This document shows positions 1 through 64,000 of a stretch of DNA of 64,000 nt, one piece after another. Location of the stretch: positions 2,307-66,306 of IMG/VR virus record IMGVR_UViG_3300027028_000045, one strand, 5' to 3'. Both the position numbers and the translations under genes were made by a program. This DNA comes from a virus. Below the pieces are notes generated by a model. It was not told where the DNA came from. It was given only the letters and a program-made list of their open reading frames with translations, and did not search any database. Positions within the stretch are counted from its first letter, which is position 1; every line of letters begins with the position of its first letter.

Positions 1-261
1 TATTTTACCGATCCGACCAAAGCGCCGGGCTGGGCGCGTAAATTAGCCGAGAACCCTGACACTGACCCAACGCCGGTCGAGCGCTGGCGAGAAGTTTCGT
101 TCCATTCTACGGTTGATCGCGCTGTCTTGGACGTCATGAACCGACGGATTAAAACTTCGGACGCGGCTTCACTCGCCGAGATCGCGCAAATGGTACGGGA
201 ATTTCGCACTGAATTAGCGGCGGCGCTGACGATCGAGGGCGCTAATACTACGGACAAATAA
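1..261 (+). CDS. hypothetical phage protein, 5'-truncated by window edge
   Basis: Frame 1 is open from base 1 to TAA at 259-261 (YFTDPTKAPGW...NTTDK), followed by RBS GGAGG of the next gene. Confidence 0.6.
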   Translation, partial: YFTDPTKAPGWARKLAENPDTDPTPVERWREVSFHSTVDRAVLDVMNRRIKTSDAASLAEIAQMVREFRTELAAALTIEGANTTDK

Positions 262-284
262 AACGGGTAGGAGGCGGTTAAATC

Positions 285-479
285 GTGACTAAAACGAAAG
301 ATCAAGAAATCGCAGAATTACGACAGGCAATGGCGGCGCTTATTGCGGAGAATGAACGAATGGAGCGCCTAATGAAATTAATCGAATGGAAGTCGGATAT
401 AGTTGACGAAAATGTCGATACCGTTTCGATAATTCTACTATACGAAATTAACTCGCACGCAAGGGAGGCGTTAAAATGA
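285..479 (+). CDS. hypothetical phage protein
   Basis: ORF with GGAGG RBS; ATGA overlap with the next ORF. Confidence 0.7.
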   Translation: MTKTKDQEIAELRQAMAALIAENERMERLMKLIEWKSDIVDENVDTVSIILLYEINSHAREALK

Positions 480-820
480 AGCCGGAAATTACGAAAGAGC
501 AGGCGGAAGCTATCGAGTTTCTACGGGAGCACTACGACGACCGTCGCATACTAGAACTATATGACGAGGATGTTATCGGGCATATGCACCAAATGTACGG
601 ACATGATTGCGGGTCTCTGTACGATCTTGAACTAATCGAATTAGCCGCCGCGCTGATTAACGGATACGAAATCGGCAAGTCACCGGAAGAGACACTACAA
701 GAGTATTACGTAGAGGCCTTGCACACAGCTAGAGACGAGGCGACCGGTCACGATATACAAGACGCCATCAGGTATACGCTCGAAACGCTCGGCATCAAAA
801 TCGAAGGGGTGAATGCGTAA
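476..820 (+). CDS. hypothetical phage protein
   Basis: 114-aa ORF translationally coupled on both sides. Confidence 0.75.
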   Translation: MKPEITKEQAEAIEFLREHYDDRRILELYDEDVIGHMHQMYGHDCGSLYDLELIELAAALINGYEIGKSPEETLQEYYVEALHTARDEATGHDIQDAIRYTLETLGIKIEGVNA

Positions 821-1098
821 TGTACGACAAACCGTTATACATCGTGAAAGGTTCATATCGAGTAGGCGGAAACTTTACGTACTATACGACCGAAGAGGAA
901 TATAAACGACTGAAGGCGTTAGGTACTGAGCGTTTAATGAATCGAGACTTACTAACGATTGATACGACTTGGAACGAAAATTACAGCAGTTGTCACGGAG
1001 AAGTTACCATTTCAACGCGTGGTCTATGCCGATTACAGCTCGAGTATAACCCGGACGCAAAACGTAAGGAGGAACGGGAGAATGCCCGAAATAAATAA
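820..1098 (+). CDS. hypothetical phage protein
   Basis: TAATG overlap with the previous ORF. Confidence 0.65.
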   Translation: MYDKPLYIVKGSYRVGGNFTYYTTEEEYKRLKALGTERLMNRDLLTIDTTWNENYSSCHGEVTISTRGLCRLQLEYNPDAKRKEERENARNK

Positions 1099-1450
1099 AC
1101 CCATCGATAAATGGACGGCGCGCGACTTCATCGTCTATCTGCACGACCGCCACCTCGAAGTCTACGGCATCAAATACGTCGCTAACAATCGCGGCATGGA
1201 AGCGCGGAACCTAAAGACGATGATCGGCGAGTATGGGGCGGCTATCGTCCGGGATTTTATCGACGCTTGCTTTGCGGCTAAGAAACCGACGGCTCAGTGG
1301 CCGGGCTGCAACTTCGGTTTTATGTTTTCGTATATGCGAGACCGTCACTTGCCGCCATTGCTCGCGAAGCAGAAGACGGCTCAACAGACGGAAGAAGACG
1401 ATCAGAGGGCGGCTGCACAGTCGCAAATAAACTACGGGGAGTTGTTTTGA
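1082..1450 (+). CDS. putative replication initiator / helicase-loader partner (DnaD C-terminal-like helical protein)
   Basis: Start re-called at ATG 1082 after GGGAG; helical protein (IVRDFIDACF...NFGFMFSY) upstream of the DnaC-like ATPase; function inferred from context. Confidence 0.45.
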   Translation: MPEINKPIDKWTARDFIVYLHDRHLEVYGIKYVANNRGMEARNLKTMIGEYGAAIVRDFIDACFAAKKPTAQWPGCNFGFMFSYMRDRHLPPLLAKQKTAQQTEEDDQRAAAQSQINYGELF

Positions 1451-1451
1451 T

Positions 1452-2267
1452 ATGACGCAATATAAGACGGAGAAACGTAAGGCAAGCGTGGGCGAACGTA
1501 TCTTGATTACGAATGTAGATGTGCATGAAACGCGATACGAAAATGGCGCTGTTCTAGATGTTATAGATTCTCAGGGACGGATAGTACACGATAAAAATGG
1601 CCGACTTATCTACGACCATGAGTACGAAGTCATCGTCGGAGAACACACGCCAACCCCGAACCTAGACGAAATGGACTATGACGAATTAGTTGCGCTAAGC
1701 GAATCCGTAATGAAGGCGCTAAGAACACGCTCATTTAAGCTAGGATACGATCAGGGTCGTTTTGATGCGGATATCGAGGCGGCGCACGGTACGTATGAGA
1801 AATCCGATCAGCAGAAAAGGGATGAGATCGTTGCGCAGGCGAAGGAAGACGTCGAGACACTGAAAATGCGTAATCGATTATCAAAGGCGTTTAATATCGA
1901 GATCAGCGTTAACGCGGAAAACAGATCCGTTGAAGCTACGGCTAAAGTACCGAATAGTCGCAAAGCGTTTTACGGAATTGCCAAATGCGCACCTGACGAT
2001 TGCTTCAACGAACACATCGGTAAGGCTATCGCGCTGAGACGTGCGTTAGGACTCGAGGTGCCGGCGGAATATCTATATACGCCACAACCGACTGAAGTAC
2101 GTGTGGGTGACTTTGTTAGGGGAAGGCAAGCAAACGGAGTTGAGTTCTACGAAGAAACAATAAAAAACATTAAAGATGGAGCGTATTACTATGACGACGG
2201 ATTTGATTTCATAAGTAATGCCGAACTTGTAATCATTGACGATTCGAGAGCGGGTGTGGGCGAGTGA
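1452..2267 (+). CDS. phage protein with SH3/KOW-like modules
   Basis: ASVGERILIT and EVRVGDFVRG motifs resemble modules in ORFs 11761 and 28963. Confidence 0.6.
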   Translation: MTQYKTEKRKASVGERILITNVDVHETRYENGAVLDVIDSQGRIVHDKNGRLIYDHEYEVIVGEHTPTPNLDEMDYDELVALSESVMKALRTRSFKLGYDQGRFDADIEAAHGTYEKSDQQKRDEIVAQAKEDVETLKMRNRLSKAFNIEISVNAENRSVEATAKVPNSRKAFYGIAKCAPDDCFNEHIGKAIALRRALGLEVPAEYLYTPQPTEVRVGDFVRGRQANGVEFYEETIKNIKDGAYYYDDGFDFISNAELVIIDDSRAGVGE

Positions 2268-2476
2268 AAACGGTAAATGTATCGTACTTCAGGACAAGAG
2301 GTAAGTTTTACATTGACGAAACGATTGAGATTTCGGAAGAGCTAAGCGGCTATGATGCGCTATTTCATGAGATTCCGAAGCATCATCGAATAAAAAACAT
2401 GATCATGTCGGTGTCGGATAGCGGCGACGGAAAAGAACCGTATATCGTTCCGCATTTATTCTTTCCTAAAAACTGA
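2264..2476 (+). CDS. hypothetical phage protein
   Basis: GTGA overlap with the previous ORF. Confidence 0.65.
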   Translation: MKTVNVSYFRTRGKFYIDETIEISEELSGYDALFHEIPKHHRIKNMIMSVSDSGDGKEPYIVPHLFFPKN

Positions 2477-2496
2477 CCGAAAGGAGGCGGCTATGA

Positions 2497-3258
2497 ATGA
2501 CGAATGAATCACGATGCCTACTCGCAAGCAAATGCGCCCAAGCTGGCGGCGTTAATTGTACGAAACACTGCGAACTATACCTCGGCTTGCACGGCTTAGA
2601 TGGCGGAGGCGGACGGTCGGGCGCAGCTGGATTGGCGGAAGACTATCGGCTAGTGACGCTTAAGAATTCGCCGGCACGTGCCGACCAATCCGGAGCTTAC
2701 AAGGCGGCCGATGTATATGCGCAGACGTTCGACCGCCAATTCGATGCTGATGCTGAACGTATTAAATCACTATATTTATACAGCGCGAAATCAGGCACCG
2801 GTAAAACGACGACGGCGGCGGCTCTGTTAAACGAATATTTAACGGTCCATTACATTGGCGCCTTAAAACGGGGCGTTCAGCCCGACCAGCGACCGGCGTA
2901 TTTCCTCGACGTCAACGCGTGGCAGAACGAATACAACGAGTTTAATAGACCGCGAGTTCCGGACTCAATCGCAGAGCCGGCGGCTAAAAGATATTACGAG
3001 GCGCTAGAAGCGGCAAAACGGGCACCTTTCGCAGTGCTGGACGAAATAGGCATGAGAGACGTAACGGAAGGATTTCGCGGCGATTTGCATACGATAATCA
3101 ACTATCGCGTGACTAACCGAATGCCGACCGTTTATACGTCGAACATTAAAATAGAAGACTTACCGGAAGTGTTCGGAGAAGCTCGACTGGCGGACCGGAT
3201 CGCCGACCAGTGCAGAGAAATCGTCTTTGCGGGCGGATCAAAAAGGAGGCGGCTGTAA
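2497..3258 (+). CDS. DnaC/IstB-like AAA+ helicase loader
   Basis: Walker A SGTGKTT, Walker B AVLDEIG, R..NRMPTVYTSN and RLADRI motifs; N-terminal Cys cluster. Confidence 0.88.
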   Translation: MTNESRCLLASKCAQAGGVNCTKHCELYLGLHGLDGGGGRSGAAGLAEDYRLVTLKNSPARADQSGAYKAADVYAQTFDRQFDADAERIKSLYLYSAKSGTGKTTTAAALLNEYLTVHYIGALKRGVQPDQRPAYFLDVNAWQNEYNEFNRPRVPDSIAEPAAKRYYEALEAAKRAPFAVLDEIGMRDVTEGFRGDLHTIINYRVTNRMPTVYTSNIKIEDLPEVFGEARLADRIADQCREIVFAGGSKRRRL

Positions 3259-3885
3259 ATGAGCGGCTTATCATTGACGGAAATTCAGTACCTACGCGAC
3301 CTGCTCGTTGCGGATTCGTTGGCTAACGGAGAAGGCGCAGCAAAACTCGCCATCTTCGATAAACTCGATGCGCTAGAATTTGCGGACCACACGCCGGCCT
3401 ATAAAACTGGCGATCTCGTGGCGGTCGGCGGCTACGAAGGACGCGTCTTTTACATTGACTGCGCGCGGTACATCGAGGAAACGTCGAAAGAGGCCGTCTT
3501 TAACTTCATAGAATACGACCTGTACGACGCGATTAACGGCGAGTGGCTAGAAGCGTTCGAGGCGGACATGACGTTGTTAGCTAACGCGCTTGTTGCGGAG
3601 GATTACTTGGCGGACTTCAATCTCGAAGACTATCCGCCTGCTAGAAGTACCGTTTATCTAATAAACTACGAGACGGAGGCGGTTGATATGGCGGCTAAAG
3701 AACAACCGATAATGAGCCGAGTACAAAAGCGTAAGCAGGAACGTAAACAGGCGGCGGAAAGAGTCGATATTCTACTCGATACTTACAATAGTTACAAGGC
3801 GAGCTTTGAGATGACGGGTGATGAGTCGCTCAAGGCGAAAATGGACGAAGTAATGGCGCAATTGAAAGGCGATGAACAGTCATGA
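3259..3885 (+). CDS. hypothetical phage protein
   Basis: 208-aa ORF in the replication operon. Confidence 0.7.
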   Translation: MSGLSLTEIQYLRDLLVADSLANGEGAAKLAIFDKLDALEFADHTPAYKTGDLVAVGGYEGRVFYIDCARYIEETSKEAVFNFIEYDLYDAINGEWLEAFEADMTLLANALVAEDYLADFNLEDYPPARSTVYLINYETEAVDMAAKEQPIMSRVQKRKQERKQAAERVDILLDTYNSYKASFEMTGDESLKAKMDEVMAQLKGDEQS

Positions 3886-4076
3886 AAATCGGTCATTTAA
3901 CTTTTGGAACACCGGAATATGTTCGCGTGACTAAGATGGCAGAGCGTGATGCAAAAGAATCAGACGCGATGGTGGCATGGGATGAGTGGTTTTATGGCCT
4001 AGGCGATAGGTTAACGACAGCCGAACGGGCTGTCCTGGGAACTATCCACGAAGAGATCGAGAGCAAACTATATTAG
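3882..4076 (+). CDS. hypothetical phage protein
   Basis: ATGA overlap with the previous ORF. Confidence 0.6.
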   Translation: MKIGHLTFGTPEYVRVTKMAERDAKESDAMVAWDEWFYGLGDRLTTAERAVLGTIHEEIESKLY

Positions 4077-4093
4077 AAAGGAGCTGAACGCCG

Positions 4094-5485
4094 ATGAGTT
4101 TCGGAACTAGTCTTTTATCGAAAGTAATCGAAGCGAACGACCCATCCGCCTTATTGCGCTACGGCTTAACGCGCAAAGATTTTCAAACGGATGGCGAAAG
4201 GGCAGCCTTCGAATACATCAGCGCATATGCGGAAAAGCACGGAAACCAAGCGCCGACCGCCGAAATGGTTGCGACTGAAGTGCCGACATTCCAGCCGGAA
4301 TTTAGTATTGACGCGACCTTTGAATACTTAGCGAAGAAGGCGAAGGAATCTGCGGTGATGAACGATTTCGCTTCGAAATTTAATGATAAATACGGAGCGA
4401 ACGGTGTCAAGACGGCGGACTCTGACTTTGTTCAACGGTTCAACCGCGCGCAGGAAAGTGGAAATCCGCAGGAGTTATTTGATTGGTTGAAAACCGTCGC
4501 GGAACAGAGTATAATGAGAACAAGCGTTCGTAAAACGGTGGGAACAAACGTCGTAAGAGATGTAGATAAATTCCGTGCCGAATATGAAAAACGGAAGTCC
4601 GGCGAGTCATTTCGTATTTGGAACAGCAAGTTTCCGGCACTTAATACGGCAATCGGCGGCTATGTCAGTTCGAATATGTACGTTGTCTACGGAAAATCGG
4701 GACGCGGCAAGTCGGCGATTACGCTGGAAGAAGTCATTCACTGCGCAATTCAAGGCGCAAATACGCTCATATGGTCGATGGAGATGGGCTGGTTCGAAGT
4801 TCTCGTTCGCATCTACGTTTCACTTTCCGGGGATCAGGGCGTCGCTTTAACCGAAATTGACGGTCAGCAAATGGAGGCCGGATTTGATTCGAGGTCAGTT
4901 CGCCAGGGCAAGTTATCGGAGGAATTCGAGGCGGCCTTTATGGACTTTATCGAGACGTTAAATACGATTATCGACGGTTCTATTACAGTGCGTGCAGTTG
5001 ACGACAAAGACTTCGATTCTCGTTCGCTAAAAGACCTTAAAGCGGACATTGAGCAAACGAAAGCGGACGTCGTGATGGTCGACCCGTTTTATTACTTAGA
5101 TTACGAGTCCAACTCGAATAAGACGACGGGCGGGGCAGCCGCCGATACCTCTAAAAAGATGCGCCGTTTAGCCGGGACAATGGACGTTGTCATTTTCGCT
5201 ATCACACAAGCCGGAGAAGATGACGCAACCGAAGACGAAGCCGGTAATCGCGAAATTAAGTTGCCGAAGCGTAAGGACGTAAAGAAAACGTCGGCTTTAC
5301 TGGAAGATGCGGCGGTGTTGATACCGGTTGATACGAATGCAAAGGAAGGACGCGGTTTGATCGGCGTAAATAAAGGACGTGACGGAGGAGAGGATGAAGT
5401 CGTCGAGATCGTCTATCTTCCGCAAGTCGGGCTAATCAAGCAGGTGGCAGCCGGAGAGATTGAGTTAAAAGCCTACGGTTTCTAG
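4094..5485 (+). CDS. replicative DNA helicase, DnaB/SF4 family
   Basis: Walker A GKSGRGKS, WSMEM, VMVDPFYYL, FAITQ, NKGRDG motifs. Confidence 0.92.
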   Translation: MSFGTSLLSKVIEANDPSALLRYGLTRKDFQTDGERAAFEYISAYAEKHGNQAPTAEMVATEVPTFQPEFSIDATFEYLAKKAKESAVMNDFASKFNDKYGANGVKTADSDFVQRFNRAQESGNPQELFDWLKTVAEQSIMRTSVRKTVGTNVVRDVDKFRAEYEKRKSGESFRIWNSKFPALNTAIGGYVSSNMYVVYGKSGRGKSAITLEEVIHCAIQGANTLIWSMEMGWFEVLVRIYVSLSGDQGVALTEIDGQQMEAGFDSRSVRQGKLSEEFEAAFMDFIETLNTIIDGSITVRAVDDKDFDSRSLKDLKADIEQTKADVVMVDPFYYLDYESNSNKTTGGAAADTSKKMRRLAGTMDVVIFAITQAGEDDATEDEAGNREIKLPKRKDVKKTSALLEDAAVLIPVDTNAKEGRGLIGVNKGRDGGEDEVVEIVYLPQVGLIKQVAAGEIELKAYGF

Positions 5486-5607
5486 CGATATGGTTTTAAA
5501 TGTAATACGTACCAACAATTACACTAAATAATTCTGAATTTTTTCGACAAATTACGACTACAATGTCGATTGGTTTAGTGTAATATAACGAAAGGAGTCG
5601 TATATAC

Positions 5608-6609
5608 ATGTCGATCATTACGATTAATGGCGTCCCGACGGACGTCGACATACGCGAAGAATTAGAACTTTTTGAATGGGATCGTCCTACGTGGCACGCT
5701 GACCGATTAACGGCGGCAAGCCCTTTTCGCGATGACCGTACTCCTAGTTTTTATGTTTATTACGAAGACACCTCGACAGCCAAGGCCGGATATTTCGGAG
5801 ACAGCGGCACGGGCGAACGTGGCGGATTCATTAAACTGCTCGCATTCTTGCGTGAAGAAACCGAGGAAGAGACGGCTTCTTACCTCGTCGAGACCTATGG
5901 TACTGGCGAAGGTGATACACGCCTAAAACTCCGCATTCCGCGTTTAAAAATCGTTGAGCCTAGACGGCCATTAGCCGAAAGTTTACTGACCGACGTTAAA
6001 ATCGGCCCGAATGCTTACTTAACTAACCGCGGAATAAGCGAAGACGTCCAGCGCGAAGCAGGCGTAGGCTTGATCGGAAAAACGGCCGTGATTCCGTGGC
6101 GGTTGCCTAACAAGCGTCTGGCAAACGTAAAATACCGATCAACGCGCAATAAAGCGTTTTGGTACGCGAAAGGCGGCTGGCCTATCCGCGAGCTGATCTA
6201 CGGAATAGAAACCGTATATGCTGATCGCGCTAAAACAGCGGTGCTTGCCGAGGCTGAAATCGATGCGCTTTCGTGGCGTACGGTGGGCTTTTGCGGCATT
6301 GCGACAGGCGGCAGTAAATTTTCCGACCGAAAGGCGGAAATAATTGCGCAGTCGCCGATCGAATATTTAATAGTAATTACGGATAATGACGAAGCCGGAA
6401 CAAAACTTCGGAAGGAGGTCGAGCTAAAGATGCGCGGTGAAGTCAGGCTTGCGCACGGTTATATAACGGAAGGATTTAAGGATGCGAATGAATTATTAAT
6501 AGCGGAAGGTGAGGGCGCTCTTAAGCGAGTTGTTGATCGTGCGGAGGCGGAAAGTATTAACGTAAGGTTCGGGAATATACGAACTTCCGGTCGGCGGAGG
6601 TTGTCTTAA
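5608..6609 (+). CDS. DNA primase (Toprim) with degenerate zinc-binding domain
   Basis: SPFRDDRTPSF N-terminus; Toprim EAEIDALS, TDND, KDANE motifs; follows helicase. Confidence 0.88.
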   Translation: MSIITINGVPTDVDIREELELFEWDRPTWHADRLTAASPFRDDRTPSFYVYYEDTSTAKAGYFGDSGTGERGGFIKLLAFLREETEEETASYLVETYGTGEGDTRLKLRIPRLKIVEPRRPLAESLLTDVKIGPNAYLTNRGISEDVQREAGVGLIGKTAVIPWRLPNKRLANVKYRSTRNKAFWYAKGGWPIRELIYGIETVYADRAKTAVLAEAEIDALSWRTVGFCGIATGGSKFSDRKAEIIAQSPIEYLIVITDNDEAGTKLRKEVELKMRGEVRLAHGYITEGFKDANELLIAEGEGALKRVVDRAEAESINVRFGNIRTSGRRRLS

Positions 6610-6875
6610 CCCTCCGTGTTGCTACCGGATAAAGGACGCCAATCATATAAGGCTTCGACCGGGCAGTCGAGGCAGCGCGCTATGGAATACGCCATTTCAA
6701 CGTTAGGAATGTTCCTTAGCGAAATATAATCGGAAAGGTGCGTTTTAGAGATTCCGACCATATCTGCGAGTTGGGTAAGCGTGTAGCCGCGTTTATAGCA
6801 CAGCTCCTTTATCCGGCAAGATACGACCGAATACTGCGAGATAAACACCTCCGCAAAGCATTTCAATCCACGCAC
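6606..6875 (-). CDS. XRE-family HTH transcriptional regulator
   Basis: RIKEL..KRGYTLTQLADMVGISKTHLSDYISLRNIPNVEMAYSIARCLDCPVEALY; exact start uncertain. Confidence 0.88.
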   Translation of the reverse strand: MRGLKCFAEVFISQYSVVSCRIKELCYKRGYTLTQLADMVGISKTHLSDYISLRNIPNVEMAYSIARCLDCPVEALYDWRPLSGSNTEG

Positions 6876-6887
6876 TAATGCGCGTGC
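6872..6887. promoter_or_regulatory. candidate operator GCAC-N8-GTGC, copy 1
   Basis: GCACTAATGCGCGTGC just downstream of the reverse-strand extended -10 TGTGATATAAT. Confidence 0.45.
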
Positions 6888-6919
6888 TTTACGAAGGAAA
6901 TTATATCACATAACCGCCG

Positions 6920-7126
6920 TCATTCGGGCGGATTTGGAAGAATACGGACAACCTTTTCGATAGGCACGTCCAATTCGAGGCAAACGGCTTCTATAGTTGA
7001 TAAACTAACAGGCTTGTCCTCGTTAATCTTTGTTACAAGGTTCCTATGGATGACTTTATCCCTTAGAATTCCAGTTGTTAATCCTCTTTCAGCCAGGTAA
7101 GTCCTAAGCGGTTCATAACTAATCAT
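6920..7126 (-). CDS. XRE/Cro-like HTH regulator
   Basis: MISYEPLRTYLAERGLT...VSLSTIEAVCLELDVPIEKVV; RBS AAGGAG before ATG 7126. Confidence 0.85.
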   Translation of the reverse strand: MISYEPLRTYLAERGLTTGILRDKVIHRNLVTKINEDKPVSLSTIEAVCLELDVPIEKVVRILPNPPE

Positions 7127-7155
7127 AAAAAAATCTCCTTTTTCCTTAAATTCCC

Positions 7156-7171
7156 GCACACAAAAGTGTGC
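7156..7171. promoter_or_regulatory. palindromic operator GCACAC-AAAA-GTGTGC between the divergent xre and aimR promoters
   Basis: Perfect 6-bp inverted repeat at the -35 position of the aimR extended -10 TGtTATATT (7177-7185); reverse promoter TAGACT-17-TATAAT lies at 7183-7211. Confidence 0.6.
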
Positions 7172-7226
7172 ATTTATGTTATATTATAAACAGAGAGAAG
7201 GCGCAAGTCTATAAGGGGTGTGTATT

Positions 7227-8393
7227 ATGCAGTCAATTAAAGATGATTTTATCAACCTCAGAGAAAAATACGACTTAAGTATAACATGTATTTCCACAAA
7301 AACAGGAATTAACCAAGATGTGCTATATGAGTTTACTGATAGCGGATCTATCGGATTTAAGCACTTGGTAACACTTTCGAAGTTCTTCTACAAAGAGGAC
7401 TATCACGAAACAATGCGTGAATGGTGCATGAAAATAGAATCTTCTGAATGGCTTAAACAGGCTTTTGAGTACGCTGCCTTAAAAAGAGATACAGAGTTAC
7501 TTGGTATGCTTCTTGAAAAAAACAAGGGAGAGCCAGGCGTTAAGCAATTCGTTGAGATGTATAGTATTTTGTTAGATTTCATGACTGATAGAATTAATTT
7601 CAATGAATTATGTAAGAATGTAAAAAATCAAAAAGTATCAAGTTCAAAAGACCTCGCGGTATTGAGAGATATTTATAACTGTGTTTCTCTTTACTATGAA
7701 GGAGATTTTCTCGGAATGGCTCGGGTAGCGAATGATATAAATAATTCCGTTAAAAAGATAGGTAAAAGAAGAGCGTTTTTCAGAGAGTCATTCTCTTATC
7801 GTTTATCAGAATTACTAGCCCCAGCATATCTCCATTTAAATGATTTGGAATTATGCCGCGAACATGCACAGGTCCTGGTTGAAACCGGGCTCAATTATAA
7901 GCATATATCTGATGGATATTACTATTTAGGTATGTGTAACTTATACGAAGACAAAGGAACATGTTTAGATTTTTTAATTAAAAGTGTAGATTATGCAAAG
8001 ATGACAAATGAAGATGTCTTAATTTCTGAAGCGATGAATAATTTAAAATTCGTCAAAACACTTTTTGATTTCTTAAATGGTGGTAAAGTACCTGATCTAA
8101 CAACATTCGCGGACAAATTACTTCTAGGGGGTGATGAGGATTTTATAGTATACTTTAACTACGTTAAGGGAAGGGAATTGGGAGACATATATAAAGCATT
8201 CAGCCATTTCCACAAAGAGATGAATTTCTTTTTCGCTTCACTCGCAGCGGAGACCTTACGTATTGTTGGGGTAGACCCTAATCAGGTTAAAGCTTTAAAG
8301 GAGATCAAATTAAAAACTAAGGGAGCTGTTGTTTATGAAAAAGATTTTATTAACGGGTTTTGTTTTAGGGGCATTAGTTCTTTCGCTTCTTAA
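7227..8393 (+). CDS. aimR: arbitrium peptide receptor AimR (HTH plus TPR)
   Basis: About 388 aa, N-terminal HTH, helical TPR-like body (ISDGYYYLGMCNL), AT-rich, immediately followed by a signal-peptide small ORF; start ATG 7227 (or GTG 7218). Confidence 0.85.
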   Translation: MQSIKDDFINLREKYDLSITCISTKTGINQDVLYEFTDSGSIGFKHLVTLSKFFYKEDYHETMREWCMKIESSEWLKQAFEYAALKRDTELLGMLLEKNKGEPGVKQFVEMYSILLDFMTDRINFNELCKNVKNQKVSSSKDLAVLRDIYNCVSLYYEGDFLGMARVANDINNSVKKIGKRRAFFRESFSYRLSELLAPAYLHLNDLELCREHAQVLVETGLNYKHISDGYYYLGMCNLYEDKGTCLDFLIKSVDYAKMTNEDVLISEAMNNLKFVKTLFDFLNGGKVPDLTTFADKLLLGGDEDFIVYFNYVKGRELGDIYKAFSHFHKEMNFFFASLAAETLRIVGVDPNQVKALKEIKLKTKGAVVYEKDFINGFCFRGISSFAS

Positions 8394-8469
8394 TACAGAA
8401 GGATCAACAAAAGATTTAGCAAATGATAGTACACCAATACAGACAAGCGCAATAAAAGTAGGCGGATAA
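8335..8469 (+). CDS. aimP: arbitrium pro-peptide AimP, 44 aa
   Basis: Translated by hand: MKKILLTGFVLGALVLSLLNTEGSTKDLANDSTPIQTSAIKVGG; RBS GGGAG; Sec-type signal peptide; overlaps the aimR 3' end by 59 nt. Confidence 0.88.
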   Translation: MKKILLTGFVLGALVLSLLNTEGSTKDLANDSTPIQTSAIKVGG

Positions 8470-8475
8470 AAGATC

Positions 8476-8499
8476 GGGCCAATTGGCCTTTTTCTTTTG
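8476..8499 (+). terminator. intrinsic terminator after aimP
   Basis: GGGCC-AATT-GGCCT hairpin followed by a T tract; short stem. Confidence 0.5.
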
Positions 8500-8622
8500 T
8501 CTTTTTTTATGATATTTTTCGGAAAAGTCTAAAAAACTAAGATTATCCAAAAACCACAATCTTCTCCTCTTCAGATGCTAATATATGGTCATGGAAGAAA
8601 AAATATAAAAAACTTTATATCA

Positions 8623-8659
8623 AATGTCCCGAAACTAACAGACCATATGCGACTGTATA
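8623..8659 (+). promoter_or_regulatory. candidate phage-sigma promoter, copy 1
   Basis: AATGTCCCGA-N14-ATGCGACTGTATA; both blocks and the spacing recur at 25436-25472. Confidence 0.6.
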
Positions 8660-8685
8660 GGTGTAAGGGACGGGAGGAGAAAAAC

Positions 8686-9216
8686 TTGGATAAACAAAAA
8701 TTTAATAGACTTCAGATGGCCGCAGATTACGGAGCGATTCCGTATGTACAAAGAGAATCGCAACGAATCGCACACTTAGTTCCCGACCAAACGTCGTTCG
8801 AGCAGCGGACCTTACTAGCGATAGGTTACTGGCTGGAACGATATGAAGGGAATGGTCGCGATAAGAAAGCGTTGATCCAGCGCATTATCGTAAGGGAACG
8901 AAATAAGTATCTGAAGGCTTCACGAAAAGAAGCGGCTTTATCTATAGAAGGAATGCGAGATGACGGTAATGTCTCGTGGGAGCCTCAAGACGTTTTGACG
9001 GACGTCGAAGGCGAAGTTTTACTAAAAGAAAAGACCGCCCTGTTGACGCAAGGCGATCTTCGCAAAGAATTAATACTTAGATGTTGGAGCGAAGGATGTA
9101 CGAATATGACCGAAATCTCCACGTTGTTGACGCAACGTTTAGGAGGAAATTTCGAAGCACATCGCAAGTTCATCCGTCGTTTCCGTTTACACTGCCAGCG
9201 CGAACTAACAGCATAA
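8686..9216 (+). CDS. ECF-sigma-factor-like protein
   Basis: TTG start after GGGAGGAG; 176 aa; region-2-like (SFEQRTLLAIGYWLERYE...LIQRIIVRERNKYLK) and region-4-like HTH (RKELILRCWSEGCTNMTEISTLL). Confidence 0.6.
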   Translation: MDKQKFNRLQMAADYGAIPYVQRESQRIAHLVPDQTSFEQRTLLAIGYWLERYEGNGRDKKALIQRIIVRERNKYLKASRKEAALSIEGMRDDGNVSWEPQDVLTDVEGEVLLKEKTALLTQGDLRKELILRCWSEGCTNMTEISTLLTQRLGGNFEAHRKFIRRFRLHCQRELTA

Positions 9217-9350
9217 TCACGTATCTAGGCACGAGGGCTTCGCTACGTATTTTAATGATAATCGATTGATAATCGAATTTCAAGCGAACACCATGCGAAC
9301 AACCCTCCACCTAGTACGTTTTACCTAAAAATTAAGGAGGCTAACGTACT

Positions 9351-9494
9351 ATGAAACAACCTACAAACGATTTCCCACCCGTAGTAAACATCCAAAAATT
9401 AACGGAATTACAATACGAAGGCGCGTTATACCGCGAGGATGATCCGGCGGACTATTACCGACCGACTTCGATCAAGGCGGTGCGCGTCGGATGA
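9351..9494 (+). CDS. small hypothetical protein, 47 aa
   Basis: AAGGAGG RBS; MKQPTNDFPP...KAVRVG; ATGA overlap with the next ORF. Confidence 0.6.
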   Translation: MKQPTNDFPPVVNIQKLTELQYEGALYREDDPADYYRPTSIKAVRVG

Positions 9495-10015
9495 AACCTT
9501 CCGAAATAACCATAACCCACCACGCGAAGCAGCGATTTAAAACCCGATTTGGCATCGATAATCATTATGCCGCACGTAATTGGATCGCGCAGAAAATGGA
9601 ACACGCTCAGTATCTCGGAATCACTGTAGATGAATCCGGCAAAGAGGCTCGCATGTACGCGAGTAAAGGCGTAGTTATTCATTTTGCGGTAGACACAAAC
9701 GTCGTTATTACCGTTTATAAGGAAAAAGACAACGCCGGGTCGATCGCCAAGCGCTTACTTATCGACGCCTATAATATCGTACAAAAGAACGCAAACGAGG
9801 TGCTTAGTAAAACAGAAACGTTCTCGGAGGAATTAGACGAAGAATTGCGATGGTTAGCCGAAGAATTCAAACGTACTCGTTCGAAAGCCAAAAGAATGGC
9901 GCTACAAGCCCGAATTAATGCCGTTCAAATGCGCATCGACGAGCTGCCGACCGAATCGTTCGAAATCAAGCGCAAGGTAACGCGTTATGCGAGAGGAGTG
10001 GCTGCGTATGTTTGA
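9491..10015 (+). CDS. protein with N-terminal RelE/BECR-like (DUF4258-like) domain and C-terminal coiled coil
   Basis: ITITHHAKQRFKTRF...VVITVY motif followed by a heptad-rich helix. Confidence 0.5.
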   Translation: MKPSEITITHHAKQRFKTRFGIDNHYAARNWIAQKMEHAQYLGITVDESGKEARMYASKGVVIHFAVDTNVVITVYKEKDNAGSIAKRLLIDAYNIVQKNANEVLSKTETFSEELDEELRWLAEEFKRTRSKAKRMALQARINAVQMRIDELPTESFEIKRKVTRYARGVAAYV

Positions 10016-10124
10016 CGACTTTCTAATGTATTTTTCATTCGTCGGCAGTATCTCGACCTTTATTATCGGTGGCATGTACTGGTCGCTTCTACGCGAAGAG
10101 AGACGGAACAAAGGCGGCGAATAA
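10008..10124 (+). CDS. small membrane protein, 38 aa
   Basis: GAGGAG RBS; MFDDFLMYFSFVGSISTFIIGGMYWSLLREERRNKGGE. Confidence 0.55.
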   Translation: MFDDFLMYFSFVGSISTFIIGGMYWSLLREERRNKGGE

Positions 10125-10264
10125 CCGCCGACGCTCGGAGAATACCGGGGCGTTCGTTAAGTAAAACTGTCGCGTCGCTATGCCGTGCGCTGGCGGCGTC
10201 TCGGGCGCAGATACCGGTGTTTTGCGAGGGTCAAACCCTAAAACAAATTAACGGAGGTAATCGG

Positions 10265-11017
10265 ATGAGCATTAGAGACATTCTTAAACAACGATCAGAG
10301 GCACGTGACAAGGCAGCGAGCGGAGAAAGCGAGTTTCCGGAAGGTGTCACGCGTTATGTAAAACTCGGCAGACACGGCGAGATCAATAAAGACGGACGCA
10401 CTCTCGTATTGTTAGGGTCTCCGGACGATTGGTTTATCTATTTTGTACACGAAGACAAGACGTATAATGGACGCGGCTACGACCACAATTTCCGCAAGCA
10501 TACGTGCTCTCACTCGCCAAAAGGAGTCGTGCAAGCTTCCGAATTAGCGAATTATCTGCGAGCAGGCAAAGACGAGTGCTTATCGTGCAAAGCCGGCGCA
10601 AAACGTAAGATGTTCTTTATGATTCCGGTATACGATCCGCAATATAAAACGTACCGTGTCATTGACATCGCGGAGTTCCATGCGGATAGCCTGATCGCTG
10701 ACTACGATAAGATCGAGAAAACGATGCAGAAAGCGACAAAGAATCCGGAATACTCCATCGTAGGGGAAGCGGCGTTCTTTAAGCAAGTCGATAAGACGTA
10801 CTCACTCGAATCGGGCGACGTAGAAGACGATGTAATCGAAGCAGCAAAGACGTTCATCGGGGCAGACTTCGGCTTTGAAGAACTCGCTAATTTCCGCGAA
10901 AAGGACGACATTGTCACGCTATTGAGCGAGGCGGTCGGCGGCATCGACAAAAGCGTGCTACCGAACCAAACGCCAGCAGACGACGAACTACCAGCCGAAG
11001 AAAAATTCGAATTTTAA
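10265..11017 (+). CDS. single-stranded DNA-binding protein (gp32-like)
   Basis: ATG 10265 after GGAGG; HTC...CLSC putative Zn ligands, aromatic OB-fold-like core, acidic tail ending DDELPAEEKFEF. Confidence 0.7.
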   Translation: MSIRDILKQRSEARDKAASGESEFPEGVTRYVKLGRHGEINKDGRTLVLLGSPDDWFIYFVHEDKTYNGRGYDHNFRKHTCSHSPKGVVQASELANYLRAGKDECLSCKAGAKRKMFFMIPVYDPQYKTYRVIDIAEFHADSLIADYDKIEKTMQKATKNPEYSIVGEAAFFKQVDKTYSLESGDVEDDVIEAAKTFIGADFGFEELANFREKDDIVTLLSEAVGGIDKSVLPNQTPADDELPAEEKFEF

Positions 11018-11030
11018 GGAGGACGTATAG

Positions 11031-11285
11031 ATGCGGGAAATTAAAACGAAAGCGCAGACGTTAGATTTATCGAAAAAGGTCACCGTAGAAGTTTCGTTGG
11101 CGGAATTGATCGTGTTATCCGCGGCCCTCGTCGAGATCGATAGTGACGTAGTTTACCATAATCTCGAATGGAATTATAACGAGTCAACGATAGACAGTAT
11201 TGATCGGATTGGAGTTTGTACGTCAGATATTGCGAAGAACATCGGCACTATTATTTCGGAACACATCCCGAAGGAGGACGAATAG
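11031..11285 (+). CDS. hypothetical phage protein
   Basis: AAGGAGG RBS. Confidence 0.7.
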   Translation: MREIKTKAQTLDLSKKVTVEVSLAELIVLSAALVEIDSDVVYHNLEWNYNESTIDSIDRIGVCTSDIAKNIGTIISEHIPKEDE

Positions 11286-11720
11286 ATGGCGCACAAAGAA
11301 GAAACGATCGGCAAGTTCGCCGAAATGATCGCCCGAGCTGCCTTAATGGCGGCCGGCTGGTCAGGCGTAAGCAAGCCGGAAACTGAAGAGCCGTATGATA
11401 TTCTCGCAGCCGATCCGTTTAGTGGCGATATCAAGCGGTTTCAAGTAAAGACGATTCGTGATCGTATGGACTCCCGCGGATATCTGACGGTTAGTGGACG
11501 CAAGAATACGGGGCTACCTTACACGAAAGCCGACACGGACTATTTTATCGGCGTCCTGATCGAAGCTGACGTGACTAAAGCGTATATGTTCGAGTGCCGC
11601 GGTATTACGGACTATTGGATGCCGAAGCGAAACGAAGGTAAGCGCGAATGGATCGAACTAAAACTCAATTTGGATCGCGATTTCTTGGCGACGATTGAAA
11701 ACGAAGCGGAGGCGGTTTGA
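11286..11720 (+). CDS. PD-(D/E)XK endonuclease-like protein
   Basis: E...YDILA...RFQVKT catalytic pattern. Confidence 0.7.
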   Translation: MAHKEETIGKFAEMIARAALMAAGWSGVSKPETEEPYDILAADPFSGDIKRFQVKTIRDRMDSRGYLTVSGRKNTGLPYTKADTDYFIGVLIEADVTKAYMFECRGITDYWMPKRNEGKREWIELKLNLDRDFLATIENEAEAV

Positions 11721-11760
11721 CCTTACCGGGTCGGACGGTCAATAAAAGGAGGACGAATCA

Positions 11761-12954
11761 ATGGCGGCATTAAAAGGCGTAAAGACGATCGATATGAAAG
11801 ACGGAGAGATTACGAAAGTGTCGTATGAAGGTGCGGAGTATGAACGCGTTGAGGGGGACGCGAAGGTAGGCGATTTATTCTTACCGAGGAAGGGATTCCA
11901 CGATATGACCGCCGGATCATTTTATGAAATCGAAGAGGTTGATCCCGATGGCGACGCTTATTTCTTTGACGATAGTGGTTGGTCAGCCGTCATTTGTAGC
12001 GATGATTACTTTCCATTCCGCAAGAAGCATGTCCGGATAAATGTCGGTGATTATGCGAAGGTGATCGATTGTGCTGAAGAATGGAAAGTTGCTCAGGGAG
12101 ACTTCGTTAAGGTTTTGATCGATGACAAAAAGTACCGTCCGTTTCAGTGCAAGGTTCAGAACGGAGAGTTTGTTGGGGAAACCGTTTGGATGCATGAATC
12201 CGAACTAGTCCTCGCAACCGAAGCCGAAGTCGCAGCCGCCAAAGAAGCGGAAGAGGCGGAGACTCCGTTGAAGGTCGGAGATTACGCGAAGGTTATCAAC
12301 AACGTTATGGAGTATCGCGAAGGTAATATCGTTAAAATTGCGGAAGGCGGCAGTAGATTCGATTTTAAAGTCGATTTCATTAACGTGACTGGATTGTCTA
12401 AATTCCCAGGTCAAGTATACGGATATATCGATGCTAAAGATTTGACGCGAGCGACCGACGCAGAAGTTGCGGAAGCTAAAGCTAACCTAGCGCCTAAGTT
12501 TTCCGTAGGTGATTATGCGAAAGTGGTCGGCGATACGTACTACAGCGACATTGTCGGAGGGGCGATCGTTAAAATTACGGACTTAGCAGACGAAGAAGGA
12601 GACTTACGTTTCGAACTCGTTGGTGACGGTGACTATGACTACGCAAAACCGTCCTCACTTGAAAAGGTTAGCACAGAAGACGCGGATAAATACGAAGAGG
12701 AAGCGTCGACTAAAGCGAAATGGGCGAAGATCGATCGCAAAGTTGGCGAGTACAAAGTCGGCGATATTGTTGCGTATGATGATGTTGAATGGTATATGAA
12801 TGGGGGAATCGGAGAAGTCGTAGCAGAAACCGACGAAGATAACTACACCCTAGTAAATTCGGTGGATTACCAAGGGAAACGCATTAGATTCGTCTCAGCT
12901 CCAGGAAAACTCAAGCTAATCACTCCGGTCGAGGCACGTTTTGACCGCAGCTAA
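11761..12954 (+). CDS. multi-module protein with about five tandem SH3/KOW-like repeats
   Basis: Repeated (K/N/S)VGD(Y)AKV heads and ATEAEVAAAK / ATDAEVAEAK linkers. Confidence 0.65.
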   Translation: MAALKGVKTIDMKDGEITKVSYEGAEYERVEGDAKVGDLFLPRKGFHDMTAGSFYEIEEVDPDGDAYFFDDSGWSAVICSDDYFPFRKKHVRINVGDYAKVIDCAEEWKVAQGDFVKVLIDDKKYRPFQCKVQNGEFVGETVWMHESELVLATEAEVAAAKEAEEAETPLKVGDYAKVINNVMEYREGNIVKIAEGGSRFDFKVDFINVTGLSKFPGQVYGYIDAKDLTRATDAEVAEAKANLAPKFSVGDYAKVVGDTYYSDIVGGAIVKITDLADEEGDLRFELVGDGDYDYAKPSSLEKVSTEDADKYEEEASTKAKWAKIDRKVGEYKVGDIVAYDDVEWYMNGGIGEVVAETDEDNYTLVNSVDYQGKRIRFVSAPGKLKLITPVEARFDRS

Positions 12955-13111
12955 ATGCGCCGCCTGCCAAGCGCCCATTAACGAAGGCCAGTGCGCCATC
13001 TACGACTCACTATACGATGAGTATTGTTGCGACGGCGACTGCTGGTCGGAGTTTTATGTGGAGAATGAGGCGGCTCATAGACGGAAGTGGACGGAGGAGG
13101 TCGATCTATGA
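12941..13111 (+). CDS. small Cys-rich (zinc-finger-like) protein
   Basis: MTAAKCAACQAP...YCCDGDC; TTG start after GAGG. Confidence 0.55.
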   Translation: MTAAKCAACQAPINEGQCAIYDSLYDEYCCDGDCWSEFYVENEAAHRRKWTEEVDL

Positions 13112-13248
13112 GAACCGCTATCTACACGTGTATATCGTTAAGCATAGTCGGCGTTGCATACGCGTTGACACAAGGAGATTACGGACTTGCGATTCATAAC
13201 GGGATCAACCTCGTTTTGTTCGCATTCTTAAACCGATATTACGGCTAA
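13108..13248 (+). CDS. small two-helix membrane protein
   Basis: GGAGGAGG RBS; MRTAIYTCISLSIVGVAYALTQGDYGLAIHNGINLVLFAFLNRYYG. Confidence 0.55.
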   Translation: MRTAIYTCISLSIVGVAYALTQGDYGLAIHNGINLVLFAFLNRYYG

Positions 13249-13281
13249 CATCGACTTTTAACGAAGAAAGGAGGACGCGAC

Positions 13282-16092
13282 GTGGAAATCAAGCCGTTAA
13301 AACTAAACGTAAATGCTCGCAAGGCGGCGCCGGCGACCGAAGTCGCTAAGCGCAAAAAAGCGGCTAAGTCTGACGAAACACTAGAAGAAGCATTCGAACG
13401 TCTAAAGAGAACGTGTAAGTTCTCCGATAAAGAAAGTCGCGAATTTGAAGCGGCGTGGCGAGCGCAGAAAGCCGGCGAGTTAGTTCGTACTAAAAATACG
13501 AAACTGACTAAAACGGAAGCAGTCGCAATCGGGCGCCGTCATCTTGAAAAAGAAAACGAATCTTTGCGACACGAACGTATGCAGGAGACGCTACGAACGA
13601 AGCCCGATAACTATTACGTTATTACAAGAGACTCCGACCTGGCTCCTATGATCGAACGATTACGAGCCGAAGTTCGGGCGCAGCAACTAGATCCGTGGTT
13701 CCGAAAAGTGTTCGATCTGTTTAACAATACGCATATTCGGGGTAAGTTAGCCGAGCGCGGCATCGAAGTTCCTTTGGCCGTTTCATTTACGGAATGGGAT
13801 ACGGAGACTTCCGGTACAGATACGTTTATGGATATGTCGGGTGGTTATTCGTTTTGGCTTCCGTGTTTAAATGAAGGCTACTACGTCGCGTACGGCCATT
13901 TAACGGGAGATGAGCAGTGTACACGATCGGTTGCGCTCGATATCTGCCGAGCATTTATCGAAGACGCGCGACACATAAAATCGTTCCACAATACGCCCTT
14001 TGACTACGCTATGTTCTTGAATGATGGACTAAAACCGAAAGGATTCCGATACGACTCACTTGATGCTGCTCGATTAATGAACGAACACGAGCCATCGTTT
14101 GGCCTGAAGGAATTAGATACGAAATACAAAGAACATACGGGAACAACGCGCCTAGATGGGTACACTTTCGAGGACCTGTTCGGAAAAGGTTCTCCGATGA
14201 TTTATTCGCCTGAGATCGTTGGCATCTACGCGATAAAGGACGTTGAAAAGGGTTGGTATCTAACGCGTTGGCAGATCGACATGATGCTGAAAATAGACGA
14301 TTTATACTATCCGTATTTTGAAATTCGTCAGTATCTATACGAAGTAAACACGACGATCGAACGAACCGGTTTCGTAATCGATGACGACGAATTGATGCGA
14401 CTTAAATCGGAATATGAGCCGCAGTTACAGAAAGCGATCGATGATCTTAACGAAGCGTACGGGATCGATGGCGAGTTCTTGCGTACCATGTCGATGCACA
14501 TAAAAGGTGAGAAGATCCGTGCGTGGCAAACAAACCGTGAAAAGCAAATTGCGAAACAGAAGGAAATGCTTGCGAAATGTGAAGAGGAGTTGCATAAAGC
14601 GAACCCGGCAACCAAGAAATATACGCAGCTTAAAGAGCGTATCCGGAAGTATAAGACGGAGCCACTTGCGCCTGCTATTCCGGAAAATGCACCCGATTTT
14701 ATACACGAATTCAACTTAGATTCCGACCAGCACCTACAGTATTTAATTTATGACGTCCTCGGCATTGAAGATAAAACGAAAATTATCGATAAGAAGAAGG
14801 CGCGTGCCGTAAGTAAGGACGTTCTTGCGCTGTATTTTAAAGAAGATGCACGTCTGAAACCACTTGCTGTATTCTCGGAGCTATCCACATTGTTAGGTAC
14901 GTTTATCAATCGTATTCCTAACGTTAAGGACGTAGACGGACGGCTCCATACGCAACTACAAACCGTATCAACGGGGCGCTATAGTTCGAAAAGCTACAAC
15001 GGAAAAGATAACGATCTTTATAGAAACGATATCAATGACAAGAATTTTCTCGAATACATGCGTCTATTAGTAGATGCGCCAAAGAAGACGGGTAAGGGGC
15101 GGAACATCCAAAACATTCCGTCGCGGACTGAAAAAGGTCAACGTGTACGAATGGCGTTTAAGCCGCCGGAAGGCCATACGTTCATTGGTTCGGATCTATC
15201 GTCAATCGAGCCGAGAATCCAAGCGCATAGAATGGCAACCGAATTTAACGATGAGATATTTGCGGATATGTACCGACGCGGACTAGATCCTTACGTTGAG
15301 TTCGCGTCTATCTTATTCGATGTCCCACGCGAAATCTGTACAGAGGAACATTATAAATCCGTAAAAGGAACCGACGATGCTGTGCCAGCCTATCGTAAAG
15401 CTATGAAGCAGATGTTTCTCGCAATAGGATACGGGCAAGCGTTCGATATGTTTTATAAAGGCGTCATCCCTTTTGATATCGGAAAGGACCAGGCATTAGT
15501 CGCTTATGAGAAGTTTGACGAGATTCTACCGGGCTTCAAAGGCATGGTCGAGTCTACATTCGAGCATCTACGTAAGCACGGCTGGACGGCAACGATTTTT
15601 AAGCAGAAACGACGATTCCCGGGCTATGTCGAAAAATACAAACGGCTTTGCCAGCTAATGCGTAGAAGCGGTATCGCGGATAAAAACGATCCTGACCTCG
15701 GCAAGAAAGCGAATAAATTACGTTGGGAAGATCGGTCGGAGTTTTGGGACTTAATGCGATTTACTGGCGGCTGCGAACGCGCTGCATTTAACCATACGAT
15801 TCAGGGGTCGGGTGCAAATATCTTACAGATGTGTATGATACGCGCTTATTACGAGTGTGTTTTAGAGCGCGGCTGGGAATTCCCACTGACGCTTCACGAC
15901 GAATTGAAGACGGCTACTCCAAACGAGCAACTAACAAAAGAAGCGGTCGAGCTATTTGACGACATTATGACAAACACGTTTACGCTCGTACTTCCGTTAG
16001 GTTGCGACACGGTAATTGAGCCGTGCTGGATGGACGAATACAGTCCCGAGGATTGGGATTTCGAGAATTGCAAACCTAAGGAGGAAATTTGA
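13282..16092 (+). CDS. polA: DNA polymerase, family A, with 3'-5' exonuclease domain
   Basis: Exo I DTETSG, FHNTPFD; motif A DLSSIEPR, motif B RKAMKQMFLAIGYG, motif C TLHDEL. Confidence 0.95.
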   Translation: MEIKPLKLNVNARKAAPATEVAKRKKAAKSDETLEEAFERLKRTCKFSDKESREFEAAWRAQKAGELVRTKNTKLTKTEAVAIGRRHLEKENESLRHERMQETLRTKPDNYYVITRDSDLAPMIERLRAEVRAQQLDPWFRKVFDLFNNTHIRGKLAERGIEVPLAVSFTEWDTETSGTDTFMDMSGGYSFWLPCLNEGYYVAYGHLTGDEQCTRSVALDICRAFIEDARHIKSFHNTPFDYAMFLNDGLKPKGFRYDSLDAARLMNEHEPSFGLKELDTKYKEHTGTTRLDGYTFEDLFGKGSPMIYSPEIVGIYAIKDVEKGWYLTRWQIDMMLKIDDLYYPYFEIRQYLYEVNTTIERTGFVIDDDELMRLKSEYEPQLQKAIDDLNEAYGIDGEFLRTMSMHIKGEKIRAWQTNREKQIAKQKEMLAKCEEELHKANPATKKYTQLKERIRKYKTEPLAPAIPENAPDFIHEFNLDSDQHLQYLIYDVLGIEDKTKIIDKKKARAVSKDVLALYFKEDARLKPLAVFSELSTLLGTFINRIPNVKDVDGRLHTQLQTVSTGRYSSKSYNGKDNDLYRNDINDKNFLEYMRLLVDAPKKTGKGRNIQNIPSRTEKGQRVRMAFKPPEGHTFIGSDLSSIEPRIQAHRMATEFNDEIFADMYRRGLDPYVEFASILFDVPREICTEEHYKSVKGTDDAVPAYRKAMKQMFLAIGYGQAFDMFYKGVIPFDIGKDQALVAYEKFDEILPGFKGMVESTFEHLRKHGWTATIFKQKRRFPGYVEKYKRLCQLMRRSGIADKNDPDLGKKANKLRWEDRSEFWDLMRFTGGCERAAFNHTIQGSGANILQMCMIRAYYECVLERGWEFPLTLHDELKTATPNEQLTKEAVELFDDIMTNTFTLVLPLGCDTVIEPCWMDEYSPEDWDFENCKPKEEI

Positions 16093-16817
16093 TGATTCCA
16101 CAAACATACGTAGTGCTCGATTTAGAAACGACGGGACTCGATCATAAAAATGATCAGATTATCGAAATTGGCGCAATTAAAATTCGACTTGGCGGTCGGG
16201 TGTGTGAATTCGAAGAGGTAAGCCGTTTTCATACGATGGTCGCGTTAGAAGAAGGTCGTGAGTTGCCGGAATTCATCACGAATCTAACCGGAATCACGGA
16301 GGAAGACCTCGAAGATGCTCCGGAAGAGTGGGACGCGCTGGACGAATTACAAAACTTCATCGGAGACGCTATCGTTGTTGCGCAGAACGCACCGTTTGAT
16401 CTTTCGTTCATTAGTCGCGGGGGCATCGAGCCGGAGCGTTTCTATTGTACGAGAGCCATGGCGCGATTCGTAGAGCCGGAGTTATCAGCGTCATTAAAAG
16501 ACGTGACTAAACGTAACGGAATTTCGTTAGAAGGCCATCACCGATCGTTAAATGACGTTGAGGCGACGATCGAAGTTTTTCGTAGATACTTACCGCAAGT
16601 GGCCGGTGAATATAACGACTTTGCGAACGTAGTTATGGAGGCGCCGGACAGACCAATGAAATTCGTTCCCAAGCACGCAATCGTTTGGGAGGTTCAGATG
16701 GTTGCACTATCTAAAGCGGATCTGCTGCGTATTTACCAGGCGCTAAGAGATAACGAAGCAATGTCGTTAAAGATCGGCTCTATCCTCGAACGCAATATGA
16801 AGGGCGTGATTAAGTGA
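16089..16817 (+). CDS. DEDDh 3'-5' exonuclease (DnaQ/epsilon-like)
   Basis: VLDLETTG, AQNAPFD, HHRSLND motifs. Confidence 0.92.
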   Translation: MMIPQTYVVLDLETTGLDHKNDQIIEIGAIKIRLGGRVCEFEEVSRFHTMVALEEGRELPEFITNLTGITEEDLEDAPEEWDALDELQNFIGDAIVVAQNAPFDLSFISRGGIEPERFYCTRAMARFVEPELSASLKDVTKRNGISLEGHHRSLNDVEATIEVFRRYLPQVAGEYNDFANVVMEAPDRPMKFVPKHAIVWEVQMVALSKADLLRIYQALRDNEAMSLKIGSILERNMKGVIK

Positions 16818-17863
16818 CGGCAGACAAACGAAAATTAGCGGCTCAATTACTTAGCAACAGCGAACCCGAACCGACATCATTTGCGCAGTCAATCGCAGAT
16901 GAACTGGTATCGTATCTTAACGAATGGCACTCGCTACCTGAAACGTGGGATAACCAACTAGATGCGGATATTCACCGATGGTATGCGAACGCGCCAAACG
17001 TATTTCCGAAGCGCCCGTACTTTTCGCCATCGGCAGCAAACGCGTGCCCGCGTGAATTGTACCACAAGGCGTTGAACGATCCGAAGGACGTCGAATCAAA
17101 GCCGCCATATCAAGGACGTTGGACGCGTCTGGGAACGGCGATCGGCGACATGATCCAGCGCGATATCTTATTTATGGCGAAGCACTTCGGTAAAAAGACC
17201 GGACGCGTGTGTCCGTTTGACTTCGAACGCAACGAGGACGGAACGCCGGTATTTGAGGACTTCGCCAAACGCAATCACAAGATCGAGCGCGGCGGGCAAA
17301 CGTTCTACCTATACGGGACTTGCGACGGTATTCTGCGCTACGTAACGGCAGACGGCGAGATCCTACGCGTTGGCCTCGAAATCAAGTCGAAGCAAACGTC
17401 CGCGGCTAGGACGTCTTTACACTCGATGCGAGAGCCGGACCCGAAGCACGTCGCACAATGCGTGACTTACGGACCGATGTACGGCGTTGATTACTACGTC
17501 ATTTTGTACGTCAATGCGTCCAAGAAATCGTGGGTATACCCGGAAGGCGAGTTCGAGAAGACGCCGGACATCCGAGCGTTTGGCCTCGAAATCAAGCCGC
17601 ATGACATTGACGAGATTCTTGATAGATTCGTAGATATCCGGAATGCGGTCGATGCGGGCAAACCACCGGAACTAGACCTCGGAGCATGGACGTTCAACAA
17701 CTTTAAGACTGCGATTGCTAAGTCGTTAACGGACGAGGAATTACAGACCATTCGCGAGAAAGTAGCGCAGGTTCGCAGATCGGGCATGTACGCAAGCACG
17801 AAGCAGCAGTACGCAGAGGCGTTGGCGTTTATCGAGAGAGTTCGAGAAGGGGAGGCGGTTTGA
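16814..17863 (+). CDS. PD-(D/E)XK exonuclease (RecB/Cas4-like)
   Basis: SPSAANACPRELY, GTCDG, LEIKSK, QCVTY motifs. Confidence 0.75.
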   Translation: MTADKRKLAAQLLSNSEPEPTSFAQSIADELVSYLNEWHSLPETWDNQLDADIHRWYANAPNVFPKRPYFSPSAANACPRELYHKALNDPKDVESKPPYQGRWTRLGTAIGDMIQRDILFMAKHFGKKTGRVCPFDFERNEDGTPVFEDFAKRNHKIERGGQTFYLYGTCDGILRYVTADGEILRVGLEIKSKQTSAARTSLHSMREPDPKHVAQCVTYGPMYGVDYYVILYVNASKKSWVYPEGEFEKTPDIRAFGLEIKPHDIDEILDRFVDIRNAVDAGKPPELDLGAWTFNNFKTAIAKSLTDEELQTIREKVAQVRRSGMYASTKQQYAEALAFIERVREGEAV

Positions 17864-18060
17864 TGACGATAGATGACGTTCAGAAACGCGTAGAAGTTAT
17901 CCGACAGATATCCCTCGACGACGAAGCGGCACACGGTGTGGAAGACGAATTGTATATCGATGTTTTAGAGGCAATCGCAAATGGCGCAGACAACCCGGAA
18001 AAACTTGCGGCAGAGGCGTTAAAGACGCAGGATATCGAATTTTATCGGTGGTGCGGATGA
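17860..18060 (+). CDS. hypothetical phage protein
   Basis: Coupled 66-aa ORF. Confidence 0.7.
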   Translation: MMTIDDVQKRVEVIRQISLDDEAAHGVEDELYIDVLEAIANGADNPEKLAAEALKTQDIEFYRWCG

Positions 18061-18593
18061 CCGCCGCCAAGCCTATCCGCATCCTTGCGCTAGACATATC
18101 AACTAATCCAGGCTTCGCAGTCCTCGAGGTTAAGCACCTAAAGTCTGGACCGCGTATCAACCTCGTACACGTAACGTCTGTCAGCACGTCAAGCCAATCG
18201 CCGGATAGCCATCGATACTCTTACATCGAAGCTGCAACAACAATGGTTCTGCACGAATACGGACCGTTTGACGTAGTTGTCCGCGAACATTTCACTGGCG
18301 GTCGAAATAAGAGGGCGACGCAAACAGTGTTCGGAGCATGGTCGGTCATTGATATGGCGCTTGGTAAATATGGATACAAGGCCGATGTAGAGATACCGCC
18401 GACCACAGTTAAACGGGATGTGACCGGAAAAGGCAGCGCATCAAAGGACGAAGTAGAGGCGGGGGTAAGGCGTATGCTTGCGTTACCGGATGACTTTACG
18501 TTTCGTACGGATGATGAATCGGATGCGGTGGCGGTTGGGCTTTCGTATATGGTTCGTGAAGGCGTAATTGAGAAACCGAAAGGGGCGAAATAG
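18057..18593 (+). CDS. Holliday junction resolvase, RuvC-like
   Basis: ILALDIS, VVREH, PTTVK...GKGSASKDEV, DDESDAVAVG. Confidence 0.88.
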   Translation: MTAAKPIRILALDISTNPGFAVLEVKHLKSGPRINLVHVTSVSTSSQSPDSHRYSYIEAATTMVLHEYGPFDVVVREHFTGGRNKRATQTVFGAWSVIDMALGKYGYKADVEIPPTTVKRDVTGKGSASKDEVEAGVRRMLALPDDFTFRTDDESDAVAVGLSYMVREGVIEKPKGAK

Positions 18594-18893
18594 ATGCGTG
18601 TAGAGATTAACGTCGCTAACGGAAGCGGTCGCAAGTGGATTGACGAACAGCACTACGTTGATATGTCGAGCTACGCAACGAAATGGACGACCACGCTAAA
18701 TTTCTCCGCGTGGAAGAAAGGCGAGGCGGCTTCGCTCGGTTTCTACGACCGCACGTACTTTTCGTGGCAGCGAGTGCTTCCGCATAAGATCGCCTGGAAG
18801 ATTGCGAAGACACAATTACGGAGTCATGTACGGAATTTGAATCGTGAGTTAAAGAAACGCGGTCATGACCTTACGTTAGAAATGAAAATATAG
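18594..18893 (+). CDS. hypothetical phage protein
   Basis: 99-aa ORF abutting the previous gene. Confidence 0.65.
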   Translation: MRVEINVANGSGRKWIDEQHYVDMSSYATKWTTTLNFSAWKKGEAASLGFYDRTYFSWQRVLPHKIAWKIAKTQLRSHVRNLNRELKKRGHDLTLEMKI

Positions 18894-18905
18894 GAGGCGG
18901 AATAA

Positions 18906-19415
18906 ATGGGGATCATTACATTGTCGTTACTTGTTGCCGTTATTGTCGCAATTGTAGTGATTACAGATTCGTACGGATATGTTGAATTTTTCGATGTCCT
19001 GATCGGTGTTTTCCTCGGAATCTTCTGCGGGGTCGCTGTATTTTTAGTTGCGGCTGTACCGTCGTTTTTTCTCGAAACGAAAACGGTTGAGCCGCGTAAA
19101 ACGGAGATATACTCGATTAAAGATAACGCTAAAACGAGCGGGAGTTTCGTACTAGGTTCCGGAACAGTTGACGAGAATCAGTATTTTTATTTTATAGAGG
19201 AGAAATCCGGATTTAAAACGGTTAGCAAAGCGTCAGTTGAAGATTCGAAGATGAAGGAAGGTTCATACGAAAAGCCTTACGTTCTCACTTATGACATCCA
19301 GTATAAATCGCCCATTGCACGATTCTTCTACGGCAAAAGCACGGGTAAAAACACGTACGAATTTTACTTACCGGAAGGCACGATTACGACCGACTATAAA
19401 ATCGATATGGAGTGA
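18906..19415 (+). CDS. membrane-anchored hypothetical protein
   Basis: Two N-terminal hydrophobic helices; GSFVLGSG motif. Confidence 0.7.
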   Translation: MGIITLSLLVAVIVAIVVITDSYGYVEFFDVLIGVFLGIFCGVAVFLVAAVPSFFLETKTVEPRKTEIYSIKDNAKTSGSFVLGSGTVDENQYFYFIEEKSGFKTVSKASVEDSKMKEGSYEKPYVLTYDIQYKSPIARFFYGKSTGKNTYEFYLPEGTITTDYKIDME

Positions 19416-19675
19416 TTCGGATGAATAAACACGAAGAATATACGATTAAAATTGCATGCGCATTAGAGGAAGTATTTAACGAGGATTCCGAGCATTTTAT
19501 TGCGGAATTAAAGAACGTCGATCTAACGGCATTCTATACAGCGGCCAATGCTGCGTTAGGAATAATGTTCAACCGACATACAGGCGACCAAAAGAACGCG
19601 ATTGAATTTACGCATTTGCTTAACGGATTGGCGGTTCAGAAAGCGATCGAGAGCGTAGAGAAGGGGGCGGAATAG
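19412..19675 (+). CDS. hypothetical phage protein
   Basis: Coupled ORF. Confidence 0.65.
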   Translation: MIRMNKHEEYTIKIACALEEVFNEDSEHFIAELKNVDLTAFYTAANAALGIMFNRHTGDQKNAIEFTHLLNGLAVQKAIESVEKGAE

Positions 19676-19873
19676 ATGGAAAACGGGTTTTTTCTTATCG
19701 CAGGTAAAACGGAAGGATTCGATTACAAAGACGCGAAGGTTCTGAGATGTGGCGACGAGTATGACGTTGAGGCGTTAATCAATTCGTTAAGGGGCGAAGG
19801 TTATACGATCTTCTATGTTACGAAAATCGGGGAACGAATTGACGACAATCTGACGAAGGAGGCTATCGAATGA
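19676..19873 (+). CDS. hypothetical phage protein
   Basis: Coupled ORF. Confidence 0.6.
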   Translation: MENGFFLIAGKTEGFDYKDAKVLRCGDEYDVEALINSLRGEGYTIFYVTKIGERIDDNLTKEAIE

Positions 19874-20094
19874 TTACGAGACTCTCGATTTGGTGGTTGA
19901 GGAAGCGGAAACTAACAGTTATGATCGGGCACGACATTACCAGCGGAGAGATTAAGGCGCGATATAACAAAGTCTTTTTATACGACAATAACCTAAGAGA
20001 TGGGGTGTTTAAAGACCTGAACGACATTCCGTTTAATGTACCGGAAGGCAAGTTCACTTATAAACGCGCAAAGGAGGCCGGGGCAAATGGATAA
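19870..20094 (+). CDS. hypothetical phage protein
   Basis: Coupled ORF. Confidence 0.55.
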   Translation: MITRLSIWWLRKRKLTVMIGHDITSGEIKARYNKVFLYDNNLRDGVFKDLNDIPFNVPEGKFTYKRAKEAGANG

Positions 20095-20440
20095 AGCGAT
20101 GGTTTACATCGACAAATTAGCCGCAAAGCTCGGGGTGGCGGCGGAACATGTTTACGGGGTGCTCGTTAAGCAGGCGGTGGTTGGCGGAGGTGTAAGTATC
20201 GGCGCTTCATTAGTTCTTTTATTAATTGCGATAGTAATTCCGATATTGTGCATGCGAGAAGCCAAAAGACGCAAAGGTGTAATACCTGACGGTTTAGCTA
20301 TCGCCTTTGGTTGGTGCGTTTTCATCTCGGTGTTTCTGTTAATACTCGCTTGCATTTTGGGTGTAAACGGAATAAAAGCGGTTTTGAATCCGGAATACTA
20401 CGCAATCATAGAAATCCTCGACACGATTGGAGGTAAATGA
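20087..20440 (+). CDS. membrane protein
   Basis: ATG 20087 after AAGGAGG; two hydrophobic segments; C-terminal LNPEYYAI. Confidence 0.7.
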   Translation: MDKAMVYIDKLAAKLGVAAEHVYGVLVKQAVVGGGVSIGASLVLLLIAIVIPILCMREAKRRKGVIPDGLAIAFGWCVFISVFLLILACILGVNGIKAVLNPEYYAIIEILDTIGGK

Positions 20441-20646
20441 CGATGGAATACGGAGATATTTTCGTTGCGCCTATCGCAAATTTACTCGACATGAAGCGGC
20501 GGCTTGAATCGGATTTAGGCGACCATGAATACGCACTGGGTCGGCTTGAACTGAAACGCGTCGAAACGGAGATCGAGCGTGACCGGACGGCTGCTAGAAT
20601 TGTGGAATTAGAAACGGAAATTGAACGGAGAGGTGGGCGCAGATGA
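20437..20646 (+). CDS. small coiled-coil protein
   Basis: Coupled ORF with heptad pattern. Confidence 0.6.
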   Translation: MTMEYGDIFVAPIANLLDMKRRLESDLGDHEYALGRLELKRVETEIERDRTAARIVELETEIERRGGRR

Positions 20647-21141
20647 CGGACAGCAGCGACACTATTTACGCCAAGGCGATGGAAGAAGCGTCCAAAGTTC
20701 TCGGCGCAGATCCGGCGTACTTTGGCGAAGCAGGTAGCGCAGAGGTTGAACGGCAGTTAAATAAGTTAGGACGAAGCATGGACGATATCAGAAAGGGTGA
20801 CCGTGGATGAGAACGAGAGAAGAAATAGAGACGGAACTATTCGAAATTTACGAAATGATCGAAGTCGGAAAAAGCGAAATTGAAGACTTAGAAAGAGAGG
20901 TTAGTCACGCGTATGAAAAAGTGTGCAAACTAGAAGCCGAACTTTCTACGTTAGATGAATCGGAAGGTGAAGCCGATTGATTACGTACATTGCGTTATTC
21001 AGCCTCGCGATTCTCATTATATTTGTTGGCGGCACAAAGGCGAAAACATACGAAGAAATCACGACGAAAATCGCAGGCCTCGTCCTGTTGATCATTCCTA
21101 CTGCGGTTTTATTAGCGTACGCGACCGGAGTTCAGCCGTGA
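20643..21141 (+). CDS. three coupled small ORFs (20643-20810, 20807-20980, 20977-21141; the last is a membrane protein)
   Basis: Hand-translated 55-, 57- and 54-aa ORFs linked by ATGA/TTGA overlaps. Confidence 0.55.
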
Positions 21142-21494
21142 TCGTATATTTCTACTCGCTGACGGGAAACGTACGGCGGTTCATCGCTAAGACCGGCTTA
21201 GGTGGCCAGGTACGCGAAATCAAGACGGGCAAGGTCGTAGAAGAACCGTTCGTGCTGGTAACACCGACATACGACTTCGGTCAGCCGCCCGCAACGGTAA
21301 GCGAATGGCTTAAGGATAACGGCGACTTGATGGTCGGGGTGGCAGCGTCGGGCAATCGTAACTGGGGCGACGGCTTCGGTGCGGCTGCTGACGTTATTGC
21401 GACGCTTTACGACGTGCCGGTGATCGGCAAATTCGAATTAACAGGGACGGATGAGGACGTTCAATTATTCACGGAAAGGGTGAAGGCGCTTTGA
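21138..21494 (+). CDS. nrdI: class Ib ribonucleotide reductase flavodoxin NrdI
   Basis: GTG start; YFYSLTGNVRRF, TPTYDFG, ASGNRNWG, KFELTG. Confidence 0.93.
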   Translation: MIVYFYSLTGNVRRFIAKTGLGGQVREIKTGKVVEEPFVLVTPTYDFGQPPATVSEWLKDNGDLMVGVAASGNRNWGDGFGAAADVIATLYDVPVIGKFELTGTDEDVQLFTERVKAL

Positions 21495-23578
21495 AGCGAC
21501 ACATCGAGTTAAATAACGAAATTATGATTAAAAAAGACGGACGGTTTCAATTCGAGAAAGACGAAGAGGCCGTCCGTGCTTATTTTATAGACTACGTAAA
21601 TCAAAACACCGTATTTTTCCACGATTTAAAAGAAAAGCTCGACTATCTACGCGACAACGATTACTACGAAACCGATTTTCTAGACGCTTATACATTCGAG
21701 GAAATCAAGGCGGTCTATAAAACGACTTATGCCGCCAAGTTCCGATTCCCTTCGTTCATGAGCGCATTCAAATTCTACAACGACTACGCGCTGAAGACGA
21801 ACGACCGTAAGAAGATTCTCGAACGCTACGAAGATCGCATCGCTTGCTGTGCGTTGTACTTCGGAAAAGGTGACGGCGCCAAAGCGATCGAGTTTGCGAA
21901 ACTAATGATCCGCCAGGAATATCAGCCCGCGACGCCTACGTTTTTAAATGCCGGACGCAAACGAAGAGGCGAGATGGTATCGTGTTTTCTGCTCGAAGTT
22001 AACGATTCGCTGAACGATATTTCACGCGCAATCGACATTTCGATGCAGCTATCGAAGTCGGGCGGAGGCGTTTCGCTTAACCTCTCAAAGATTCGCGCAA
22101 AAGGTGAGTCGATTAAGGACGTTGCTGGGGCGACTAAAGGCGTAGTCGGCGTTATGAAGCTACTCGACAATGCGTTCAGATATGCGGATCAAATGGGCCA
22201 GCGGCAGGGCGCAGGTGCAGCGTATCTAAACGTATTCCACGCGGACATAAACGATTTCCTAGATACGAAGAAAATCTCGGCAGATGAAGACGTCCGAGTC
22301 AAAACGTTATCGATTGGCGTTGTGGTGCCCGACAAATTCATCGAACTAGCGCGAGAAGACCGACCGGCTTACGTTTTCTATCCGCATACGGTCTATAAGG
22401 CGTACGGCACGCATTTAGACGAAATGGATATCGGCGCAATGTACGATGAACTCGTGAATAATCCGGCGGTGCGGAAGGAACGTATTAACCCGCGCCAGCT
22501 ACTCGAAAAGATGGCCGTTCTGCGTTCAGAGTCGGGGTATCCGTACATGATGTTTCAAGACAACGTTAACCGAGAGCATGCGCTGAACCATATCAGCCGC
22601 GTTAAGTTCTCGAATCTCTGTTCGGAGGTGCTTCAGGCTTCGACCGTCTCGGAATACACCGACTATGGCGAACCGGACGATATCGGCTTAGATATTTCGT
22701 GCAACCTCGGCTCTCTTAATATCGCGAATGTAATGGCGGGTGGATCGATCGAAAACGCCGTCAAACTAGCCGTCGATGCGCTGACCGTAGTTTCGGAGTC
22801 TACGAATATCAAAAACGCGCCAGCCGTCGCAAAGGCTAACCGTGAGATGCGTTCTATCGGACTAGGTGCGATGAATTTACACGGCTATCTAGCGCAGAAT
22901 GGCGTCGCGTATGAATCGGAAGAAGCGCGGGACTTTGCTAACGTGTTTTTCGCAACGGTTAACTACTGGACGTTAGTGCGCTCGAATGAATTGGCGCAGG
23001 AAACGGGATCAACATTTGAAGGCTACGAGGGATCTAAGTATGCAAGCGGAGAGTATTTCGAGATTTATTTCGAAGGTGATTACCGACCAAAGACGGATAA
23101 AGTGCGGGCACTGTTTAAAGACATCGTAATCCCGACGCCGCTCGAATGGGAAGTCTTACGCGATAACGTAAATATGCACGGACTCTACCACGCCTATAGA
23201 CTTGCGATTGCGCCTAACGGATCTATTTCGTATGTGCAGTCGGCTACGGCTTCGGTCATGCCGATCATGGAGCGTATTGAGGAACGGACTTACGGAAACT
23301 CGAAGACGTACTATCCAATGCCGGGATTATCGCCGCAAAACTGGTTCTTCTATAAAGAAGCGTACGATATGGATATGTTTAAAGTGGTCGATATGATCGC
23401 AACGATTCAGCAGCACGTCGATCAAGGAATCAGCTTTACACTATTCCTGAAAGATACGATGACAACGCGTGATCTGAATCGGATTGACCTGTACGCGCAC
23501 CACAAAGGTATCAAGACGCTTTATTATGCGCGGACGAAGGATACGGGTCAGGAAGGTTGCTTATCATGCGCGGTGTAA
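21491..23578 (+). CDS. nrdE: class Ib ribonucleotide reductase alpha subunit
   Basis: PATPTFLNAG, VSCFLL, SNLCSE, APNGSIS, C-terminal CLSC; uninterrupted 695 aa. Confidence 0.97.
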   Translation: MKRHIELNNEIMIKKDGRFQFEKDEEAVRAYFIDYVNQNTVFFHDLKEKLDYLRDNDYYETDFLDAYTFEEIKAVYKTTYAAKFRFPSFMSAFKFYNDYALKTNDRKKILERYEDRIACCALYFGKGDGAKAIEFAKLMIRQEYQPATPTFLNAGRKRRGEMVSCFLLEVNDSLNDISRAIDISMQLSKSGGGVSLNLSKIRAKGESIKDVAGATKGVVGVMKLLDNAFRYADQMGQRQGAGAAYLNVFHADINDFLDTKKISADEDVRVKTLSIGVVVPDKFIELAREDRPAYVFYPHTVYKAYGTHLDEMDIGAMYDELVNNPAVRKERINPRQLLEKMAVLRSESGYPYMMFQDNVNREHALNHISRVKFSNLCSEVLQASTVSEYTDYGEPDDIGLDISCNLGSLNIANVMAGGSIENAVKLAVDALTVVSESTNIKNAPAVAKANREMRSIGLGAMNLHGYLAQNGVAYESEEARDFANVFFATVNYWTLVRSNELAQETGSTFEGYEGSKYASGEYFEIYFEGDYRPKTDKVRALFKDIVIPTPLEWEVLRDNVNMHGLYHAYRLAIAPNGSISYVQSATASVMPIMERIEERTYGNSKTYYPMPGLSPQNWFFYKEAYDMDMFKVVDMIATIQQHVDQGISFTLFLKDTMTTRDLNRIDLYAHHKGIKTLYYARTKDTGQEGCLSCAV

Positions 23579-23940
23579 CTAAGGACGTTATTTCGAAAGG
23601 CTCTTTAAAAGCGTATGTAAATCGCAAAGAAAATTCCGTTAAAGTGGTAATAAACGATGAATTCGAGATAGTGCTTGAAGGAACGACCGACGGTATGGGC
23701 GCTAAGAAAATAATACGAAGCGGTTACTTTGAGTTGGGTGATGTGCAGGCTTTTTATGAGGACGTTAACACAAAACTAATAAAAGGAGAACTTAAAAGAC
23801 TTAGTCAGAAGCTGTCTGATATGTACGAGAATGCAGAGAAAATACCGGGATTTTTCATGTACAGCAAAGATGTTGAAAGAAAGACAGATGAAGTCGCATT
23901 CGAAATTACAAATATCAAATCACACGGAATCCCTGAATAA
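23566..23940 (+). CDS. AT-rich hypothetical protein inserted after nrdE
   Basis: 124-aa ORF; base composition shifts relative to the nrd genes. Confidence 0.6.
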   Translation: MRGVTKDVISKGSLKAYVNRKENSVKVVINDEFEIVLEGTTDGMGAKKIIRSGYFELGDVQAFYEDVNTKLIKGELKRLSQKLSDMYENAEKIPGFFMYSKDVERKTDEVAFEITNIKSHGIPE

Positions 23941-23942
23941 TT

Positions 23943-24107
23943 TTATAATTTTTTAGGGTTCGGCTGATCTTTTGATATTATCCAGGTCTTGCCTATCTTT
24001 TTACATTCAATTTTGTCGTTAGCACAGAGATTTTTTATATAACCGGGTGAAAGCCCCCACAACTCGGAGGCTTCATCTACACCCATAATTTTATTTAGCA
24101 CAGTCAT
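23943..24107 (-). CDS. small excisionase-like (HTH_17-type) DNA-binding protein, 54 aa
   Basis: Not in the ORF track; hand translation MTVLNKIMGVDEASELWGLSPGYIKNLCANDKIECKKIGKTWIISKDQPNPKKL; TAATG coupling to the upstream ORF. Confidence 0.78.
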   Translation of the reverse strand: MTVLNKIMGVDEASELWGLSPGYIKNLCANDKIECKKIGKTWIISKDQPNPKKL

Positions 24108-24355
24108 TATTGATAATACACTCCGATTCCATAAAGGTCATTAATGTGTTTGATAGTTCTTTTAGAGTAAAGTTCTTGACTACCATTATCCCATTGCACT
24201 TCCCAAAAGTCACCAAAAAAATTAGAAGTTTCAGCGATGATTTTTCCATTTCTTGCCGGGTCTTTTTCACTCTGTCCAGGACCATCTATGCTTATTACTG
24301 CTTTGCCCACCATATCATTTACGTAGTTATTAGTGAATTCGATTAATTCAGCCAT
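24107..24355 (-). CDS. small acidic hypothetical protein, 82 aa
   Basis: AAAGGAGG RBS and its own sigma-A promoter; first gene of a reverse-strand two-gene operon. Confidence 0.75.
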   Translation of the reverse strand: MAELIEFTNNYVNDMVGKAVISIDGPGQSEKDPARNGKIIAETSNFFGDFWEVQWDNGSQELYSKRTIKHINDLYGIGVYYQ

Positions 24356-24373
24356 TTTATTTCCTCCTTTAAT

Positions 24374-24427
24374 ATGCGTTATCGCATCTCTTGTTTATAA
24401 TATATCATGTGCGTTATCGCATGTAAA
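24374..24427 (-). promoter_or_regulatory. sigma-A promoter with two palindromic operators
   Basis: TTTACA-17-TATATT with an extended TG; (A/G)TGCG-TTAT-CGCAT at 24374-24387 and 24409-24422. Confidence 0.75.
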
Positions 24428-24462
24428 GGGGTTTATTAAACTTTTTTGAGGAGGACGAATAA

Positions 24463-25437
24463 TTGACGACATTTACAGCGGCCAACTGGTCGCAATCAGA
24501 CGATAATTTCACGGCTATGTTCTACGATCAGAACGTCAAGCAGTTTTGGCTACCGGAGGAAATCTCGCTTAATGGCGACCTACTCGCGTGGCACGAACTC
24601 AAGCCAGCCGAACGCGATACGTATATGAAAGTGCTCGCCGGCCTGACGCTGCTAGATACGGAACAAGGCAATACCGGCATGCCTGCGATTATGGCGCACG
24701 TAGACGGCCATCAACGCAAAGCCGTCCTTAACTTCATGGCGATGATGGAGAACGCGGTGCATGCGAAGTCCTATTCGAACATCTTCTTAACGCTGGCGCC
24801 TTCGGAAACTATTACGGCCGTCTTCGAGTGGGTTAAAGAGAACCGGTACTTGCAACGCAAAGCGAAGCTGATCACCGACCTTTATCGCGATATCAAGGCA
24901 GGTGACGATATTTCGTTGTATAAAGCGATGGTCGCTTCGGTGTATCTCGAAAGTTTCCTATTCTACAGCGGCTTTTATTATCCGTTGTATTTCTACGGAC
25001 AGGGGCGGATGATGCAAAGCGGCGAGATAATTAACCTTATTATCCGTGACGAAGCGATCCATGGCGTCTACGTCGGTTTGCTTGCGCAGGAAATATACAA
25101 CCGTCAGACGGACGACGTGAAGGCGGATTTACACGAATGGTCGGTCGGGTTATTAGCGGATCTATACGAAAACGAGGTCGCATATACGGACGATGTATAC
25201 GGAACGGTCGGCTTGGCGCATGACGTTAAGGCATTCGTTAGGTATAACGCGAACAAGGCGCTCATGAACCTCGGATTCGATGCACACTTTCCGGATGAGC
25301 TGGTCAACCCGATCGTGATTAACGGACTGAGTACGAAGACGAAATCGCAAGACTTCTTCTCGATGAAGGGCACGGGTTATAAAAAAGCGACGGCCGAGGC
25401 GCTTAAAGACGAAGATTTTTATTTTCCCGCCGATTAA
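24463..25437 (+). CDS. nrdF: class Ib ribonucleotide reductase beta subunit
   Basis: [40 protein letters not shown]. Confidence 0.97.
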
Positions 25438-25472
25438 TGTCCCGATTTCCGCCGCCTACATGCGACTGTATA
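25436..25472 (+). promoter_or_regulatory. candidate phage-sigma promoter, copy 2
   Basis: AATGTCCCGA-N14-ATGCGACTGTATA, same blocks as 8623-8659. Confidence 0.6.
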
Positions 25473-25501
25473 AGTGAAAGCGAAAATAAGGAGCTGATCG
25501 T

Positions 25502-26227
25502 ATGCGACAGACGATTAATCGAGGCGCTTTAATTGCGGCGTCAATCGTGCCGGCATTTTGGTACGCACATGCAGCGGGCTTTTGGTGGTTCGTGGCGGCG
25601 GGAGCGCCGTTCTTACTATACGTAGCAACAATGACGGATGAAGACGGTAAGAAGGCGGAGGAGGTCGAGTAGGTGAAAACATACAAAGTAACCGGCTACT
25701 ATACGGTAACAAAATACGTTGAACGAATTGTTAACGCAAATGATGCGGACGAGGCTGAACGCAAGGCGTGGAGTGAACATTACGTAAGTGAGATAGAAAC
25801 GGGCGAAGATCGCGATGATTTCGAAGTAACGGAAGACACCGTTGAAATAAGTTCGGAGGGCGAGTAGATGAAGTACGTTTTAGCTTCCGTAACAATATTC
25901 GGATTCTTGTCGTGGCTGGGATTCTTTAGTCCGTCGATTATCGAAGCAGTTATCTTATATGTGTCTATTACGTCGGCATTATTAGTTGGCGGTATCGCTA
26001 AAAAGGAGGCCGAGTAGATGTATCGGATTATAATCGAAGCCAAAAACAACTTAAGATATTCCGCAGATGTAGACAGCGGGGGTTTATCTAAATTCATAGA
26101 CGATCATAACTACGAAAATAATGAGTTTATCGATCTGCAGTGTAATCGAACTGATTGGATTTATCATATCAGACGCGGTGATATTACGGGTGTCTCGATT
26201 GAGAATATCGGGGAGGAATCGCAATGA
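25502..26227 (+). CDS. four small coupled ORFs (25502-25672 membrane, 25673-25867, 25868-26017 membrane, 26018-26227)
   Basis: Each has a GGAG-type RBS and abuts the next. Confidence 0.6.
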
Positions 26228-26763
26228 ACGTAAATATTAAACGGCTATCCGCCGACGCAACTACGCCAACATACGCACATTCGACGGACGCCTGCTTCGA
26301 TCTATACGCGGCGGAAGACGTCATTATCGAGCCGGGCGAGACGGTGTTAGTGCCGACGGGCTTGGCGTTCGAGATTCCGCCGGGCTACGAAATGCAAATT
26401 CGACCGCGTTCGGGCATTACGTTAAAGACGCACCTTCGCGTTCAGCTAGGGACGGTAGATAGCGGATATGCGGGCGAGGTCGGCGTGATCGTGGATAATG
26501 CGACAATACTCGGCGCTAAGCATTTGGAGGCCGGACCTCATAGCGTATTTCACAAGCGTGCTTGGCACATCGACACCGCCGATGGGGAACGTATTCATCT
26601 TCCGAGTACAGTCTATTCAGGAACGTACAGTATCCGCAAAGGAGATCGCATAGCTCAAGCAGTCATCAAACCGGTAGAGCAAGCGACCTTTACGGTTGTG
26701 GATGCGCTGGAAGATACGGAACGGGGTGCGGGCGGCTTCGGAAGTAGCGGAGTCGGCAAATGA
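26224..26763 (+). CDS. dut: trimeric dUTPase
   Basis: ACFDL, RPRSG, GTVDSGYAGE, RIAQ, RGAGGFGSSG. Confidence 0.95.
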   Translation: MNVNIKRLSADATTPTYAHSTDACFDLYAAEDVIIEPGETVLVPTGLAFEIPPGYEMQIRPRSGITLKTHLRVQLGTVDSGYAGEVGVIVDNATILGAKHLEAGPHSVFHKRAWHIDTADGERIHLPSTVYSGTYSIRKGDRIAQAVIKPVEQATFTVVDALEDTERGAGGFGSSGVGK

Positions 26764-27308
26764 CGCAAATCTATGCGTGTTTCTTAAACGGAAAACTTTA
26801 CGGAACTGGCGACCTCGCTTATATGAACGACTTATTTCGTGATTGGGTCGTTGATTGCGAAATGTACGGAAAAAATGACGTGACTTTCCGAATAACGACG
26901 GTTGAGAAGATGCGTGAAGTAGTGAAGGAGGCGTAATTTATGGGATTCGAATATGGGTCGTTATTTGTACACGATAGAAAGCTGTGGTTTTTCGAAGGGT
27001 ACTCGACGAATGAAGAAATGTACCAAACGCTCACATTACGAGGAGCTGGCGGTATCCAAGTAGAAGCGCTAGCATCCGAATGCTATTTCTTAGGCGCGCC
27101 GAGCGAATTTGACTACGAAGAAATCGAACAGAACGCAAGGAGGGGCGGATAAATGGTCACAGATAAGTGCGATGAGTGCGGTAAAGATGTGCCCGCAAGA
27201 GGAGTGGTGACGGTGTTTGATGATGGGACATTCGAAGTAAGTGATAACCTTTTCGAAGCCGAGTGCACTGGCTGCGGTCGTAGTTGGTTAATTACTGATT
27301 ATTTATAG
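26760..27308 (+). CDS. three small ORFs (26760-26936, 26940-27152, and zinc-ribbon 27153-27308)
   Basis: Hand translations; the last has CDEC...CTGC. Confidence 0.55.
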
Positions 27309-27496
27309 AAGGAGGCGGAGAGGTGCGAAAAGTTAAAATTGAAGGCTACGTAATCTACGACAAAGACGAATTAATTCACGGAACTTGTGTGACGCACGAA
27401 ATCGACCATTGGTTATTCAACGAAGATTTTCCCCGCGAATGGTCTTTCAGCGCCGTATCGGATGAGGAAATAACGTATGAAGAGGAGGACGAATAA

Positions 27497-28288
27497 ATGG
27501 CGGAAACCAAAATGAACGTACAGCTACTCGCACATACGCAATTAAGCGATAAATTTTATCGATCACTAGACCACGTAAACTACGATTCTACACGCGGTCG
27601 ATGTGTCGGTAACTATTTCGATGATTTCGATCCGACCGACGGCCAAGCAGTCGCCTTATCCGCAATTAGAACGTGCTATAGCGCCAACAAGCCGTCCGAA
27701 ATCGTAGCCAAAGAAGGCGCCAAGTATTTCGGCAACAGCGCATCAGATGGCGGCGAAGGCACGGATGCCGACCGACTATTCCGGCAGATCGTCGCATCGA
27801 AGCATACGTCGACCTTGGAGCACCTAACGTTCACCTTTGCGATCGAAGGCGTCAGCCGCGCCTTATTAGCGCAGTTAACACGCCACCGCGCCGGCTTTAG
27901 CTTCAGCGTCCAATCACAGCGGTATGTGCGAATGGGTAGCGGAGACCGATCAGGTGGATTCGATTACGTGATTCCGAAGGAAGCGAAGATAGGGGCGACG
28001 GAATACGTATTTGTTAGCGCAATGGAGGCGGCGCAAAAGGCTTACGACGATCTCCGTAAAGCCGGTATTCCGGCAGAAGATGCGAGAGCAGTTCTACCGC
28101 AGGCAGCGGCTACTAATCTCGTAATGACCGTTAATCTGCGCGCTCTACTAGACTTCTACGCTAAGAGACGGAAGGGCAACGGCGCCCAGGCGGAAATCGC
28201 CGACCTAGCCGAAGCGCTTCGCCGAGAAGTAGTCGAAGTCGAGCCGTGGACTGCGCAATTCTTCGAGGGGGTGTCTGCATCGGTATAA
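27497..28288 (+). CDS. thyX: flavin-dependent thymidylate synthase
   Basis: HTSTLEH, QLTRHR...SVQSQRY, EDARAVLP, AQAEI. Confidence 0.95.
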   Translation: MAETKMNVQLLAHTQLSDKFYRSLDHVNYDSTRGRCVGNYFDDFDPTDGQAVALSAIRTCYSANKPSEIVAKEGAKYFGNSASDGGEGTDADRLFRQIVASKHTSTLEHLTFTFAIEGVSRALLAQLTRHRAGFSFSVQSQRYVRMGSGDRSGGFDYVIPKEAKIGATEYVFVSAMEAAQKAYDDLRKAGIPAEDARAVLPQAAATNLVMTVNLRALLDFYAKRRKGNGAQAEIADLAEALRREVVEVEPWTAQFFEGVSASV

Positions 28289-28800
28289 TGTCGACCATGA
28301 CGCTTGCGTGCGGGTTACTTTGTACGCAGCAACCAGCGACGGAAAAGCCTGCGCCTATATTAACGGATGATCAAGCGGCCTTACAACGAGCCAATCAGCG
28401 CATCAAGACGTTAGAGGGCGAATTAAAGGCGCTGAAGAAGGCGGCGGCTAAGAAACCGTTGCCAAACGTAGTCAATCGCAAGAAGGCGCCGCCAAAACTA
28501 GCGCAAACATACGAAGTGACTGCGTATACAAACGGCGCCGAGTCTACGGGCAAGTCAGCCGGCCATTCCGACTACGGAGTAACAGCAAGCGGCGCGCGTA
28601 CCAAAACGGGTCATACGATCGCCTGTCCGCCTTCATTGGCGTTCGGGACGCGGCTGAATATCGAAGGCATCGGCGTCAGGGTATGTGAAGATCGCGGCGG
28701 CGCAATTACGGAAGGTCATATCGATCTATACGTTGCGGGCGTGGGCGAGGCGAAAGCATTCGGACGACAGCGGCTAGAGGCGGAAATCATAACGAAATAA
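28246..28800 (+). CDS. 3D-domain (MltA-like) cell-wall protein
   Basis: VTAYT, TASG, IACPP...FGT, CEDRGGAI..HIDLYV; hydrophobic N-terminus; start uncertain. Confidence 0.85.
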   Translation: MDCAILRGGVCIGIMSTMTLACGLLCTQQPATEKPAPILTDDQAALQRANQRIKTLEGELKALKKAAAKKPLPNVVNRKKAPPKLAQTYEVTAYTNGAESTGKSAGHSDYGVTASGARTKTGHTIACPPSLAFGTRLNIEGIGVRVCEDRGGAITEGHIDLYVAGVGEAKAFGRQRLEAEIITK

Positions 28801-28962
28801 AATAGCGGAGGTTGCTCAGGTGGTTTATGACGGATTAACTGCGATCGTTGGCGCGAAAGTTGTTGAAGCAAGCGATCATTTAATAGTTTTCGATAACGGT
28901 ATACGGATAGAATGCGAAGATATCGAAAGTTACCTAAATGTAGCGCAATACGAGGAGGCGGA

Positions 28963-29814
28963 ATGATGACGGAAGAAAAGCGTACCATACACGTATTAAA
29001 GGACGAAAAGCTCGGTGTTGAGCGTGAATATGTTGCGGTGGATAGGAACGCGGAGGTTGGCGAGAAGATCGTAATTGTAGAGAAGAGCGGTAGTCAAGAT
29101 CCGTATAATGAAGGCGATATTTTTACAGTAGATGCTCTTTCGGAATCGGATGATTGCGTACGAAGTGCTGAGGCCATTTCTGACTTCAGCCATAAGGGCA
29201 CTATATTTCATACGGAATACCACGTACTCGAGCCGACCGACATCATCCACATTGACGGTGAGCGCTACCGTTTAGAAGATCGTAAGGCGGAAGCAGGCGA
29301 AGAAGTAATTGCGAAGAATGTTGACGGTAAATGGCCGAAGTTAGTTTCGGAAGTCCTCATTAGATTAAGATACTCCGTGATTATTAACGGTCGCATCATT
29401 AACGGTAAAAAGGCGACTTTCATAGATCATGGGTTCTATTACGTCCTCACTCCGGTTCAAGACGACCCTGAACCGAAAGAATCCGACGTTATCACCGTAC
29501 TTGCCAATCTAGGAGCAGAGGTGGCGGAATTAAAGCGGAAAAACGAACAATTCGAAAAAGCTCTCGGATGGAACGAAATGGGGCCGGGGTATATTCCGGA
29601 GATTCGCAACGGACTAAGCGAACTGAAATCGGTTGTATCTAATTACGAATCGGAGATCGGACGTATGCAAGCCGAAATCAACGCCCTCCACGAAGATAAA
29701 GTCCGTCTCGGCGAACAGCTCGCAAAGGTAACGGCTGATGATCCGAGAGCCTTGTCGTTTACTGCGGATGAGTTCGCGCAGATAATCGTAAGTCTATCGA
29801 GGGCCGGCCTATGA
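28963..29814 (+). CDS. phage protein with SH3-like modules and C-terminal coiled coil
   Basis: Start after GAGGAGG; AEVGEKIVIV motif like ORF 1452. Confidence 0.65.
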   Translation: MMTEEKRTIHVLKDEKLGVEREYVAVDRNAEVGEKIVIVEKSGSQDPYNEGDIFTVDALSESDDCVRSAEAISDFSHKGTIFHTEYHVLEPTDIIHIDGERYRLEDRKAEAGEEVIAKNVDGKWPKLVSEVLIRLRYSVIINGRIINGKKATFIDHGFYYVLTPVQDDPEPKESDVITVLANLGAEVAELKRKNEQFEKALGWNEMGPGYIPEIRNGLSELKSVVSNYESEIGRMQAEINALHEDKVRLGEQLAKVTADDPRALSFTADEFAQIIVSLSRAGL

Positions 29815-30371
29815 AACTCGCAATCACGGGTAAGCTAGGCGCCGGTAAAGACGTAGCCGTCGATTATCTCGTAGCCATGTACGAATTCTTTCCGTTTACG
29901 TTTTCCGCGAAAGGTAAGGCGCTATTCTACGAACTGTTTCCGGAACTACGCGGCGACGCAAAACAACGCCAGCCTATGCGTGATTTCATTGAGGGCCTCC
30001 GAGAACTACCGATACCTGGCGCTAAAGACGTATGGGTGAATGTAGTATTTCGGCGCATCAAGGAACACGAAAAGGTACGCTGTTGCCGACCTAGCAACGT
30101 ACTAATCACGGACATGAGGACACCGGAGGAATACGAACGCGCAAAGGCGGAGGGGTTTAAAATTCTACGTATTACTGCACCGTATGAAACACGTTTTGAT
30201 CGCGCAAAAAGACGTGGCGACAAATTCAAAGCGGCCGACTTAAACCACCCGACAGAAACGGCGCTCGATCGGTTCGAGGTCGATTATGAAATCGAAAATG
30301 ACGGCACGCTTGACGACCTGTATAAGCGGCTAGACGAAATCATGGCCGATCAGCTCAAAGAGAACGCGTAG
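29811..30371 (+). CDS. deoxynucleoside monophosphate kinase
   Basis: P-loop ITGKLGAGKD, ITDMR..EE, HPTET, IENDGTLDDL. Confidence 0.85.
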   Translation: MKLAITGKLGAGKDVAVDYLVAMYEFFPFTFSAKGKALFYELFPELRGDAKQRQPMRDFIEGLRELPIPGAKDVWVNVVFRRIKEHEKVRCCRPSNVLITDMRTPEEYERAKAEGFKILRITAPYETRFDRAKRRGDKFKAADLNHPTETALDRFEVDYEIENDGTLDDLYKRLDEIMADQLKENA

Positions 30372-30724
30372 GTACCTTTCGGATAGGCTAGGTGCGGCTG
30401 CTTAGACGCCTCGCCGTCGCCAATCAAAAAGAAGCGCAACGGTAATTCACGTTCTTCAAGACCTGCGCCTTCTAAAACGTGTCGAGCACGCTTACTATAC
30501 GCATCTTTATTGAAATTGAACGGCTGGACGTCCGCTTTAACCATTTCCGGCTTTGCAACGACTAGGCACGATTCATCTTTGTCGTAGCCGATCGTAAGTT
30601 GAAACGGCGTGTTTGGCGGTATACCAAGTAAAGCCCTAGCCGCAGCGTTAACATATATTCTTTTCTGACTATCCAACGTTATGTACGCGGTATTACTGAC
30701 CGCGGAAATCCACTCTAATGCCAT
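30350..30724 (-). CDS. AbrB/MraZ-like swapped-hairpin protein
   Basis: ITLDSQKRIYVNAAARALLGI resembles the AbrB D..GR..IP..R..LGI pattern; own RBS GAGGTG and TATAAT boxes. Confidence 0.5.
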   Translation of the reverse strand: MALEWISAVSNTAYITLDSQKRIYVNAAARALLGIPPNTPFQLTIGYDKDESCLVVAKPEMVKADVQPFNFNKDAYSKRARHVLEGAGLEERELPLRFFLIGDGEASKQPHLAYPKGTYAFSLS

Positions 30725-30801
30725 ACGGATACACCTCTCTTATTATATAAGACGATTATAGTCGATTCACGGACGGAAAGCAAACGAAGGAGGCGGTATG
30801 A

Positions 30802-31551
30802 TTGGGCGAATCAGTAACGGAGAAAATTAATCGTATATTTGGTATAGATGACTCGTATAAAGCTCCGTCAAGGCTTATGGAGATTTTGTTTGATCGAGAG
30901 CGTCGTGAGGAGGTGTTCCGACAATTCGTAGCGGACCCGGTACTTAATGCTACTGAGAAGGACGTCTTCCACGAATACTTTCAGGATGAGCACGCGGATA
31001 GAAAAACTAAGAAACAAGATTTTACTCCGCGTAGTGTGGCCGATCTTTTAGCGAGGGTTACTGACGGCGGACTTGAGTCGACTACTAGCTACGATGGGTG
31101 TGCGGGTACAGGCGGACTCACAATCGCAAAATGGCAGTCTGATCGCATTAAGCACTCACCGTTTGATTACAAGCCTTCGTGGTATTTCTATCACTGCGAA
31201 GAGATGAGTGATCGCGCAATACCTTTCCTGTTGTTTAATCTACTATTCCGAGGAATGAATGCCGTTGTCGTGCATTGCGACGTCCTGACTAGAAAAAGTA
31301 AAGGTGCGTTTTTTATTCAAAACGACCATGACGACTTTATGCATTTCTCAGCGCTGAACGTACTTCCATATACCGACCTCACCGCGGAAGAGTTAGACGT
31401 GACTTGGGATGATGACTTAATCCCCTATGACGATCTCATCGAATCGAAAGAGATCCCCGCCCATGTAATAAACCCAACGGAGTTCGGCGCAGTTAGCGCT
31501 GAAACTAAATTCCTTCATTTACTGTGCGGAATTGATGCAGAGGTGTCGTAA
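30802..31551 (+). CDS. N6-DNA-methylase-like SAM-binding protein (HsdM-like, no NPPY motif)
   Basis: QDFTP..VA.LL, YDGCAGTGGL, EEMSDRAIPFLLFNL..RGM, HCDVL. Confidence 0.7.
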   Translation: MGESVTEKINRIFGIDDSYKAPSRLMEILFDRERREEVFRQFVADPVLNATEKDVFHEYFQDEHADRKTKKQDFTPRSVADLLARVTDGGLESTTSYDGCAGTGGLTIAKWQSDRIKHSPFDYKPSWYFYHCEEMSDRAIPFLLFNLLFRGMNAVVVHCDVLTRKSKGAFFIQNDHDDFMHFSALNVLPYTDLTAEELDVTWDDDLIPYDDLIESKEIPAHVINPTEFGAVSAETKFLHLLCGIDAEVS

Positions 31552-31934
31552 TGGGCGCATCTACGAACAAGCCCGACCAGCACTTACGGTATGAAGCGCA
31601 GTATAAGCTCGACGGACCGGACGGCGTCAAGGCGCTTCTAGCCGACTACACAACGTTAAGACAACGGCGTTTCTTAGGCGACATGGCTGCTTGCGATATT
31701 CTAATCGACCTAGAACGCGCAATTGAATTAGCGGCCCTGACCGGTAAGCAATACAAGGCACTACGTTTAGTCTATTTCGATGATCTATCGCAAACACAGG
31801 CGGGTGCCTCGCTCGGGGTGCGTCAGGATGTCGTGGCTCAGCATATTGCGGTCGCGGTTAACAAAATCGCGGACATCTACTACTATTGGGCGTCACACGG
31901 CGAAGGGTACGGATATACGAAAGGGGCGATTTGA
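31551..31934 (+). CDS. sigma-70 region-4-type HTH regulator (possible late activator)
   Basis: LTGKQYKALRLVYFDDLSQTQAGASLGVRQDVVAQHI. Confidence 0.75.
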   Translation: MGASTNKPDQHLRYEAQYKLDGPDGVKALLADYTTLRQRRFLGDMAACDILIDLERAIELAALTGKQYKALRLVYFDDLSQTQAGASLGVRQDVVAQHIAVAVNKIADIYYYWASHGEGYGYTKGAI

Positions 31935-32092
31935 TGCTTAAAGTAAGTATCGCGAGTCGTATGAAACAGTTCCTGTGCGCCCATCATTACTACCCGGTAG
32001 CTATTGCCGAATTAGAGGATCGATCTAGTAATGTTGTGTACGGCTGTGAAAAATGCGGCTACATTTTAACACCGAAAAGGGAGGGCGCCTAA
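31934..32092 (+). CDS. small zinc-ribbon protein
   Basis: FLCAHHY...CEKCG. Confidence 0.5.
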   Translation: MLKVSIASRMKQFLCAHHYYPVAIAELEDRSSNVVYGCEKCGYILTPKREGA

Positions 32093-32596
32093 TTGACGAA
32101 GGAAGAACTACACGAAACCATTACGGTTCTATACGAACGCACAAAAGCCGGCGCCTTAGAACGCGAAGAACGTATCGCACAAATTGACGCCTTACTCGCG
32201 ACATATGAGGGCACACCGCCGGAAACCGCACTAGAACGTCTTTCCGACTTAATCCTGTACGAAGAACTATCGGACACGCGCCGCAATAAAATGACGGCAG
32301 AAGAATATCCGATCATGTCCGAAAATCAAGAAAATAGGCGCAAAGATGACCGCCATGTAAGAAAAAGACCCGAAGGTTCCGGTCGAGAGGTTTCATTGCG
32401 TGAAGCTAGTTCAGTCGATATTGGCGGACGTAGTTACAGACGTCCTGTTCGGAAAATATGGAGCAACAAAGACGTTAAATCACGAAACAGGAAACTGCGG
32501 AAACGATACAACGCTTTTGTAAGCGGAAAGTCTAGCGGACAATTCACCGTAAATATAGCAACCGGCATCAAAACGGTAAGGTCAGACGCTCAATAG
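32093..32596 (+). CDS. conserved-looking phage protein
   Basis: GGGAGG RBS; LERLSDLILYEEL...EYPIMS. Confidence 0.7.
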   Translation: MTKEELHETITVLYERTKAGALEREERIAQIDALLATYEGTPPETALERLSDLILYEELSDTRRNKMTAEEYPIMSENQENRRKDDRHVRKRPEGSGREVSLREASSVDIGGRSYRRPVRKIWSNKDVKSRNRKLRKRYNAFVSGKSSGQFTVNIATGIKTVRSDAQ

Positions 32597-32635
32597 GCGT
32601 CTTTTGTTTTGCGATAAATACGAAAAGGGGCGGGT

Positions 32636-33475
32636 ATGATGAAGTACGATCGCGTAGTAAATGAGGACGGAGAACTCGGCGTATTTGTGCCGGACGCCAT
32701 AAAAGCCGTCATTAGAACACCGGATGAACTCGAAAAGGCGCGACTTCGAGCGACCTTAGCGCCAAAGAAACGGTTTCATCATGGTCGCAATTATATCGTA
32801 TCTTACAATGATACTCTTAGCGCTATCATACGCGACCTATCACTTACGGAAGCAGGCGCAATGGTTAAAATCATGCTTCAGTTGCGTATCAAAAGCGACG
32901 GTAAGCTCGTCAAAGGGGCGAATCAAGCGCCGATGAATAAGTCGGACATAGCCCGTTTGCTTGACCGTAGCCGCTCGAATGCTAATGCGCTAGTCGGACG
33001 CTTGGTTGAACTCGGCTTGATCGAGCTAAAAGCCGACGGCATTTACGTAAGCAGTCGTTTTCATACGATGGGTGGCCGTATCAAAAACGAAGTATTTACG
33101 AAGGTCTATACGGTTAAAGCGCGGCAGACGATCGATAATCTGCGCCTGAATGAAATCGGCATGCTTTATAAGATCATCCCGTTCTTTCATTATAGCGAAT
33201 ATTATCTTTGCGCCGACCCTAACGCAAAGAAGGCGGACATTGACTACATCGGACGCGAAACGTTAGCTGAATTAATCGGACACGACGCATCAACGGTATC
33301 GAAAATCATGGGACGGCTGCAAGGTGTAGGCGCCGTATTAGTTACCGGAACACGCAACGAGGTACGTTACTTAGTACATCCGGATTTATTATTCCGCCAG
33401 CCCGAAGGCTTTAAAACGGAATGGACGGTTGCCGTACGAAAACTATTCGATGATCACGCCAAGAAGGCACGCTAG
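32636..33475 (+). CDS. double winged-HTH protein, RepL/replication-initiator-like
   Basis: Two HTHs: NKSDIARLLDRSRSNANALVGRLVELGLI and RETLAELIGHDASTVSKIMGRL; V(H)PDLLFR. Confidence 0.5.
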   Translation: MMKYDRVVNEDGELGVFVPDAIKAVIRTPDELEKARLRATLAPKKRFHHGRNYIVSYNDTLSAIIRDLSLTEAGAMVKIMLQLRIKSDGKLVKGANQAPMNKSDIARLLDRSRSNANALVGRLVELGLIELKADGIYVSSRFHTMGGRIKNEVFTKVYTVKARQTIDNLRLNEIGMLYKIIPFFHYSEYYLCADPNAKKADIDYIGRETLAELIGHDASTVSKIMGRLQGVGAVLVTGTRNEVRYLVHPDLLFRQPEGFKTEWTVAVRKLFDDHAKKAR

Positions 33476-33509
33476 TATGGTATGATTTTACTGCGGGGAG
33501 GTGAGACGG

Positions 33510-33569
33510 ATGATCAAAGCTATCACTAAGACAGGCGAAGTAAAGCCGGGCGGTTCTGCGTCTAAATAA
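33510..33569 (+). CDS. 19-aa micro-ORF MIKAITKTGEVKPGGSASK
   Basis: Extended -10 TGgTATGAT, RBS GGGAGGTG and a downstream hairpin terminator. Confidence 0.4.
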   Translation: MIKAITKTGEVKPGGSASK

Positions 33570-33573
33570 ACGA

Positions 33574-33598
33574 AAAAGGACGCCCATTAAGGCGTCCG
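33574..33598. terminator. terminator between convergent units
   Basis: AAAAAGGACGCC-CATTAA-GGCGTCC. Confidence 0.7.
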
Positions 33599-33633
33599 AA
33601 TTGTAAAGAAAACACGTTATTCTCTTTACTTTT

Positions 33634-33765
33634 TTATTTAACCAAGAGATGAATTGATATGGCTAGGAGTGCTATGCAGAATAACCCGATCAATAAAAGG
33701 ACTTTTGTTGCTAACTTCGTTTTTGTTACCTCTTTCTCGTTCTTTTTTTTGTCTGGATTATTCAT
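33634..33765 (-). CDS. 43-aa single-helix membrane peptide
   Basis: Hand translation MNNPDKKKNEKEVTKTKLATKVLLLIGLFCIALLAISIHLLVK; RBS AAAGGA. Confidence 0.6.
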   Translation of the reverse strand: MNNPDKKKNEKEVTKTKLATKVLLLIGLFCIALLAISIHLLVK

Positions 33766-33785
33766 AGTTCCAACATCCTTTCAGC

Positions 33786-34517
33786 TTATTTGATATACTT
33801 ATTATCTCCCCAGACTTTGTGTGTACCACCTTCAACATAGACGTATTGCTCTCTAGTCCCATACTGTGTACCCCACTTTGAAGAGACCAAGTGCCAAGCC
33901 CATCTCTGCATACCATAAAATACTTCCATACCGCCTTTCCTAGTGCCATTCTTGGTTATTTTCACAGGAGGGAAGTAAATGTAATTGATAAATGATTTAA
34001 CTTTGTTAGGAGAGCCTATTAGTGTATTTCCATCAGCCATATAATATAGTTCCACAGTGGTCTTAACGAGTGGAACACCAAGCAGTTTTTGCGTATGTGC
34101 TACAGCCGCTCTCCATTCAATCGCCGCATTGGTAGAGAATTGCGGTTCTTTATTTTCGGTATTTTCTTTAACAACTTCATAATCGCCATTAAGTGCAGTG
34201 GCTTTAGTTTCTCCTTTGTCAGAGAGAGAAGACTCATCTATTTCAGCCATTTCCTTTAAAGCCTTCTCATCATTCATGACATCCACAAACTTCTGTTGTT
34301 TATCCTTGGATAGAGCATTGAACTTCTTTAAAACTTTAACAGCATCGCCATCCAATCCTTCTTTAGCAATCTGATCAGCCATATAATTCTTGTAATCTTG
34401 AATCGTCTCTACTTTAACAGCATCGCGGCTTTTGCTATTTTCTGCGGCATTGACATTATACCCAAAAACAGACGACATCAGCAGTAGAGAAATAAAACCT
34501 AAAACGACTTTCTTCAT
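33786..34517 (-). CDS. secreted protein, 243 aa (AT-rich moron)
   Basis: Signal peptide MKKVVLGFISLLLMSSVFGYNVNA-A; acidic helical N-half, Trp/Gly/Tyr-rich beta C-half; AAGGAGG RBS. Confidence 0.8.
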   Translation of the reverse strand: MKKVVLGFISLLLMSSVFGYNVNAAENSKSRDAVKVETIQDYKNYMADQIAKEGLDGDAVKVLKKFNALSKDKQQKFVDVMNDEKALKEMAEIDESSLSDKGETKATALNGDYEVVKENTENKEPQFSTNAAIEWRAAVAHTQKLLGVPLVKTTVELYYMADGNTLIGSPNKVKSFINYIYFPPVKITKNGTRKGGMEVFYGMQRWAWHLVSSKWGTQYGTREQYVYVEGGTHKVWGDNKYIK

Positions 34518-34676
34518 ATTACGTATCCTCCTTGACTATTATGTAAAGCAATTTCAATTCTCGGTTAAATAGCCTTAAGATGCAATATGTATATGGTAAA
34601 TTAGTAAAAAATCCCCATTTAGAATGTCGGACTCTCCTGCCTTCTGAACGCCTTAAAGGACGTCTTTATTTTTGCG

Positions 34677-34862
34677 CTATATTCGCTTAGTCAGTCCGCA
34701 TTCGGAGCATTTACGGAGAAATACTCCGCCTTTAATCGAACTGTTAAACTTCGACGTATCGCAATTGTCGCAACGTCCGCTCTTAACGTCCGGTAACTCG
34801 CGGATATCATAAACGACGGATACGTCATAATCGCCTGGCTGCGGTCTAGTCACGTCTTTCAC
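34677..34862 (-). CDS. small zinc-ribbon protein
   Basis: CDNC...CSECG. Confidence 0.65.
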   Translation of the reverse strand: MKDVTRPQPGDYDVSVVYDIRELPDVKSGRCDNCDTSKFNSSIKGGVFLRKCSECGLTKRI

Positions 34863-34896
34863 CTCACAACCTACGTATTATAACGTATCTTGGCGC

Positions 34897-35028
34897 TTAT
34901 TTGAACAACTTACCGAAAGTCCTTCCGATGCCGCGTCGCATGATCCGTCCACCTACGTCGTTCTTTTTTACCGCGTTCACATCGCCTAGGAACCGTGCCC
35001 ACCCGTACAAGAATCTGCGGAATTTCAT
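34897..35028 (-). CDS. 43-aa cationic amphipathic peptide
   Basis: AAGGAGG RBS; MKFRRFLYGWARFLGDVNAVKKNDVGGRIMRRGIGRTFGKLFK. Confidence 0.65.
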   Translation of the reverse strand: MKFRRFLYGWARFLGDVNAVKKNDVGGRIMRRGIGRTFGKLFK

Positions 35029-35057
35029 ATCGTCGTCCTCCTTCGTATTTTAATCGT

Positions 35058-35441
35058 CTACCATCTCGTCACTGCGAAGCTCTTTGAATAGTAAGTGCCG
35101 AGTTTCTTCGTCTTGGCTGCGTTACTGTAAGCCGTTAATTTGATTCGATATTGCCCGTTTGTCATTGTCGAGGTGTAAAAGCGTTTGGTCGGCGTGCTTT
35201 TAACAAACTCGCCGCTTTGCGATTGTTTCGACTTCCAACCGTCCGTGTATTGTTGCTGAAGCGTCATTGTGTAATATACGCGGCTGCCGCTGCTTTTCGA
35301 TGCCACAACGTCCACTGACGTCGCTTTAGGCGTGTAGTAGGGTGCGTCAACCTTTAGCGTTATAGATGCCGCGTTGGCTGGCGTTGCCAAGCCGAGAGTC
35401 ATTAGTACCACCGCAATTGCTATTGTAATAAAACGTTTCAT
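35058..35441 (-). CDS. secreted all-beta protein
   Basis: Signal peptide MKRFITIAIAVVLMTLGLATPANA-A; Ig-like strand pattern. Confidence 0.75.
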   Translation of the reverse strand: MKRFITIAIAVVLMTLGLATPANAASITLKVDAPYYTPKATSVDVVASKSSGSRVYYTMTLQQQYTDGWKSKQSQSGEFVKSTPTKRFYTSTMTNGQYRIKLTAYSNAAKTKKLGTYYSKSFAVTRW

Positions 35442-35899
35442 TCTGATTCCTCCCGTTGTTCATTATTTTCGTAAATGGTGCCTATTCTCTCATACGAATC
35501 TAGCTTGAGCATTGTGTCCTGGACGAGGTAATCCGGTACAATTACATAACCACCTTCATTTGTGCAGGCAGGGTCTGTAGCTTCCGCATAAAAACCGAAA
35601 CATTTCGACGGCCCGTATTCATCCCCGCTTCCATCCTGTTCGTACTCACCGAATTTTACTGACGCTATATAGTTTCCGAACCAATTAGTAACATAGATTA
35701 AATCTCCGACAAACACGCCTTTTTCTTCGTCAAAACATAAATCCCGGGATATTAAGTCGTAATCTGAGTTATTAACGAATGGGGCGAGAGCTTCCGTTGG
35801 ATTCGTTTCTAAATCAGCTAAGTAACAGCGCTTTGTTTCGACCTTGCCTGTATTTTTATGCTTAAATACGTATCTGATGAGGCGGTTCATATACGTCAT
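35438..35899 (-). CDS. YopX-family protein
   Basis: VKFGEYEQD...GFY...YERIGTIYEN C-terminus. Confidence 0.7.
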   Translation of the reverse strand: MTYMNRLIRYVFKHKNTGKVETKRCYLADLETNPTEALAPFVNNSDYDLISRDLCFDEEKGVFVGDLIYVTNWFGNYIASVKFGEYEQDGSGDEYGPSKCFGFYAEATDPACTNEGGYVIVPDYLVQDTMLKLDSYERIGTIYENNEQREESE

Positions 35900-36095
35900 C
35901 TCCTTCGAGTTTTATATCGTATCCGAACGCGATCAGAGCGAGTCTAAAGCCGAAGTCAAAGCCGGCAGGCGCATCGTCGCGTTCTCTTTTAAATAGTTCG
36001 GCGGCTCTTTGCAGCGGATCGGCTGTCGTTTGTGTACCGCCTAAAGCCGTTAGTTTTACGTCCACTAAGCGATCTCCTCCTCGATGTTCGGACAT
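35862..36095 (-). CDS. hypothetical phage protein
   Basis: ORF in the reverse-strand operon; true start probably the internal GTG. Confidence 0.5.
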   Translation of the reverse strand: MSEHRGGDRLVDVKLTALGGTQTTADPLQRAAELFKRERDDAPAGFDFGFRLALIAFGYDIKLEGDDVYEPPHQIRI

Positions 36096-36245
36096 TTAGC
36101 GGCCGTTTCGATTTCTACGTCTAACCGGGCGAATGAACAGTCCGGGCAATTATACTCGATCATAAGGAATCCTCCACGATTTTAGTACGTCAGCGCCGTC
36201 TTAATTGCGTCGTAATAGTCTAGGTAGGGACGGCTGCTCGACGTC

Positions 36246-36404
36246 TTATTTTATTAGTGATTTTAAAGCGACCGTAAAGCCGAAAATGATTAACGTTGCG
36301 ATAGCTGCGCAATCTATCGGCTGCATTGAGCCGTAATCCGTGAACGCGATCCAAACGACCAGTACGATAATGAGCAACGTATCAAGCGTATTAATTTTGC
36401 GCAT
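36246..36404 (-). CDS. 52-aa two-helix membrane protein (yoyJ-like position)
   Basis: MRKINTLDTLLIIVLVVWIAFTDYGSMQPIDCAAIATLIIFGFTVALKSLIK. Confidence 0.65.
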   Translation of the reverse strand: MRKINTLDTLLIIVLVVWIAFTDYGSMQPIDCAAIATLIIFGFTVALKSLIK

Positions 36405-36422
36405 GTGTGATATAATTGATTG

Positions 36423-36493
36423 AACCGGGGCTTAGCGCCCCGTCCGTTTACTTGCGACGTTTCTTCTTGGAGGGAGACCGTCGCTTTTTCTTT
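36423..36493 (+). ncRNA. candidate antisense antitoxin RNA (SR6-like)
   Basis: Perfect extended -10 TGaTATAAT at 36408-36416; hairpins GGGGC/GCCCC and GCGACG...CGTCGC followed by a TTTTTCTTT tract; antisense to the toxin 3' end. Confidence 0.5.
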
Positions 36494-36597
36494 GCCTTCT
36501 TGCGTAATGACGTGATTTCCATTGCGGTTTTGATGATCGCCAACCACGACGCAAGCAAGACGGATATTTTAGTAGCTAGTTCAATCAATTCGTGCAC
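36448..36597 (-). CDS. 49-aa type I toxin-like peptide (YonT-like)
   Basis: MHELIELATKISVLLASWLAIIKTAMEITSLRKKAKKKRRSPSKKKRRK: hydrophobic helix plus polybasic tail; GTG start after AAAGGAGG. Confidence 0.65.
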   Translation of the reverse strand: MHELIELATKISVLLASWLAIIKTAMEITSLRKKAKKKRRSPSKKKRRK

Positions 36598-36614
36598 CTC
36601 CTTTCTGTACCTTT

Positions 36615-36678
36615 ATTATACGATATCGTATAACGTATGTCAACGGATATTGCGAAATAATATTCGTTATCGTATAAT
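36615..36678. promoter_or_regulatory. divergent sigma-A promoters with palindromic operators
   Basis: Reverse TTGACA-17-TATAAT (36615-36643); forward TTGCGA-17-TATAAT (36650-36678); perfect 18-bp palindrome TTATACGATATCGTATAA (36616-36633) and a 15/18 copy (36660-36677). Confidence 0.8.
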
Positions 36679-36706
36679 TACTTATATAAATACGGAGGTG
36701 GTGCGG

Positions 36707-36934
36707 ATGGGCAAGCGCATAAACGTAAGGCCGCGTCTGAAAGAATTAATGAAGGCGGATGGTTGGACGCAAATAAGGCTGTCTGAAGCGTCGGGCGTTC
36801 CGCAGGGTTCTATCTCACGGTTCGATACGAATAGTCGGCACGAAGACTGGCAGGTCGTTGCGATCATGAAGGCGGGCGGTTGGAAGTACGAGGATCTGTT
36901 CGAAATAGAGGACGAAGACAGCGACGAAAAGTAG
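36707..36934 (+). CDS. XRE-family HTH regulator
   Basis: ATG after GGAGGTG; RLKELMKADGWTQIRLSEASGVPQGSISRF. Confidence 0.88.
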   Translation: MGKRINVRPRLKELMKADGWTQIRLSEASGVPQGSISRFDTNSRHEDWQVVAIMKAGGWKYEDLFEIEDEDSDEK

Positions 36935-36988
36935 GGACGTTCAGGGCGAGCGTCTCTTTTTTTTGCGCCGAAAAACGGTTAGCCGACG

Positions 36989-37044
36989 TTTCAGTGTGGC
37001 GAAAACAGAACAAAACGGCCTTTCAGTGTGGCGAAAACAGAACA
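36989..37044 (+). repeat. 24-bp direct repeat x2 (period 32)
   Basis: TTTCAGTGTGGCGAAAACAGAACA at 36989-37012 and 37021-37044. Confidence 0.9.
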
Positions 37045-38010
37045 CGTCAAAACCGCCTTGACGCTTAGAGCCACACGGGATACAGCCGTTTTTAGGCGTT
37101 AACGTTGTCTTATTCTTAAGGGAAAGACCTAGCGTCACTCCGTTCCGCAGATAACGCAATAGAATACATATATAGAAGGAAGGCGGCTTATTATTTGCGG
37201 ACGAGGCGGAGCCGAGGGCGCTGTACTTAAATACATACGGAAAGGACAACGTTAATATAGCGGACATATAAACGATGACTAATCGTTATGATTGCGTAGG
37301 TATACCCATAAAACATGCGGATATGTATCCTATATAATGAGGACGTAAATGAACGTAACATACTAACGGTAGGGCAACGTATCAGCAGACGATAGGCAGC
37401 GGTTGATTAGCCGAATAGGGTACCGTCATACAGGCGCTATGTAACGGTAGGCACAGGCGGTGTATATAATATAGTACGAAGGCGGACGGTAGGGTGACGG
37501 TGAGGGACAGGCGAAGACATCCGCAATCAAGCAAGCGCCTCTACCGGACGAGGCCTCCGAAAACTCAGGGGGTCAGAAGCCGAAGCCAATCCGTTTATGC
37601 AGGATCGTATACATGACGGCCGGCATAGGTAGCCCGCACGGATAGCGGCATGGCGGGGCTGGTGCGATGTATAAAGTTAATACGTTTCATTGCGCTGAAC
37701 TAACGGCGTCCAACCGCTGTGCATCAACGTTCGTCATCAATGCGAATGTAACAGAAAGTCTTTTTGTTACTTTCGTTATGCAATATTATGAATACGTTAT
37801 TCAATAATAATCGCGAAAAATAGACGAAGCCTCCCGCCCCCAAGCGCCCCAAACGAAAACGCGGAATCTAGTGAACAAAACTTGCGCACAATTTTTTAAA
37901 CTCGGGGTGTTAATCGTCTACCCGTACGTAGACATACGTCGTAGCTATCCGAAGTTTCTCGGAGCGGGTGGAGGGTTAATACGCTAATTAAACGTAGAGG
38001 AGACGTTCAA

Positions 38011-39058
38011 ATGAGACGCTATAAAATCGTTCCATCAGACGTAAGATTCAAATTGCCGTATCGGTTCGATTTTGATCGGCTGAAATACACGGCCGGATAC
38101 GGATTTCATCTGACGGCTTCGGACGCTTTGTTTATGTGGGATATGCATTTAATAACGCGAGGGAGACGTTCGCGTGATGCTAATTACTGACGGATGTATT
38201 CAATACGCGTCTAACGCCTATTTTACGAAAGGTACAAGCGCCAAATTGCGGGAATACTTAAGCGACATCGCTTTTTCGGATTATCTTCCGAACTTATACG
38301 GAATGTACGAGTTGAGACGCGAACAAGAAGAAATCTTAGGATTATACTTGATCGGATTCTATTCATATCGTCTTGTTGCGCGAGATTCAAATACATACCC
38401 GCAAGAAATCCCGTTATTTCCTGATGAAGAGGGCAACGTATTTTTTGTTATACGAGAAGGAGGTCGCTAGGATGACGGTCGAAATTACCGGATGTTTTAA
38501 ACTCGCTGAGAACGTATATGTCTCGGGAAGCACTAGCGGAAATATTAGAAAATCATTAGGCGATAAAGCATCGGAAATCTTGACGCATATCCATGAAAGC
38601 TACGTAGCGGAGAGGGTTGCGATAGAATCATTCGACGACTTTTCACTCTGTGTCTATACGTATCGCATCAATGCGCAAGATTCGAAAATAATGACACAAC
38701 AATTACCCGGTTATGTCGGCGAAGATGGATCGTTAAGTATCGTTGTTTGGGAAACGGAGGTGATCGCCCCATGACCACGCTACCTAACTACGTCACCTGC
38801 GACGCGTGCAAACAACAGACCGCCGTCGTATTAAAAGAACGGGCCGTACGAAAAGGCGTCGTCGAAACGTACTTTGACTGTATCGTCTGCGGTACGCATT
38901 ACCCGACCGCGATCACGAACAGCGCGCTACGAACGAAAATAGAAACGCTTAAGCAACTACGGCTTACTGACGGATCAGAACCGGCTTCAATCGACGCGCT
39001 TAAAACGGAAATAACCGCCGATATGAAATTATTGCGTGAACGATACGGACTAGCATAA
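38011..39058 (+). CDS. four small ORFs (38011-38190, 38174-38470, 38472-38774, zinc-finger 38771-39058)
   Basis: Each preceded by an RBS; the last has CDAC...CIVC. Confidence 0.55.
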
Positions 39059-39173
39059 CGATTTTAACACGTAAAATGCACGAAATTAGACGTTTTAGTA
39101 GCTGACTAAAGTATTCGTAAGGGTGGTTGGTGAAAAGCGTTAATTTCGTTTGATTTTTAACGCAATCAGAACG

Positions 39174-39204
39174 AGGCTTCCGGACAGCGCCGGAGGTCTT
39201 TTTG
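39174..39204 (+). terminator. intrinsic terminator
   Basis: GAGGCTTCCGG-ACAGCG-CCGGAGGTCTTTTT. Confidence 0.65.
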
Positions 39205-39302
39205 TGCTTGCGTCTAACTGATCAGACGGTACTAACCGTTGACGTACGTACATTCACCGGCACGCCTCTCGAAGAAGCGGACCACGGCCGGTGTGACAAC
39301 AT

Positions 39303-39374
39303 AGGGGCGCATGTTCCAAGGTGGCGATACGGTCTCCAAAACCGCGTGGGCAGGTTCGATTCCTGTCGCCTCTG
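39303..39374 (+). tRNA. tRNA-Trp (CCA)
   Basis: Acceptor AGGGGCG/CGCCTCT, anticodon arm CGGT-CTCCAAA-ACCG, T arm GCAGG-TTCGATT-CCTGT; weak D stem; CCA end not encoded. Confidence 0.85.
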
Positions 39375-39431
39375 TAAAAAGCGTGTTGCAACGTGTAGCA
39401 CGCTTTAATAACGAAAAGGGAGATGACGTGA

Positions 39432-39683
39432 ATGGCGGAAAACAAACGCGAATCAGTCGGAAATTTAAACGTAAAGGTAGACGTAGATGTTTCGGAAGCT
39501 ATTAAAGGACTAAAAGGGGTCCAGCGCGCAGCGAAAGACGCGGCGAAGGCGTTAGCTGAACTAGACGCGGCGATAAGAGGGGATGAAAAGACGCCAAATA
39601 ATCGCAGAAAAGGCGGCTGTGGAACTGTAGAGTCACCGTATGCGCTCGACTGGCGTCGGGGCGGCATAGATTCTTCGGAATAA
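39432..39683 (+). CDS. small hypothetical phage protein
   Basis: GGGAG RBS; LNVKVDVDVSEAIKGLK..QRAAK. Confidence 0.6.
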   Translation: MAENKRESVGNLNVKVDVDVSEAIKGLKGVQRAAKDAAKALAELDAAIRGDEKTPNNRRKGGCGTVESPYALDWRRGGIDSSE

Positions 39684-39699
39684 ATAAAAGCACCACGAC

Positions 39700-40245
39700 C
39701 TAAATCGCGATGCTCTCATATGCGTCCGAAATCTCGTCGGCCGTGATACCGATATATTTTAGCGTATCTTTTTCGGATGAATGCCCGAGTATAGCCATGA
39801 TCCGATCGACTGCGATATTCATTTCGTACAGACGGTAGCCGAACGTTTTTCTAAGCGTATGAGTCCCGATGTTGCCGATCTTTTTAGCGATCTCGGCGCG
39901 CTCGGCGGCTTCGTTTAGAATGCGATAGGCTTGGACGCGACTGATTGGCTTGGCGCCCTTGCGGCTGGCAAATACGTAGTCTTCGTCAGCGCCTTCGAGT
40001 TCATTGACGAGCTTTTTGACGGATGCCGAGAACGTAATGACACGCGTCTTTCCGCGCTTGGCTTCGGTTATTTTAAGAGACGTTTGGCCGCGAAGATCGC
40101 CGACCTTAAGCGAAAGTAAATCGGAGATTCTCAGCCCAAAAGCCGTCCCTAATTGCAATAACAGACGGTCGCGCCCCGGTTTGAGGGCGTTTTTTAATTT
40201 ATTGAAATCGCGTTTACTTTTGATCGGGTTCACTTCGTTAGCCAT
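39700..40245 (-). CDS. minimal tyrosine recombinase (catalytic domain only, 181 aa)
   Basis: GLRISDLL (R), AKRGK (K), HTLRKTFG (HxxR), LGHSS (H), LKYIG (Y); ATG 40245 after GGAGTG. Confidence 0.92.
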   Translation of the reverse strand: MANEVNPIKSKRDFNKLKNALKPGRDRLLLQLGTAFGLRISDLLSLKVGDLRGQTSLKITEAKRGKTRVITFSASVKKLVNELEGADEDYVFASRKGAKPISRVQAYRILNEAAERAEIAKKIGNIGTHTLRKTFGYRLYEMNIAVDRIMAILGHSSEKDTLKYIGITADEISDAYESIAI

Positions 40246-40258
40246 ACGTTTCACTCCA

Positions 40259-40286
40259 ATGTACTTTAATTATTTTTAAGTTACAT
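40259..40286. other. dif-like tyrosine-recombinase site (11-6-11)
   Basis: ATGTACTTTAA-TTATTT-TTAAGTTACAT; arms are 9/11 complementary; lies between the -10 and the RBS of the recombinase. Confidence 0.6.
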
Positions 40287-40288
40287 TC

Positions 40289-40317
40289 ATTATACGATAA
40301 CGAATACGGTAAGTCAA
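40289..40317 (-). promoter_or_regulatory. sigma-A promoter of the recombinase carrying the XRE-type operator
   Basis: TTGACT-17-TATAAT; contains TATTCGTTATCGTATAAT identical to 36661-36678. Confidence 0.8.
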
Positions 40318-40346
40318 CGGCAAATAGACGGAAGGAGGACGATAAC

Positions 40347-42113
40347 TTGGCGTATATAAATGGCAAGTTTTTAGAACGTGAAGAAAGACAGGCACGGATA
40401 GAGGCCGTCACGGAGCGGCTGAAGAAATTACGCGACATTATCAAAGCGGGAAAACACTCGGACTACCATGTCGATCTTATGCGGAAAGACCGCGACGAAC
40501 TCACCAAACTAAAACGGGTACACCGTGCCGAGGTCGATATGCTCTATTTCTTCTACGAATACTTTTCGGAAGCAAGAAACCCGGGAAATCCGGATAACCT
40601 CGTACCGACGACCGCGGTAGACATGGACGACGCGCCGAATTTCCACACCAAGTTATCGTCGATCCTCGACTCGGTATCTAACCGAAATAAAACGGCGCGT
40701 ATCGCATGGGCTGCGTCGCGGGGACACGCAAAGTCAGCGTATCTATCGAATGCCTATCCGGTGCGTGAAATCGTGTATAAAAAACGACGCATGATCTTGA
40801 TTATTTCGGAAACGAATGCCGGATCGATCAAGTTCATTAAATGGGTCGCGGGACAGCTTAAGTACAACCAAAAGCTACGCGAAGACTTTGGCGAGGTCCT
40901 ATACGAGCAGAAAACGCGCAACGAAAAGGATTCCGAAACGGCTTTTATAACAACGACCGGAATCAAAATGGAAGCGACGTCGCTCGGAACGCAGATTCGT
41001 GGTTTCCGTAATGGTTCGCAGCGACCGGATTTAGTTTTATTGGACGACTTAGAGTCGCTTGACTCGAACAATACGCCTGAACTGCGTCAGAAGGCAAAGG
41101 ATTGGCTTAACCAAGACCTTATGCCAGCGGGCGATCCTACGAAAACAGCTTTTATTTTCATGGGAACACTTGTGCATTTCGATAGTTTGCTGAACTACGT
41201 ACTGCAAGAACGTCGCGACTTCATTAAAAACAGCTTTCCGGCGATCATCAAGCCGCCGAAGCGAACCGACCTATGGGCGAAATTTGAACGTATCTACAAA
41301 GAATACGTACCAAGTGACGAAGAAGTCGAAGAAATGATGCAAGCAGAATCGGAAGACTCGATGTCCACGCCGAATGCGCGCGCAGCTATCCGTTTCTATG
41401 AAGAACATAAAGCGGAAATGGACGAAGGCGCCGAGGTTTTATGGCCGGGGCGTTTTCCTTTGCCTGCGCTGATGATCGAAAAGGTCAATATCGGCATAAA
41501 GGCGTTCAATACCGAATTTATGAATAATCCAATCGACGAGGATTCGCAGCTATTCAAGCCGGAATCCTTTTCGTATTGGACGGATTTTAAACTTAATCGT
41601 AAAGACTACGCCGTTTATATGGGGATAGATTTCGCAATGGGTAAAGAACGAGGAGACTTCTCGGCAATCGTGACAATCGCAAAACATAAAAAGACCGGAA
41701 AGATTTACGTCATTGACGCTTACGGAGAACGAATACATCCCGATAAGTTTCTGCGCAGGATTGTGGAGAAGGTTATCGAGTACCTACCCGATCGAATAGC
41801 GGCAGAGTCTCAAATGGCGCAAGAGTTCTTCATTGATACGCTGAAACGCGAGTTGGTAGTACAAGGATACCCGGCTGGATCGCGCGTCACAAAAATAAAT
41901 CAACGATCGCGGAAAGAACTCCGTATCGAAGCACTCATGCCGCAGATCGAAAAAGGTGAGATCGAATTTCACCGCAGTCAAACGCTCTTACTCGAGCAGT
42001 TTGAGCGGTACGGCTCGAATTGGCACGATGACCTACCGGATGCGTTAGAAATGGCGGTGAGTGTCAGCAAGCGAGCGAAAACGATGCTTCAGGAGAAGCC
42101 GAAGTATATGTAA
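40347..42113 (+). CDS. terL: terminase large subunit
   Basis: ASRGHAKS Walker A, LLDDLE Walker B, MGTL, MGIDFA and HDDLPDA nuclease motifs. Confidence 0.93.
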   Translation: MAYINGKFLEREERQARIEAVTERLKKLRDIIKAGKHSDYHVDLMRKDRDELTKLKRVHRAEVDMLYFFYEYFSEARNPGNPDNLVPTTAVDMDDAPNFHTKLSSILDSVSNRNKTARIAWAASRGHAKSAYLSNAYPVREIVYKKRRMILIISETNAGSIKFIKWVAGQLKYNQKLREDFGEVLYEQKTRNEKDSETAFITTTGIKMEATSLGTQIRGFRNGSQRPDLVLLDDLESLDSNNTPELRQKAKDWLNQDLMPAGDPTKTAFIFMGTLVHFDSLLNYVLQERRDFIKNSFPAIIKPPKRTDLWAKFERIYKEYVPSDEEVEEMMQAESEDSMSTPNARAAIRFYEEHKAEMDEGAEVLWPGRFPLPALMIEKVNIGIKAFNTEFMNNPIDEDSQLFKPESFSYWTDFKLNRKDYAVYMGIDFAMGKERGDFSAIVTIAKHKKTGKIYVIDAYGERIHPDKFLRRIVEKVIEYLPDRIAAESQMAQEFFIDTLKRELVVQGYPAGSRVTKINQRSRKELRIEALMPQIEKGEIEFHRSQTLLLEQFERYGSNWHDDLPDALEMAVSVSKRAKTMLQEKPKYM

Positions 42114-42130
42114 CGAAAGGAGGACGTTAA

Positions 42131-42556
42131 ATGTCGAGAATTAAGCAGCTAGAGGCGCAACTGTCGTTTGAGAAGCGGAAAGCCGCCCAGGCCTGCGCTT
42201 TGAATGAAATTATGCCGGAAGGCGGCGAGAAGAAAACGCAGGAGCAACTCGCAGAAGAACTAGGGATGTCGCGAATGGGGTTGTATCGATGGCGAACGCA
42301 AGATCCAACGTTCATTGAATACATGAATTTGTTAGCAGACGATATGCTTTCGAGTCACAGATCGGAAGTATACGGTCAATTAATGAAATTGATTAAGGGG
42401 CCGCAACCGTCCGTTAAAGCGATTGACTTATTCATGAAACGATACGGACTGCTTACCGAAAAGCAAATTATTACCGACAACACAACAACCGACGAGTCAG
42501 TCGATGATATTCAAAATGAAGCGGATAAGTTAGACGCACTTCTAAAGGAGGAATAA
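42131..42556 (+). CDS. HTH protein, probable terminase small subunit
   Basis: KTQEQLAEELGMSRMGLYRWRTQDPTF HTH; PSVKAIDLFMK; sits between terL and portal. Confidence 0.65.
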   Translation: MSRIKQLEAQLSFEKRKAAQACALNEIMPEGGEKKTQEQLAEELGMSRMGLYRWRTQDPTFIEYMNLLADDMLSSHRSEVYGQLMKLIKGPQPSVKAIDLFMKRYGLLTEKQIITDNTTTDESVDDIQNEADKLDALLKEE

Positions 42557-42559
42557 GCG

Positions 42560-44161
42560 ATGGGTTTTACGGACTTATTTAAGCACCGCAACCACGAACC
42601 CGACGACGGATCGCATACTAAGACATACAGTATCATCCGACCCGGCGCGCAGTTTCCTCCGGCTGATTCAATCGAGCGACTAGCGAAATATCGGCGCATG
42701 AAAAAGTTGTTTGAGGGACGACAGCGAGACGTTTATGAGCGTGCAACCGAGGTGCTCAAAGACTCGCCACAAGCCGAGCAATTAAAGAAGCTATATATCG
42801 CGGTCAATCTTGCCGACATTCTCGTAACTAAGCCGGCTGACCTTCTCGTAGGCGAACCGGTTCAGTTCGAAAGCGGTTTACCCGACGACAGCGAGGAACA
42901 AAGAGCACTGAATCGCTACGTAGAGGAAAACGACATTAATCAGCTTCTTCACGAAAGTGCAACAGCTAACGGATTTCGAGGCGATTCATGGTTTAAGGTT
43001 CGATATGGCTACCGTCAAGACTTTACGGAAGTTGAGGAGCTCGGCTTACCCGTGCCGGCAGATGTCGAGATGGAAGCGATCATTGAACACGTAAGCGCTG
43101 GCGCAGTCTTTCCGGAGTTCAGCGCCGGCAACGTCAAGAAGTTAAAGGCGGTCAATATTGCGCAGATTGAATGGGTCGAAACGGAGAAGACGGAGATTCC
43201 GTTTTTAAACGTTGAACGACACGTACCAGGTTATATTCTGTACTCGCGGCATCGTTTGAACGAAAATGGCGTTGATACTTCAACGGGCACGCCGGTACCC
43301 GTATTTAAGATTGGTGAACAATTGCCGACAGGACGCGAAGAAGATATCGAAGAAACTCACTTACCGCATATTCCGGTTTTTCACGTTCCGTACAAGTCGA
43401 TCGATGACGAGTTCTTCGGAATCGGCGGATTAGAAAAGTTAGAAACGACGTTTGCTGCGATTAACGATCGCCTAGTTCAGATCGATTATATTTTATGGAA
43501 GCACAGCGATCCTACTGCGTATGGTCCGGAGATTCAAGACGATGGAGATACGGTTCGCTTCGGTGGCGCTTATATTCCGGTAACAAAAGAAGACCATACG
43601 CCGGGGTACATGGTATGGCAAGCGCAACTAGACGCCGCCTTTAAAGAATTAGACGTTCTTCTGAGTACCGTATTCATGATGTCGGAAACGCCGCAGTGGC
43701 TTTTCGGAACCACGATGTCAGGTGATAATTCAGGCGGAACAGGAACTTCTCATACAGATGGAGCCGCAATCAAAGCACGCTTTATGCCGATTCTTTCGAA
43801 AGTAAAACGAATCAGAGCACACTACGATAAAGCGGTTCGAGACGCGTTATGGACGTGCATGTTATTAGAGAAGGCGGTCAATCGAATCAAAATCGACGAG
43901 GCCGTTTACCCGCGAGCTATTTGGAACGACGGCATTCCGCAGAATGAAAAAGAACTTGCGGAGATCATGCAGATCAGAACGGCAGGCAAGCCGACTATTG
44001 ACGTGAGGGGCGCAATCAAGGCGATGGACGACGTTGATGATGAAAAAGCCGACGAAACCATGAGACGTATTGAAGAAGACGAAACATCCGCAAATGGGTT
44101 CGTAGATGCGTCGATCTTTAATGAACCGGAAACGTCGCCGGAACCTGAGGACGTTGAGTAA
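42560..44161 (+). CDS. portal protein (SPP1 gp6-like)
   Basis: 533 aa; position and motifs (IPVFHVPY, SETPQWLFG, W.DGIP.NEKE). Confidence 0.88.
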   Translation: MGFTDLFKHRNHEPDDGSHTKTYSIIRPGAQFPPADSIERLAKYRRMKKLFEGRQRDVYERATEVLKDSPQAEQLKKLYIAVNLADILVTKPADLLVGEPVQFESGLPDDSEEQRALNRYVEENDINQLLHESATANGFRGDSWFKVRYGYRQDFTEVEELGLPVPADVEMEAIIEHVSAGAVFPEFSAGNVKKLKAVNIAQIEWVETEKTEIPFLNVERHVPGYILYSRHRLNENGVDTSTGTPVPVFKIGEQLPTGREEDIEETHLPHIPVFHVPYKSIDDEFFGIGGLEKLETTFAAINDRLVQIDYILWKHSDPTAYGPEIQDDGDTVRFGGAYIPVTKEDHTPGYMVWQAQLDAAFKELDVLLSTVFMMSETPQWLFGTTMSGDNSGGTGTSHTDGAAIKARFMPILSKVKRIRAHYDKAVRDALWTCMLLEKAVNRIKIDEAVYPRAIWNDGIPQNEKELAEIMQIRTAGKPTIDVRGAIKAMDDVDDEKADETMRRIEEDETSANGFVDASIFNEPETSPEPEDVE

Positions 44162-44991
44162 TGGCGAAAGCACCGGCACCTAACTACGATTACCAAACGA
44201 AGCAGCTTGCCGGCTATTATCGAATCGCCATCAAAGACATTCTCGCCGAGCTTGACCGCGTTGATATTTCGGATTTCCGACGAGCCAATGCGCTTGCTAC
44301 GCTTCAGTCAATTAGCGGTATTTTATCGGACCTCGATACGAAATCGGCGCGGTGGGTTAGTGAGAACGTGCCTTTTGCTGCGAGAGAAGGCGTAATAAAT
44401 ACGCTTGTAGCGCTTAACATTGCGGAATCAGTTGAACAAGCGGCTCTTATCGTAAAGTTCAACGAGTTAAACGAAGCAATGGTTGCGGCAGCTATTGCGG
44501 ACACACAAGCGGACCTTCTAGCGGTCACGCAAAATGTAGACCGGAAAACAAAAGCCGCAGTCAGGCGCGCCGTTTCCGATTCTATAAAGTACAACATGGC
44601 GTCGGGCACAAATGGAATGCGTACGATTCGAGACGATATCAAAAAGCGTCTCAAAGAATCCGTCATGACCGGAATAGTCGACGCAAAAGGACGGCGATGG
44701 AAGCCGGAAGTATATGCCGATATGGTGACTCGGACAAAAATGATGCAGACATACCGTGAAGCAACGACTAACGAAGCCGTTGATCGCGGCGTTTTGTATG
44801 CGCAAATATCGGCACATAGCGCTAAAGACGCCTGCCGCGGTCACGAAGGCGAGATCATAAAGCTGACGCCGGAAGCGCCTGGCGATTTTAAAACTTACGA
44901 GGAATTGCAAGCAACGGGTGAGATATTTCATCCGCGCTGTAAGCACGTATATTCACCGATTAGAGATGTCGGTTTATTGTCCGAACGTTAA
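44161..44991 (+). CDS. minor capsid / head morphogenesis protein
   Basis: GRRWKPEVYADMVTRT, DACR, FHPRCKH. Confidence 0.85.
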   Translation: MAKAPAPNYDYQTKQLAGYYRIAIKDILAELDRVDISDFRRANALATLQSISGILSDLDTKSARWVSENVPFAAREGVINTLVALNIAESVEQAALIVKFNELNEAMVAAAIADTQADLLAVTQNVDRKTKAAVRRAVSDSIKYNMASGTNGMRTIRDDIKKRLKESVMTGIVDAKGRRWKPEVYADMVTRTKMMQTYREATTNEAVDRGVLYAQISAHSAKDACRGHEGEIIKLTPEAPGDFKTYEELQATGEIFHPRCKHVYSPIRDVGLLSER

Positions 44992-45054
44992 GACGTTAAA
45001 CTAAACGGTTGTTTTAACTAATAGGCGACGGCCTTAAAACGGTTGGAGGACGAT

Positions 45055-45738
45055 ATGTTTGTAAAACGATTTATGCCGTTATTTGACGCAGATGATCAAG
45101 CAGGCGGGGGTCAGGCGGAAGAACAAACGCCGACGCAACCTAACGATGATCAGCCGAAGAAGCTCGAACTCACGCAGGAAGAACTGGACGCATTGATTAC
45201 CAAACGCATTAGCCGCGTTGAATCTAAGTACGCAGATTATGGCGATCTAAAAGAAAAAGTATCAGCGTATGAAAAAGCGGAGCAAGAAAAGGCAGACGCA
45301 GAATTGACGGAACTCGATCGCATCAAAAAGGAACTCGAAGCGAAATCGGAGACTGAGATGTCTCTTGCGAAGCAAATCGAGGATCTTAAAAAAGCGGACG
45401 AACAAAACAAAATTACGAACGAGTTTATTAAGATTGCTACGGCTCACGGCATCGCCTATGTTGACGACGCATTACGTCTCGCAGACTTATCGGAAGTTAA
45501 GGTCGAGGAGGGTAAAGTGCACGGAATAGAAGGTGTTGTTCGGGAGATCGTTGACAATAAACCTTACCTGATTAAATCCACTCAAAATAGTAAGCCAATA
45601 GGCCAACCTACAAATGGAGGAGGATCGGGTGGAGAAATCAAGACATTAGAAGCTCAGTTAACTACTGCGAAAAAGGAAAAAAACTTTTCAAAGGTTGTTG
45701 AGCTTTCTAACAAACTAAAGAGTCTACTAAATAACTAG
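45055..45738 (+). CDS. capsid scaffolding protein
   Basis: Acidic N-terminus, FTQEELD-like LTQEELD, coiled coil, PYL motif. Confidence 0.85.
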   Translation: MFVKRFMPLFDADDQAGGGQAEEQTPTQPNDDQPKKLELTQEELDALITKRISRVESKYADYGDLKEKVSAYEKAEQEKADAELTELDRIKKELEAKSETEMSLAKQIEDLKKADEQNKITNEFIKIATAHGIAYVDDALRLADLSEVKVEEGKVHGIEGVVREIVDNKPYLIKSTQNSKPIGQPTNGGGSGGEIKTLEAQLTTAKKEKNFSKVVELSNKLKSLLNN

Positions 45739-45749
45739 GGGGAAACTAA

Positions 45750-46853
45750 ATGTTAAAGAGTTATGATTTTAAGGATCAAGTACGTCAGTTGGACGCAGGA
45801 ATCGAGCTAATTCTTCAAGACGAGCCGACTCTTTTAGGGCTTGTGGGACTAAATGGTGAAGCTCTCTTCCAAACTAAATTCGAGTGGATGTCAGATCGTT
45901 TAAACTCGAACTTAGCAACGATTAAAGAAGTGGGGGCAGACGGTAAGATTACTGTCGCAGAAGATGACGGATCTAAGTTCCGTAAAGACGCTATCGTTGT
46001 TGTCGGGGAGGAATATCTTAAAGTTACCGACGTTTCGGGCGATGTGCTGACAGTTATTCGAGGATTCGACGGCACTACTCAGGAAACGCTAAAAGCTGGT
46101 GCTGAATTGCGAATTGTTTCACGCCCGCAAAATGAAGGGGCAGGCGTAGGTATGGACGAGGGCCACGATCGATACATTGACTACAACTTCACGCAAATCA
46201 TCGAAAGATATGCAGCGGTTTCCAACACCCAACAAGCTGTCAGAACGCACAATGTAACGGATGAACTCAATTACCAAGTGCAATTAAGACTGAAAGAAAT
46301 GGCGCGTGAGTTCAACGACTGGTTGATTTATGGACGTAGAATTGACGGTAAGCCACGTATGACTGGCGGTCTTTTAAACTTTGCGAATCTTAAAGGATCA
46401 GCAAAAGCAAATTTAGAAGGAAAAGAAGTAGAGGCTAAAGATATTAACGCACTGATGGAGCAGGTATATCTCAGAGGTGGCTCTGTAAATACGATTTTAA
46501 CGAATACAGCAGGCGCTCGTCAGATTTCAAAAATGGCGACGGATACTATCCGAACTGAACGTACAGACGCAGCTACAGGCCACAGAATCAGCACATTTGT
46601 TTCAGACATGGTTGGCGGCGGAGTCGCTACGGTCATTGTTGATCCTAACTTCCCGAAAGATAAGATCGCTTTGTTCGACCGAAGCATCCTTTCGCTACAT
46701 CCTTTGACTGGGCGTTCTGTATACGATACGGACGCGAGCGTTCCAGGCGCAGACTTTGTCGCAAGACAGATTCGCGGGGAATACGGCATCAAAGTTAAAA
46801 ACGCTAACGAAAAAATTGCAATTCTTGAAAACATCGCGACGACTGTATCTTAA
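45750..46853 (+). CDS. major capsid protein
   Basis: 367 aa after the scaffold; NFTQI, GEYGIKVKN; followed by a terminator. Confidence 0.88.
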   Translation: MLKSYDFKDQVRQLDAGIELILQDEPTLLGLVGLNGEALFQTKFEWMSDRLNSNLATIKEVGADGKITVAEDDGSKFRKDAIVVVGEEYLKVTDVSGDVLTVIRGFDGTTQETLKAGAELRIVSRPQNEGAGVGMDEGHDRYIDYNFTQIIERYAAVSNTQQAVRTHNVTDELNYQVQLRLKEMAREFNDWLIYGRRIDGKPRMTGGLLNFANLKGSAKANLEGKEVEAKDINALMEQVYLRGGSVNTILTNTAGARQISKMATDTIRTERTDAATGHRISTFVSDMVGGGVATVIVDPNFPKDKIALFDRSILSLHPLTGRSVYDTDASVPGADFVARQIRGEYGIKVKNANEKIAILENIATTVS

Positions 46854-46902
46854 TCGGCGGGCTTAATTGCCCGTCTTTTATTTTTGAAAGGAGGAAATAA
46901 AT

Positions 46903-47187
46903 TTGGCGATAACGGATAGTCAGAAACAACGTTTGAACGAATCTATGCCTATTGCGAATGAATTGAAACTGGGTGACATTATCCAAAACCTTCAATCTTC
47001 TGAAGGCGGGTCATTAGTTATTGAGGATGGCGCAATTAAAAATAGGCATATTGGAGATGGGGCTGTAAACTCTCGAACCATAGGAAAGGGCAGTGTTTTC
47101 CTTGATAATCTTAATACGGAAGTCAAGTCGATTTTAGATGATTATCGAAGTCGTTTGGAGGCGTTAGAGGGAAAGGTGTCTAGCTAA
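46903..47187 (+). CDS. head decoration / fibre-like protein
   Basis: 10-residue repeats IEDGAIKNRH/IGDGAVNSRT/IGKGSVFLDN. Confidence 0.5.
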   Translation: MAITDSQKQRLNESMPIANELKLGDIIQNLQSSEGGSLVIEDGAIKNRHIGDGAVNSRTIGKGSVFLDNLNTEVKSILDDYRSRLEALEGKVSS

Positions 47188-47396
47188 TGGCACTTTATAA
47201 AGCGGCACCTTTTTATATGATTGGAAGTTCCCAAAAGATTGTTTTTGATCACAATGGGACATATGAGACGGACGACTCCGACGAGATAAAGTTGTTAGAT
47301 GGATTGTGTCCGAAGTGGGTTACTTGTATAAAACCGGAGGATAAACCGAAGCCGGCGCCAGCTAAAAAGCCCGCCAAGAAATCCTCCGCAAAATAA
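47187..47396 (+). CDS. small virion-associated protein
   Basis: Coupled ORF with a Lys/Pro-rich tail. Confidence 0.55.
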   Translation: MALYKAAPFYMIGSSQKIVFDHNGTYETDDSDEIKLLDGLCPKWVTCIKPEDKPKPAPAKKPAKKSSAK

Positions 47397-47411
47397 CAGG
47401 AGGTGGGGCGA

Positions 47412-47798
47412 ATGGCGGCTACGGTCGAAGGTGCAAACGAATACATCAATACGTTTTTAGTAGATACCGAGGATTGGATCGACGCAGATGAAGCGAAGAA
47501 GAACCGGCTAATAAACCGAGCTTCTTCGAATTTGACGAGGGTCTTTCCTACGTACGTTATACCCGACAAAGCGGTTTATGAGTTTGTTAACGTACTAGCT
47601 ATCGCGTACAACGATACGAACCGACTGAACAAGCACGGTATTTCTTCGTACTCAATCACGGGCGTCGCTGCGTTTAACTACAAAGACACACTTCGTAGCG
47701 AAGACGAGGACCTTATTCCACGCGAATCAATCAGCGCTATCGAAGACGCAAACGGCGTTCAAATCGGAGGCAAACGCATCAGAAGGACGGTGCTGTAA
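47412..47798 (+). CDS. head-tail connector / adaptor
   Basis: Position; A..YINT...W..ADE.KK..L..AS helical pattern. Confidence 0.65.
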   Translation: MAATVEGANEYINTFLVDTEDWIDADEAKKNRLINRASSNLTRVFPTYVIPDKAVYEFVNVLAIAYNDTNRLNKHGISSYSITGVAAFNYKDTLRSEDEDLIPRESISAIEDANGVQIGGKRIRRTVL

Positions 47799-48137
47799 AT
47801 GGCGATTTTTCCAATGCGCCAAACTATTACGGTGAAGCGACTATCTGCTGAGCGAGACGTTTGGGGAAACCCGATAAACGAAGCCGAAGAGTTTACACTA
47901 AAGTGCCGTATCGATGAAGGTTCTACCACGGTTAAGTCACGCAACAACGGCGTCACTAAGTCCGAAGAAACAGTCGCATCGGCTCGTATTCTACTAGAAC
48001 GCCTGGCGGACATACGCTATACCGATATTATTTCTTACACGAATGAGCTCGGAGAAACGATGGAAAAGAGACCGAAGGAAATCAACGTTAAGAGACATAT
48101 CGGTGGTAAAGCGATTCTCACGGAGGTGCTTCTATGA
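47799..48137 (+). CDS. head closure / stopper protein
   Basis: RDVWGNP, CRIDE beta-rich pattern. Confidence 0.65.
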   Translation: MAIFPMRQTITVKRLSAERDVWGNPINEAEEFTLKCRIDEGSTTVKSRNNGVTKSEETVASARILLERLADIRYTDIISYTNELGETMEKRPKEINVKRHIGGKAILTEVLL

Positions 48138-48544
48138 GTTTTACGTTCGATGCGAGTAACTTTATTAGCGGAATCAGCGCCGCCAGTCGAGGCGCCCTCG
48201 AAGGCGCAGCACAAGCGCTTGGTGATTCGGGTGACGACCTCGCTAGGGTTGCGCAGAACATCGCGCCGATTGACAAAGGGACGCTTCGAAGCAGCGTTAA
48301 GAAAAAGTTTAAATTGACGGCGGGGAAAGCGTCGGTTGACGTCTCATTCAGAGCGGTCGAGGACGGCTTTAACTACGCAGTTTGGACGCACGAAATGGAC
48401 TACAAACTTGGATCTACGTCGGCGGGTGCTGGTGGGATTGACGGCTACGAGGTCGGTAACAAATACCTCGAAAGACCGTTACGCGGCAACGCGGATAAGT
48501 ACGTTCGTTGGATTGCGGATGGCGCCCGAGGAGGACTGACTTAA
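48134..48544 (+). CDS. HK97 gp10-like tail completion protein
   Basis: APIDKGTLRSS, YAVWTHE, KYLERPL. Confidence 0.8.
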   Translation: MSFTFDASNFISGISAASRGALEGAAQALGDSGDDLARVAQNIAPIDKGTLRSSVKKKFKLTAGKASVDVSFRAVEDGFNYAVWTHEMDYKLGSTSAGAGGIDGYEVGNKYLERPLRGNADKYVRWIADGARGGLT

Positions 48545-48918
48545 TGCGTATAGTCGAATTAATTAACTTCATAAAGGCGCGAGTCGACGGTGATTATTAC
48601 GCAAATAAATTCTCAATAGACGGTGAGGGAGCGGAAATATCGGTCAAGTTAACGGGAGGCTTCCCGACGTCTAAGTACACCGGACTAAAGCGGCCGTCTT
48701 TCCAAATACTCGTTCGTGGCGAATCAAGGGACGGTGCGGGGGCGGAAGACAAAGCGTTCGAACTATACGATGCGCTTACGAATTTGTCCGAAGTTCAGGT
48801 CGGCGAAAGCTCGATCGTACAGATGCGCTGTAATAACTCGGCGCCATTGTATTTAGGAGACGACGAATCCGATCGTCCAATATATTCATTAAATTTCGAT
48901 TGCGTAGAGCGTCCTTAG
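48544..48918 (+). CDS. tail terminator / minor capsid protein
   Basis: RPSFQILVRG, LGDDESDRPIYSLNF. Confidence 0.75.
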   Translation: MRIVELINFIKARVDGDYYANKFSIDGEGAEISVKLTGGFPTSKYTGLKRPSFQILVRGESRDGAGAEDKAFELYDALTNLSEVQVGESSIVQMRCNNSAPLYLGDDESDRPIYSLNFDCVERP

Positions 48919-48960
48919 GGGCGCTTTTTATTTTGCGCAAATATAAAAGGAGGAAAACGA

Positions 48961-49503
48961 ATGGCAGCAGGCATTAGAGGAATTAACGTTCCTATCGGTC
49001 CGGCAATCGTCGAGTTTGGCGAAGGTTCCGAACTAGTTACGTTTGATATCACGAAAGGCGGTATCGTCTTTAAGGCGGAAACGTCGATTCAAGATACGAC
49101 GGTTGACCAATACGGAGACACGCCAGTCAAGTCAACGATGAAAGGCCGTAACGCGGAAGTAACGGTCCCATTCGCGCTTCATGACTTAGAACGGTTATCC
49201 GCAGCAATGCCGAATAGCCGACTAGTTAAGGATAGCACGGACCCGGCGAAGATGAAATTAGTCGTTTCCGGTAAAGCAGGCTTCGATATGTTAGCGGCGG
49301 CCAAAAAGCTCGTTATCAAACCGACGGCTACGGGTACGACACCTAACGACTACATCACAATTCCACTTGCGGGAGCTATGTCAGATCCGGAGTACACGTA
49401 CAATTCAGACGATGAGCGTATCGCAAATCTGACGTTCAAAGCGTATCCGGACACGGACAACGACGGCGACCTATTCATCATGGGCGACGAATCAGCGGAA
49501 TAA
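48961..49503 (+). CDS. major tail tube protein
   Basis: IGPAIVEFG, TKGGI; flanked by terminators. Confidence 0.8.
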   Translation: MAAGIRGINVPIGPAIVEFGEGSELVTFDITKGGIVFKAETSIQDTTVDQYGDTPVKSTMKGRNAEVTVPFALHDLERLSAAMPNSRLVKDSTDPAKMKLVVSGKAGFDMLAAAKKLVIKPTATGTTPNDYITIPLAGAMSDPEYTYNSDDERIANLTFKAYPDTDNDGDLFIMGDESAE

Positions 49504-49560
49504 CAACGGAAGGCATCGCTTAGCGGCGGTGTCTTTTTAATTTAGAAAGGAGGTTACGCA

Positions 49561-49941
49561 ATGAGCTTATTTGGTATCGGAACGAAGAAGGTATCAAGCG
49601 AACTTACACTCGGCGACAAAACGGTTCAAGTACCGAAGCTAACGCCGGTCAAATGGAAGGAACTATTCGAGGTGGTCGATCGTTTGCCGCATTTATTCTT
49701 TACGGTTCTAAGCACAAACGGTCAAGACGATTTTGCAGCGACTTTAGTTGCGGCTATTAATCTAGCGATGGATGAAGTCGTAAAGGTTGTCGCTGTCCTT
49801 TCCGGACTAGACAAAGACTATGTGCAGGAAAACGTCGGCACTGACGAGATTGTCGAGTTTTTAATCGCGGTCGTTGAAAAGAACCGTCTGCAATCAGTAG
49901 CAAAAAACCTACGAAGCCTTCTTCCGAAAACAGCGAAGTAG
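49561..49941 (+). CDS. tail assembly chaperone (gpG-like)
   Basis: Between tube and tape measure; ends near a slippery A AAA AAC. Confidence 0.8.
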   Translation: MSLFGIGTKKVSSELTLGDKTVQVPKLTPVKWKELFEVVDRLPHLFFTVLSTNGQDDFAATLVAAINLAMDEVVKVVAVLSGLDKDYVQENVGTDEIVEFLIAVVEKNRLQSVAKNLRSLLPKTAK

Positions 49942-50255
49942 CACAAACGGATGAAGGCGAGTACACAATCGATGACTACTTAATAGATGCGGCGGTTTTG
50001 CTGGGCGTCACACAACGGCAAATCGAAGATGATTACTACATGGTCGACATTCCGAAAATCTTACGCGCCAAAACGAAGGCTAATGCGATCGATCGTCTCT
50101 CGATGATTTCGCTACTTGTCGGGTCTGAAGGGCGTGCCATGGATGACCGCGAGTATCAACGTCTTGTAAAAGACTTACGTAAACAAGCCGGCTATGTTGA
50201 CCGCGAAGAATTTGACCGTGAAAAGTTCGAGCAATTGCGGAACTTCTTTAAATAA
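49902..50255 (+). CDS. -1 frameshift extension of the tail chaperone (gpGT-like)
   Basis: -1 frame is open from the heptamer at 49902-49908 into track ORF 49998-50255. Confidence 0.75.
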   Translation, partial: KKPTKPSSENSEVAQTDEGEYTIDDYLIDAAVLLGVTQRQIEDDYYMVDIPKILRAKTKANAIDRLSMISLLVGSEGRAMDDREYQRLVKDLRKQAGYVDREEFDREKFEQLRNFFK

Positions 50256-50276
50256 CGGAGGAAAGGAGGAAAACAA

Positions 50277-53081
50277 ATGGCAGGTGTATCAGTAGGCGAA
50301 ATCACTGCGACGCTGACACTACAATCGAACCAATTCACGGCGGGTGTAGCGCAGGCGCAGGCGCAGATGCAGCAGATGGGCAATACGGCTAATTCGTTAA
50401 GCTCGCAAATGGGCCTCGTACAAAAAGCGGCCTTAGCGGTCGGCGGCGCAGTCGTGGTCGGCATCGGGGCATCTGCGAAAGCTGCGGCAAACTTCGAACA
50501 ACAAATGAGCGCTGTCAAAGCGGTATCGGGCGCCACGGCCGGCGAGATGAAGACGTTGACTGACCTCGCAATCAAGCTAGGCGAATCGACGTCATTTAGC
50601 GCGACCGAAACGGCGCAGGCGACCGAGGAACTAGTAAAGGCCGGCGTAACGACGAAGGACATCATAAACGGAGGCTTAGCGGGCGCGCTCGACTTAGCGG
50701 CGGCAGGCAACTTAAACCTTGCGGATGCGGCCGAGATTGCCAGTACGGCACTAAATGCGTTCAAGGCCGACAGCTTATCGGTGTCTAAAGCGGCCGACAT
50801 TCTCGCGGGCGCAGCCAACGCTTCGGCGACGGACGTAGGCGAAATGAAGTTCGGTCTAGCCCAAGTATCTGCGGTCGCGTCCGGAATCGGAATGTCGTTT
50901 AAAGACACGGCGACGGCGCTTGCGGTATTTGCACAGAACGGAATCAAGGGCTCAGACGCCGGTACGTCGCTTAAAACGATGCTATCGCGATTAGAACCAC
51001 AGACGAAGCAGCAACGCGAAGAAATGATGGAACTCGGGATTATAACGTCAGACGGAACGAATAAGTTCTTCGACCAAGCAGGATCGCTCAAAGACTTGGC
51101 GACTATTTCCGGCATTCTTCAGAACGCATTCAAAGGCCTAACGGATCAGCAGCGGCAATCTTCGCTACAGACGTTATTCGGTTCGGATGCGGTGCGAGCT
51201 GGTACCGTCTTTTATAAAGAAGGCGCAAAAGGCGTTGAGGATATGGCGGCGGCCATGTCGAAAGTAACTGCGGCTGAAGTATCTAAAGTAAAGCTCGACA
51301 ACTTCCTCGGATCAGTCGAAGAACTTAGCGGCGCAGTCGAAACGCTCGGCATTAAGCTTGGAAACGAGTTTTTACCGCACCTACGTAAAATAGTCGATAT
51401 TGGAGCCGACTTAGTACGGGCATTCAGTTCGATAAATCCGAGCGTAGTAGCAACCGGCCTCGCAATGGCCGGTACTTCAGCGGCTATCGCTTTAACGGCT
51501 TCGTCCGCGATCAAACTCGGCTTCGCGTTGCGTGGATTATTCGCGGCGATGGGTCCGGCCGGTTGGGTCATAACGGGCCTTTCGATACTTGGCGGCTTAA
51601 TGGTCGGCGTTTCTGCGGGCTACAAAGCGATGAATACCGTCAGTCTCGAAGCAGCAAACGCGAAACAAAAGGAAGTCGACGGCATCAATAAGACGATCAA
51701 AGAGTACGACGGCTTGCAGTCGAAGATGAAGCTTACCAACGACGAGCTACTACGCTACTTAGACAACAAGGACGCGCTGGCTAACGAAAAAGATTCGGCC
51801 GCGATTAAAAAGCTAAACGCTGAACAAGACGGTCTCCGCAAAAGCTCGGGTCTTACGAATGAGGAGTTCGACCGGTTCTTACAACTGAACGATCAGATCA
51901 TCAAGAAGTCTCCGGAAACAGAGGCGGCTTTCTCGGCGCAAGGTAATGCGATCGCTAAGAATACCGAGGCGATGAAACGATTGAGTGCGGAGAAAGCGGA
52001 AGAATTGCGCTTGGAACTCGAAAAGCAAAAGACGCTCGCAGAACGAAATATGGACGGTCAGCTACAGAAAGAAAAGCAGCTTAAACAAGAGATAAACGGC
52101 ATCACGGAACAGCGGGCAGACAAAGAGCAGGCGGTTGCAAATCAACTAGCTGTCGTAGAAAGTATCGAACAGAAAATTGCGCAAGCAAAACAGAACGGCG
52201 ATAAAGCAACGGCAAATATGCTCGAAGTAAATCTCGCGCAAGAGAAGCGCATTTTGGAAGCAAAGCAAACCGAATTAGTGAAGAGTACGGAGTCTTTACA
52301 GAAAAAACGCGCCAGCCTAGCGGAGACACAAAAGGAACTTTCGAAACTCGATCAAGTAAATCAAAAAATGATCCAACTAGAGCTTCGACAAGTCGGGCTT
52401 ACTGCGAAAAAGGGGCAAGGCGTCGCAGTCTTAGATAGAGAGATAAGTAAACTTCGAGATGCTCGTGCAAACCTAATCAACAATACGACTGAAGCGGATA
52501 AGAAGACGGCTGAGTATCGAGAATCATTGGCCGCAATTGAAAGCGAGCTATCGCAGTTAGAGCGGACTAAGAACAAGGTTATCGAAATCACCGGCCAAGC
52601 CTCGAACATGAATGCGGAGCTAAGCAAGGATCTTAGTAAGCGTATTACGATAATCACTAACGATGTCACACGTAAAACAGAACGAGCTGTCAGCCGTGGC
52701 CGAGGAAACGAAGGAACGTACCACGTCGGAGGCATCGTCGGTAAGCCGGCCGGCAAGCTACATTCAGGTGGCATGGCATCGAAGATTATTGATCGTCCGA
52801 TGAGTCACGAAGTTGATATCCGCGCGCTACGAAATGAAATGGTCTTGACGGAAGCGCAGCAGGCGAATTTATTCCGGATGCTAGACGCTGGACATACGGC
52901 TCGGGTTGCGTCAGCAGGCGGCAACAGTCCGCAAATACAGGCGCACCTATCCAGCCTCGCAACTGCTATCGAGTCTCTTAAAGGGCTTTCGGTGGTTATG
53001 GAGGGCGAAGTGGTCGGGCGTATTGTCGAACCGCACGTAAGTAGACGGCAGATGGACGAAATAGATCGAAGCAGTTATTAG
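50277..53081 (+). CDS. tape measure protein (TP901-type)
   Basis: ANFEQQMSAVKAVSGAT, NGIKGSDAGTSLKTML, LFGSDA; Ala-rich plus coiled coil. Confidence 0.95.
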   Translation: MAGVSVGEITATLTLQSNQFTAGVAQAQAQMQQMGNTANSLSSQMGLVQKAALAVGGAVVVGIGASAKAAANFEQQMSAVKAVSGATAGEMKTLTDLAIKLGESTSFSATETAQATEELVKAGVTTKDIINGGLAGALDLAAAGNLNLADAAEIASTALNAFKADSLSVSKAADILAGAANASATDVGEMKFGLAQVSAVASGIGMSFKDTATALAVFAQNGIKGSDAGTSLKTMLSRLEPQTKQQREEMMELGIITSDGTNKFFDQAGSLKDLATISGILQNAFKGLTDQQRQSSLQTLFGSDAVRAGTVFYKEGAKGVEDMAAAMSKVTAAEVSKVKLDNFLGSVEELSGAVETLGIKLGNEFLPHLRKIVDIGADLVRAFSSINPSVVATGLAMAGTSAAIALTASSAIKLGFALRGLFAAMGPAGWVITGLSILGGLMVGVSAGYKAMNTVSLEAANAKQKEVDGINKTIKEYDGLQSKMKLTNDELLRYLDNKDALANEKDSAAIKKLNAEQDGLRKSSGLTNEEFDRFLQLNDQIIKKSPETEAAFSAQGNAIAKNTEAMKRLSAEKAEELRLELEKQKTLAERNMDGQLQKEKQLKQEINGITEQRADKEQAVANQLAVVESIEQKIAQAKQNGDKATANMLEVNLAQEKRILEAKQTELVKSTESLQKKRASLAETQKELSKLDQVNQKMIQLELRQVGLTAKKGQGVAVLDREISKLRDARANLINNTTEADKKTAEYRESLAAIESELSQLERTKNKVIEITGQASNMNAELSKDLSKRITIITNDVTRKTERAVSRGRGNEGTYHVGGIVGKPAGKLHSGGMASKIIDRPMSHEVDIRALRNEMVLTEAQQANLFRMLDAGHTARVASAGGNSPQIQAHLSSLATAIESLKGLSVVMEGEVVGRIVEPHVSRRQMDEIDRSSY

Positions 53082-53096
53082 GGAGGAGGTGAGCGG

Positions 53097-54524
53097 TTGA
53101 GCAACGCTAGTTTCATCAAAGCGATAGCGCCGGACGCGCAGAAAATATACCGGAATTACAACATACTCGCGTCGCTTGTCATTGCGCAGGGCTGCCTAGA
53201 ATCCGGCTACGGAAATTCGGGATTGGCCACGAAAGGTAAGAACTTGTTTGGCGTAAAAGGTTCGTACAAAGGCGCTTCTATTCGTATGTTGACGTGGGAA
53301 GTGTACAACGGAAGAAACGTCCAGGTATACGCCGACTTCCGTAAATACCCGTCTTGGTACGAGTCGATGCAAGACCTCGCGAAGTTGTATATCAACGGAA
53401 CGAGCTGGAACCCGAATCACTACAAAGCTGTCGTCGGTCAAACGAATTACCGGAAAGCAACGAAGGCTCTCGTTAGTGCCGGATATGCAACGGACCCAGC
53501 GTACGCGACGAAATTGAACAACATTATCGCGACGCATAACCTAACGAAGTACGACACGAAGAAGACGACAGACACAAGCACCGACGTAGATAAGCCAGCG
53601 AAGCCAAAACCGGAACCATCCGTTGTTGATATAGACGAAAACTTTAATGAAGATGTATTCTCGCCGGATATTGTTTTCGGACGATCTTCAGCGATTCCAC
53701 GTTCGGATGCAAACTTCCGTATTCAATACCGCAATGGAACTATTATCGACATGGCACGAGACCTATCTGTTTTAGTACGTAGTCTAGTCGTATCGGCGCC
53801 GTCTCCGAATATCACCTACGAAAACATACCGGGGAAAAACGGTTCTTATCGTACAGGTAAGGATTTCGGTAATCGCCGAATCACGGCCGAGTGCACGATG
53901 TATGCTGAAGACGCCGCCGACTTCTACTTGTTACGCGACGAAATATATAACGCTCTTTATCAGGAATCCGAGTTTTATCTAGTCGCGGAGGGCAATCCGA
54001 AGAAACGTTGGCGAGTCGAATTGAGCGATTCTTTTGATCCGGAGAGAAGCGGAAGCGTGGCCGATTTTACACTAACGTTCGAAAGCGCATCTCCTTACTG
54101 CGAATCGGTCGGTACGACGCAGGACCCGTTTACTTTTGACGCGAGTCTTTGGCAGTTCGGCGAAAACCTAGAGGACACTATTCCGGTCTATAAACATAAG
54201 ACAAAGAGCTTCCGTATTTACAATGCGGGGGCTATTCGTATTGATCCGTTGGAATTGCCTTTCGTCATTTCGTATAAAGGCGCCTCATCTAAGTTAAAGA
54301 TCACGAACAAAACGACCGGCGATGCTTGGCAATATACGGGCGATACGACGTCGAAAGAGACGGTTATTTTGGACGGGGTCAAGGCGCGTAAAGATGGCGT
54401 AAGTATTTTCGGAGATACCAACCGGCAGACAATCCGACTAGAGCCGGGGTGGAACGAATTTGTGTTGTCGGGAACGAGCGGATCGTTCGAAATCAAATTC
54501 GATTTTCGGTTCTATTATTTCTAG
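53097..54524 (+). CDS. distal tail (Dit-like) protein with N-terminal GH73 glucosaminidase/muramidase
   Basis: Residues about 1-150: AQGCLESG, NLFGVKG, YATDPAY; C-terminal Sipho_tail pattern (FTLTFE...PYCES, LEPGWNEF). Confidence 0.8.
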   Translation: MSNASFIKAIAPDAQKIYRNYNILASLVIAQGCLESGYGNSGLATKGKNLFGVKGSYKGASIRMLTWEVYNGRNVQVYADFRKYPSWYESMQDLAKLYINGTSWNPNHYKAVVGQTNYRKATKALVSAGYATDPAYATKLNNIIATHNLTKYDTKKTTDTSTDVDKPAKPKPEPSVVDIDENFNEDVFSPDIVFGRSSAIPRSDANFRIQYRNGTIIDMARDLSVLVRSLVVSAPSPNITYENIPGKNGSYRTGKDFGNRRITAECTMYAEDAADFYLLRDEIYNALYQESEFYLVAEGNPKKRWRVELSDSFDPERSGSVADFTLTFESASPYCESVGTTQDPFTFDASLWQFGENLEDTIPVYKHKTKSFRIYNAGAIRIDPLELPFVISYKGASSKLKITNKTTGDAWQYTGDTTSKETVILDGVKARKDGVSIFGDTNRQTIRLEPGWNEFVLSGTSGSFEIKFDFRFYYF

Positions 54525-54535
54525 GAGGTGGCGCG

Positions 54536-55927
54536 ATGGAGCTACTTATAAAAACGGTAAGAGGCGAAGTCGAGGCGCTTACTGACTACGACTGTACGGT
54601 AAGAGAAACGGCGGAGAATGAAAAGTCGCTTGATGTGTCGGTTTTGAGTACGAGAAACAACGAGCACTCATTCGGGTTGATCGAGAACGAAAACATCTTC
54701 GTTTGCGACGGAGAGGAATACGTCATCAAGAAGACGCGTCCAGCCACGGTTAATGAAACGATAAAGATCGAAGCATCAGGCGTCTATAAGCCGTTAATTG
54801 ACCTCGCCGACAATTACGTTTATATCAAATCCGGTAAGAAAAAGAAGATGACCATTGACGATATGGTTGCGATCGCACTAGACAGGTCAGGGTACACATA
54901 CGACATATCACCGGAAGGCTTAGACGCCACGTTCGAACTAGAAGATTTCGGCGACGGTTTCTCTAACGATTTATTGCGGGATATCCTCGACAAATACAAA
55001 GCGGAATATACCATCGAGGGAAAAAAGGTAGTCATTGCGAAGGAATTGGCGCGTGACACCGACTATCAGATTCGGTATAAATTCAATTCCCGCGATGAAT
55101 CCGTTGAGCTCGATACGAGTTCGTTAAAGACGTACATCCGCGGCTATGGAAAACAGAACGACAAGACGAAGGCGTACGCGGTCGAGCTTGAGTACACGAG
55201 CCCGTTAGCGGAAATCTACGGAATCAAGCACGCCGCACCTATACGCGACGATGCTTACACAGATAAAAACGCAGATGAACTAGAGCTTCGACTGCAAGAA
55301 GAACTAACGGATACGATCGAGCTATCTTTGACGCTGACGTATACGGAGCTTCGACATTTCGGCGTCCAAGACATCCGCAAAGGCGACTACGTTTGGTGCA
55401 TGATAGATCCGTTTGGAATCAATAAGCGAATTAAGGTTGTCGGTGTTGAGCGTTATTCTGATCCGAATAAGTCGCCAGTTTACACATTCGGAAAGCTGAA
55501 ACGCGATATTAAGACGGACATGAAAAACTTTCGGAAGACTGAGAAGCGCGTATCCAAGTTGTTCGATGCGTCCGGAAAAGTAAAAGGGCCATCGGTAGGT
55601 TCCGGTATACGTATCGGAAGCGACGCAAACTTTGACGACGGATATGACCCGACAACTATACCGAAGTATGGACCAGCGACGGCGGTTTCCGATGGATTGC
55701 TGACATCAAACGATTATCAGAAGATACAGAGCATCGTAGTAGGACCGGACGGGAAGCCACAAGTAGATATGGCTAGTTCATCAAAGGCCGGATTAATGTC
55801 GTCGACTGATTATATAAAAGTTTCGAAAATAAACGTCAGTTCTTCCGGAGCAAACGTGGACCTTAATAAACTTGTATCGGACCTGACGGCGCTGACTGCG
55901 AGAGTAGCCGCGCTAGAATCTAAATAA
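54536..55927 (+). CDS. tail-associated baseplate hub (Tal / prophage tail endopeptidase-like)
   Basis: IRYKFN, TYIRGYG, EYTSPLAEIYGIKHA.PI.DD. Confidence 0.8.
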   Translation: MELLIKTVRGEVEALTDYDCTVRETAENEKSLDVSVLSTRNNEHSFGLIENENIFVCDGEEYVIKKTRPATVNETIKIEASGVYKPLIDLADNYVYIKSGKKKKMTIDDMVAIALDRSGYTYDISPEGLDATFELEDFGDGFSNDLLRDILDKYKAEYTIEGKKVVIAKELARDTDYQIRYKFNSRDESVELDTSSLKTYIRGYGKQNDKTKAYAVELEYTSPLAEIYGIKHAAPIRDDAYTDKNADELELRLQEELTDTIELSLTLTYTELRHFGVQDIRKGDYVWCMIDPFGINKRIKVVGVERYSDPNKSPVYTFGKLKRDIKTDMKNFRKTEKRVSKLFDASGKVKGPSVGSGIRIGSDANFDDGYDPTTIPKYGPATAVSDGLLTSNDYQKIQSIVVGPDGKPQVDMASSSKAGLMSSTDYIKVSKINVSSSGANVDLNKLVSDLTALTARVAALESK

Positions 55928-55939
55928 AGGAGGCACTAA

Positions 55940-58495
55940 ATGGCTAACGTATTTTTAAAGCGGTTTGCATCAGCATTCGACCGAAACGCTAGGAACAACA
56001 TGAATGATAACTTCGGTAGTATCGAGAAGGGATTTGCGCAAACGACTTCCGAGTTGAATGCACATAAGAGCGCACCTACTGCGCATACCTCAGCACAAAT
56101 TAAACACGGATTATTCAACGTGAGTAACCGACTAGACAACTTACATGCACGCTTTGCGAATCTTGTTGTCAACCATGATGGTGAGGATGTAAAAGAGGTT
56201 GTAGATATTCGAGTTGCGATGGATGCATCGACCCATAAAACGGCCAAAGATCGGCTAGACTACGAGTTTGCTCTTATTGACAAACGCTTCAAGCGCGAAG
56301 TTCATGTGGACGATTTTGGGGCAGTTGCGGACGGTAAAACGGATTCAACGGAGGCCTTTAAAAAGGCTATCGGTAGTGGAAACGTTATGGTCAAGGCGTC
56401 CGCGGGTACTTATGTCGTTCGAGGCATCAGGCTGCCTTCAAATACGGCGCTTATCGGTCAAGGTAAGGATATCACTATCTTTAAATTACACAACGATGCT
56501 TCAGCAAGTACTATTTTGCTAACTAACGCGGACCACAGCGCAGGTAACCGAAACATATATGTCGAGGGGTTTACGCTTGATTGGAACCGCAGTCGTCAGG
56601 GCGGGCTAAAGGCTACGGGCGGAATTGCGTCAAGCACACTGACATACGCAAAAGTCACGCTCGGTTGGATTCAAAATGTAAAGGCAATTAATCCCGGCTT
56701 ACACGGATTCGACATTACCGCACCATCTTACAATATAACTGGATCGGACTATACCCGTAATGGAAGTCGATTCGTATGGATTGATAATTGCGAGGCATCA
56801 GGATATGGAGATGACGGAGTAACTACGCATTACAGCGAATACGTGTTTATCGATCGTTGTCATTGCACGAACCCAAGCGGAGAAGCTCACGCCCAAGGAT
56901 CGTCTAACTCAAATGGGATTGAGATCGATGACGGCTCCCGTAACGTTTGGGTAAACGGATGCTATACTTCGGGGAATGTTCGAGGAGTAGAAGTGAAAGC
57001 GCACGCAAGTTGGCCGGCGGCTCAAAACGTCCATATTTCTAAGCACGTATCGTATCGAGATGTTCGGAGTTATGATGCGAGACATATCGGCCATCACAGA
57101 GCAACCGACCCGCAAAGTACAACAGCGCGCGACGTGTCATTTACTGACTGTACGTCAATTGAACCGATATATAGCGATATGTATAAAGGGCTTGCGCCTA
57201 GAGCGTTAATTATTTCTGCATATCATCGGGTGAAAGTGACGAATTTTACAGCCATAGGAGATCCGTCCTACGATTATAAGAGAACACCTATAGTTGCGAC
57301 ACAATTTAAATCCCGAAACATTATCATTAATGGGTTATCGATGACAGGTTTTAAGACAGCCTCGCACGATGTTCGGGTGTTCGGGGGTGCCCAAAGATCG
57401 GATGATGTATCCATTTCTAACTTTGTTATCGAAAATTCCGCAGACATCGGAATCGGAGTCGGCGGGAAGGTTTACGGGGTAAAGATTTCTAACGGCATTT
57501 TGAACGGAAATGGCGGAAGTATTGGCGTGTATTCACCTAACACACAGACGGTCATTGTCGGTGTTTCTGCGACTGGATATCAAAACGCAGCCGATCTCGC
57601 AAAGAGGACATTTTCTCAAGTACCAACAAGACTAAAGGGCGGTTTGGTGGCCGGTTCAACGTCGGGGGCGGCTAGGAGCACGTCAAGTGCTGTATTAGGT
57701 ACAACGGGTTCTTGTGAAGCTCACGGGCCGGCAAACGTTATATTGGGTTCGCGCGAAGGATCGAGCACAGACGGATCGCGCCAAGCTGTAATTGCTTCTA
57801 ATAACAGTCACACAAAAGGCGACGGATTTTCTCGTGTTGTTATAGCATCGCAGGGAGTAACGTCGGTTCAAAACTATTCTGTTTCGGGCGGATACAACGA
57901 TACTAAATGGCAAATCTCATCGATGTCAGGTGATATCACTAGCGCCGGCCAAGTTCGGGGAGGCTCGTCATTATCCGACTATGCGGAGTATTTTGAGAGC
58001 GCCACGGGTGAATCCATACCCGTAGGAACGGTCGTGACTCTCGATGGTTCTAAGATAGTGCCAGCGCAACAGGACGATTACTTATTAGGTGTCGTATCAT
58101 CTACGGCGGGTATTGTTCTTGGCGAATCATCATTCGATTGGCAGGGGCGTTATTTACGCGATCGATTCGGCGGAGTCATTACGCAAAAAACAAACGTTAT
58201 TCACGTTGAATCTGACGGAAAAAAGAGCGTTGAAATTATTGATCTTCCGGTTGAAAATCCGGACTACCAAGAAGACGTTGGGTATTTGCCGCGGTCAATT
58301 CGGCCGGAGTGGCATGTTGTTGGTTTAGTCGGCCAAGTTAGCGTCAGGATTGACGAGACTGTCCGCGCCGGTGATTTTGTAACGGCTGTCAACGGCGTAG
58401 CAACAAAAGGCGCGTCTAATTGGCGTGTAATGGATATCGAAACGCCGTATGACGAAGCAGAGGGCTACGGCGTCGCGAAAATATTTATTCGATAA
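55940..58495 (+). CDS. tail spike / pre-neck-appendage-like protein (beta-helix plus peptidase G2 chaperone)
   Basis: VDDFGAVADGKTDST.AF, beta-helix repeats, DYAEYFE, W..VGLVGQ. Confidence 0.88.
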   Translation: MANVFLKRFASAFDRNARNNMNDNFGSIEKGFAQTTSELNAHKSAPTAHTSAQIKHGLFNVSNRLDNLHARFANLVVNHDGEDVKEVVDIRVAMDASTHKTAKDRLDYEFALIDKRFKREVHVDDFGAVADGKTDSTEAFKKAIGSGNVMVKASAGTYVVRGIRLPSNTALIGQGKDITIFKLHNDASASTILLTNADHSAGNRNIYVEGFTLDWNRSRQGGLKATGGIASSTLTYAKVTLGWIQNVKAINPGLHGFDITAPSYNITGSDYTRNGSRFVWIDNCEASGYGDDGVTTHYSEYVFIDRCHCTNPSGEAHAQGSSNSNGIEIDDGSRNVWVNGCYTSGNVRGVEVKAHASWPAAQNVHISKHVSYRDVRSYDARHIGHHRATDPQSTTARDVSFTDCTSIEPIYSDMYKGLAPRALIISAYHRVKVTNFTAIGDPSYDYKRTPIVATQFKSRNIIINGLSMTGFKTASHDVRVFGGAQRSDDVSISNFVIENSADIGIGVGGKVYGVKISNGILNGNGGSIGVYSPNTQTVIVGVSATGYQNAADLAKRTFSQVPTRLKGGLVAGSTSGAARSTSSAVLGTTGSCEAHGPANVILGSREGSSTDGSRQAVIASNNSHTKGDGFSRVVIASQGVTSVQNYSVSGGYNDTKWQISSMSGDITSAGQVRGGSSLSDYAEYFESATGESIPVGTVVTLDGSKIVPAQQDDYLLGVVSSTAGIVLGESSFDWQGRYLRDRFGGVITQKTNVIHVESDGKKSVEIIDLPVENPDYQEDVGYLPRSIRPEWHVVGLVGQVSVRIDETVRAGDFVTAVNGVATKGASNWRVMDIETPYDEAEGYGVAKIFIR

Positions 58496-58508
58496 AGGGG
58501 AGATGTGT

Positions 58509-60077
58509 ATGTTAGCAAAAGATGGCGCTTTGTCTTTCGACGTCAATGCGCAAACAAAGCGGCCTATCAATGCCGCCATACAATTCAGCACGCAAGATAT
58601 AAAAACGGCGCGTCTATCCTTTAAGCTCACGAAAGATGGCGTTCCTTTACCGTTATCGGCGGTCGTAGGTAAATTAGTCCTTTCGATGGCGGATGGAAGC
58701 CGTTTTATACGAGCAATCACACTAGTAAATAAGCCCGAAGGACTTGCCGAATATGTTTTGTCTGCGGACGAGATCCGTCATTATGGAAACGTAAAAGCCG
58801 AATTGATCCTTTATTACACGAACGGCCAAGCGCTATCCATTCATAAATTCGGCTTCAGCATCGAGCAGTCACTTATCGATCAAAATATCGTACCCGTTGC
58901 GGAATATTACATCGATGACTTTGAAACGCTGCGTGGTCAAATTAACGATCTTTATGACGACGTAGTAGCAACCGTTGCGGAAATTGAAGCAAAATTCGAA
59001 GACTTGGACAACGTTGAAACGAAGGTTGGAGCGCAAGAAAAAGTAGATGCTCACGCAAATAATTCGGATGTCCATGTCACTGCGAAGAAGAAAGCGGAAT
59101 GGGACGCCAAAGAGACGACAGCGGGGGCGCAGCAAAAAGCGGACGCCGCGCTACAGAAAGCGAAAGATTATGTCGCCGGCTTCCAGCAGAAAAAAATCAC
59201 GGCTGATACGGGAATGCCCCTAATTTCGATTAGAGATACGTCAATAAGTATTTTAGAATCCGTCATCGACGGCGGCTTGGGTCAGGGAACATTCTACGCA
59301 ATCGCAGGATCTCGGGATATGCCGAATCATCGTTCTTGCCGAGGTTTCTATCACATGACGGATACTACGAATGGCAAAGCAAGTTTCGGGTGGATTTATG
59401 CGACTGATTTCGCAAACAACATTTATACGAATTATCTTAATAATAACGTATGGAGTGGTTGGGCAAGGTTGTCTAATCCGACTATGTTGTCTGAAACTGG
59501 ACAAAGTCAACTGCTGCCGAATGGTACGGATATTTTAACGTTACCATCCGGTTATTACTACGCCGTTGGAACGAACGTGCTCAACATGCCGAGTAAAAAC
59601 GATTCATCGTGGTTCAATATTTACGTTATTGACAATAGCAACAACCGTAAAACTTTTCACGTTATACGTAGTGCTGATAACCTTCATTGGTGGGGAACGG
59701 TTCATACTGACGGATCATTCAGAGGGTGGAAACGGATGATGACGGATGATGAACTAAGTAGTACGTGGAACCAAGTTACATTAGTCACGGGAGTAACAAA
59801 GCACTTTGCGGGAAATCCTCTTCTATTCTCAATTCGTCAAAATACGCTTCACTTACGAGGGTCTTTCGAGGGAATACCGGCAAACGATGCTGTAATTGCA
59901 CGGTTCGCTCAAAAACCGTCGGGGATAACCGTTTTTGGAGGCACCACAGTTGGCTCATACGGAGCAGCACGGCTGTCATTTGCGGAAGACGGATCGTTGA
60001 AATTTGACGGGCTAAACGCGAATGACAACACCAAAGTCACGAGGATTGAAATTAACGAATCGATTCCGTTGTGGTAA
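58509..60077 (+). CDS. BppU-family baseplate protein / tail fibre
   Basis: N-terminal BppU-like (QFSTQDIKTARLSFKL...YYIDDFE); C-terminal fibre repeats (LPSGYYY, WSGW, FRGW). Confidence 0.8.
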   Translation: MLAKDGALSFDVNAQTKRPINAAIQFSTQDIKTARLSFKLTKDGVPLPLSAVVGKLVLSMADGSRFIRAITLVNKPEGLAEYVLSADEIRHYGNVKAELILYYTNGQALSIHKFGFSIEQSLIDQNIVPVAEYYIDDFETLRGQINDLYDDVVATVAEIEAKFEDLDNVETKVGAQEKVDAHANNSDVHVTAKKKAEWDAKETTAGAQQKADAALQKAKDYVAGFQQKKITADTGMPLISIRDTSISILESVIDGGLGQGTFYAIAGSRDMPNHRSCRGFYHMTDTTNGKASFGWIYATDFANNIYTNYLNNNVWSGWARLSNPTMLSETGQSQLLPNGTDILTLPSGYYYAVGTNVLNMPSKNDSSWFNIYVIDNSNNRKTFHVIRSADNLHWWGTVHTDGSFRGWKRMMTDDELSSTWNQVTLVTGVTKHFAGNPLLFSIRQNTLHLRGSFEGIPANDAVIARFAQKPSGITVFGGTTVGSYGAARLSFAEDGSLKFDGLNANDNTKVTRIEINESIPLW

Positions 60078-60091
60078 AGGAGTGAATATGT

Positions 60092-60361
60092 ATGCAAATT
60101 TTCTACTATGACGAAGATTTTATATACCTGTGTGAAGATATTATCAGCGAGTACGACGAGATCCCGGAAAACGCTACGGATGTACGGCCTAGAGATGGTC
60201 TGTATATTGCAACGTTTGATCCGGAAAAAGAAGAGTGGTTTGAAGCTGCGACACAGGAATATATCGACAGCCTTCAACCGAAGCCTCAACCGTCAAAAAC
60301 GGAGATCATGGAGCAACAGATCGCTGACCTTTACTATCTTATCGCGTTAGGAGGTATGTAG
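60092..60361 (+). CDS. tail fibre-associated protein (XkdW-like position)
   Basis: FYYDEDF...P.DGLY...FD.EKEEW. Confidence 0.6.
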   Translation: MQIFYYDEDFIYLCEDIISEYDEIPENATDVRPRDGLYIATFDPEKEEWFEAATQEYIDSLQPKPQPSKTEIMEQQIADLYYLIALGGM

Positions 60362-60362
60362 A

Positions 60363-60530
60363 ATGTCGATCGATTGGTTTTCGGTAATCAAAGGCTTTTA
60401 CGATGACGGACTTTGGTCGAAGAAACGCGTCCATGACGTAGTGGCAGCCGGCAGAATCACACCGGAACAATACAAAGAAATTACGGGAGATAAATACGAA
60501 GCTGATAAGCCGCCGGCCGAAGAGTCGTAG
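60363..60530 (+). CDS. XkdX-family protein
   Basis: Hand translation DWFSVIKGFYDDGLWSKKRVHDVVAAGRITPEQYKEITG. Confidence 0.8.
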   Translation: MSIDWFSVIKGFYDDGLWSKKRVHDVVAAGRITPEQYKEITGDKYEADKPPAEES

Positions 60531-60560
60531 GCTTTTTATTTTGGAAGGAGAGACGTATGT

Positions 60561-60827
60561 ATGGCGGAGCCGAGCAATACCGAATTAAACGAAAAGATTT
60601 CGGACATTCGCGAGTGGCTCGTTCGTATCGATACTAAGGTCGACTTTTTCAACGATGTTAAAACAAAAGCAGACCAAGCGGACGAGAAAGCGGATGAAGC
60701 GTTGGCACTCGCAAAAGAAAACCGCGCAGACATTTTAGACATGCGCGCAAATACGAAGTGGGTTTGGGGCGTGATGCTTACGGTAGTGGGTTTGTTGCTA
60801 TCGCTAGGTCTCGCGCTTTTTAAATAA
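60561..60827 (+). CDS. XhlA-like lysis membrane protein
   Basis: Coiled coil then a C-terminal transmembrane segment (NTKWVWGVMLTVVGLLL). Confidence 0.75.
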   Translation: MAEPSNTELNEKISDIREWLVRIDTKVDFFNDVKTKADQADEKADEALALAKENRADILDMRANTKWVWGVMLTVVGLLLSLGLALFK

Positions 60828-60848
60828 AACGAAAAGGGAGACGATTAT

Positions 60849-61688
60849 ATGACGATTAAAGTGACGAAGGATCTTGTATCTCCGAGTAAGTACGGAATTA
60901 AATGTCCGAATGCGATGGACGCGAAATACATCACGTTCCATAACACAGCTAACGATGCGCCAGCTAAAAATGAAATCTCGTATATGAAAGGAAATACGAA
61001 TCAAGTATCTTACCACTTCGCAGTAGATGACGTAGAGGTTCGTCAGGGGATTCCAGTAAATAGAAACGCTTGGCATTGCGGAGACGGTTCCGGACCGAAT
61101 AGCGGAAACAGAACGTCAATCGGCGTTGAGGTGTGTTATTCAAAATCCGGGGGCGAGCGCTATAAAAAGGCGGAAGCATTAGCGATTAAATTCATTGCGC
61201 AGCTTCTAAAAGAACGCGGATGGGGCGTCGATCGCGTTAAGAAGCATGAAGATTGGAGCGGAAAACACTGTCCGCATCGTGTGCTCGATGAAGGTCGTTG
61301 GGGCGCAGTTAAATCGGCTATTGCGAAAGAGCTCGCAGCACTAAACGGAACCAAAGCGCCTGCAAAAACGGGCACAGCGACTAAGCCGGTGAAAGCGACT
61401 AAACCAAAAGCGCCGTCCAAAAAACTAGCGGTACCTACCGGCGTGATCCGTCAAGGTGCTCGCGGTACGGCAGTTACGCAACTTCAAAACGCATTGGCTG
61501 CCGTATATTTCTACCCGGACAAAGGGGCGAAGAATAACGGAATCGACGGCATTTACGGTCCGAAAACGGCTAACGCAGTCAAGCGATTCCAGTCGACGCA
61601 AGCCGGCATTGCAAACGACGGCATTTACGGACCTGCAACACGCGCCAAACTGGTGGCGGCATTAAAGAAAGCGGGGTATAGCGTATGA
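60849..61688 (+). CDS. endolysin, N-acetylmuramoyl-L-alanine amidase (XlyA/CwlA-like) with PG-binding domain
   Basis: ITFHNTAND, SYHFAVDD, AWHCGDG, SIGVEVC, HEDWSGKHCP; C-terminal DGIYGPKT repeats. Confidence 0.95.
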   Translation: MTIKVTKDLVSPSKYGIKCPNAMDAKYITFHNTANDAPAKNEISYMKGNTNQVSYHFAVDDVEVRQGIPVNRNAWHCGDGSGPNSGNRTSIGVEVCYSKSGGERYKKAEALAIKFIAQLLKERGWGVDRVKKHEDWSGKHCPHRVLDEGRWGAVKSAIAKELAALNGTKAPAKTGTATKPVKATKPKAPSKKLAVPTGVIRQGARGTAVTQLQNALAAVYFYPDKGAKNNGIDGIYGPKTANAVKRFQSTQAGIANDGIYGPATRAKLVAALKKAGYSV

Positions 61689-61924
61689 AGAAGAATATTA
61701 GCGCAGGAACGGTGACTCGATTTATTTTACTTGCGTTGGCTCTCGTAAATAGCGGACTGACGATGTTTGGCGTGCAGACGATTCCGGTAGACGAGGCGGC
61801 GGTGTCCGATTTTATTGCGCTTCTTTTCCTCGGCTCTACGGCGCTATTAGCGTACTGGAAAGATAACGATGTATCCAAGAAGGCGCGCGAAAGAAAAGCG
61901 TTAGATGAGGTCGGCAAGAAGTAG
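61685..61924 (+). CDS. holin (SPP1-like)
   Basis: ISAGTVTRFILLALALVNS...WKDNDVSKKAR. Confidence 0.88.
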   Translation: MKKNISAGTVTRFILLALALVNSGLTMFGVQTIPVDEAAVSDFIALLFLGSTALLAYWKDNDVSKKARERKALDEVGKK

Positions 61925-62016
61925 ACGGAACTTTCGGCGGTTGCTTACGTATAAAAACGTAGGTAGCCGTCCTACATAACAATAACGTATAATTAAAAGA
62001 AAAAGGTCGTGGTTAA

Positions 62017-62568
62017 ATGAAGCGTGTTAGACTACTTTTTTCTATAGTAATAGCCTTGCTGATAGTTGCGGGGTGTTCGTCGAATACTCAGCCGAGTAGT
62101 AAAGACGAAGAGGTCCAAGCGGAAGAAACCAACGCAAATGAAAACTTACGTGAGGACAGCGATCTGTGGGCCTATAGTTCGGAAATTAATGACGAGGATA
62201 ATATCGACGGGCTGAATATAAAAGTTGATCGAATTCTTATTTCGCCGTCAAGCGCCCATATCGCAATAAAAGGTTCGATCGAAAATATCGGCCATTCTTC
62301 CTTCGAAGCCTTTCCGGCATCCGAAACGATTAAGTTAAACACAGGTGAAGAACTCGGTCCGGAAGAATTAATCAAAGTATCGGAAGAAGGTACGCCTAAG
62401 CTGAAGAACAAAGGCGATAGGCTCGACTTCTTTTACGCATGGCCTATGTCGAATACGTCACCAAACGAAGTTACTAGCGTTAATTTATCGTGGAAAATTT
62501 ACGAAATGTCCGGTAAGGACGTTTCTGACTCGACTTCATTTGCGCGCGAATATACGTTTAACCAATAA
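62017..62568 (+). CDS. lipoprotein of unknown function
   Basis: Lipobox LIVAGC after a hydrophobic stretch; acidic beta-rich body. Confidence 0.8.
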   Translation: MKRVRLLFSIVIALLIVAGCSSNTQPSSKDEEVQAEETNANENLREDSDLWAYSSEINDEDNIDGLNIKVDRILISPSSAHIAIKGSIENIGHSSFEAFPASETIKLNTGEELGPEELIKVSEEGTPKLKNKGDRLDFFYAWPMSNTSPNEVTSVNLSWKIYEMSGKDVSDSTSFAREYTFNQ

Positions 62569-62570
62569 CG

Positions 62571-62605
62571 AAAAGCCCCGTCCCTAACCGGATGGGGCGT
62601 TTTTT
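62571..62605. terminator. bidirectional terminator
   Basis: AAAAGCCCCGTCC-CTAACC-GGATGGGGCGTTTTTT. Confidence 0.8.
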
Positions 62606-62937
62606 ACGTTTAATATGTCCGCAAACTTAACGAAATTAGTATCACCGCGATTATCCTTCACACGAAATTCCTTCCGTAGATGGTCCACGTATACAACGCG
62701 ACCACTTACTTCGCGAACAAATCCGTCATCATATAACTCGAAATCTAGCGGCAGGTCTTCGCTCAATGCCGAGGAAATAACGAACTCAAATTCGGCGACT
62801 TGTTCTTCGCTTAATACCGGTCGATCTATTTTCTGCTTCGCGAGATGTAATTGGCGCAAAGCTTCGTTGTGTTCAGGCAGAATAAACTTCATCTGCCATC
62901 TATTCTGATCCTTCCGTTCGTCCCACATCGGCGACAC
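62584..62937 (-). CDS. YolD-like protein
   Basis: WQMKFILPEH...RPVLSEEQ...YDDG....G.V..VD. Confidence 0.88.
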   Translation of the reverse strand: MSPMWDERKDQNRWQMKFILPEHNEALRQLHLAKQKIDRPVLSEEQVAEFEFVISSALSEDLPLDFELYDDGFVREVSGRVVYVDHLRKEFRVKDNRGDTNFVKFADILNVKNAPSG

Positions 62938-62955
62938 CTCCGATTAAATTATAGC

Positions 62956-62969
62956 CGAATGTGCGTTCG
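62956..62969. promoter_or_regulatory. LexA/DinR (SOS) box upstream of yolD
   Basis: CGAATGTGCGTTCG, one mismatch to CGAAC-N4-GTTCG, inside the reverse promoter TTGATG-18-TATAAT. Confidence 0.75.
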
Positions 62970-62973
62970 TTCA

Positions 62974-63177
62974 TCAATCGGAAATATCAAACAATTCATT
63001 CGCGTCAGTTAGGCCGAACTCTTTTATTACCTTTTCGAGAACATCCTTCGGGTATCTCTTCATCTTGCCGGAACACATTTCGCTTACAGTACGTGTTGAT
63101 AGGCCGGTTTTTGCAGCGAAATCCTTTTGCTGGGTGTATCCGTGCTTTTGTAGCAACTCGTTAATACGAAGCCTCAA
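62974..63177 (-). CDS. XRE-family HTH repressor
   Basis: LRINELLQKHGYTQQKDFAAKTGLSTRTVSEMC. Confidence 0.88.
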   Translation of the reverse strand: MRLRINELLQKHGYTQQKDFAAKTGLSTRTVSEMCSGKMKRYPKDVLEKVIKEFGLTDANELFDISD

Positions 63178-63205
63178 CGTAAGCCACCTCCGATATTCAT
63201 TACGC

Positions 63206-63276
63206 TAAGTATAATCTTTTTTAACTTATTACGCAATACGTAATTGACAATTCTGTTTTCCGTAATTATAATTACG
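63206..63276. promoter_or_regulatory. divergent sigma-A promoters with TTACG/CGTAA operator palindromes
   Basis: Forward consensus TTGACA-17-TATAAT (63244-63272); reverse TTGCGT-17-TATACT; ATTACG-CAATA-CGTAAT and CGTAATTATAATTACG. Confidence 0.8.
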
Positions 63277-63307
63277 TTAACAGTAAATTACGAAAGGCGG
63301 AATTGAT

Positions 63308-64000
63308 ATGCATTACTTAGCGGAACACCAAACGTTCTCCTCGACGCAGGCCCTAAACACGGCCGTCTACGAACATATCAAACGAAACTCATACGACCTA
63401 TCCGACACAGCGCGGACCGCACTTAAGCAAATCGCACGTTATGCGGTTAAGTTCGCAGGCGCAGCGCATCTCAAAGCGGAAACTCTAGCGGACCTGATCG
63501 GTAAATCCGTCAAGACGGCTCGCCGCGTTCTTAATCACCTAGCCGCGCTGAACATCGTCAAGAAGGTCGCAACGACCCGTAAAATCAACGGAGGCAAGGG
63601 CGCAAACATAATCGTCATCTTACCGTTAACTGCGAATGACCAGTCGACAGTGACCACTCGCCAAGCGCCGGAAAACGCCGACGTACCAACGGTTGAGACG
63701 CCGAAAATCGAAAATGAACCATCGGATTCTATTAATCTTAAAAATCAAAAGCACGTTAAAGATACGGCTACGGTTCCGGCTGAAGCGTTGAAAAACTCGT
63801 TGCCAACAGAAATCTATAACGCTATGAGTCGCTATTTTGACGCAGCAGAAATCTATAAATACTACGGCTTGTTATTGCGTGCTAAAGCCTCCGTAGATCC
63901 TGCGCTAATGATCGAGCATGATCCGGAGCCATTCGTAGATGCGTGGCACAAGACAATGCTCAAAGCGAAATTGAACGAAATTAGCCGTTTTGATGACTAC
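63308..64000 (+). CDS. winged-HTH replication-initiator-like protein, 3'-truncated by window edge
   Basis: Open to the window end; LKAETLADLIGKSVKTARRVLNHLAALNIV...GGKGANII. Confidence 0.6.
   Translation, partial: MHYLAEHQTFSSTQALNTAVYEHIKRNSYDLSDTARTALKQIARYAVKFAGAAHLKAETLADLIGKSVKTARRVLNHLAALNIVKKVATTRKINGGKGANIIVILPLTANDQSTVTTRQAPENADVPTVETPKIENEPSDSINLKNQKHVKDTATVPAEALKNSLPTEIYNAMSRYFDAAEIYKYYGLLLRAKASVDPALMIEHDPEPFVDAWHKTMLKAKLNEISRFDDY

Follow-up and report, generated by a model that had tools for sequence, protein, structure and literature searches.

Arbitrium, encoded by aimR and aimP, is the peptide signal by which phages choose between killing and dormancy. Three outputs of this signalling are described in the literature, namely an RNA (SPbeta), a MazE-like peptide (phi3T) and small anti-repressors (extended systems), and in phi3T and SPbeta AimR is an antiterminator, its binding site lying shortly after the terminator on which it acts (PMC10769878). 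For one class of aimR-aimP loci, those without recognised neighbours, the literature offers no explanation (bioRxiv 10.1101/2025.11.23.689978), and a full-text literature search for arbitrium or AimR together with sigma factors returned no paper describing the layout presented here.

The window (the whole 64,000-nt stretch of viral DNA that was analyzed) carries on its plus strand, in this order, aimR, aimP, a terminator, an inverted repeat with widely spaced arms, a -10 element of the TG-extended type and a gene for a 176-aa protein. Together these probably make up an arbitrium lysis-lysogeny module, the regulated output of which would be a gene for a sigma-70-like factor and not a small AimX. 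The features are as follows:

6606-6875 and 6920-7159, minus strand: two small XRE-type HTH genes, divergent from aimR
7177-7185, plus strand: extended -10-like element TGTTATATT upstream of aimR, its putative promoter
7227-8393, plus strand: aimR, the arbitrium receptor gene (start probably ATG 7227; open frame from GTG 7218)
8335-8469, plus strand: aimP, encoding a 44-aa pro-peptide (ORF with an RBS; its 5' part overlaps the 3' end of aimR)
8466-8500, plus strand: intrinsic terminator directly after aimP, from a terminator scan
8511-8547, no strand assigned: GATATT-N25-ATTATC, the repeat of the preliminary description, overlapping the next one
8516-8553, no strand assigned: best candidate AimR operator, TTTTCGGA-N22-TCCAAAAA (8-N22-8, 7 of 8 positions complementary)
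8576-8584, plus strand: TG-extended -10 TGCTAATAT without a usable -35
8625-8659, plus strand: P_sig, a two-block promoter-like motif TGTCCCGA-N16-GCGACTGTATA, 5' of the sigma-like gene
8686-9216, plus strand: gene of the sigma-70-like two-domain protein, 176 aa, TTG start
9222-9320, plus strand: conserved element in the intergenic space that follows the sigma-like gene
25438-25472, plus strand: second exact copy of P_sig, its spacer unrelated to that of the 8625-8659 copy
31551-31934, plus strand: gene of a 127-aa regulator with a sigma region 4-like domain only, closing the gene block that starts with the second P_sig

Computation leaves the identities of the arbitrium genes and of the terminator clear. 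The aimR product matches NCBIfam NF038310 (lysogeny_AimR; 1.7e-63, 214.9 bits with a cut-off of 70 bits), Pfam PF22871 (5.9e-24) and phrog_1728 (2.7e-63), and it is through NF038310 and PF22871 that it is recognized as a receptor with an N-terminal HTH and a TPR-like domain. The aimP product has a hydrophobic N-terminus and ends in ...TSAIKVGG, as befits a short secreted pro-peptide (secretion and processing being presumed), and the layout is kept in the relatives, where the C-termini read xIKVGG, xxRPGG or PKPGG. The terminator combines a GC stem (8476-8489) and a T-run (8490-8499) with an A-tract alongside, its RNA fold of -13.5 kcal/mol (z -3.8) being equalled by none of 200 shuffles, and a GC hairpin with a T-run was seen by eye 3' of aimP in every arbitrium group. 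The two XRE genes match Pfam HTH_3 (1e-11) and HTH_26 (2.6e-4), and homologues of both sit directly 5' of the sigma-like gene in distant relatives without arbitrium (L029-L034). Six RNA runs, available as assembled contigs only, share words with the window: one, which probably represents DNA, contains the complete 61.7-kb genome of a relative, while the others hold short pieces of relatives' aimR/aimP and sigma-like gene at 90-95% identity. Positions 8434-8581 are uncovered by the contigs of these runs, which is uninformative either way.

Among 36 related loci compared, the sigma-like gene turned out to be a core gene of a phage lineage with genomes of about 65 kb. The arbitrium cassette lies directly 5' of it in 19 loci representing five AimR types (25-55% identity between types), and in all 19 the gene following aimP is the sigma-like one, 171-245 nt downstream. 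At the same spot, 12 relatives have a divergent pair of ImmR-type XRE and Peptidase_M78 (ImmA) genes and six distant relatives have small XRE genes, which makes the sigma-like gene the first of the lytic genes at the switch. A scan of genome contigs yielded 4 loci only, too few for a census. The layout is shared by a cultured relative, phage vB_BauS_KLEB27-1 on Bacillus australimaris, which makes the idea directly testable; the counterpart of the sigma-like gene in that phage is gp51. In the GenBank record of KLEB27-1, aimP is unannotated and aimR is given as a "transcriptional regulator" only.

The TTG start of the sigma-like gene is preceded, 6 nt upstream, by the RBS GGAGGAG; an in-frame ATG at 8575 (213-aa ORF) was rejected as the start, as it has no RBS, the homologues start at the TTG and the leader contains stops in relatives. 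The protein falls within phrog_24888 (no annotated function) and matches nothing in Pfam or NCBIfam, thus none of Sigma70_r2, r4, r4_2 or ECF, and single-sequence and 31-sequence profile searches of PDB sequences returned no sigma match. A 128-sequence family profile, on the other hand, retrieved from the PDB sequences SigW (1.3e-3, full length), AlgU (about 1e-3), sigma-H and SigF, with sigma factors being the sole natural PDB proteins that it found. Within the family, Sigma70_r2 is touched by 3 of the 128 members and Sigma70_ECF, below threshold, by one, and in the ESM Atlas Sigma70_r2 is found in 56 of the 100 nearest named clusters. All 11 near-invariant columns of the family alignment are located within residues 102-170. 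The ORF downstream encodes 47 aa (phrog_30530, no annotated function), and no anti-sigma factor was identified adjacent to the sigma-like gene. The "ECF" label that had been attached to the protein is not established: there is no Sigma70_ECF, r2 or r4 match, the candidate -35 TGTCCCGA lacks the ECF AAC (the -10 side has CGAC), and the signature, AAC/CGT promoter and co-transcribed anti-sigma of an ECF factor are not seen together here. The intergenic element that follows has a long-range stem (26 predicted pairs, 3 of them with compensatory changes) and, in the close relatives of the window, a tandem GATAATCGA repeat.

The fold was computed with AF2 (pLDDT 76.6), giving two four-helix domains and a linker: a sigma2-like domain (about residues 1-86), a disordered linker (87-110) and a sigma4-like domain (about 107-175). 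Residues 8-83 resemble sigma domain 2 (1sig_A, Z 7.5, rmsd 2.2 Å over 70 residues; 3ugo_A, Z 6.9, 2.1 Å over 67; 4x8k_A, Z 6.7) and pro-sigmaK (8vjl_B, Z 7.0), and residues 105-176 resemble sigma domain 4 (CnrH 4cxf_A, Z 6.1, rmsd 2.4 Å over 64; SigA region 4 6ono_B, Z 6.0; 3mzy_A, Z 6.0; 3vep_D, Z 5.6), all of these being modest Z-scores of a kind that helical domains readily yield, with non-sigma HTH domains comparable to the C-domain values (PqqD 3g2b_A, Z 7.2; lasso-peptide B1 6jx3_B, Z 6.8). The whole chain aligns to sigma28, sigmaB, sigma32 and AlgU. The best 20 PDB and best 30 Swiss-Prot AFDB matches in Foldseek are sigma factors (E 0.09-1.4), and no E-value of the whole model versus PDB was at or below 0.001, for the disordered linker joins the two domains. 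The structural comparison with sigma-70 regions 2 and 4 that the preliminary description had called for came out in its favour, in that the modelled domains appear to match sigma domains 2 and 4, albeit with modest scores; its claim of a sigma-like 176-aa protein after aimP holds as far as the predicted two-domain fold goes (AF2, Z 5.6-7.5), but finds no curated HMM match.

Prediction of a complex between the N-domain and residues 225-335 of B. subtilis beta' gave a weak score of 0.36 (best control 0.02), and a pass at or below 0.60 is likelier to be false than true when the pairing had little prior plausibility (5 of 78 solved complexes, but all four passing mismatches, scored in that range). 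Of the 78 solved complexes, 51 reached the mark itself, as did 2 of 108 mismatched pairs. Contact agreement between the runs was at least 86% and partner pLDDT at least 73, with a score of only 0.36, and because sigma-beta' complexes have already been solved, it may reflect likeness or memory only. The 176-aa protein may bind core RNA polymerase through the beta' clamp helices.

An arbitrium operator is to be sought after the terminator that follows aimP, as two inverted boxes with a spacer of 23-28 bp. The GATATT-N25-ATTATC repeat proposed earlier is indeed present, but as an operator it is at chance level, 0.61 such repeats (6-bp arms, at most one mismatch, spacer of 25) being expected from dinucleotide shuffles of the 76-nt A/T-rich stretch; four such arm pairs in total occur in that stretch (P=0.007). 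It is probably 5 bp off, and its left arm is not conserved, reading AATATT in L006, the AimR of which is 68% identical. The family geometry seems to be fitted better by the 8516-8553 repeat, which is unique within the window, kept in 3 of 3 close loci checked (conserved in L003 and L006) and, taken alone, not significant in A/T-rich DNA (P=0.14). Its right edge is 25 nt upstream of the -10 hexamer, and it has the same 8-N22-8 layout, 25-26 nt from the hexamer, as a perfect repeat in relatives. Perfect repeats are seen in L019 and L023 (8-N22-8) and in L010 (6-N26-6), and the operator candidates, where found in arbitrium loci, are 36-38 bp long, with 25-26 nt between their edge and the -10 hexamer. 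Half-site classes track AimR HTH classes, the window's repeat sharing its half-site class with the perfect repeats, and AimR may bind at 8516-8553.

The extended -10 was correctly placed by the preliminary description, and its -35 position (8556-8561) is indeed poor, reading ACAATC. The TGnTAnnAT element is found once in each of the 19 arbitrium loci and in none of the 12 ImmR/ImmA loci without arbitrium, and is, judging by sequence comparison, specific to the arbitrium cassette; nucleotide homology to KLEB27-1 begins exactly at it. No consensus RNA structure was found in the leader 5' of the sigma-like gene, no Rfam match over 8300-9500 and no conserved small ORF in the 216-nt spacer between aimP and the sigma-like gene. 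What lies downstream is thus not the small peptide or non-coding RNA of an aimX output, but the gene of a conserved 176-aa protein.

The "second promoter" earlier placed at 8623-8659 proved to be a real motif, P_sig, which is present 5' of the sigma-like gene in 30 of 31 close loci and has an exact second copy in the window, whereas the autoamplification ascribed to it is something that it could bring about. Its -10-like block is separated by 26 nt from the start codon of the sigma-like gene, and the second copy, which directly follows the nrdF stop codon, lies 29 nt from the start of a dUTPase-thyX-kinase-methylase block, upstream of its first gene. Two copies per genome were found in 6 of 7 genomes searched, with none in reversed-pattern controls, and both copies of a genome share lineage-specific bases, that is, they co-vary. 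The -35 block hardly changes even among very distant relatives and the -10 block is variable, which parallels the conserved C-terminal domain and the variable N-domain of the protein; a search with the -10-side block alone gave 31 matches vs 23 expected, i.e., chance level. The 127-aa regulator closing the second block scores 5.3e-5 with Pfam Sigma70_r4 (23.1 bits, just under the 24.1-bit cut-off), its homologue in KLEB27-1, gp92, carries a sigma-factor annotation, and it is a candidate late-gene regulator. P_sig thus looks like a phage-specific promoter that the sigma-like protein might recognize, and which could both autoamplify and switch on the second gene block, although such autoregulation is not universal, P_sig being absent in L009.

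AimR had been cast as a classical activator, which sits poorly with the antitermination by AimR of phi3T and SPbeta, as the matching terminator-then-site order is present here (PMC10769878); read-through from the aimP transcript is hence an equally good route and competes with promoter activation. Early in an outbreak, with little AimP peptide around (presumably AIKVGG or something slightly longer), unliganded AimR would bind the widely spaced repeat just 3' of the aimP terminator and, by one or both of two routes, control the sigma-like gene: it might antiterminate the aimR-aimP transcript, which would then reach that gene (as in phi3T and SPbeta), or help the TG-extended -10 without a -35, whose distance from the repeat is constant at 25-26 nt. 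The sigma-like protein would join the host core RNA polymerase and read P_sig at its own gene, resulting in positive feedback and commitment, as well as the 25438 copy, turning on the nucleotide-metabolism block that ends in the region-4-only regulator. As AimP accumulates, AimR would leave the DNA, the sigma-like gene would stay off and lysogeny would ensue. Counter to this, AimR could be dispensable for transcription of the sigma-like gene from P_sig and the extended -10, the reader of P_sig could belong to the host, and true control of the switch may rest with the two XRE genes that lie upstream of aimR.

The sigma-like gene might simply be the first gene of a conserved early/middle operon with promoters of its own, merely adjoined by an arbitrium whose true output is elsewhere, be it an aimX-like leader RNA of about 95 nt from the extended -10 or some influence on the XRE repressor genes that diverge from aimR. 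Loci with arbitrium and loci lacking it both have P_sig, so the gene does have its own promoter, SPbeta-type aimX is thought to act as RNA, and AimR has been reported at further sites in the SPbeta genome (PMC6458997). The leader, however, has no conserved RNA structure, Rfam match or conserved small ORF, the target of AimR is the unit directly 3' of aimP in every system studied, and the orientation of the cassette and its distance to the sigma-like gene are constant across five AimR types, all of which makes mere adjacency unlikely. We rate as distinctly unlikely, too, that a sigma-like fold serves a non-sigma function, i.e., that of a free-standing DNA-binding activator or an anti-repressor (e.g., of XRE/ImmR): anti-repressors are among the known arbitrium outputs (AimX in extended arbitrium systems), the protein lacks a sigma HMM match, its C-domain also resembles winged/HTH peptide-binding domains (PqqD, lasso-peptide B1) and the beta' score is weak, but the sigma2 and sigma4 matches come in the right order with a linker of the right length, the whole-chain alignments are to sigma factors, as are all natural PDB proteins retrieved by the family profile, and a family adjoining three different repressor types is a poor fit to a repressor-specific anti-repressor.

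It may also be asked who reads P_sig: a host alternative sigma or another phage regulator would leave the sigma-like protein to act elsewhere, e.g., at middle promoters. Two copies per genome make a small regulon for a sigma factor, and near-identity of the -35 block in very distant relatives is what a conserved host reader would produce; yet the -10-side bases peculiar to a lineage are identical in the two copies of a genome, a pattern suggestive of a reader encoded by the phage, and the sigma-like protein is the only phage regulator always beside P_sig. P_sig, moreover, is not known to match any B. subtilis alternative-sigma consensus, and a reader other than the sigma-like protein seems improbable. 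The favoured reading of a sigma-like gene as the arbitrium output can be extended, tentatively and with rather more doubt than belief, to a self-activating phage sigma factor forming a bistable commitment switch, upstream of which sensory cassettes are exchangeable: ImmR/ImmA, small XRE repressors, or an arbitrium that comes in five or more receptor/peptide/operator specificities. AimR would in that case both antiterminate and activate the -35-less promoter, directly gating a sigma cascade that runs from the sigma-like factor to its own promoter and to a second block, the last gene of which encodes a late regulator with region 4 only.

The data suggest that a sigma-like output in a Bacillus prophage is a fourth, so far undescribed route from arbitrium to the lytic programme, and the locus is a concrete, widespread candidate for part of the unexplained aimR-aimP class. 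If this is true, arbitrium can be coupled directly to the machinery that transcribes the lytic genes, and sensory modules (arbitrium or ImmR/ImmA) are swapped before one conserved master gene; should the extended reading hold as well, this would be the fourth arbitrium output mechanism and the first with the lytic transcription machinery itself as the output.

With SPbeta and phi3T the locus shares the AimR family, a short secreted AimP encoded directly downstream of aimR, a terminator after aimP, a long-spaced repeat and a co-directional output gene immediately downstream. The SPbeta repeat is 6-N25-6 (37 bp overall), whereas the candidate here is 8-N22-8 (38 bp); the output is a 51-aa MazE-like peptide (phi3T) or an RNA (SPbeta) there and would be a lineage-conserved 176-aa sigma-like protein here; no promoter was found after the repeat in phi3T (PMC10769878), in contrast to the cassette-specific TG-extended -10; the peptides end in GA in SPbeta/phi3T and in GG (xIKVGG) here; and the sroA-F (yopM-R) operon context of SPbeta/phi3T is absent. 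The extended arbitrium systems (aimR-aimP-aimX-aimC-aimL; Kabel et al., bioRxiv 10.1101/2025.11.23.689978) likewise sit in a switch region by small HTH regulators and act on entry to the early lytic operon, but here there is neither a convergent aimC after aimP nor a small anti-repressor ORF, the XRE genes are upstream of and divergent from aimR, and the controlled gene would itself be a transcription factor of the lytic programme. The locus would belong to the "generic RP architecture" class (bioRxiv 10.1101/2025.11.23.689978).

As in the phage sigma cascades of SPO1 (gp28, then gp33/34) and T4 (gp55), a small sigma-family protein heads a temporal gene block and a second sigma-region-4-like regulator lies further downstream; SPO1 and T4, however, are virulent, and their sigma genes are free of gating by a communication peptide. 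Autoregulated ECF sigma factors also have an unusual promoter before their own gene, from which the present case differs in having no ECF/r2/r4 model match, no adjacent anti-sigma identified and a TGTCCCGA block without AAC. Finally, the ImmR/ImmA switches (ICEBs1, phi105-type) have their module divergently 5' of the same sigma-like gene and P_sig in 12 relatives, and so control the same output; their input is DNA damage/protease-mediated repressor cleavage, whereas in the window, where arbitrium takes the place of ImmR/ImmA, the sensory input would be a phage-made peptide.

The window makes up nearly all of a 68,993-bp IMG/VR provirus, whose closest named relative is Bacillus phage vB_BauS_KLEB27-1 (OM654379; host B. 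australimaris), and the gene order common to both runs through helicase, primase, two reverse HTH genes, an AimR-like "transcriptional regulator" and an "RNA polymerase sigma factor" (gp51), and then through DNA polymerase I, ribonucleotide reductase, thyX, a methyltransferase, a second "sigma factor" (gp92) and terminase. The KLEB27-1 GenBank record (locus L001, OM654379 33447-34885) labels the AimR homologue only as a "transcriptional regulator", and the aimP of that phage (end ...ADIRPGG) has no annotation there. Homologues of the 176-aa protein encoded after aimP in the window are found in prophages of B. pumilus, safensis, altitudinis, velezensis, licheniformis and sonorensis, among others. 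The identity of aimR is firm (NF038310 at 1.7e-63, PF22871 at 5.9e-24), and the elements downstream of it, together with a distant copy of one of them, are as follows:

8335-8469: aimP, a 44-aa pro-peptide with the C-terminus ...SAIKVGG
8476-8489: stem which, with its T-run, forms an intrinsic terminator directly 3' of aimP (fold -13.5 kcal/mol, z -3.8)
between this terminator and the extended -10: A/T-rich DNA with inverted repeats
8576-8584: extended -10, TGCTAATAT
8625-8659: two-block motif, TGTCCCGA-N16-GCGACTGTATA, then the RBS GGAGGAG
8686: TTG start codon of the sigma-like gene (plus strand, to 9216)
25438-25472: second copy of the two-block motif, with an unrelated spacer

The layout was compared across 33 IMG/VR loci and three genome loci, each with a homologue of the sigma-like gene. 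At 19 loci, aimR-aimP is the immediate upstream neighbour and points the same way, with 171-245 nt from the end of aimP to the sigma-like gene; the AimRs fall into five types with a between-type identity of only 25-55%, and the C-termini of the peptides read xIKVGG, xxRPGG or PKPGG. The same place is taken at 12 loci without arbitrium (L014-L016, L018, L020-L022, L026-L028, L046 and L047) by a divergent ImmR/ImmA-type pair (XRE repressor resembling ImmR, plus a Peptidase_M78 gene, ImmA/IrrE) lying ~300-1200 nt ahead of the sigma-like gene, and at six distant loci (36-38% identity) by small XRE genes only. Because the upstream module changes in this way from locus to locus, the sigma-like gene is, judging from these layouts, a core gene occupying the first-lytic-gene position of a temperate-phage switch, ahead of which different sensory modules have been placed. 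The window and KLEB27-1, with AimRs ~25-27% identical, become homologous in nucleotide sequence exactly at the extended -10, which marks the arbitrium cassette boundary. A GCTAA-N4-TTAGC-type palindrome is seen in the non-arbitrium relatives between the divergent ImmR/ImmA-type genes and the two-block motif.

Pfam and NCBIfam searches with the 176-aa protein gave no match, so that no curated HMM supports a sigma identity, and its PHROGs assignment (phrog_24888) has no functional annotation. The AlphaFold2 model (31 homologues, pLDDT 76.6), however, comprises four-helix domains at residues 1-86 and 107-175 with a disordered linker between them, and in an exhaustive structural alignment the match for residues 8-83 is sigma domain 2 (1sig_A, Z 7.5, rmsd 2.2 A over 70 residues; pro-sigmaK 8vjl_B, Z 7.0; 3ugo_A, Z 6.9; 4x8k_A, Z 6.7) and that for residues 105-176 is sigma domain 4 (CnrH 4cxf_A, Z 6.1; SigA region 4 6ono_B, Z 6.0), while sigma28, sigmaB, sigma32 and AlgU are alignable over the whole chain. 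Sigma factors make up the best 20 PDB rows and the best 30/30 Swiss-Prot AFDB rows in Foldseek, albeit with E-values of only 0.09-1.4; phage sigma24 homologues are among the BFVD matches, and Sigma70_r2 is present in 56 of the nearest 100 named ESM Atlas clusters. A 128-member family profile found SigW among PDB sequences (1.3e-3 over the full length), as well as AlgU, sigma-H, SigF and SigI, its significant matches being sigma factors only, designed helical repeat proteins aside. Complex prediction for the N-domain and residues 225-335 of B. subtilis beta' was weakly supportive (0.36 against 0.02 for the best control); at this level, wrong passes outnumber right ones except where the pairing was already likely, and the score may owe something to solved sigma-beta' structures that the model has learned. 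The modelled fold is thus very probably sigma-like, and the protein probably works as a sigma factor. The preliminary description, which put an ECF-sigma-like factor in the aimX position, is supported as regards the sigma-like protein; the "ECF" label is justified neither by sequence models nor by promoter type.

The two-block motif, proposed earlier as a second promoter through which the sigma factor autoamplifies, lies 60-72 nt ahead of the sigma-like start in 30/31 close loci, with or without arbitrium, and is also found in the relatives at 36-38% identity. A search of seven genomes gave exactly two copies in six of them (none with reversed-pattern controls), and the two copies within a genome have lineage-specific bases on the -10 side in common. 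In the window, the second copy begins directly after the nrdF stop, 29 nt ahead of the first gene of a block containing dUTPase, thyX, kinase and methylase and ending with a 127-aa region-4-like regulator; in two ImmR/ImmA-type genomes, it heads the operon adjoining the integrase instead. The blocks are unlike sigma-A hexamers, and no conserved RNA structure was found at the motif. The near-invariant -35 block of the motif has a parallel in the strongly conserved C-terminal domain of the protein (11/11 near-invariant family columns lie in residues 102-170), and the variable -10 block has one in the N-domain, which is variable too. A motif read by the sigma-like protein next to it would be expected to show such a pattern, and this reading, which we infer, would give positive autoregulation. 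One arbitrium type (L009:3704-4000, peptide ...PKPGG) lacks the motif, having a TG-extended -10, TGCTACTAT, only 50 nt ahead of the sigma-like start, and is, by its sequence, a naturally occurring form that lacks the putative promoter for autoregulation.

The 127-aa regulator (31551-31934) has a sigma region 4-like domain only (Sigma70_r4 at 5.3e-5, just below the Pfam cut-off); encoded ahead of the packaging genes, it is a candidate activator of late genes. Among relatives with proteins only ~55% identical, the intergenic stretch that follows the sigma-like gene (9222-9320) is unusually conserved; by RNAalifold, it is predicted to form a long-range stem (ACGTAnCTAGG pairing with CTAGTACGT, compensatory changes in three pairs), which contains a GCGAACA direct repeat, and an Rfam search with this element gave no match. 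A minus-strand sigma-A-like promoter, TTGAAA-17-TATCAT (10/12; 9283-9255), is directed back into the sigma-like gene, overlaps the tandem repeat TGATAATCGA(T/A) at 9254-9275 and, with a minus-strand terminator-like hairpin of 13 pairs (9061-9030), would yield a ~200-nt antisense RNA over the 3' end of the gene. Several 31-35-nt contigs (word depth ~25,000, 1-2 differences; region 9190-9241) of transcriptomic run X20, from a cultured organism, match 9200-9241, i.e., the 3' end of the gene and the 5' arm of the conserved stem, and may come either from a stable piece of RNA made by a related prophage or from an unrelated sequence that happens to resemble it. A 47-aa ORF (9351-9494; phrog_30530, no functional annotation) with a strong RBS directly follows the sigma-like gene, its start region being kept in relatives.

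The AimR operators of SPbeta and phi3T are inverted 6-bp boxes 25 bp apart, spacers of 23-28 bp being tolerated (PMC6458997). GATATT-N25-ATTATC, proposed earlier as such an operator, is present; its chance expectation in this stretch, however, is 0.61, and its left arm is not conserved in the close locus L006. An overlapping repeat, TTTTCGGA-N22-TCCAAAAA (8516-8553), occurs nowhere else in the window and is retained by two close loci, L003 and L006; it has the layout of the perfect AATTGGGT-N22-ACCCAATT of L019/L023 and the 38-bp span of the perfect AAGTTG-N26-CAACTT of L010. Half-sites are similar where AimR HTH sequences are similar (TTnGG/CCnAA in groups A and A3, AGTT/AACT in B and C; for L017, only the right arm, seen by eye). 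The extended -10 proposed after aimP is likewise there, TGnTAnnAT occurring in 19/19 arbitrium loci versus 0/12 ImmR/ImmA loci, and since 25-26 nt separate the right edge of the repeat from the -10 hexamer in the window, L019/L023 and L010 alike, the promoter-proximal candidate half-site would lie at about -45 to -38, an activator position replacing the missing -35.

The sigma nature of the protein is not new, as the KLEB27-1 homologue had already been labelled a sigma factor in GenBank; what does appear new is its connection with arbitrium, along with the geometry of the cassette and the paired promoters. In the arbitrium papers examined, aimX is described as working by three mechanisms, a further class, the "generic RP architecture" (bioRxiv 10.1101/2025.11.23.689978), is left unexplained, and a sigma-like output is mentioned in none of them. 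In phi3T and SPbeta, AimR is an antiterminator, with a terminator preceding its site and the terminator-to-site distance being of importance (PMC10769878), and the terminator-then-candidate-site order in the window is exactly the same. Antitermination and promoter activation, which the sequence does not separate, may both operate here. No promoter follows the AimR site in SPbeta and phi3T, whereas in the window the candidate site is followed by the extended -10.

Follow-up and report, generated by a model that had tools for sequence, protein, structure and literature searches.

The nrdE-nrdF gap of the provirus analysed here carries a small reverse-strand operon, composed of an 82-aa cargo gene and a gene for a 54-aa helix-turn-helix (HTH) protein, which is very probably an Aca-type autoregulated module. 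Taken as a whole, the cassette is probably a portable, self-repressed expression unit of the acr-aca type, and by association its 82-aa cargo, a candidate anti-defence factor, stands about an even chance of being one. As judged from the sequences compared, the regulator likely represents a new Aca-type family of Bacillota phages.

An AT-rich island between nrdE and nrdF

The window, as we call the whole stretch of 64,000 nucleotides that was analysed, covers most of a 68,993-bp provirus record, and its closest phage is Bacillus phage vB_BauS_KLEB27-1 (OM654379), with 91% nucleotide identity. The 884 bp separating nrdE from nrdF have a GC content of 35-38%, while nrdE, nrdF and the background are at about 50%, and the alignment with KLEB27-1 ends at 23563 and picks up again at 24475, the island being missing from that phage. 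The features of the region are the following:

21491-23578, plus strand: nrdE, one intact 695-aa frame in the window
23564-24474, no strand assigned: AT-rich island, delimited by the drop in GC and the alignment break against KLEB27-1
23566-23940, plus strand: 124-aa ORF of no known family, its start overlapping the end of nrdE
23817-24440, minus strand: mobile segment shared with another prophage (blastn, L006 5914-6537 against the window, 84% identity)
23943-24107, minus strand: 54-aa protein with an HTH_59/HTH_17 (excisionase-type) domain (Pfam), putative autorepressor
24355-24107, minus strand: cargo gene, 82 aa, predicted Tudor/SH3-like beta-barrel (ORF, homologues, AlphaFold2 model)
24463-25437, plus strand: nrdF

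The sequence-only reading had proposed a hidden two-gene operon inside nrdE-nrdF, and the pair was confirmed, although a third gene of the island, the 124-aa plus-strand ORF, had been overlooked. This ORF converges on the HTH gene with a gap of 2 nt, and no terminator was found between the two convergent genes. It has 11 Bacillus homologues (64-98% identity), an Atlas feature search with it returned nothing, and it is present every time the cassette occupies the nrdE-nrdF site.

In KLEB27-1 the slot between nrdE and nrdF is filled by a different spacer of 281 bp, and in two more distant phages by other small plus-strand genes; because of this differing content the slot can be regarded as a variable insertion point. 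The KLEB27-1 spacer holds an unannotated ORF for a hydrophobic protein of 57 aa (L001:3662-3835, minus strand), which is perhaps a small membrane protein or toxin-like peptide. In related prophages (L003, L004, L009, L124 and L126) we also observed GIY-YIG or HNH endonuclease genes interrupting nrdE as intron- or intein-type insertions.

Sequencing runs related to the prophage were inspected as well. In an isolate assembly (run X2), the contigs over window positions 22800-25200 have a word depth of about 530-545, and a 14.6-kb contig of which only 71 nt match has a depth of 29, suggesting that phage DNA was far above the chromosome in abundance in this culture, via induction or lytic growth. 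Two raw RNA runs with the same species label contain zero reads for the region, and therefore their strain probably lacks the prophage; the metatranscriptome gave one 151-nt contig, which covers the nrdE end only.

A sigma-A promoter with two putative operators precedes both genes

The elements upstream of the cargo gene, all on the minus strand, are arranged as follows:

24427-24422, minus strand: -35 element TTTACA (promoter scan)
24421-24410, minus strand: putative operator O1, TGCGATAACGCA, in the spacer and abutting the -35 element
24407-24399, minus strand: TG-extended -10 element, TGATATATT, with TG at 24407-24406 and TATATT at 24404-24399
24386-24375, minus strand: putative operator O2, identical to O1 (TGCGATAACGCA), 35 bp downstream of O1
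24369-24363, minus strand: ribosome binding site AAGGAGG, 7 nt ahead of the ATG

The promoter scan identified a near-consensus sigma-A promoter, matching at 10/12 hexamer positions and having a 17-nt spacer and a TG-extended -10 element, in agreement with the AT-rich reverse-strand unit with a strong sigma-A promoter that had first been described. The two palindrome copies named in the same description were recovered in their places, O1 between -35 and -10 and O2 near the start (about +6 to +18 relative to the expected transcription start), but the palindrome is imperfect: in each 12-nt site, arms of 4-5 bp (ATGCG/CGCAT) flank a non-symmetric ATAA core. Exactly two copies of the 12-mer exist in the whole 69-kb provirus, with none elsewhere even at one mismatch, as would be expected if the regulator served its own promoter alone. 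That the sites go beyond chance is concluded from the comparison with other loci and not from the window alone.

This single promoter lies upstream of both genes, and the stop codon of the cargo overlaps the start of the HTH gene as TAATG. The coupling to an excisionase-like HTH had also been read correctly: the 54-aa protein passes the Pfam cut-offs for two families, HTH_59 (E 1.9e-9) and HTH_17 (E 7.8e-7), and the domain spans residues 1-48 of 54. The protein carries the labels phrog_2655 and phrog_1840, and its score for TIGR01764 ("excisionase family") falls below the cut-off. It is under purifying selection, with dN/dS of 0.03-0.13, against 0.15-0.27 for the cargo. A literature search on HTH_59/PF20038 found nothing relevant; the part of the AcaFinder supplement covered by the search includes HTH_17/HTH_59 candidates, and signature peptides of the window's HTH subfamily are absent from that part.

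In eight cassettes (the window, L004 and L006-L011) the segment from -35 through O2 is essentially invariant, while the cargo proteins are just 70-88% identical and synonymous sites are near saturation; the flanks of the cassette are entirely different in L006-L008.

One promoter-operator module precedes many unrelated cargo genes

With the HTH as bait, 92 further loci were retrieved from viral and genomic collections, and the 90 with an open HTH frame were analysed. An adjacent co-directional upstream ORF is present in 67 of the 90 loci, and these ORFs fall into 29 unrelated clusters. The motif [T/A]GCG-N4-CGC[A/T] occurs in 81 copies in 438 kb; 65 of them fall within the 700 nt that precede the HTH, against an expectation of about 12. 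In 28/90 loci two sites spaced 32-39 bp apart lie directly upstream of the first operon gene, and one layout recurs in 22 distinct promoters, namely -35, site, TG-TATATT, about 12 nt, site and ribosome binding site. The -35 element in these 22 promoters is mostly TTTACA or TTGACA, with several variants such as TTGCAA and TTGTAA.

Under this promoter-operator module the cargo proteins, 56 to 200 aa long, belong to no fewer than ten unrelated families, so the expectation that the slot upstream of the HTH would prove variable was borne out. Their charge varies, some being very acidic and some basic (Pfam Phage_Gp111), and L087 combines a promoter near-identical to that of the window with an unrelated 81-aa cargo. 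The acr-aca-like architecture proposed for the window, a small gene plus an HTH gene in one operon, holds in that the layout is repeated, with variable cargo, in 28 loci; its autoregulation is predicted from the sites. Phage_Gp111 proteins (basic, 114-148 aa) are the commonest longer cargo (L036, L079, L080, L084, L098, L103 and L119), and the HTH proteins that come after them often have variable C-terminal domains; a literature search on Gp111 found nothing relevant.

The tree of the HTH domain has two clades, with support 99/98. One of them holds all 23 operator-pair rows, including the window, together with both types of fusion protein described below, and the comparison shows that this HTH clade and the operator pair are inherited together, with the cargo being exchanged. 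The 32 rows of the other clade come from co-directional gene arrays with no sites, and that clade probably has a different role. Several of its members (L072, L078, L106-L108, L111 and L114) come directly after an HNH endonuclease gene and have no operator pair.

Three observations strongly suggest that the HTH protein represses its own promoter: where the sites lie, their co-inheritance with the regulator, and the fact that the genome has no further copies of them.

HTH relatives are fused to anti-CRISPR-related domains

Two kinds of fusion connect the regulator clade with domains of anti-CRISPR type. In L066 the HTH is fused to a domain that matches the full Pfam AcrIC5 profile (E 5.6e-23) and the solved AcrIC5 structure (PDB 7yhr, E 6.3e-9); AcrIC5 itself is a validated anti-CRISPR. 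The operator pair of the L066 operon (2017-2845) precedes a very acidic cargo of 134 aa (net charge -17) and the HTH::AcrIC5-like gene.

In the second kind, found behind the same operator pair in L077 (2201-2647) and L038 (2201-2680), the HTH is joined to the C-terminal ~100 residues of Cas8c. For L077 this assignment is based on Pfam Cas_Csd1 (positions 452-557 of 559, E 1e-9), on TIGR01863 (positions 474-580 of 588, E 1.3e-11) and on an alignment at 30% identity with the final 100 residues of a genuine Cas8c (E 9e-16); L093, L098, L103 and L119 appear to have the Cas8c-like fusion too, given their sequence likeness to L077. This is the family that PHROGs lists as phrog_2655, "excisionase". 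The AcrIC5 fusion occurs in 1/90 loci and the Cas8c-like domain in about eight, and neither is part of the window's own cassette. A full-length type I-C Cas8c is encoded in 3/5 host genomes with such cassettes, versus 0/14 control genomes.

AcrIB4, a viral homologue of the Cas8b C-terminus, is a validated Acr thought to replace Cas11, and HTH-bearing Acrs autoregulate as autorepressors (bioRxiv 10.1101/2023.06.24.545427; 10.1101/2025.06.06.658234). In parallel to AcrIB4, the Cas8c-C-terminal::HTH fusions look, from their domain composition, like self-regulated Cas11c/Cas8c mimics.

The cargo is a small phage protein with a predicted beta-barrel fold

The 82-aa cargo has 12 D/E and 7 K/R residues, for a net charge of -5, and no family in Pfam, PHROG, NCBIfam or PADLOC. 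It had been introduced as an acidic protein of no recognisable family; the counts and the missing Pfam family were upheld, but the acidity is not conserved, since the net charge is 0 in L011/L040 and about 0 in the L006 type (hand count on aligned sequences), and therefore a DNA-mimic argument fails. No similarity to known Acrs was detected in Pfam, PHROGs or the PDB, and tblastn over 50,697 deposited phage genomes found nothing.

Close homologues (67-88% identity) are encoded in prophages of B. altitudinis, B. pumilus, B. velezensis and B. amyloliquefaciens, the HTH gene coming directly after the cargo in each of them, and the pairwise dN/dS of about 0.15-0.27 indicates purifying selection. 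A library-wide search extended the set to 25 relatives, most of 67-96 aa, which have the motifs GKKV-x-GIDGPGQ, FGDFW-x-V-x-W-x-DG and GIGVYY in common. On these comparisons the cargo appears to be a small, phage-only family; a few giant repeat proteins also match it, probably via the Tudor-like core alone. The remote homologues are found without the HTH in ordinary arrays of small phage genes, one of them near a class II RNR.

An AlphaFold2 model built from 22 sequences is an all-beta barrel with a mean pLDDT of 85.9, in which residues 1-11 are disordered; the five close homologues alone had given a pLDDT of 51.6, and the model became usable once the remote relatives were added. A Foldseek search of the PDB returned nothing at E <= 0.001. 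VIA-align matched the fold to CPH/MIB-HERC2, Tudor, KOW, YorP, CarD, UvrD/PcrA and Mfd domains with Z of 4.9-6.6, values that, as the tool warns, unrelated small barrels commonly reach. The structural matches being generic and of middling Z, the fold names no function. An Atlas feature search gave weak SH3-like leads only, and the predicted complex of cargo and HTH scored 0.02, a value that points neither way.

The main rival to a counter-defence role of the cargo is that the same self-repressed module delivers a host-takeover or metabolic accessory factor, acting by docking on RNA polymerase or in nucleotide metabolism, which we consider possible and somewhat doubtful. The Tudor-like matches include domains that interact with RNA polymerase (CarD, Z 6.6; UvrD/PcrA, Z 5.5-5.7; Mfd, Z 4.9), as well as KOW, but those Z values are in the range of unrelated small barrels. 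The cassette adjoins nrdEF in one setting and dUTPase in another, and one remote homologue of the cargo is near a class II RNR; being twice beside nucleotide-metabolism genes, it could have a metabolic role, although nrd regions are general insertion hot spots, endonuclease genes interrupting nrdE in relatives. The placing of remote homologues in generic arrays of small phage genes also agrees with an accessory function, whereas the only identifiable partners of the regulator clade are anti-CRISPR-related.

As a counter-defence factor, the 82-aa Tudor/SH3-like protein would bind a host protein or nucleic acid. CRISPR-Cas is not the only conceivable target, and most hosts of the cassette, in the Bacillus subtilis/pumilus group, are not known to carry CRISPR.

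The cassette moves between unrelated prophages

The cassette was found in two contexts. One is the nrdE-nrdF site with the 124-aa ORF (L004, L005, L009-L011 and L124-L127), and the other, in L006-L008, is the interval between the dUTPase and N6/N4 methylase genes of an unrelated temperate prophage. The shared mobile segment contains the promoter, the cargo and the HTH gene; of the 124-aa ORF it takes in just the final 41 codons, retained in L006-L008 as a truncated remnant. In both prophage backbones the cassette is oriented opposite to its neighbours.

An own sigma-A promoter, an orientation against the neighbours, AT-richness and mobility between prophages are also what a prophage moron for defence or superinfection exclusion would display, with the cargo shielding the lysogen and the HTH keeping its level low, and autoregulated morons of such shape often serve the lysogen. 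We find this improbable, given that no PADLOC family was found for the cargo, that an 82-aa barrel with neither a catalytic nor a membrane feature would be an unusual defence effector, and that the identifiable partners of the regulator clade belong to counter-defence and not to defence.

A toxin-first type II toxin-antitoxin pair, in the HigBA/HicAB order, would make the cargo a toxin and the HTH an autorepressing antitoxin. Gene order, stop/start overlap and operators in the promoter are all compatible with such a pair, and there is a weak fold match to the antitoxin VapX (Z 5.2), but the 54-aa HTH is all DNA-binding domain, with no room for a toxin-neutralising part, and it pairs with at least ten unrelated cargo families; moreover, the cargo is not basic, hits no toxin family in Pfam, PHROGs, NCBIfam or PADLOC, and has remote homologues without any partner gene. 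We therefore hold a toxin-antitoxin pair to be very improbable. It fails on a defining feature, the toxin-binding part, as does a true excisionase (recombination directionality factor), an identity with next to no probability: it is prompted by the similarity to HTH_17 and the TIGR01764 "excisionase family" and by the labels of phrog_2655 and phrog_1840, but there is no adjacent integrase or att site, the neighbours being nrdE, nrdF and the 124-aa ORF, the sole candidate sites lie in the HTH's own promoter, TIGR01764 scores below its cut-off, and phrog_2655, despite its "excisionase" label, turns out to be the Cas8c-C-terminal fusion.

A model for a probably self-repressed cassette

Returning to the acr-aca type of expression unit, we postulate that the host sigma-A RNA polymerase would recognise the promoter once the DNA enters the cell, and that in the lysogen expression would stay at a low level. 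A bicistronic mRNA would give the 82-aa cargo and then, via TAATG translational coupling, the 54-aa winged-helix HTH protein, which would bind both ATGCG-N4-CGCAT sites and shut the promoter down. Bound at O1, in the spacer between -35 and -10, it would block polymerase binding, and at O2 (about +6 to +18) it would form a roadblock. This shutdown would cap the dosage of the cargo and may limit head-on collision with the transcription from nrdE to nrdF that would cross the cassette in antisense. The burst on entry and the antisense effect on nrdEF put forward in the sequence-only reading are, like this scheme, predictions.

Comparison with known systems

The closest parallel is with the acr-aca operons controlled by Aca1 and Aca2 (Pseudomonas phage JBD30 and Pectobacterium phage ZF40), in which a strong promoter is followed by one or more small variable effectors and a small HTH gene, inverted repeats lie within and just past the promoter, and, across different mobile elements, one regulator accompanies many kinds of upstream gene. 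Unlike Aca1 and Aca2, the HTH of the window is of the excisionase/MerR-like HTH_17/HTH_59 type and not of the XRE or DUF1870 type; its operator is ATGCG-N4-CGCAT, present twice and 35 bp apart, the hosts are Bacillota, and inhibition by the cargo is a candidate activity only.

AcrIIA1 and other HTH-bearing Acrs (Listeria; AcrIIC9) combine autorepressor and Acr activity in one protein, and relatives of the window's HTH are likewise fused to AcrIC5-like and other C-terminal domains, whereas the window has a bare 54-aa HTH and its effector as a separate gene. As with AcrIB4, a viral homologue of the Cas8b C-terminus/Cas11, HTH relatives carry the last ~100 residues of Cas8c, the counterpart of Cas11 in type I-C; these fusions differ from AcrIB4 in being of type I-C and not I-B, in being fused to the HTH and in being absent from the window, and mimicry is a candidate function only. 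Behind the same HTH and operator pair, the L066 domain matches the full profile of AcrIC5 (PDB 7yhr), to which the cargo of the window shows no similarity. Other small SH3/Tudor-like phage proteins, such as YorP of SPbeta (PDB 2heq) and DUF4314, are also all-beta barrels of ~70-80 residues from Bacillus phages, but YorP shares no significant sequence similarity with the cargo and its structural match is weak (TM about 0.4).

Implications for Bacillota phages

The cassette accounts for an odd reverse-strand island within an otherwise conserved nrd operon. Regulators travelling with anti-defence genes are the most productive handle on new inhibitors of bacterial immunity, and few are available for phages of Bacillus and other Bacillota. 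With its promoter-operator signature, two anti-CRISPR-type domains and at least ten cargo families, the HTH clade narrows the candidate inhibitors to a short list that can be tested. A further suggestion is that phrog_2655, annotated as "excisionase", consists instead of a Cas8c/Cas11c mimic joined to its own repressor.

A further-reaching reading, which we regard as unlikely, is that the 82-aa protein founds a new class of counter-defence proteins with a non-CRISPR target, and that the ATGCG-N4-CGCAT/HTH unit serves phages of Bacillota generally as an "anti-defence gene carrier". In a bolder variant, by analogy with the Tudor domains of CarD, Mfd and PcrA, the cargo might dock on RNA polymerase and blunt a transcription-linked defence. 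If the carrier reading were true, the ten or more cargo families and the Cas8c-C-terminal fusion would constitute a ready-made catalogue of new inhibitors.

Follow-up and report, generated by a model that had tools for sequence, protein, structure and literature searches.

An XRE-type regulator in an integrated Bacillus phage and its likely three-promoter regulon, including a small recombinase gene

The window, a stretch of 64,000 nucleotides covering positions 2,307 to 66,306 of the IMG/VR record IMGVR_UViG_3300027028_000045, contains at positions 36707–36934 (plus strand) a monocistronic gene, xre, which codes for a 75-aa HTH protein of the Cro/C1 type and is followed by a terminator-like hairpin (36933–36957). 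On the minus strand, an operon runs leftward from this region. Its first gene (36448–36597) codes for a peptide of 46–49 aa that combines a single hydrophobic helix with a polybasic tail, and its second (36246–36404) for a membrane peptide of 52 aa, while the further leftward genes (35058–36163) code for a Cys-pair peptide of about 31 aa and for proteins of 77, 153 and 127 aa, the last of which corresponds to PHROG 8287 (unknown function). Also on the minus strand, at 39700–40254, lies the gene of a small tyrosine recombinase consisting of the catalytic domain only (184 aa from a GTG start, or 181 aa if translation begins at the ATG at 40245, which stands behind a GGAG).

Promoters were located by scanning positions 33000–42000 for the sigma-A consensus. 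The top three hits were exactly the promoters of these three units: the leftward promoter PL, which serves the small-membrane-protein operon (36643–36615, minus strand; TTGACA-17-TATAAT, 12/12), the xre promoter (36650–36678, plus strand; TTGCGA-17-TATAAT, 10/12) and the recombinase promoter (40317–40289, minus strand; TTGACT-17-TATAAT, 11/12). Each of them carries a version of the same site. O1, at 36616–36633, is a perfect 18-bp palindrome, TTATACGATATCGTATAA, lying over the spacer and the −10 of PL; its presence on the −10 of this operon, reported in the first-pass annotation, was confirmed from the sequence and by a pattern search. O2 (36660–36678, plus strand) combines one perfect and one 6/9 half-site over the −10 of the xre promoter, and O3 (40289–40307, minus strand), also recovered by pattern search, has the 18-mer of O2 over the −10 of the recombinase promoter. 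The 15/18 variants of the O1 palindrome, which that annotation had described on the −10 of the xre and recombinase promoters, were likewise found, at 36660–36677 and 40290–40307. The 18-mer that it described as shared, TATTCGTTATCGTATAAT, is indeed identical at both places, and its reverse-strand position of 40289–40306 was right, but the copy at xre (plus strand) lies at 36661–36678, one base off from the position given there.

The half-site ATCGTATAA overlaps the −10 in one common register at all three promoters. Allowing up to 3 mismatches, the palindrome has 3 matches against 0.08 expected, a number that was reached in 0 of 100 shuffles. The genome-wide scan for further copies that had been proposed was run on the whole 68,993-bp record, and O1, O2 and O3 are the only matches; in the two lysogen genomes scanned, additional operator sites did not rise above chance level.

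The XRE protein lies just below the curated cut-off of the Pfam family HTH_3 (PF01381; 22.7 bits, E 1.1e-4, cut-off 23) and below that of HTH_26 (19.1 bits, cut-off 22), and matches PHROG 3, "transcriptional repressor", with an E-value of 2.9e-6; its best solved relative is HipB (E 0.009). Modelled as a homodimer, it scored 0.65 against 0.00 for the best control, with a partner pLDDT of 82 and a contact agreement of 89%. In the calibration, 20 of the 30 proteins solved as pairs reached the mark compared with 1 of the 23 solved as single chains, although small HTH dimers are common among solved structures, and the pass may partly reflect this likeness. Both the palindrome and the dimer model are consistent with XRE acting as a dimer on a two-fold symmetric operator.

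To assign the operators to a regulator, about 60 related prophages were compared. Down to an XRE identity of 63%, both O1 and O2 accompany the protein while their flanks diverge. Three near relatives have a different small HTH gene in the xre slot, and in these both xre-adjacent sites have changed to a new palindrome: two of them share a regulator type and have promoters with TTATAACG-N6-CGTTATAA and GCGTTATAAT, while the third, with another type, has TCGAATA-N3-TATTCGA. In the swapped relatives homology breaks at O1 and picks up again at the xre terminator, and 16 further loci with the second regulator type also retain the operators of that type. An XRE of 51% identity with an altered HTH, in which LSRRSGVPQA replaces LSEASGVPQG, has CTATACGCTAGCGTATAA as the palindrome at each of its two leftward promoters. 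Since regulator swaps and the HTH variant are each accompanied by correspondingly new palindromes in unchanged promoter positions, O1 and O2 can be assigned to the 75-aa XRE, with a specificity that co-varies with the regulator, and XRE very probably represses both xre and the neighbouring small-membrane-protein operon. Operator and promoter form a portable unit: where two enzyme genes have been inserted, the perfect palindrome is still at the small-peptide promoter, 2.7 kb from xre.

O3 behaves differently from the two xre-adjacent sites and is less secure than they are. It is present in all 17 loci of the near, KLEB27-1-like clade (17/17), but absent from the more distant clades that have XRE, O1 and O2 and whose recombinases are 50–75% identical. 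It is almost unchanged in the 3 phages in which xre is replaced by a regulator that has other operators. When the operator of the second regulator type was sought at the recombinase promoter in 16 loci, as a sign of convergent capture, only the shared CGT and the −10 context were found. The outer half of O3 varies (TATTCGTT, AATTCGAT, AATTTGAT, CATCCGTT, TATTCACC), also in XRE-bearing phages, to about the same degree as neutral spacer, and the −10 itself accounts in part for its invariant inner half. These properties would suit an account in which XRE governs the divergent pair (O1, O2) only, the recombinase promoter being either a copied cassette or an older TTCGTTAT-rich promoter that the recombinase itself controls via the inverted repeat behind its −10. 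The leftward and recombinase promoters agree at 27 of 32 positions, in a stretch that takes in the −35 and the CCG upstream of it, and every clade has a conserved repeat of the recombinase type across the transcript start. On the other hand, O3 equals O2 base for base over 18 bp in the same register, so that whatever binds O2 should bind O3, and the identity of O2 and O3 does not extend over the whole promoter but ends at the operator edges, outside which the 5 bases of spacer on the −35 side differ, as does the sequence following the −10. We regard this account as possible, though rather unlikely. As the operators co-vary with XRE and the 18-mer stands in the same register at the recombinase promoter, a three-promoter XRE regulon is likely in this phage, and XRE probably shuts off the distant recombinase gene too. 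The idea of one XRE operator linking three promoters, put forward in the first-pass annotation, thus holds for O1, O2 and the register of the 18-mer, but is weakened at O3, which is clade-specific and indifferent to regulator swaps.

The recombinase matches the Pfam family Phage_integrase (PF00589) with an E-value of 1.8e-25, beginning at position 19 of this catalytic-domain profile, and has no N-terminal core-binding domain. In an alignment with the XerA-type chain 4a8e, the R (GLRISD), K (RGK), HTLR (HxxR), GHS and KY motifs are all kept. The family is found in 185 phage records, and relatives are annotated as "C-terminus of tyrosine-type recombinase". Two inverted repeats of a type particular to this enzyme were found. 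Site B (40258–40288, minus strand; GAATGTAAC-N15-GTACATT) lies between the −10 and the ribosome-binding site of the recombinase gene, and its left arm is conserved upstream of recombinase homologues down to about 40% identity. Site A (37744–37774, plus strand; GAATGTAAC-N13-GTTACTTTC) lies in the non-coding stretch of about 1 kb after xre, and its counterpart falls inside the direct terminal repeat in 4 isolated relatives. With arms of 9 bp and spacers of 13–15 bp whose sequence varies between phages, these sites do not match the layout of Xer/dif or Cre/loxP (arms of 11–13 bp, spacer of 6–8 bp). Recombination of site A with site B was judged unlikely, their spacers differing in both length (13 and 15 bp) and sequence.

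The two identical 18-mers, at 36661–36678 and 40289–40306, form a perfect inverted repeat with a distance of 3.6 kb, and could in principle be recombination sites of the enzyme flanking an invertible segment. The motif that is conserved with the recombinase family is, however, another sequence, GAATGTAAC; all of the about 25 relatives with both genes are arranged alike, O1 lying upstream of xre, and in most relatives the two 18-mers differ from each other. Inversion between the 18-mers was rejected as very improbable. The small recombinase is neither the integrase of the phage nor a plasmid resolvase. Because its cognate repeat is present on its own promoter and in the terminal repeat of relatives, a Cre/loxP-like joining of two repeat copies of the injected DNA appears to be its likeliest job.

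The state of the phage was established from the ends of the record. The window belongs to a temperate Bacillus siphophage of about 65 kb that is integrated in the chromosome and 92% identical to vB_BauS_KLEB27-1 of the B. pumilus group. A full-length integrase of 348 aa with a SAM-like N-domain is encoded at the record start (bases 1–2011 match the KLEB27-1 integrase region), and phage homology stops at record position 66602, just past a stretch resembling a tRNA 3' end; the host flank beyond it is low in GC and carries a collagen-repeat gene as well as a remnant of an integrase. No tRNA was called by ARAGORN, which covered the window and the ends of the record, and Rfam gave only a sub-threshold tRNA-like match over 33000–41000. 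The record itself and the 5 related records with their class shown are all classed as proviruses. KLEB27-1 was not mentioned in any paper found, and phi18-2 was cited only in passing.

This bears on the proposal of the first-pass annotation that the prophage is extrachromosomal, with an addiction toxin and a multimer-resolving recombinase under one XRE. Such a plasmid prophage would account for the three shared sites, and the hydrophobic helix and polybasic tail of the first peptide do resemble those of some type I toxins, in composition only. The integrase, the att-like tRNA junction and the host flank speak against it, as does the mapping of the recombinase's cognate site to the virion terminal repeat of relatives. 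No partition or plasmid replication genes were found in the KLEB27-1 annotation and, given also the integration junction, the phage is not a plasmid prophage of the P1/N15 type. The label of toxin operon was based on composition and gained no support from the searches: neither Pfam nor PHROGs was informative on the proteins of the leftward operon, a tblastn search with the 49-aa first peptide matched KLEB27-1 only, and homology of the peptides to known toxins was not found. We consider the plasmid-prophage reading very improbable; control by XRE is ordinary phage gene control and not a plasmid-stability system.

The explanation that we favour overall, with somewhat better than even confidence, is an XRE regulon of three promoters in an integrated phage, together with a Cre-like role for the recombinase. 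A symmetric XRE dimer would bind the 18-bp palindrome, whose inner half-site overlaps the −10 hexamer. On O1 it would block the consensus leftward promoter, and with it the accessory operon of small membrane and secreted proteins, while binding to O2, with its perfect and its degenerate half-site, would result in autoregulation of xre. O1, O2 and xre form a cassette of roughly 300 bp that is swapped between related phages as a single unit. In the KLEB27-1-like clade, where the recombinase promoter has the same promoter-plus-operator sequence, XRE would most likely repress the recombinase as well. Without XRE, for instance just after infection, three strong promoters read by the host sigma-A would fire, and they would be throttled as XRE accumulates and in the lysogen; the recombinase would meanwhile join the two terminal-repeat copies of the injected DNA. 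In two transcriptome runs of a related lysogen, Logan contigs cover 36433–36934 (including xre), the recombinase gene and some of the leftward operon. Such contigs carry no strand, ends or expression ranking, may derive from DNA and are uninformative where parts are uncovered, so that they give only a weak hint against the explanation, the recombinase promoter being not obviously silent there.

The Xre repressor of PBSX, a defective Bacillus prophage, and the Cro/CI proteins of lambdoid phages are small HTH proteins with palindromic operators over back-to-back divergent promoters. The system described here resembles them in this layout, in the predicted autoregulation via a weaker site, and in that regulator and operators are exchanged jointly, much like an immunity cassette. 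It differs in that XRE, with its 75 aa, has no C-terminal oligomerisation or cleavage domain, in that the cassette lies away from the integrase and arbitrium genes and would govern an accessory leftward operon instead of the early lytic ones, and in the extra site 3.6 kb off, at the recombinase promoter. An HTH dimer shutting off a strong promoter after it has fired, and a portable promoter-operator unit before variable small genes, would be shared with the Aca autoregulators of anti-CRISPR operons and the C proteins of restriction-modification systems; here, however, xre is divergent from its cargo and not co-transcribed with it, and an anti-defence role of the cargo is only hypothetical.

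In phage P1, a plasmid prophage, the 343-aa Cre acts on loxP, which has 13-bp arms around 8 bp. The present recombinase is likewise a phage tyrosine recombinase distinct from the integrase, with its gene beside packaging genes and a site in terminally repeated DNA, through which injected DNA could circularise. Unlike Cre, it has the catalytic domain only (181–184 aa), its sites have 9-bp arms and 13–15-bp spacers, and a second site copy is found on its own promoter; unlike P1, the phage integrates, with a separate integrase.

The peptide pair of the leftward operon recalls yonT-yoyJ/SR6, a type I toxin-antitoxin system of SPbeta in which a short hydrophobic peptide with a polybasic tail is followed by a second small membrane peptide (PMC5848175). 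As in that system, a TGnTATAAT box (TGATATAAT, 36408–36416) faces back over the first peptide gene, but sequence similarity was not found, the promoter here has a predicted protein operator, and toxicity is putative. SroF/MrpR, an integrase-fold repressor of SPbeta-like arbitrium phages, is a protein of about 320 aa in which a core-binding domain accompanies the catalytic one and the catalytic tyrosine is missing (bioRxiv 10.1101/2025.11.27.690993). Both cases involve an arbitrium phage that encodes a protein of the integrase fold and has several cognate sites at scattered genome positions; an SroF-like repressor role for the recombinase was nevertheless set aside, as all its catalytic residues are kept and the core-binding domain is absent.

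A bolder extension, which we think improbable as a whole, would see the xre slot as a hot-swappable, immunity-like cassette that in one clade has captured the promoter of a catalytic-domain-only recombinase, which would use a lox-like site within the short terminal repeats to circularise the injected DNA. The outcome would be a self-limiting immediate-early pulse of this enzyme and of small membrane proteins. A single repressor of 75 aa would set its timing, apart from the arbitrium/integrase lysogeny circuit.

The integration evidence corrects the idea of a plasmid prophage. What the favoured explanation would offer instead is a clean small regulon in a temperate phage of the B. pumilus group. 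This regulon would combine a single regulator with three strong promoters and with naturally swapped specificities, and could supply orthogonal repressor-operator parts. The explanation would also tie a widespread, uncharacterised small phage recombinase to an early shut-off circuit, which may point to when this enzyme acts.

The occurrence of one operator type at three promoters, as proposed in the first-pass annotation, was confirmed by sequence inspection and pattern searches. A perfect 18-bp palindrome, O1 (36616-36633), lies at the leftward promoter of a group of small genes, and two sites matching it at 15 of 18 positions were found by pattern search at the promoters of xre (O2, 36660-36677) and of a small recombinase gene (O3, 40290-40307). 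Three such sites were observed against 0.08 expected, and they are the only matches within the 68,993-bp record containing the window; when the search for copies was widened to two lysogen genomes, further operator sites did not rise above the control count. A consensus scan of positions 33000-42000 ranked the leftward (12/12), recombinase (11/12) and xre (10/12) promoters as the top three, and the half-site ATCGTATAA overlaps the -10 box of each in identical register.

The xre gene (36707-36934) codes for a 75-aa Cro/C1-type HTH protein (XRE); a terminator-like hairpin lies behind the gene. Of the leftward genes, one encodes a peptide of 46-49 aa that has a hydrophobic helix and a polybasic tail, and another a membrane peptide of 52 aa; the others are small and have no assigned function. 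The toxin role given to these peptides is a putative label. Directly 3' of the xre terminator, two tandem 29-nt copies (36984-37044, 93% identical) mark the start of a conserved, roughly 1-kb non-coding region. Two RNA libraries of a related lysogen contain contigs over 36433-36934, over parts of the leftward operon and over the recombinase gene. One contig per library spans the intergenic operators, running unbroken from the 3' end of the 49-aa peptide gene through the operators to the xre stop; these contigs are strandless and could include admixed DNA. A TGnTATAAT-type box, TGATATAAT (36408-36416), points back over the 49-aa peptide gene, and the bridging, strandless contigs would be consistent with a plus-strand transcript that begins beyond this box and continues through xre. 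Such a transcript may act both as an antisense RNA of the peptide gene and as the xre message.

About 60 related loci were retrieved for comparison. O1 and O2 accompany XRE down to 63% protein identity, with the neighbouring bases diverging. Three near relatives have, in place of the segment that runs from O1 to the xre terminator, another small HTH gene, at whose two promoters a new palindrome occupies the corresponding positions; here too one copy is perfect and the second is degenerate in one half, over the -10. The second regulator type retains its own operators in 16 additional loci. Helix 2 and the recognition helix are altered in an XRE of 51% identity, and the palindrome centre has changed from CGAT.ATCG to CGCT.AGCG at both leftward promoters of that prophage. 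The XRE homodimer model scored 0.65 (best control 0.00; pLDDT 82; 89% shared contacts), the calibration mark for this score being reached by 20 of 30 true pairs and 1 of 23 single chains, which supports, rather than demonstrates, a dimer. Taken together, the operator-regulator comparisons, the scan of the two lysogens and the dimer model indicate that XRE very likely binds both O1 and O2.

The two operators and the regulator gene, a unit of about 300 bp (36605-36955, compared with loci L012, L013 and L014), swap as a cassette among phages that are otherwise 85-92% identical, and the regulators at the xre slot are of at least three types, all with palindromes of their own. In some relatives, two genes have been inserted beside xre, one poly-gamma-glutamate-hydrolase-like and the other encoding a beta-helix protein; the perfect palindrome stays with the small-peptide promoter, then 2.7 kb distant from xre, which indicates that promoter and operator form a portable unit. 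In B. subtilis-group relatives (L050:3307-5867; 268TH007 genes 98-99), the XRE-type operator adjoining xre directly precedes genes for a poly-gamma-glutamate-hydrolase-like protein and a beta-helix glycoside hydrolase of 587 aa.

As for the recombinase promoter, O3 and O2 share every one of the 18 bp as well as their register (36661-36678, plus strand; 40289-40306, minus strand) and the identity stops at the operator edges, so a protein binding O2 should also bind O3. This identity, with an O3-like site in 17 of 17 near-clade loci, argues for a link between XRE and the recombinase. Against a selected link stand the three regulator-swapped phages, which retain an XRE-type O3, and the clades with 50-75%-identical recombinases, where the promoter is built differently, from TTGACT and then two TTCGTTAT-like units, irrespective of whether XRE or the second regulator type is present. 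O3 also drifts in its outer half, which is about as variable as spacer DNA and matches at only 5 of 9 positions in a B. stratosphericus prophage that has XRE. On balance, we lean towards repression of the recombinase promoter by XRE in the window phage; an XRE cassette would have captured this promoter in the ancestor of the clade of the free Bacillus phage vB_BauS_KLEB27-1.

The recombinase (39700-40254, minus strand) is a tyrosine recombinase reduced to its catalytic domain, with all catalytic residues kept. In every clade, the motif GAATGTAAC and an inverted partner 13-15 bp away follow the -10 of its promoter, and homologues with as little as about 40% identity have the motif upstream. The repeat has 9-bp arms, with window copies at 40258-40288 and, in the roughly 1-kb non-coding stretch 3' of xre, at 37744-37774 (site A); counterparts are found at L005:206-235 and L105:267-300. 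The B. subtilis phages 268TH007, 268TH002 and phi18-2 have record ends identical over 309-310 bp with a site-A counterpart inside, and the authors of Sporosarcina phage Lietuvens annotated a 437-bp "short direct terminal repeat" that contains a site whose arms and 13-bp spacing match those of the window copy, giving four isolated relatives with this site inside a direct terminal repeat. This layout, in which the promoter of the enzyme itself bears a site and a terminal repeat by the packaging genes bears another, resembles that of Cre/loxP in P1, and this analogy suggests that the recombinase circularises injected DNA; a strong host-type promoter later silenced by XRE would fit such a role. 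The 9-mer TTTCGTTAT (37771-37779) abuts the right arm of site A, where the flank GTTACTTTCGTTATGCAA is identical in Lietuvens. Recombinase promoters of the clades with 50-75% enzyme identity (L005, L019, L050) carry the 9-mer in two copies 11 bp apart; it may be an accessory site of the recombinase. A tRNA-like element at 39304-39372 scored 29 bits against Rfam tRNA-Sec (threshold 47 bits) and shares 88% identity with a "tRNA-OTHER" from Bacillus phage Mater; no tRNA was called there by ARAGORN.

Near relatives of the prophage are housed in B. pumilus group genomes, and the window is 92% identical to KLEB27-1. A 348-aa integrase with a SAM-like N-domain and a catalytic domain is encoded at the record start. 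Homology to KLEB27-1 stops at record position 66602, right after a shared tRNA 3'-end-like stretch (66560-66602, just past the right end of the window); a terminator follows, then host DNA of low GC content, in which the remnant of an integrase and a gene with collagen repeats lie. The integrase and the host DNA beyond this tRNA-type junction indicate that the prophage is integrated through an ordinary integrase distinct from the small recombinase, and the earlier proposal of an extrachromosomal prophage is not supported. Of the regulon proposed in the first-pass annotation, shared control by an XRE operator thus remains likely, but it is no plasmid-stability device. The mechanism is of a familiar kind; the useful parts of the finding are the natural regulator swaps and the tie to the small recombinase.

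Follow-up and report, generated by a model that had tools for sequence, protein, structure and literature searches.

A single-domain tyrosine recombinase and its candidate palindromic sites in a temperate Bacillaceae siphovirus

The recombinase gene and its phage

In the window, by which we mean the whole stretch of 64,000 nucleotides analysed here, a small tyrosine recombinase gene (P0001) lies next to the gene for the large terminase subunit and is accompanied by two palindromic sites, referred to as site 1 and site 2 in this text (Table 1). The window comprises bases 2307-66306 of a 68,993-bp provirus from IMG/VR. This record is collinear with a circular permutation of Bacillus phage vB_BauS_KLEB27-1 (64,960 bp), with about 90-98% identity over most of its length, and it opens with a separate integrase of 348 aa and two domains. 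The right prophage junction (G000 66602) corresponds to KLEB27-1 position 23416 and falls into a core that resembles the 3' end of a tRNA; beyond it we found unrelated DNA with a terminator. On the phage map, the junction core is located about 150 bp upstream of the 348-aa integrase gene. The window phage is thus an integrated temperate siphovirus with its attP beside the large integrase. A preliminary description of the locus had considered site 1 as a possible attP. This reading is ruled out: since the junction and the 348-aa integrase are located elsewhere, the site 1 palindrome is not attP, and both sites lie intact inside the prophage.

Table 1. Features of the recombinase locus (positions in the window) and terminal repeats of related phages (positions in their own records)
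Feature	Position or length	Strand	Remarks
Predicted terminal repeat of the window phage	37530..37860 (about)		aligned to circularised ends of phi18-2 and Lietuvens
Site 2, ATGTAAC-13 nt-GTTACTT	37746..37772		half-site motif with variable gap
Recombinase gene P0001	39700..40245	minus	181 aa from ATG, stop codon included
RBS GGAGTG of P0001	40252..40257	minus	read from the sequence; ends 6 nt before ATG
Site 1, 28-bp palindrome	40259..40286		11-6-11, between -10 and RBS
P0001 promoter TTGACT-17-TATAAT, sigma-A-type	40289..40317	minus	11/12 consensus matches
Large terminase subunit gene	40347..42113	plus	divergent from P0001 gene; Terminase_6C and T7-type RNaseH-like domains
Lietuvens terminal repeat	437 bp		annotated; record ends identical; site 2 at about 271-297
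phi18-2 terminal repeat	309 bp		record ends identical; site 2 at 206-232
268TH007 terminal repeat	310 bp		site 2 at 207-233 and again at 67959-67985

The homologues of P0001 share the ATG-equivalent start and begin with MANEV; a GTG is found three codons upstream of the ATG, inside the RBS. Residues 21-166 match the Pfam family Phage_integrase (PF00589) at 1.7e-25 and 90.2 bits (cut-off 27.1). No N-terminal domain was found, and the protein consists of a single catalytic domain. The residues R39, K66, H129, R132, H155 and Y164 are unchanged across 26 homologues of 52-75% identity. The AlphaFold2 model of P0001 (mean pLDDT 89.7) has its best fold matches in XerA, IntI4, XerH and the catalytic domains of the HP1, P2 and lambda integrases, and Cre was also matched. 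In sequence and fold searches of the PDB, the whole of P0001 aligns to C-terminal catalytic domains, that of XerD included, so that its 181 aa cover only residues ~109-275 of XerA and 126-286 of XerD.

By its fold and its R-K-H-R-H/W-Y residues, P0001 belongs to the tyrosine recombinase superfamily. The earlier account of a minimal 181-aa recombinase that has the full catalytic set and lacks an N-terminal domain therefore agrees with the Pfam match, the fold and the 26 homologues, and judging from the sequence the enzyme is probably active. P0001 matches PHROG 216 ('integrase') at 1.5e-53. Its family comprises 3059 clusters below 1e-5, mostly of 176-196 aa among the matches listed, and homologues are present in 246 phage records. 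In the phage papers that we found, no role is assigned to the phage members of this family, and in the literature on KLEB27-1, phi18-2 and Lietuvens we found nothing on the small recombinase gene.

Site 1 lies on the promoter of the recombinase gene

The palindrome at 40259-40286 was first described as two 11-bp arms, symmetric at 9/11 positions, around a 6-bp spacer between the -10 element and the RBS. The coordinates agree with this description; the GTAAC cores of the two arms are separated by 14 nt. A repeat-finding program calls the site with 12-nt arms that are 83% complementary. Two bases separate it from the -10 of P0001. The arm that adjoins the -10 is the good one; the RBS-side arm is degenerate and deviates from the family consensus described below at its two most conserved positions. 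A site 1 arm is identical to the E. coli XerD arm at 9/11 positions, a likeness that had been pointed out before and that holds against the dif sequence in PMC3025954. We also considered an RNA hairpin at site 1, but rejected it as weak (-4.2 kcal/mol, z -0.84, and 0 kcal/mol when folded from 40282, i.e. with the start placed inside the promoter-proximal arm).

The position of site 1 recurs among relatives. The window group, L018, the phi18-2 group, L027-L031, L039 and Lietuvens all place the good arm exactly 2 nt past the -10, and the layout of -10, GA(A/G) and TGTAAC is kept throughout the terminase-linked clade. In L045 and PK2 a half-site lies between the -35 and the -10 instead, and in other lineages (L050, L066) the -10 or the -35 falls within a site that has a 15-nt gap. 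The sequence of site 1 varies: among 13 close relatives, there are three with a G-to-A exchange in the core, one with an altered right arm and one with a 5-nt spacer. Lietuvens retains only a half-site at this position, and the changes in L018 preserve the symmetry.

Because site 1 starts 2 nt past the -10 in all close relatives, we consider it fairly likely that it is an operator for autorepression of the P0001 gene. A recombinase bound at site 1 would cover the transcription start and thereby shut off its own gene. Autorepression had already been suggested in the preliminary description, and the conserved position of site 1 on the promoter appears to fit this suggestion. There may be a second level of control. 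The promoter spacer and -10 of P0001 (40289-40306) form an 18-mer that is identical to positions 36661-36678 in the -10 region of the promoter of an XRE gene whose coding region starts at 36708, and a perfect-palindrome variant of the shared 18-mer overlaps a divergent promoter. Since the P0001 promoter holds both site 1 and the 18-mer shared with the XRE gene, the gene probably is under double negative control, by the recombinase and through an XRE-type operator.

A half-site motif follows the gene family

We surveyed 19 viral and 80 species-level genomic loci encoding P0001 relatives for the family motif TGTAAC-N13-15-GTTACA with at most one mismatch, where sites within 300 bp of the gene were counted as near. 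The motif occurs near the recombinase gene in 33 of the 80 species. Per kb, there are 0.89 motif sites near the gene and 0.033 farther off, a difference of about 27-fold, and the total of 59 hits compares with 5.6 in shuffled loci. The species belong to three bacterial phyla and include Bacillota, among them Negativicutes, as well as Melainabacteria (Gastranaerophilales).

From 67 distinct sites we derived the arm consensus AATGTAACAnAAT. A gap of 14 nt between the hexamers is the most frequent (37 sites), followed by 13 nt (19 sites) and 15 nt (11 sites), and the inner arm positions are variable, yet symmetric. Read outward from the spacer, the consensus arm (TTnTGTTACAT) is identical to the E. 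coli XerD arm (TTATGTTAAAT) at 10/11 positions, and the family sites therefore are palindromes of XerD-type half-sites. We found no convincing motif site in the clade linked to late activators (phBC6A52, IPP18, Listeria PLM34) and in Geobacillus phage GR1, so that the motif holds for a subfamily only. Overall, P0001 and its palindromes are very likely a cognate pair of recombinase and sites.

Site 2 lies in the terminal repeat of related phages

According to the preliminary description, the window contains a single copy of the palindrome. In fact, there is a second and better site at 37746-37772. It was revealed only by a search for the half-site motif with variable gap; further exact copies of site 1 were not found at up to 3 mismatches. 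Across the whole 69-kb record, only sites 1 and 2 stand out. A third match to the motif at window position 34541 has a 16-nt gap and was rated as chance, with a mean of 1 in shuffled sequence.

Site 2 differs from ATGTAAC/GTTACAT by one mismatch, has 13 nt between its GTAAC and GTTAC cores, and both of its arms fit the family consensus. It is located 2.47 kb downstream of the P0001 gene in a non-coding stretch of ~1.1 kb without credible ORFs. Together with a block of ~44 nt, it is unchanged in 12 close relatives; the DNA on its flank varies, and the distance to the gene ranges from 2.0 to 2.6 kb among close relatives. A distal site with a 13-nt gap is also found in the phi18-2 group, L027-L030, L024 and Lietuvens, and in a three-way alignment of the non-coding region with phi18-2 and Lietuvens, site 2 is the best conserved block. 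With 11-bp arms, the 13-nt gap implies a spacer of 5 bp, a low value for a tyrosine recombinase.

The deposited genome records of phi18-2, 268TH007 and Lietuvens contain the site twice and in direct orientation, once in each terminal repeat. The repeat predicted for the window phage (Table 1) is homologous to the 309-bp repeat of phi18-2 and is derived from relatives of about 70% DNA identity or less. Since site 2 lies within the terminal repeats of these relatives, there should be two copies of it on the packaged linear genome: the packaged genomes of phages of the KLEB27-1, phi18-2 and Lietuvens type very probably hold two identical direct copies of site 2, and the circular or integrated form of such phages has one. 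The conservation and the placement of site 2 make it the probable crossover site. As a suggestive observation only, the record of PK2 has no terminal repeat and carries a perfect site 165 bp from its right end.

Distant relatives form invertible cassettes

In six relatives (L046, L067, L069, L071, L072 and L076), the recombinase gene is flanked by two copies of a site in inverted orientation, which are identical throughout, also in the spacer. These inverted sites are located at about -50 to -100 and at about +625 to +646. In L062, two inverted copies lie 200 bp apart downstream of the gene. When L071 is compared with L105, or L069 with L072, the homology is limited to a cassette of ~740 bp that consists of site, gene and site. 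In the comparison of L069 with L076, the shared flank gives a reverse alignment and the cassette a forward one, so that the cassette must have been inverted. These arrangements indicate that the family sites are recombination-competent in the relatives.

The cassettes adjoin genes for a chemoreceptor (L046), a bactofilin-domain protein (L067), a subtilase (L071) and a RhuM/Fic-type protein (L072). Other non-phage relatives are found next to chemoreceptors (L040, L042) or ABC transporters (L048, L055). None of these family members is located in a phage.

Proposed function of the recombinase and its two sites

We propose that P0001 is an active, Xer-derived site-specific recombinase that has been reduced to the catalytic domain. 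Its target would be a palindrome of ~28 bp, in which two half-sites resembling the XerD arm (AATGTAACAnAAT) surround a short spacer. The injected linear genome would carry two identical direct copies of site 2, one per terminal repeat, and recombination between them would lead to a genome circle that keeps one copy of the repeat. This circle would then be ready for replication or for integration by the 348-aa integrase. Recombination at site 2 could also reduce multimers to monomers.

The spacers of site 1 and site 2 are unlike in both length and sequence. From studies of Cre it has been argued that tyrosine recombinases need matching spacers, and the same has been proposed for RecV (PMC12282940). 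By this rule, sites 1 and 2 should not be partners. An active enzyme would break the concatemers used for packaging, and a tight shut-off therefore must be assumed. The small recombinase gene is absent from Tripp and Halcyone, two Paenibacillus phages with terminal repeats and a related terminase, so that a dedicated circularisation enzyme is not required for such a lifestyle.

For the overall model, with a recombinase, site 1 as its operator and site 2 for circularisation or monomerisation, we see about an even chance. Circularisation or monomerisation at site 2, taken by itself and judged from the sequence comparisons, is plausible at somewhat less than even chances. More tentatively still, the temperate Bacillaceae siphoviruses with short terminal repeats (KLEB27-1, phi18-2 and Lietuvens type) may possess a dedicated, self-repressed circularisation module that is expressed from a host-type promoter and works without homologous recombination, while the same family and site would form self-inverting cassettes in Negativicutes and Melainabacteria.

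Hundreds of Firmicutes phages and thousands of prophages carry genes annotated as small 'second integrases'. With the present data, one large subfamily of them gains a concrete candidate target, a palindrome of XerD-like half-sites, together with a clear regulatory layout and, in one phage group, a specific proposed function. The circularisation job, if true, would explain how temperate phages with terminal repeats of 300-440 bp form a circle. Provided that the 181-aa enzyme and its ~28-bp site are self-sufficient, they would be among the smallest self-contained systems for site-specific recombination and would be useful for understanding DNA recognition by a lone catalytic domain. If the protein is tied to packaging instead, this would be a new role for a tyrosine recombinase.

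Alternative explanations

Site 1 itself could be the crossover site and serve dimer resolution of a circular phage, similar to difSL or difH, with autorepression as a by-product. We regard this as unlikely. It is true that site 1 has the 11-6-11 build and XerD-like arms, that its 14-nt gap is the same as in the invertible cassettes of L067, L071, L072 and L076, and that the adjacency of gene and site holds family-wide. However, one of its arms is off at the two most conserved consensus positions, and the site is variable among the 13 close relatives and reduced to a half-site in Lietuvens, whereas site 2 matches better and is invariant. In addition, plasmid-type dimer resolution would be of little need to an integrating prophage. 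P0001 may resolve dimers, but the more likely crossover site is site 2.

To a similarly small degree we credit a role in packaging or in the late phase, in which P0001 would bind, and perhaps nick, site 2 to help the terminase at concatemer junctions, or would have an architectural function. Site 2 could be a packaging signal instead of a crossover site. Such a role would explain why the family adjoins terminase or late-activator genes in many Firmicutes phages. In the window phage, phi18-2, Lietuvens, PK2, L039 and L045, the recombinase and large terminase genes are oriented divergently. Homologues of ~40% identity in other phages (phBC6A52, IPP18 and a Listeria phage) directly follow the late activator and precede HNH and terminase genes, and this placement, in a clade where the motif was not found, hints at a packaging or late-phase role. 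Site 2 also is the most conserved element within the repeat region. On the other hand, its distance to the repeat ends varies between phages (77 vs 140 bp on one side and 205 vs 270 bp on the other), the near-consensus sigma-A promoter of P0001 would be expected of an early and not of a late gene, and the non-phage relatives are plain invertible cassettes. To our knowledge, no tyrosine recombinase has a role in packaging.

Less probable again, and in our view very improbable, is that P0001 acts as an invertase or excisionase between sites 1 and 2, so that inversion or excision of the 2.5-kb segment with the recombinase gene and small plus-strand ORFs would serve as a switch. The two sites have 14 and 13 nt between their cores and no common spacer sequence, and the segment has the same orientation relative to the terminase gene in the 13 close relatives, the phi18-2 group, L027-L030, Lietuvens and PK2. 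The contigs of four of 24 public runs contain no genome ends and no joint at either site, although contigs cannot show rare forms. What speaks for a switch is the size of P0001, which is that of FimB and FimE, the match to NCBIfam models of the 'tyrosine-type DNA invertase' at 1e-12, and the inverted flanking sites in distant relatives, where both orientations are found.

Finally, we consider it extremely improbable that site 1 is no recombinase site at all, but an AT-rich palindrome that arose by chance, an operator for another phage regulator or a hairpin in the 5' RNA: although shuffling of only the 100 nt upstream gives weak significance (p about 0.1) and the promoter carries the operator-like 18-mer common to the XRE gene, the half-site motif tracks the gene family across phyla and the changes in site 1 of L018 preserve its symmetry. 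We continue to prefer P0001 as a recombinase that would act at site 2 and be repressed through site 1.

Comparison with known systems

The enzyme class is already known, as is the general notion of a phage recombinase encoded beside a palindrome (FimB/FimE, RecV, Cre, Tyrovirus gp50). New, as far as we found, are the cognate motif, the two-site layout with an operator and a site in the terminal repeat, the circularisation hypothesis and the self-inverting cassettes in other phyla.

By its membership in PHROG 216, P0001 is one of the 'second integrases' of Firmicutes phages, which also include phIS3501 p22 and Tyrovirus gp50. The role of the second integrase of phIS3501 was called unclear by its authors (PMC3335513). 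Terminal repeats are present in the tyroviruses, whose recombinase adjoins an 11-6-11 palindrome with no assigned role; their gp50 contains an N-terminal phage-integrase domain and its gene is located in the structural module (PMC9703825). In the literature that we found on second integrases, there is no defined site motif, no second site in a terminal repeat and no tested function.

The best sequence and fold matches of P0001 are XerA, XerD and XerH. Its site is palindromic, as for XerH and XerA, and the gene lies beside the site, as in xerS/difSL. Site 1 has the 11-6-11 build of a dif-type target, but both arms are XerD-type and there is no XerC-type arm. P0001 also differs from the Xer proteins in that it is without the N-terminal domain and is part of a phage and not of a chromosome terminus. 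We know of no link to FtsK. None of the NCBIfam cut-offs for XerA, XerC, XerD, XerS and the FimB/FimE-type invertases is reached by P0001: it scores 71.3 bits with the XerD model (cut-off 329.6), 60.8 with XerC (cut-off 335) and 84 with another Xer model (cut-off 220). The parallel to xerS/difSL drawn in the preliminary description stands as far as the adjacency of gene and site is concerned, but it does not extend to the protein (31.6 bits with the XerS model NF003462, cut-off 267; XerS has ~356 aa) and is an analogy only.

FimB and FimE of E. coli are tyrosine recombinases of ~200 aa that have no separate core-binding domain, are encoded beside their target and need IHF and Lrp. The FimB/FimE-type NCBIfam models match P0001 at 1.4e-12 and 2.2e-11, but with 47.6 vs 222 bits (NF007371) and 43.8 vs 221 bits (NF007370) it misses their cut-offs. 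The 9-bp inverted repeats around a promoter segment that are typical of FimB/FimE are absent in the window phage. More generally, the arrangement of an invertase system, two inverted sites with identical spacers, is not found in the window phage and is present in L046, L062, L067, L069, L071, L072 and L076.

RecV of C. difficile, which acts on cwpV, flgB and other switches, has the same catalytic-domain-only build as P0001, a comparison that is based on published features only. RecV is described as lacking an N-terminal DNA-binding domain, and its proposed target has arms of ~13 bp and a 6-bp spacer that is specific for each switch (PMC12282940). The RecV arm motif (AWAGTWNCCNTTW) and the AGTAAC/TGTAAC of the P0001 sites have a common AGTWNC core. 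A further likeness is that distant relatives of P0001 also are invertases with inverted sites. RecV acts at many distant chromosomal switches, whereas P0001 is phage-borne, has sites with unlike spacers and is associated with no evident invertible segment.

Like the Cre/loxP system, the window phage has a lone phage recombinase and a palindromic site with an asymmetric spacer near its gene. According to Sternberg and co-workers, Cre reportedly circularises the terminally redundant P1 DNA after injection and resolves plasmid dimers. Cre is a two-domain protein of 343 aa and loxP is built as 13-8-13; P0001 has 181 aa and one domain. P1 exists as a plasmid prophage, and the window phage integrates. 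Due to headful packaging, only some P1 particles contain two loxP sites; in the window phage, two copies of site 2 would be present in each particle. The likeness to Cre/loxP would be one of proposed function and not of family.

Sequence elements of the prophage

The promoter of the small recombinase, the 181-aa enzyme reduced to a catalytic domain, shares an identical 18-mer with the promoter of the XRE regulator gene, and a perfect-palindrome variant of this 18-mer overlaps the divergent promoter of a small toxin-like operon. The promoters that carry the 18-mer or its variant look like a small regulon of the XRE protein.

The tRNA-like element is 88% identical to the 'tRNA-OTHER' of Bacillus phage Mater. 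ARAGORN called no tRNA here, and the Rfam score of 29 bits was under thresholds. At the right end of the prophage, the junction core resembles the 3' end of a tRNA (GGTTCGAGCCC, then the acceptor strand). On the phage, this core lies about 150 bp upstream of the gene for the separate 348-aa integrase. Beyond the prophage junction comes host DNA with a terminator.

Two short stretches within the non-coding region stood out in the contigs of public runs X2-X4: their depth was 2-6x that of the flanks, and the assembly was broken at both. They seem to have further copies elsewhere in the genome of the sequenced organism.

Coordinates of the elements discussed in the text (window positions unless stated otherwise)
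Feature	Coordinates	Strand	Remark
Shared 18-mer and palindrome variant	36615-36678 and 40289-40306		18-mer exact in both the XRE and the recombinase promoter
Stretches of raised depth (runs X2-X4)	37265-37355 and 37883-37939		
tRNA-like element, CCA (Trp) anticodon loop	39304-39372	+	between site 2 (second copy of the dif-like palindrome) and recombinase gene
Prophage right junction	66560-66640 of the whole record; 23380-23420 of collinear Bacillus phage KLEB27-1		just past the window's right end

Genomic neighborhoods of related recombinases

Outside phages, in Gastranaerophilales and Negativicutes, two exact inverted 28-bp sites bracket a gene for a recombinase of ~180 aa, which gives a cassette of ~740 bp (genome contig loci L046, L062, L067, L069, L071, L072, L076 and L105). 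Between different genomes, homology is limited to this cassette, and L069 and L076 carry it in opposite orientation relative to a common flank. It is a minimal, self-inverting cassette, and possibly a mobile one. The adjoining genes encode a chemoreceptor (L046), a bactofilin-domain protein (L067) and a subtilase (L071).

In some other relatives, a gene for a full-length two-domain integrase is found upstream of the small recombinase gene, with the same strand orientation and at a distance of ~180 bp (L024:1-999) or ~2 kb (L033:26-1009). Unlike in the terminase-linked relatives, the recombinase gene does not adjoin a terminase gene.

The late-activator-linked loci compared were L115:3022-4046, L117:2983-4040 and L116:2903-4034. 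In phBC6A52, a B. cereus prophage, and in a Listeria phage, the gene just upstream has a stop codon that overlaps the recombinase gene; its annotation is hypothetical in phBC6A52 and sigma-type factor in the Listeria phage. In pneumophage IPP18, a gap of ~190 bp separates the recombinase gene from a transcriptional-activator gene upstream of it. An endonuclease gene lies downstream in all three, succeeded in IPP18 by the terminase genes. This gene order suggests that in these three phages the small recombinase is co-expressed with the late genes.
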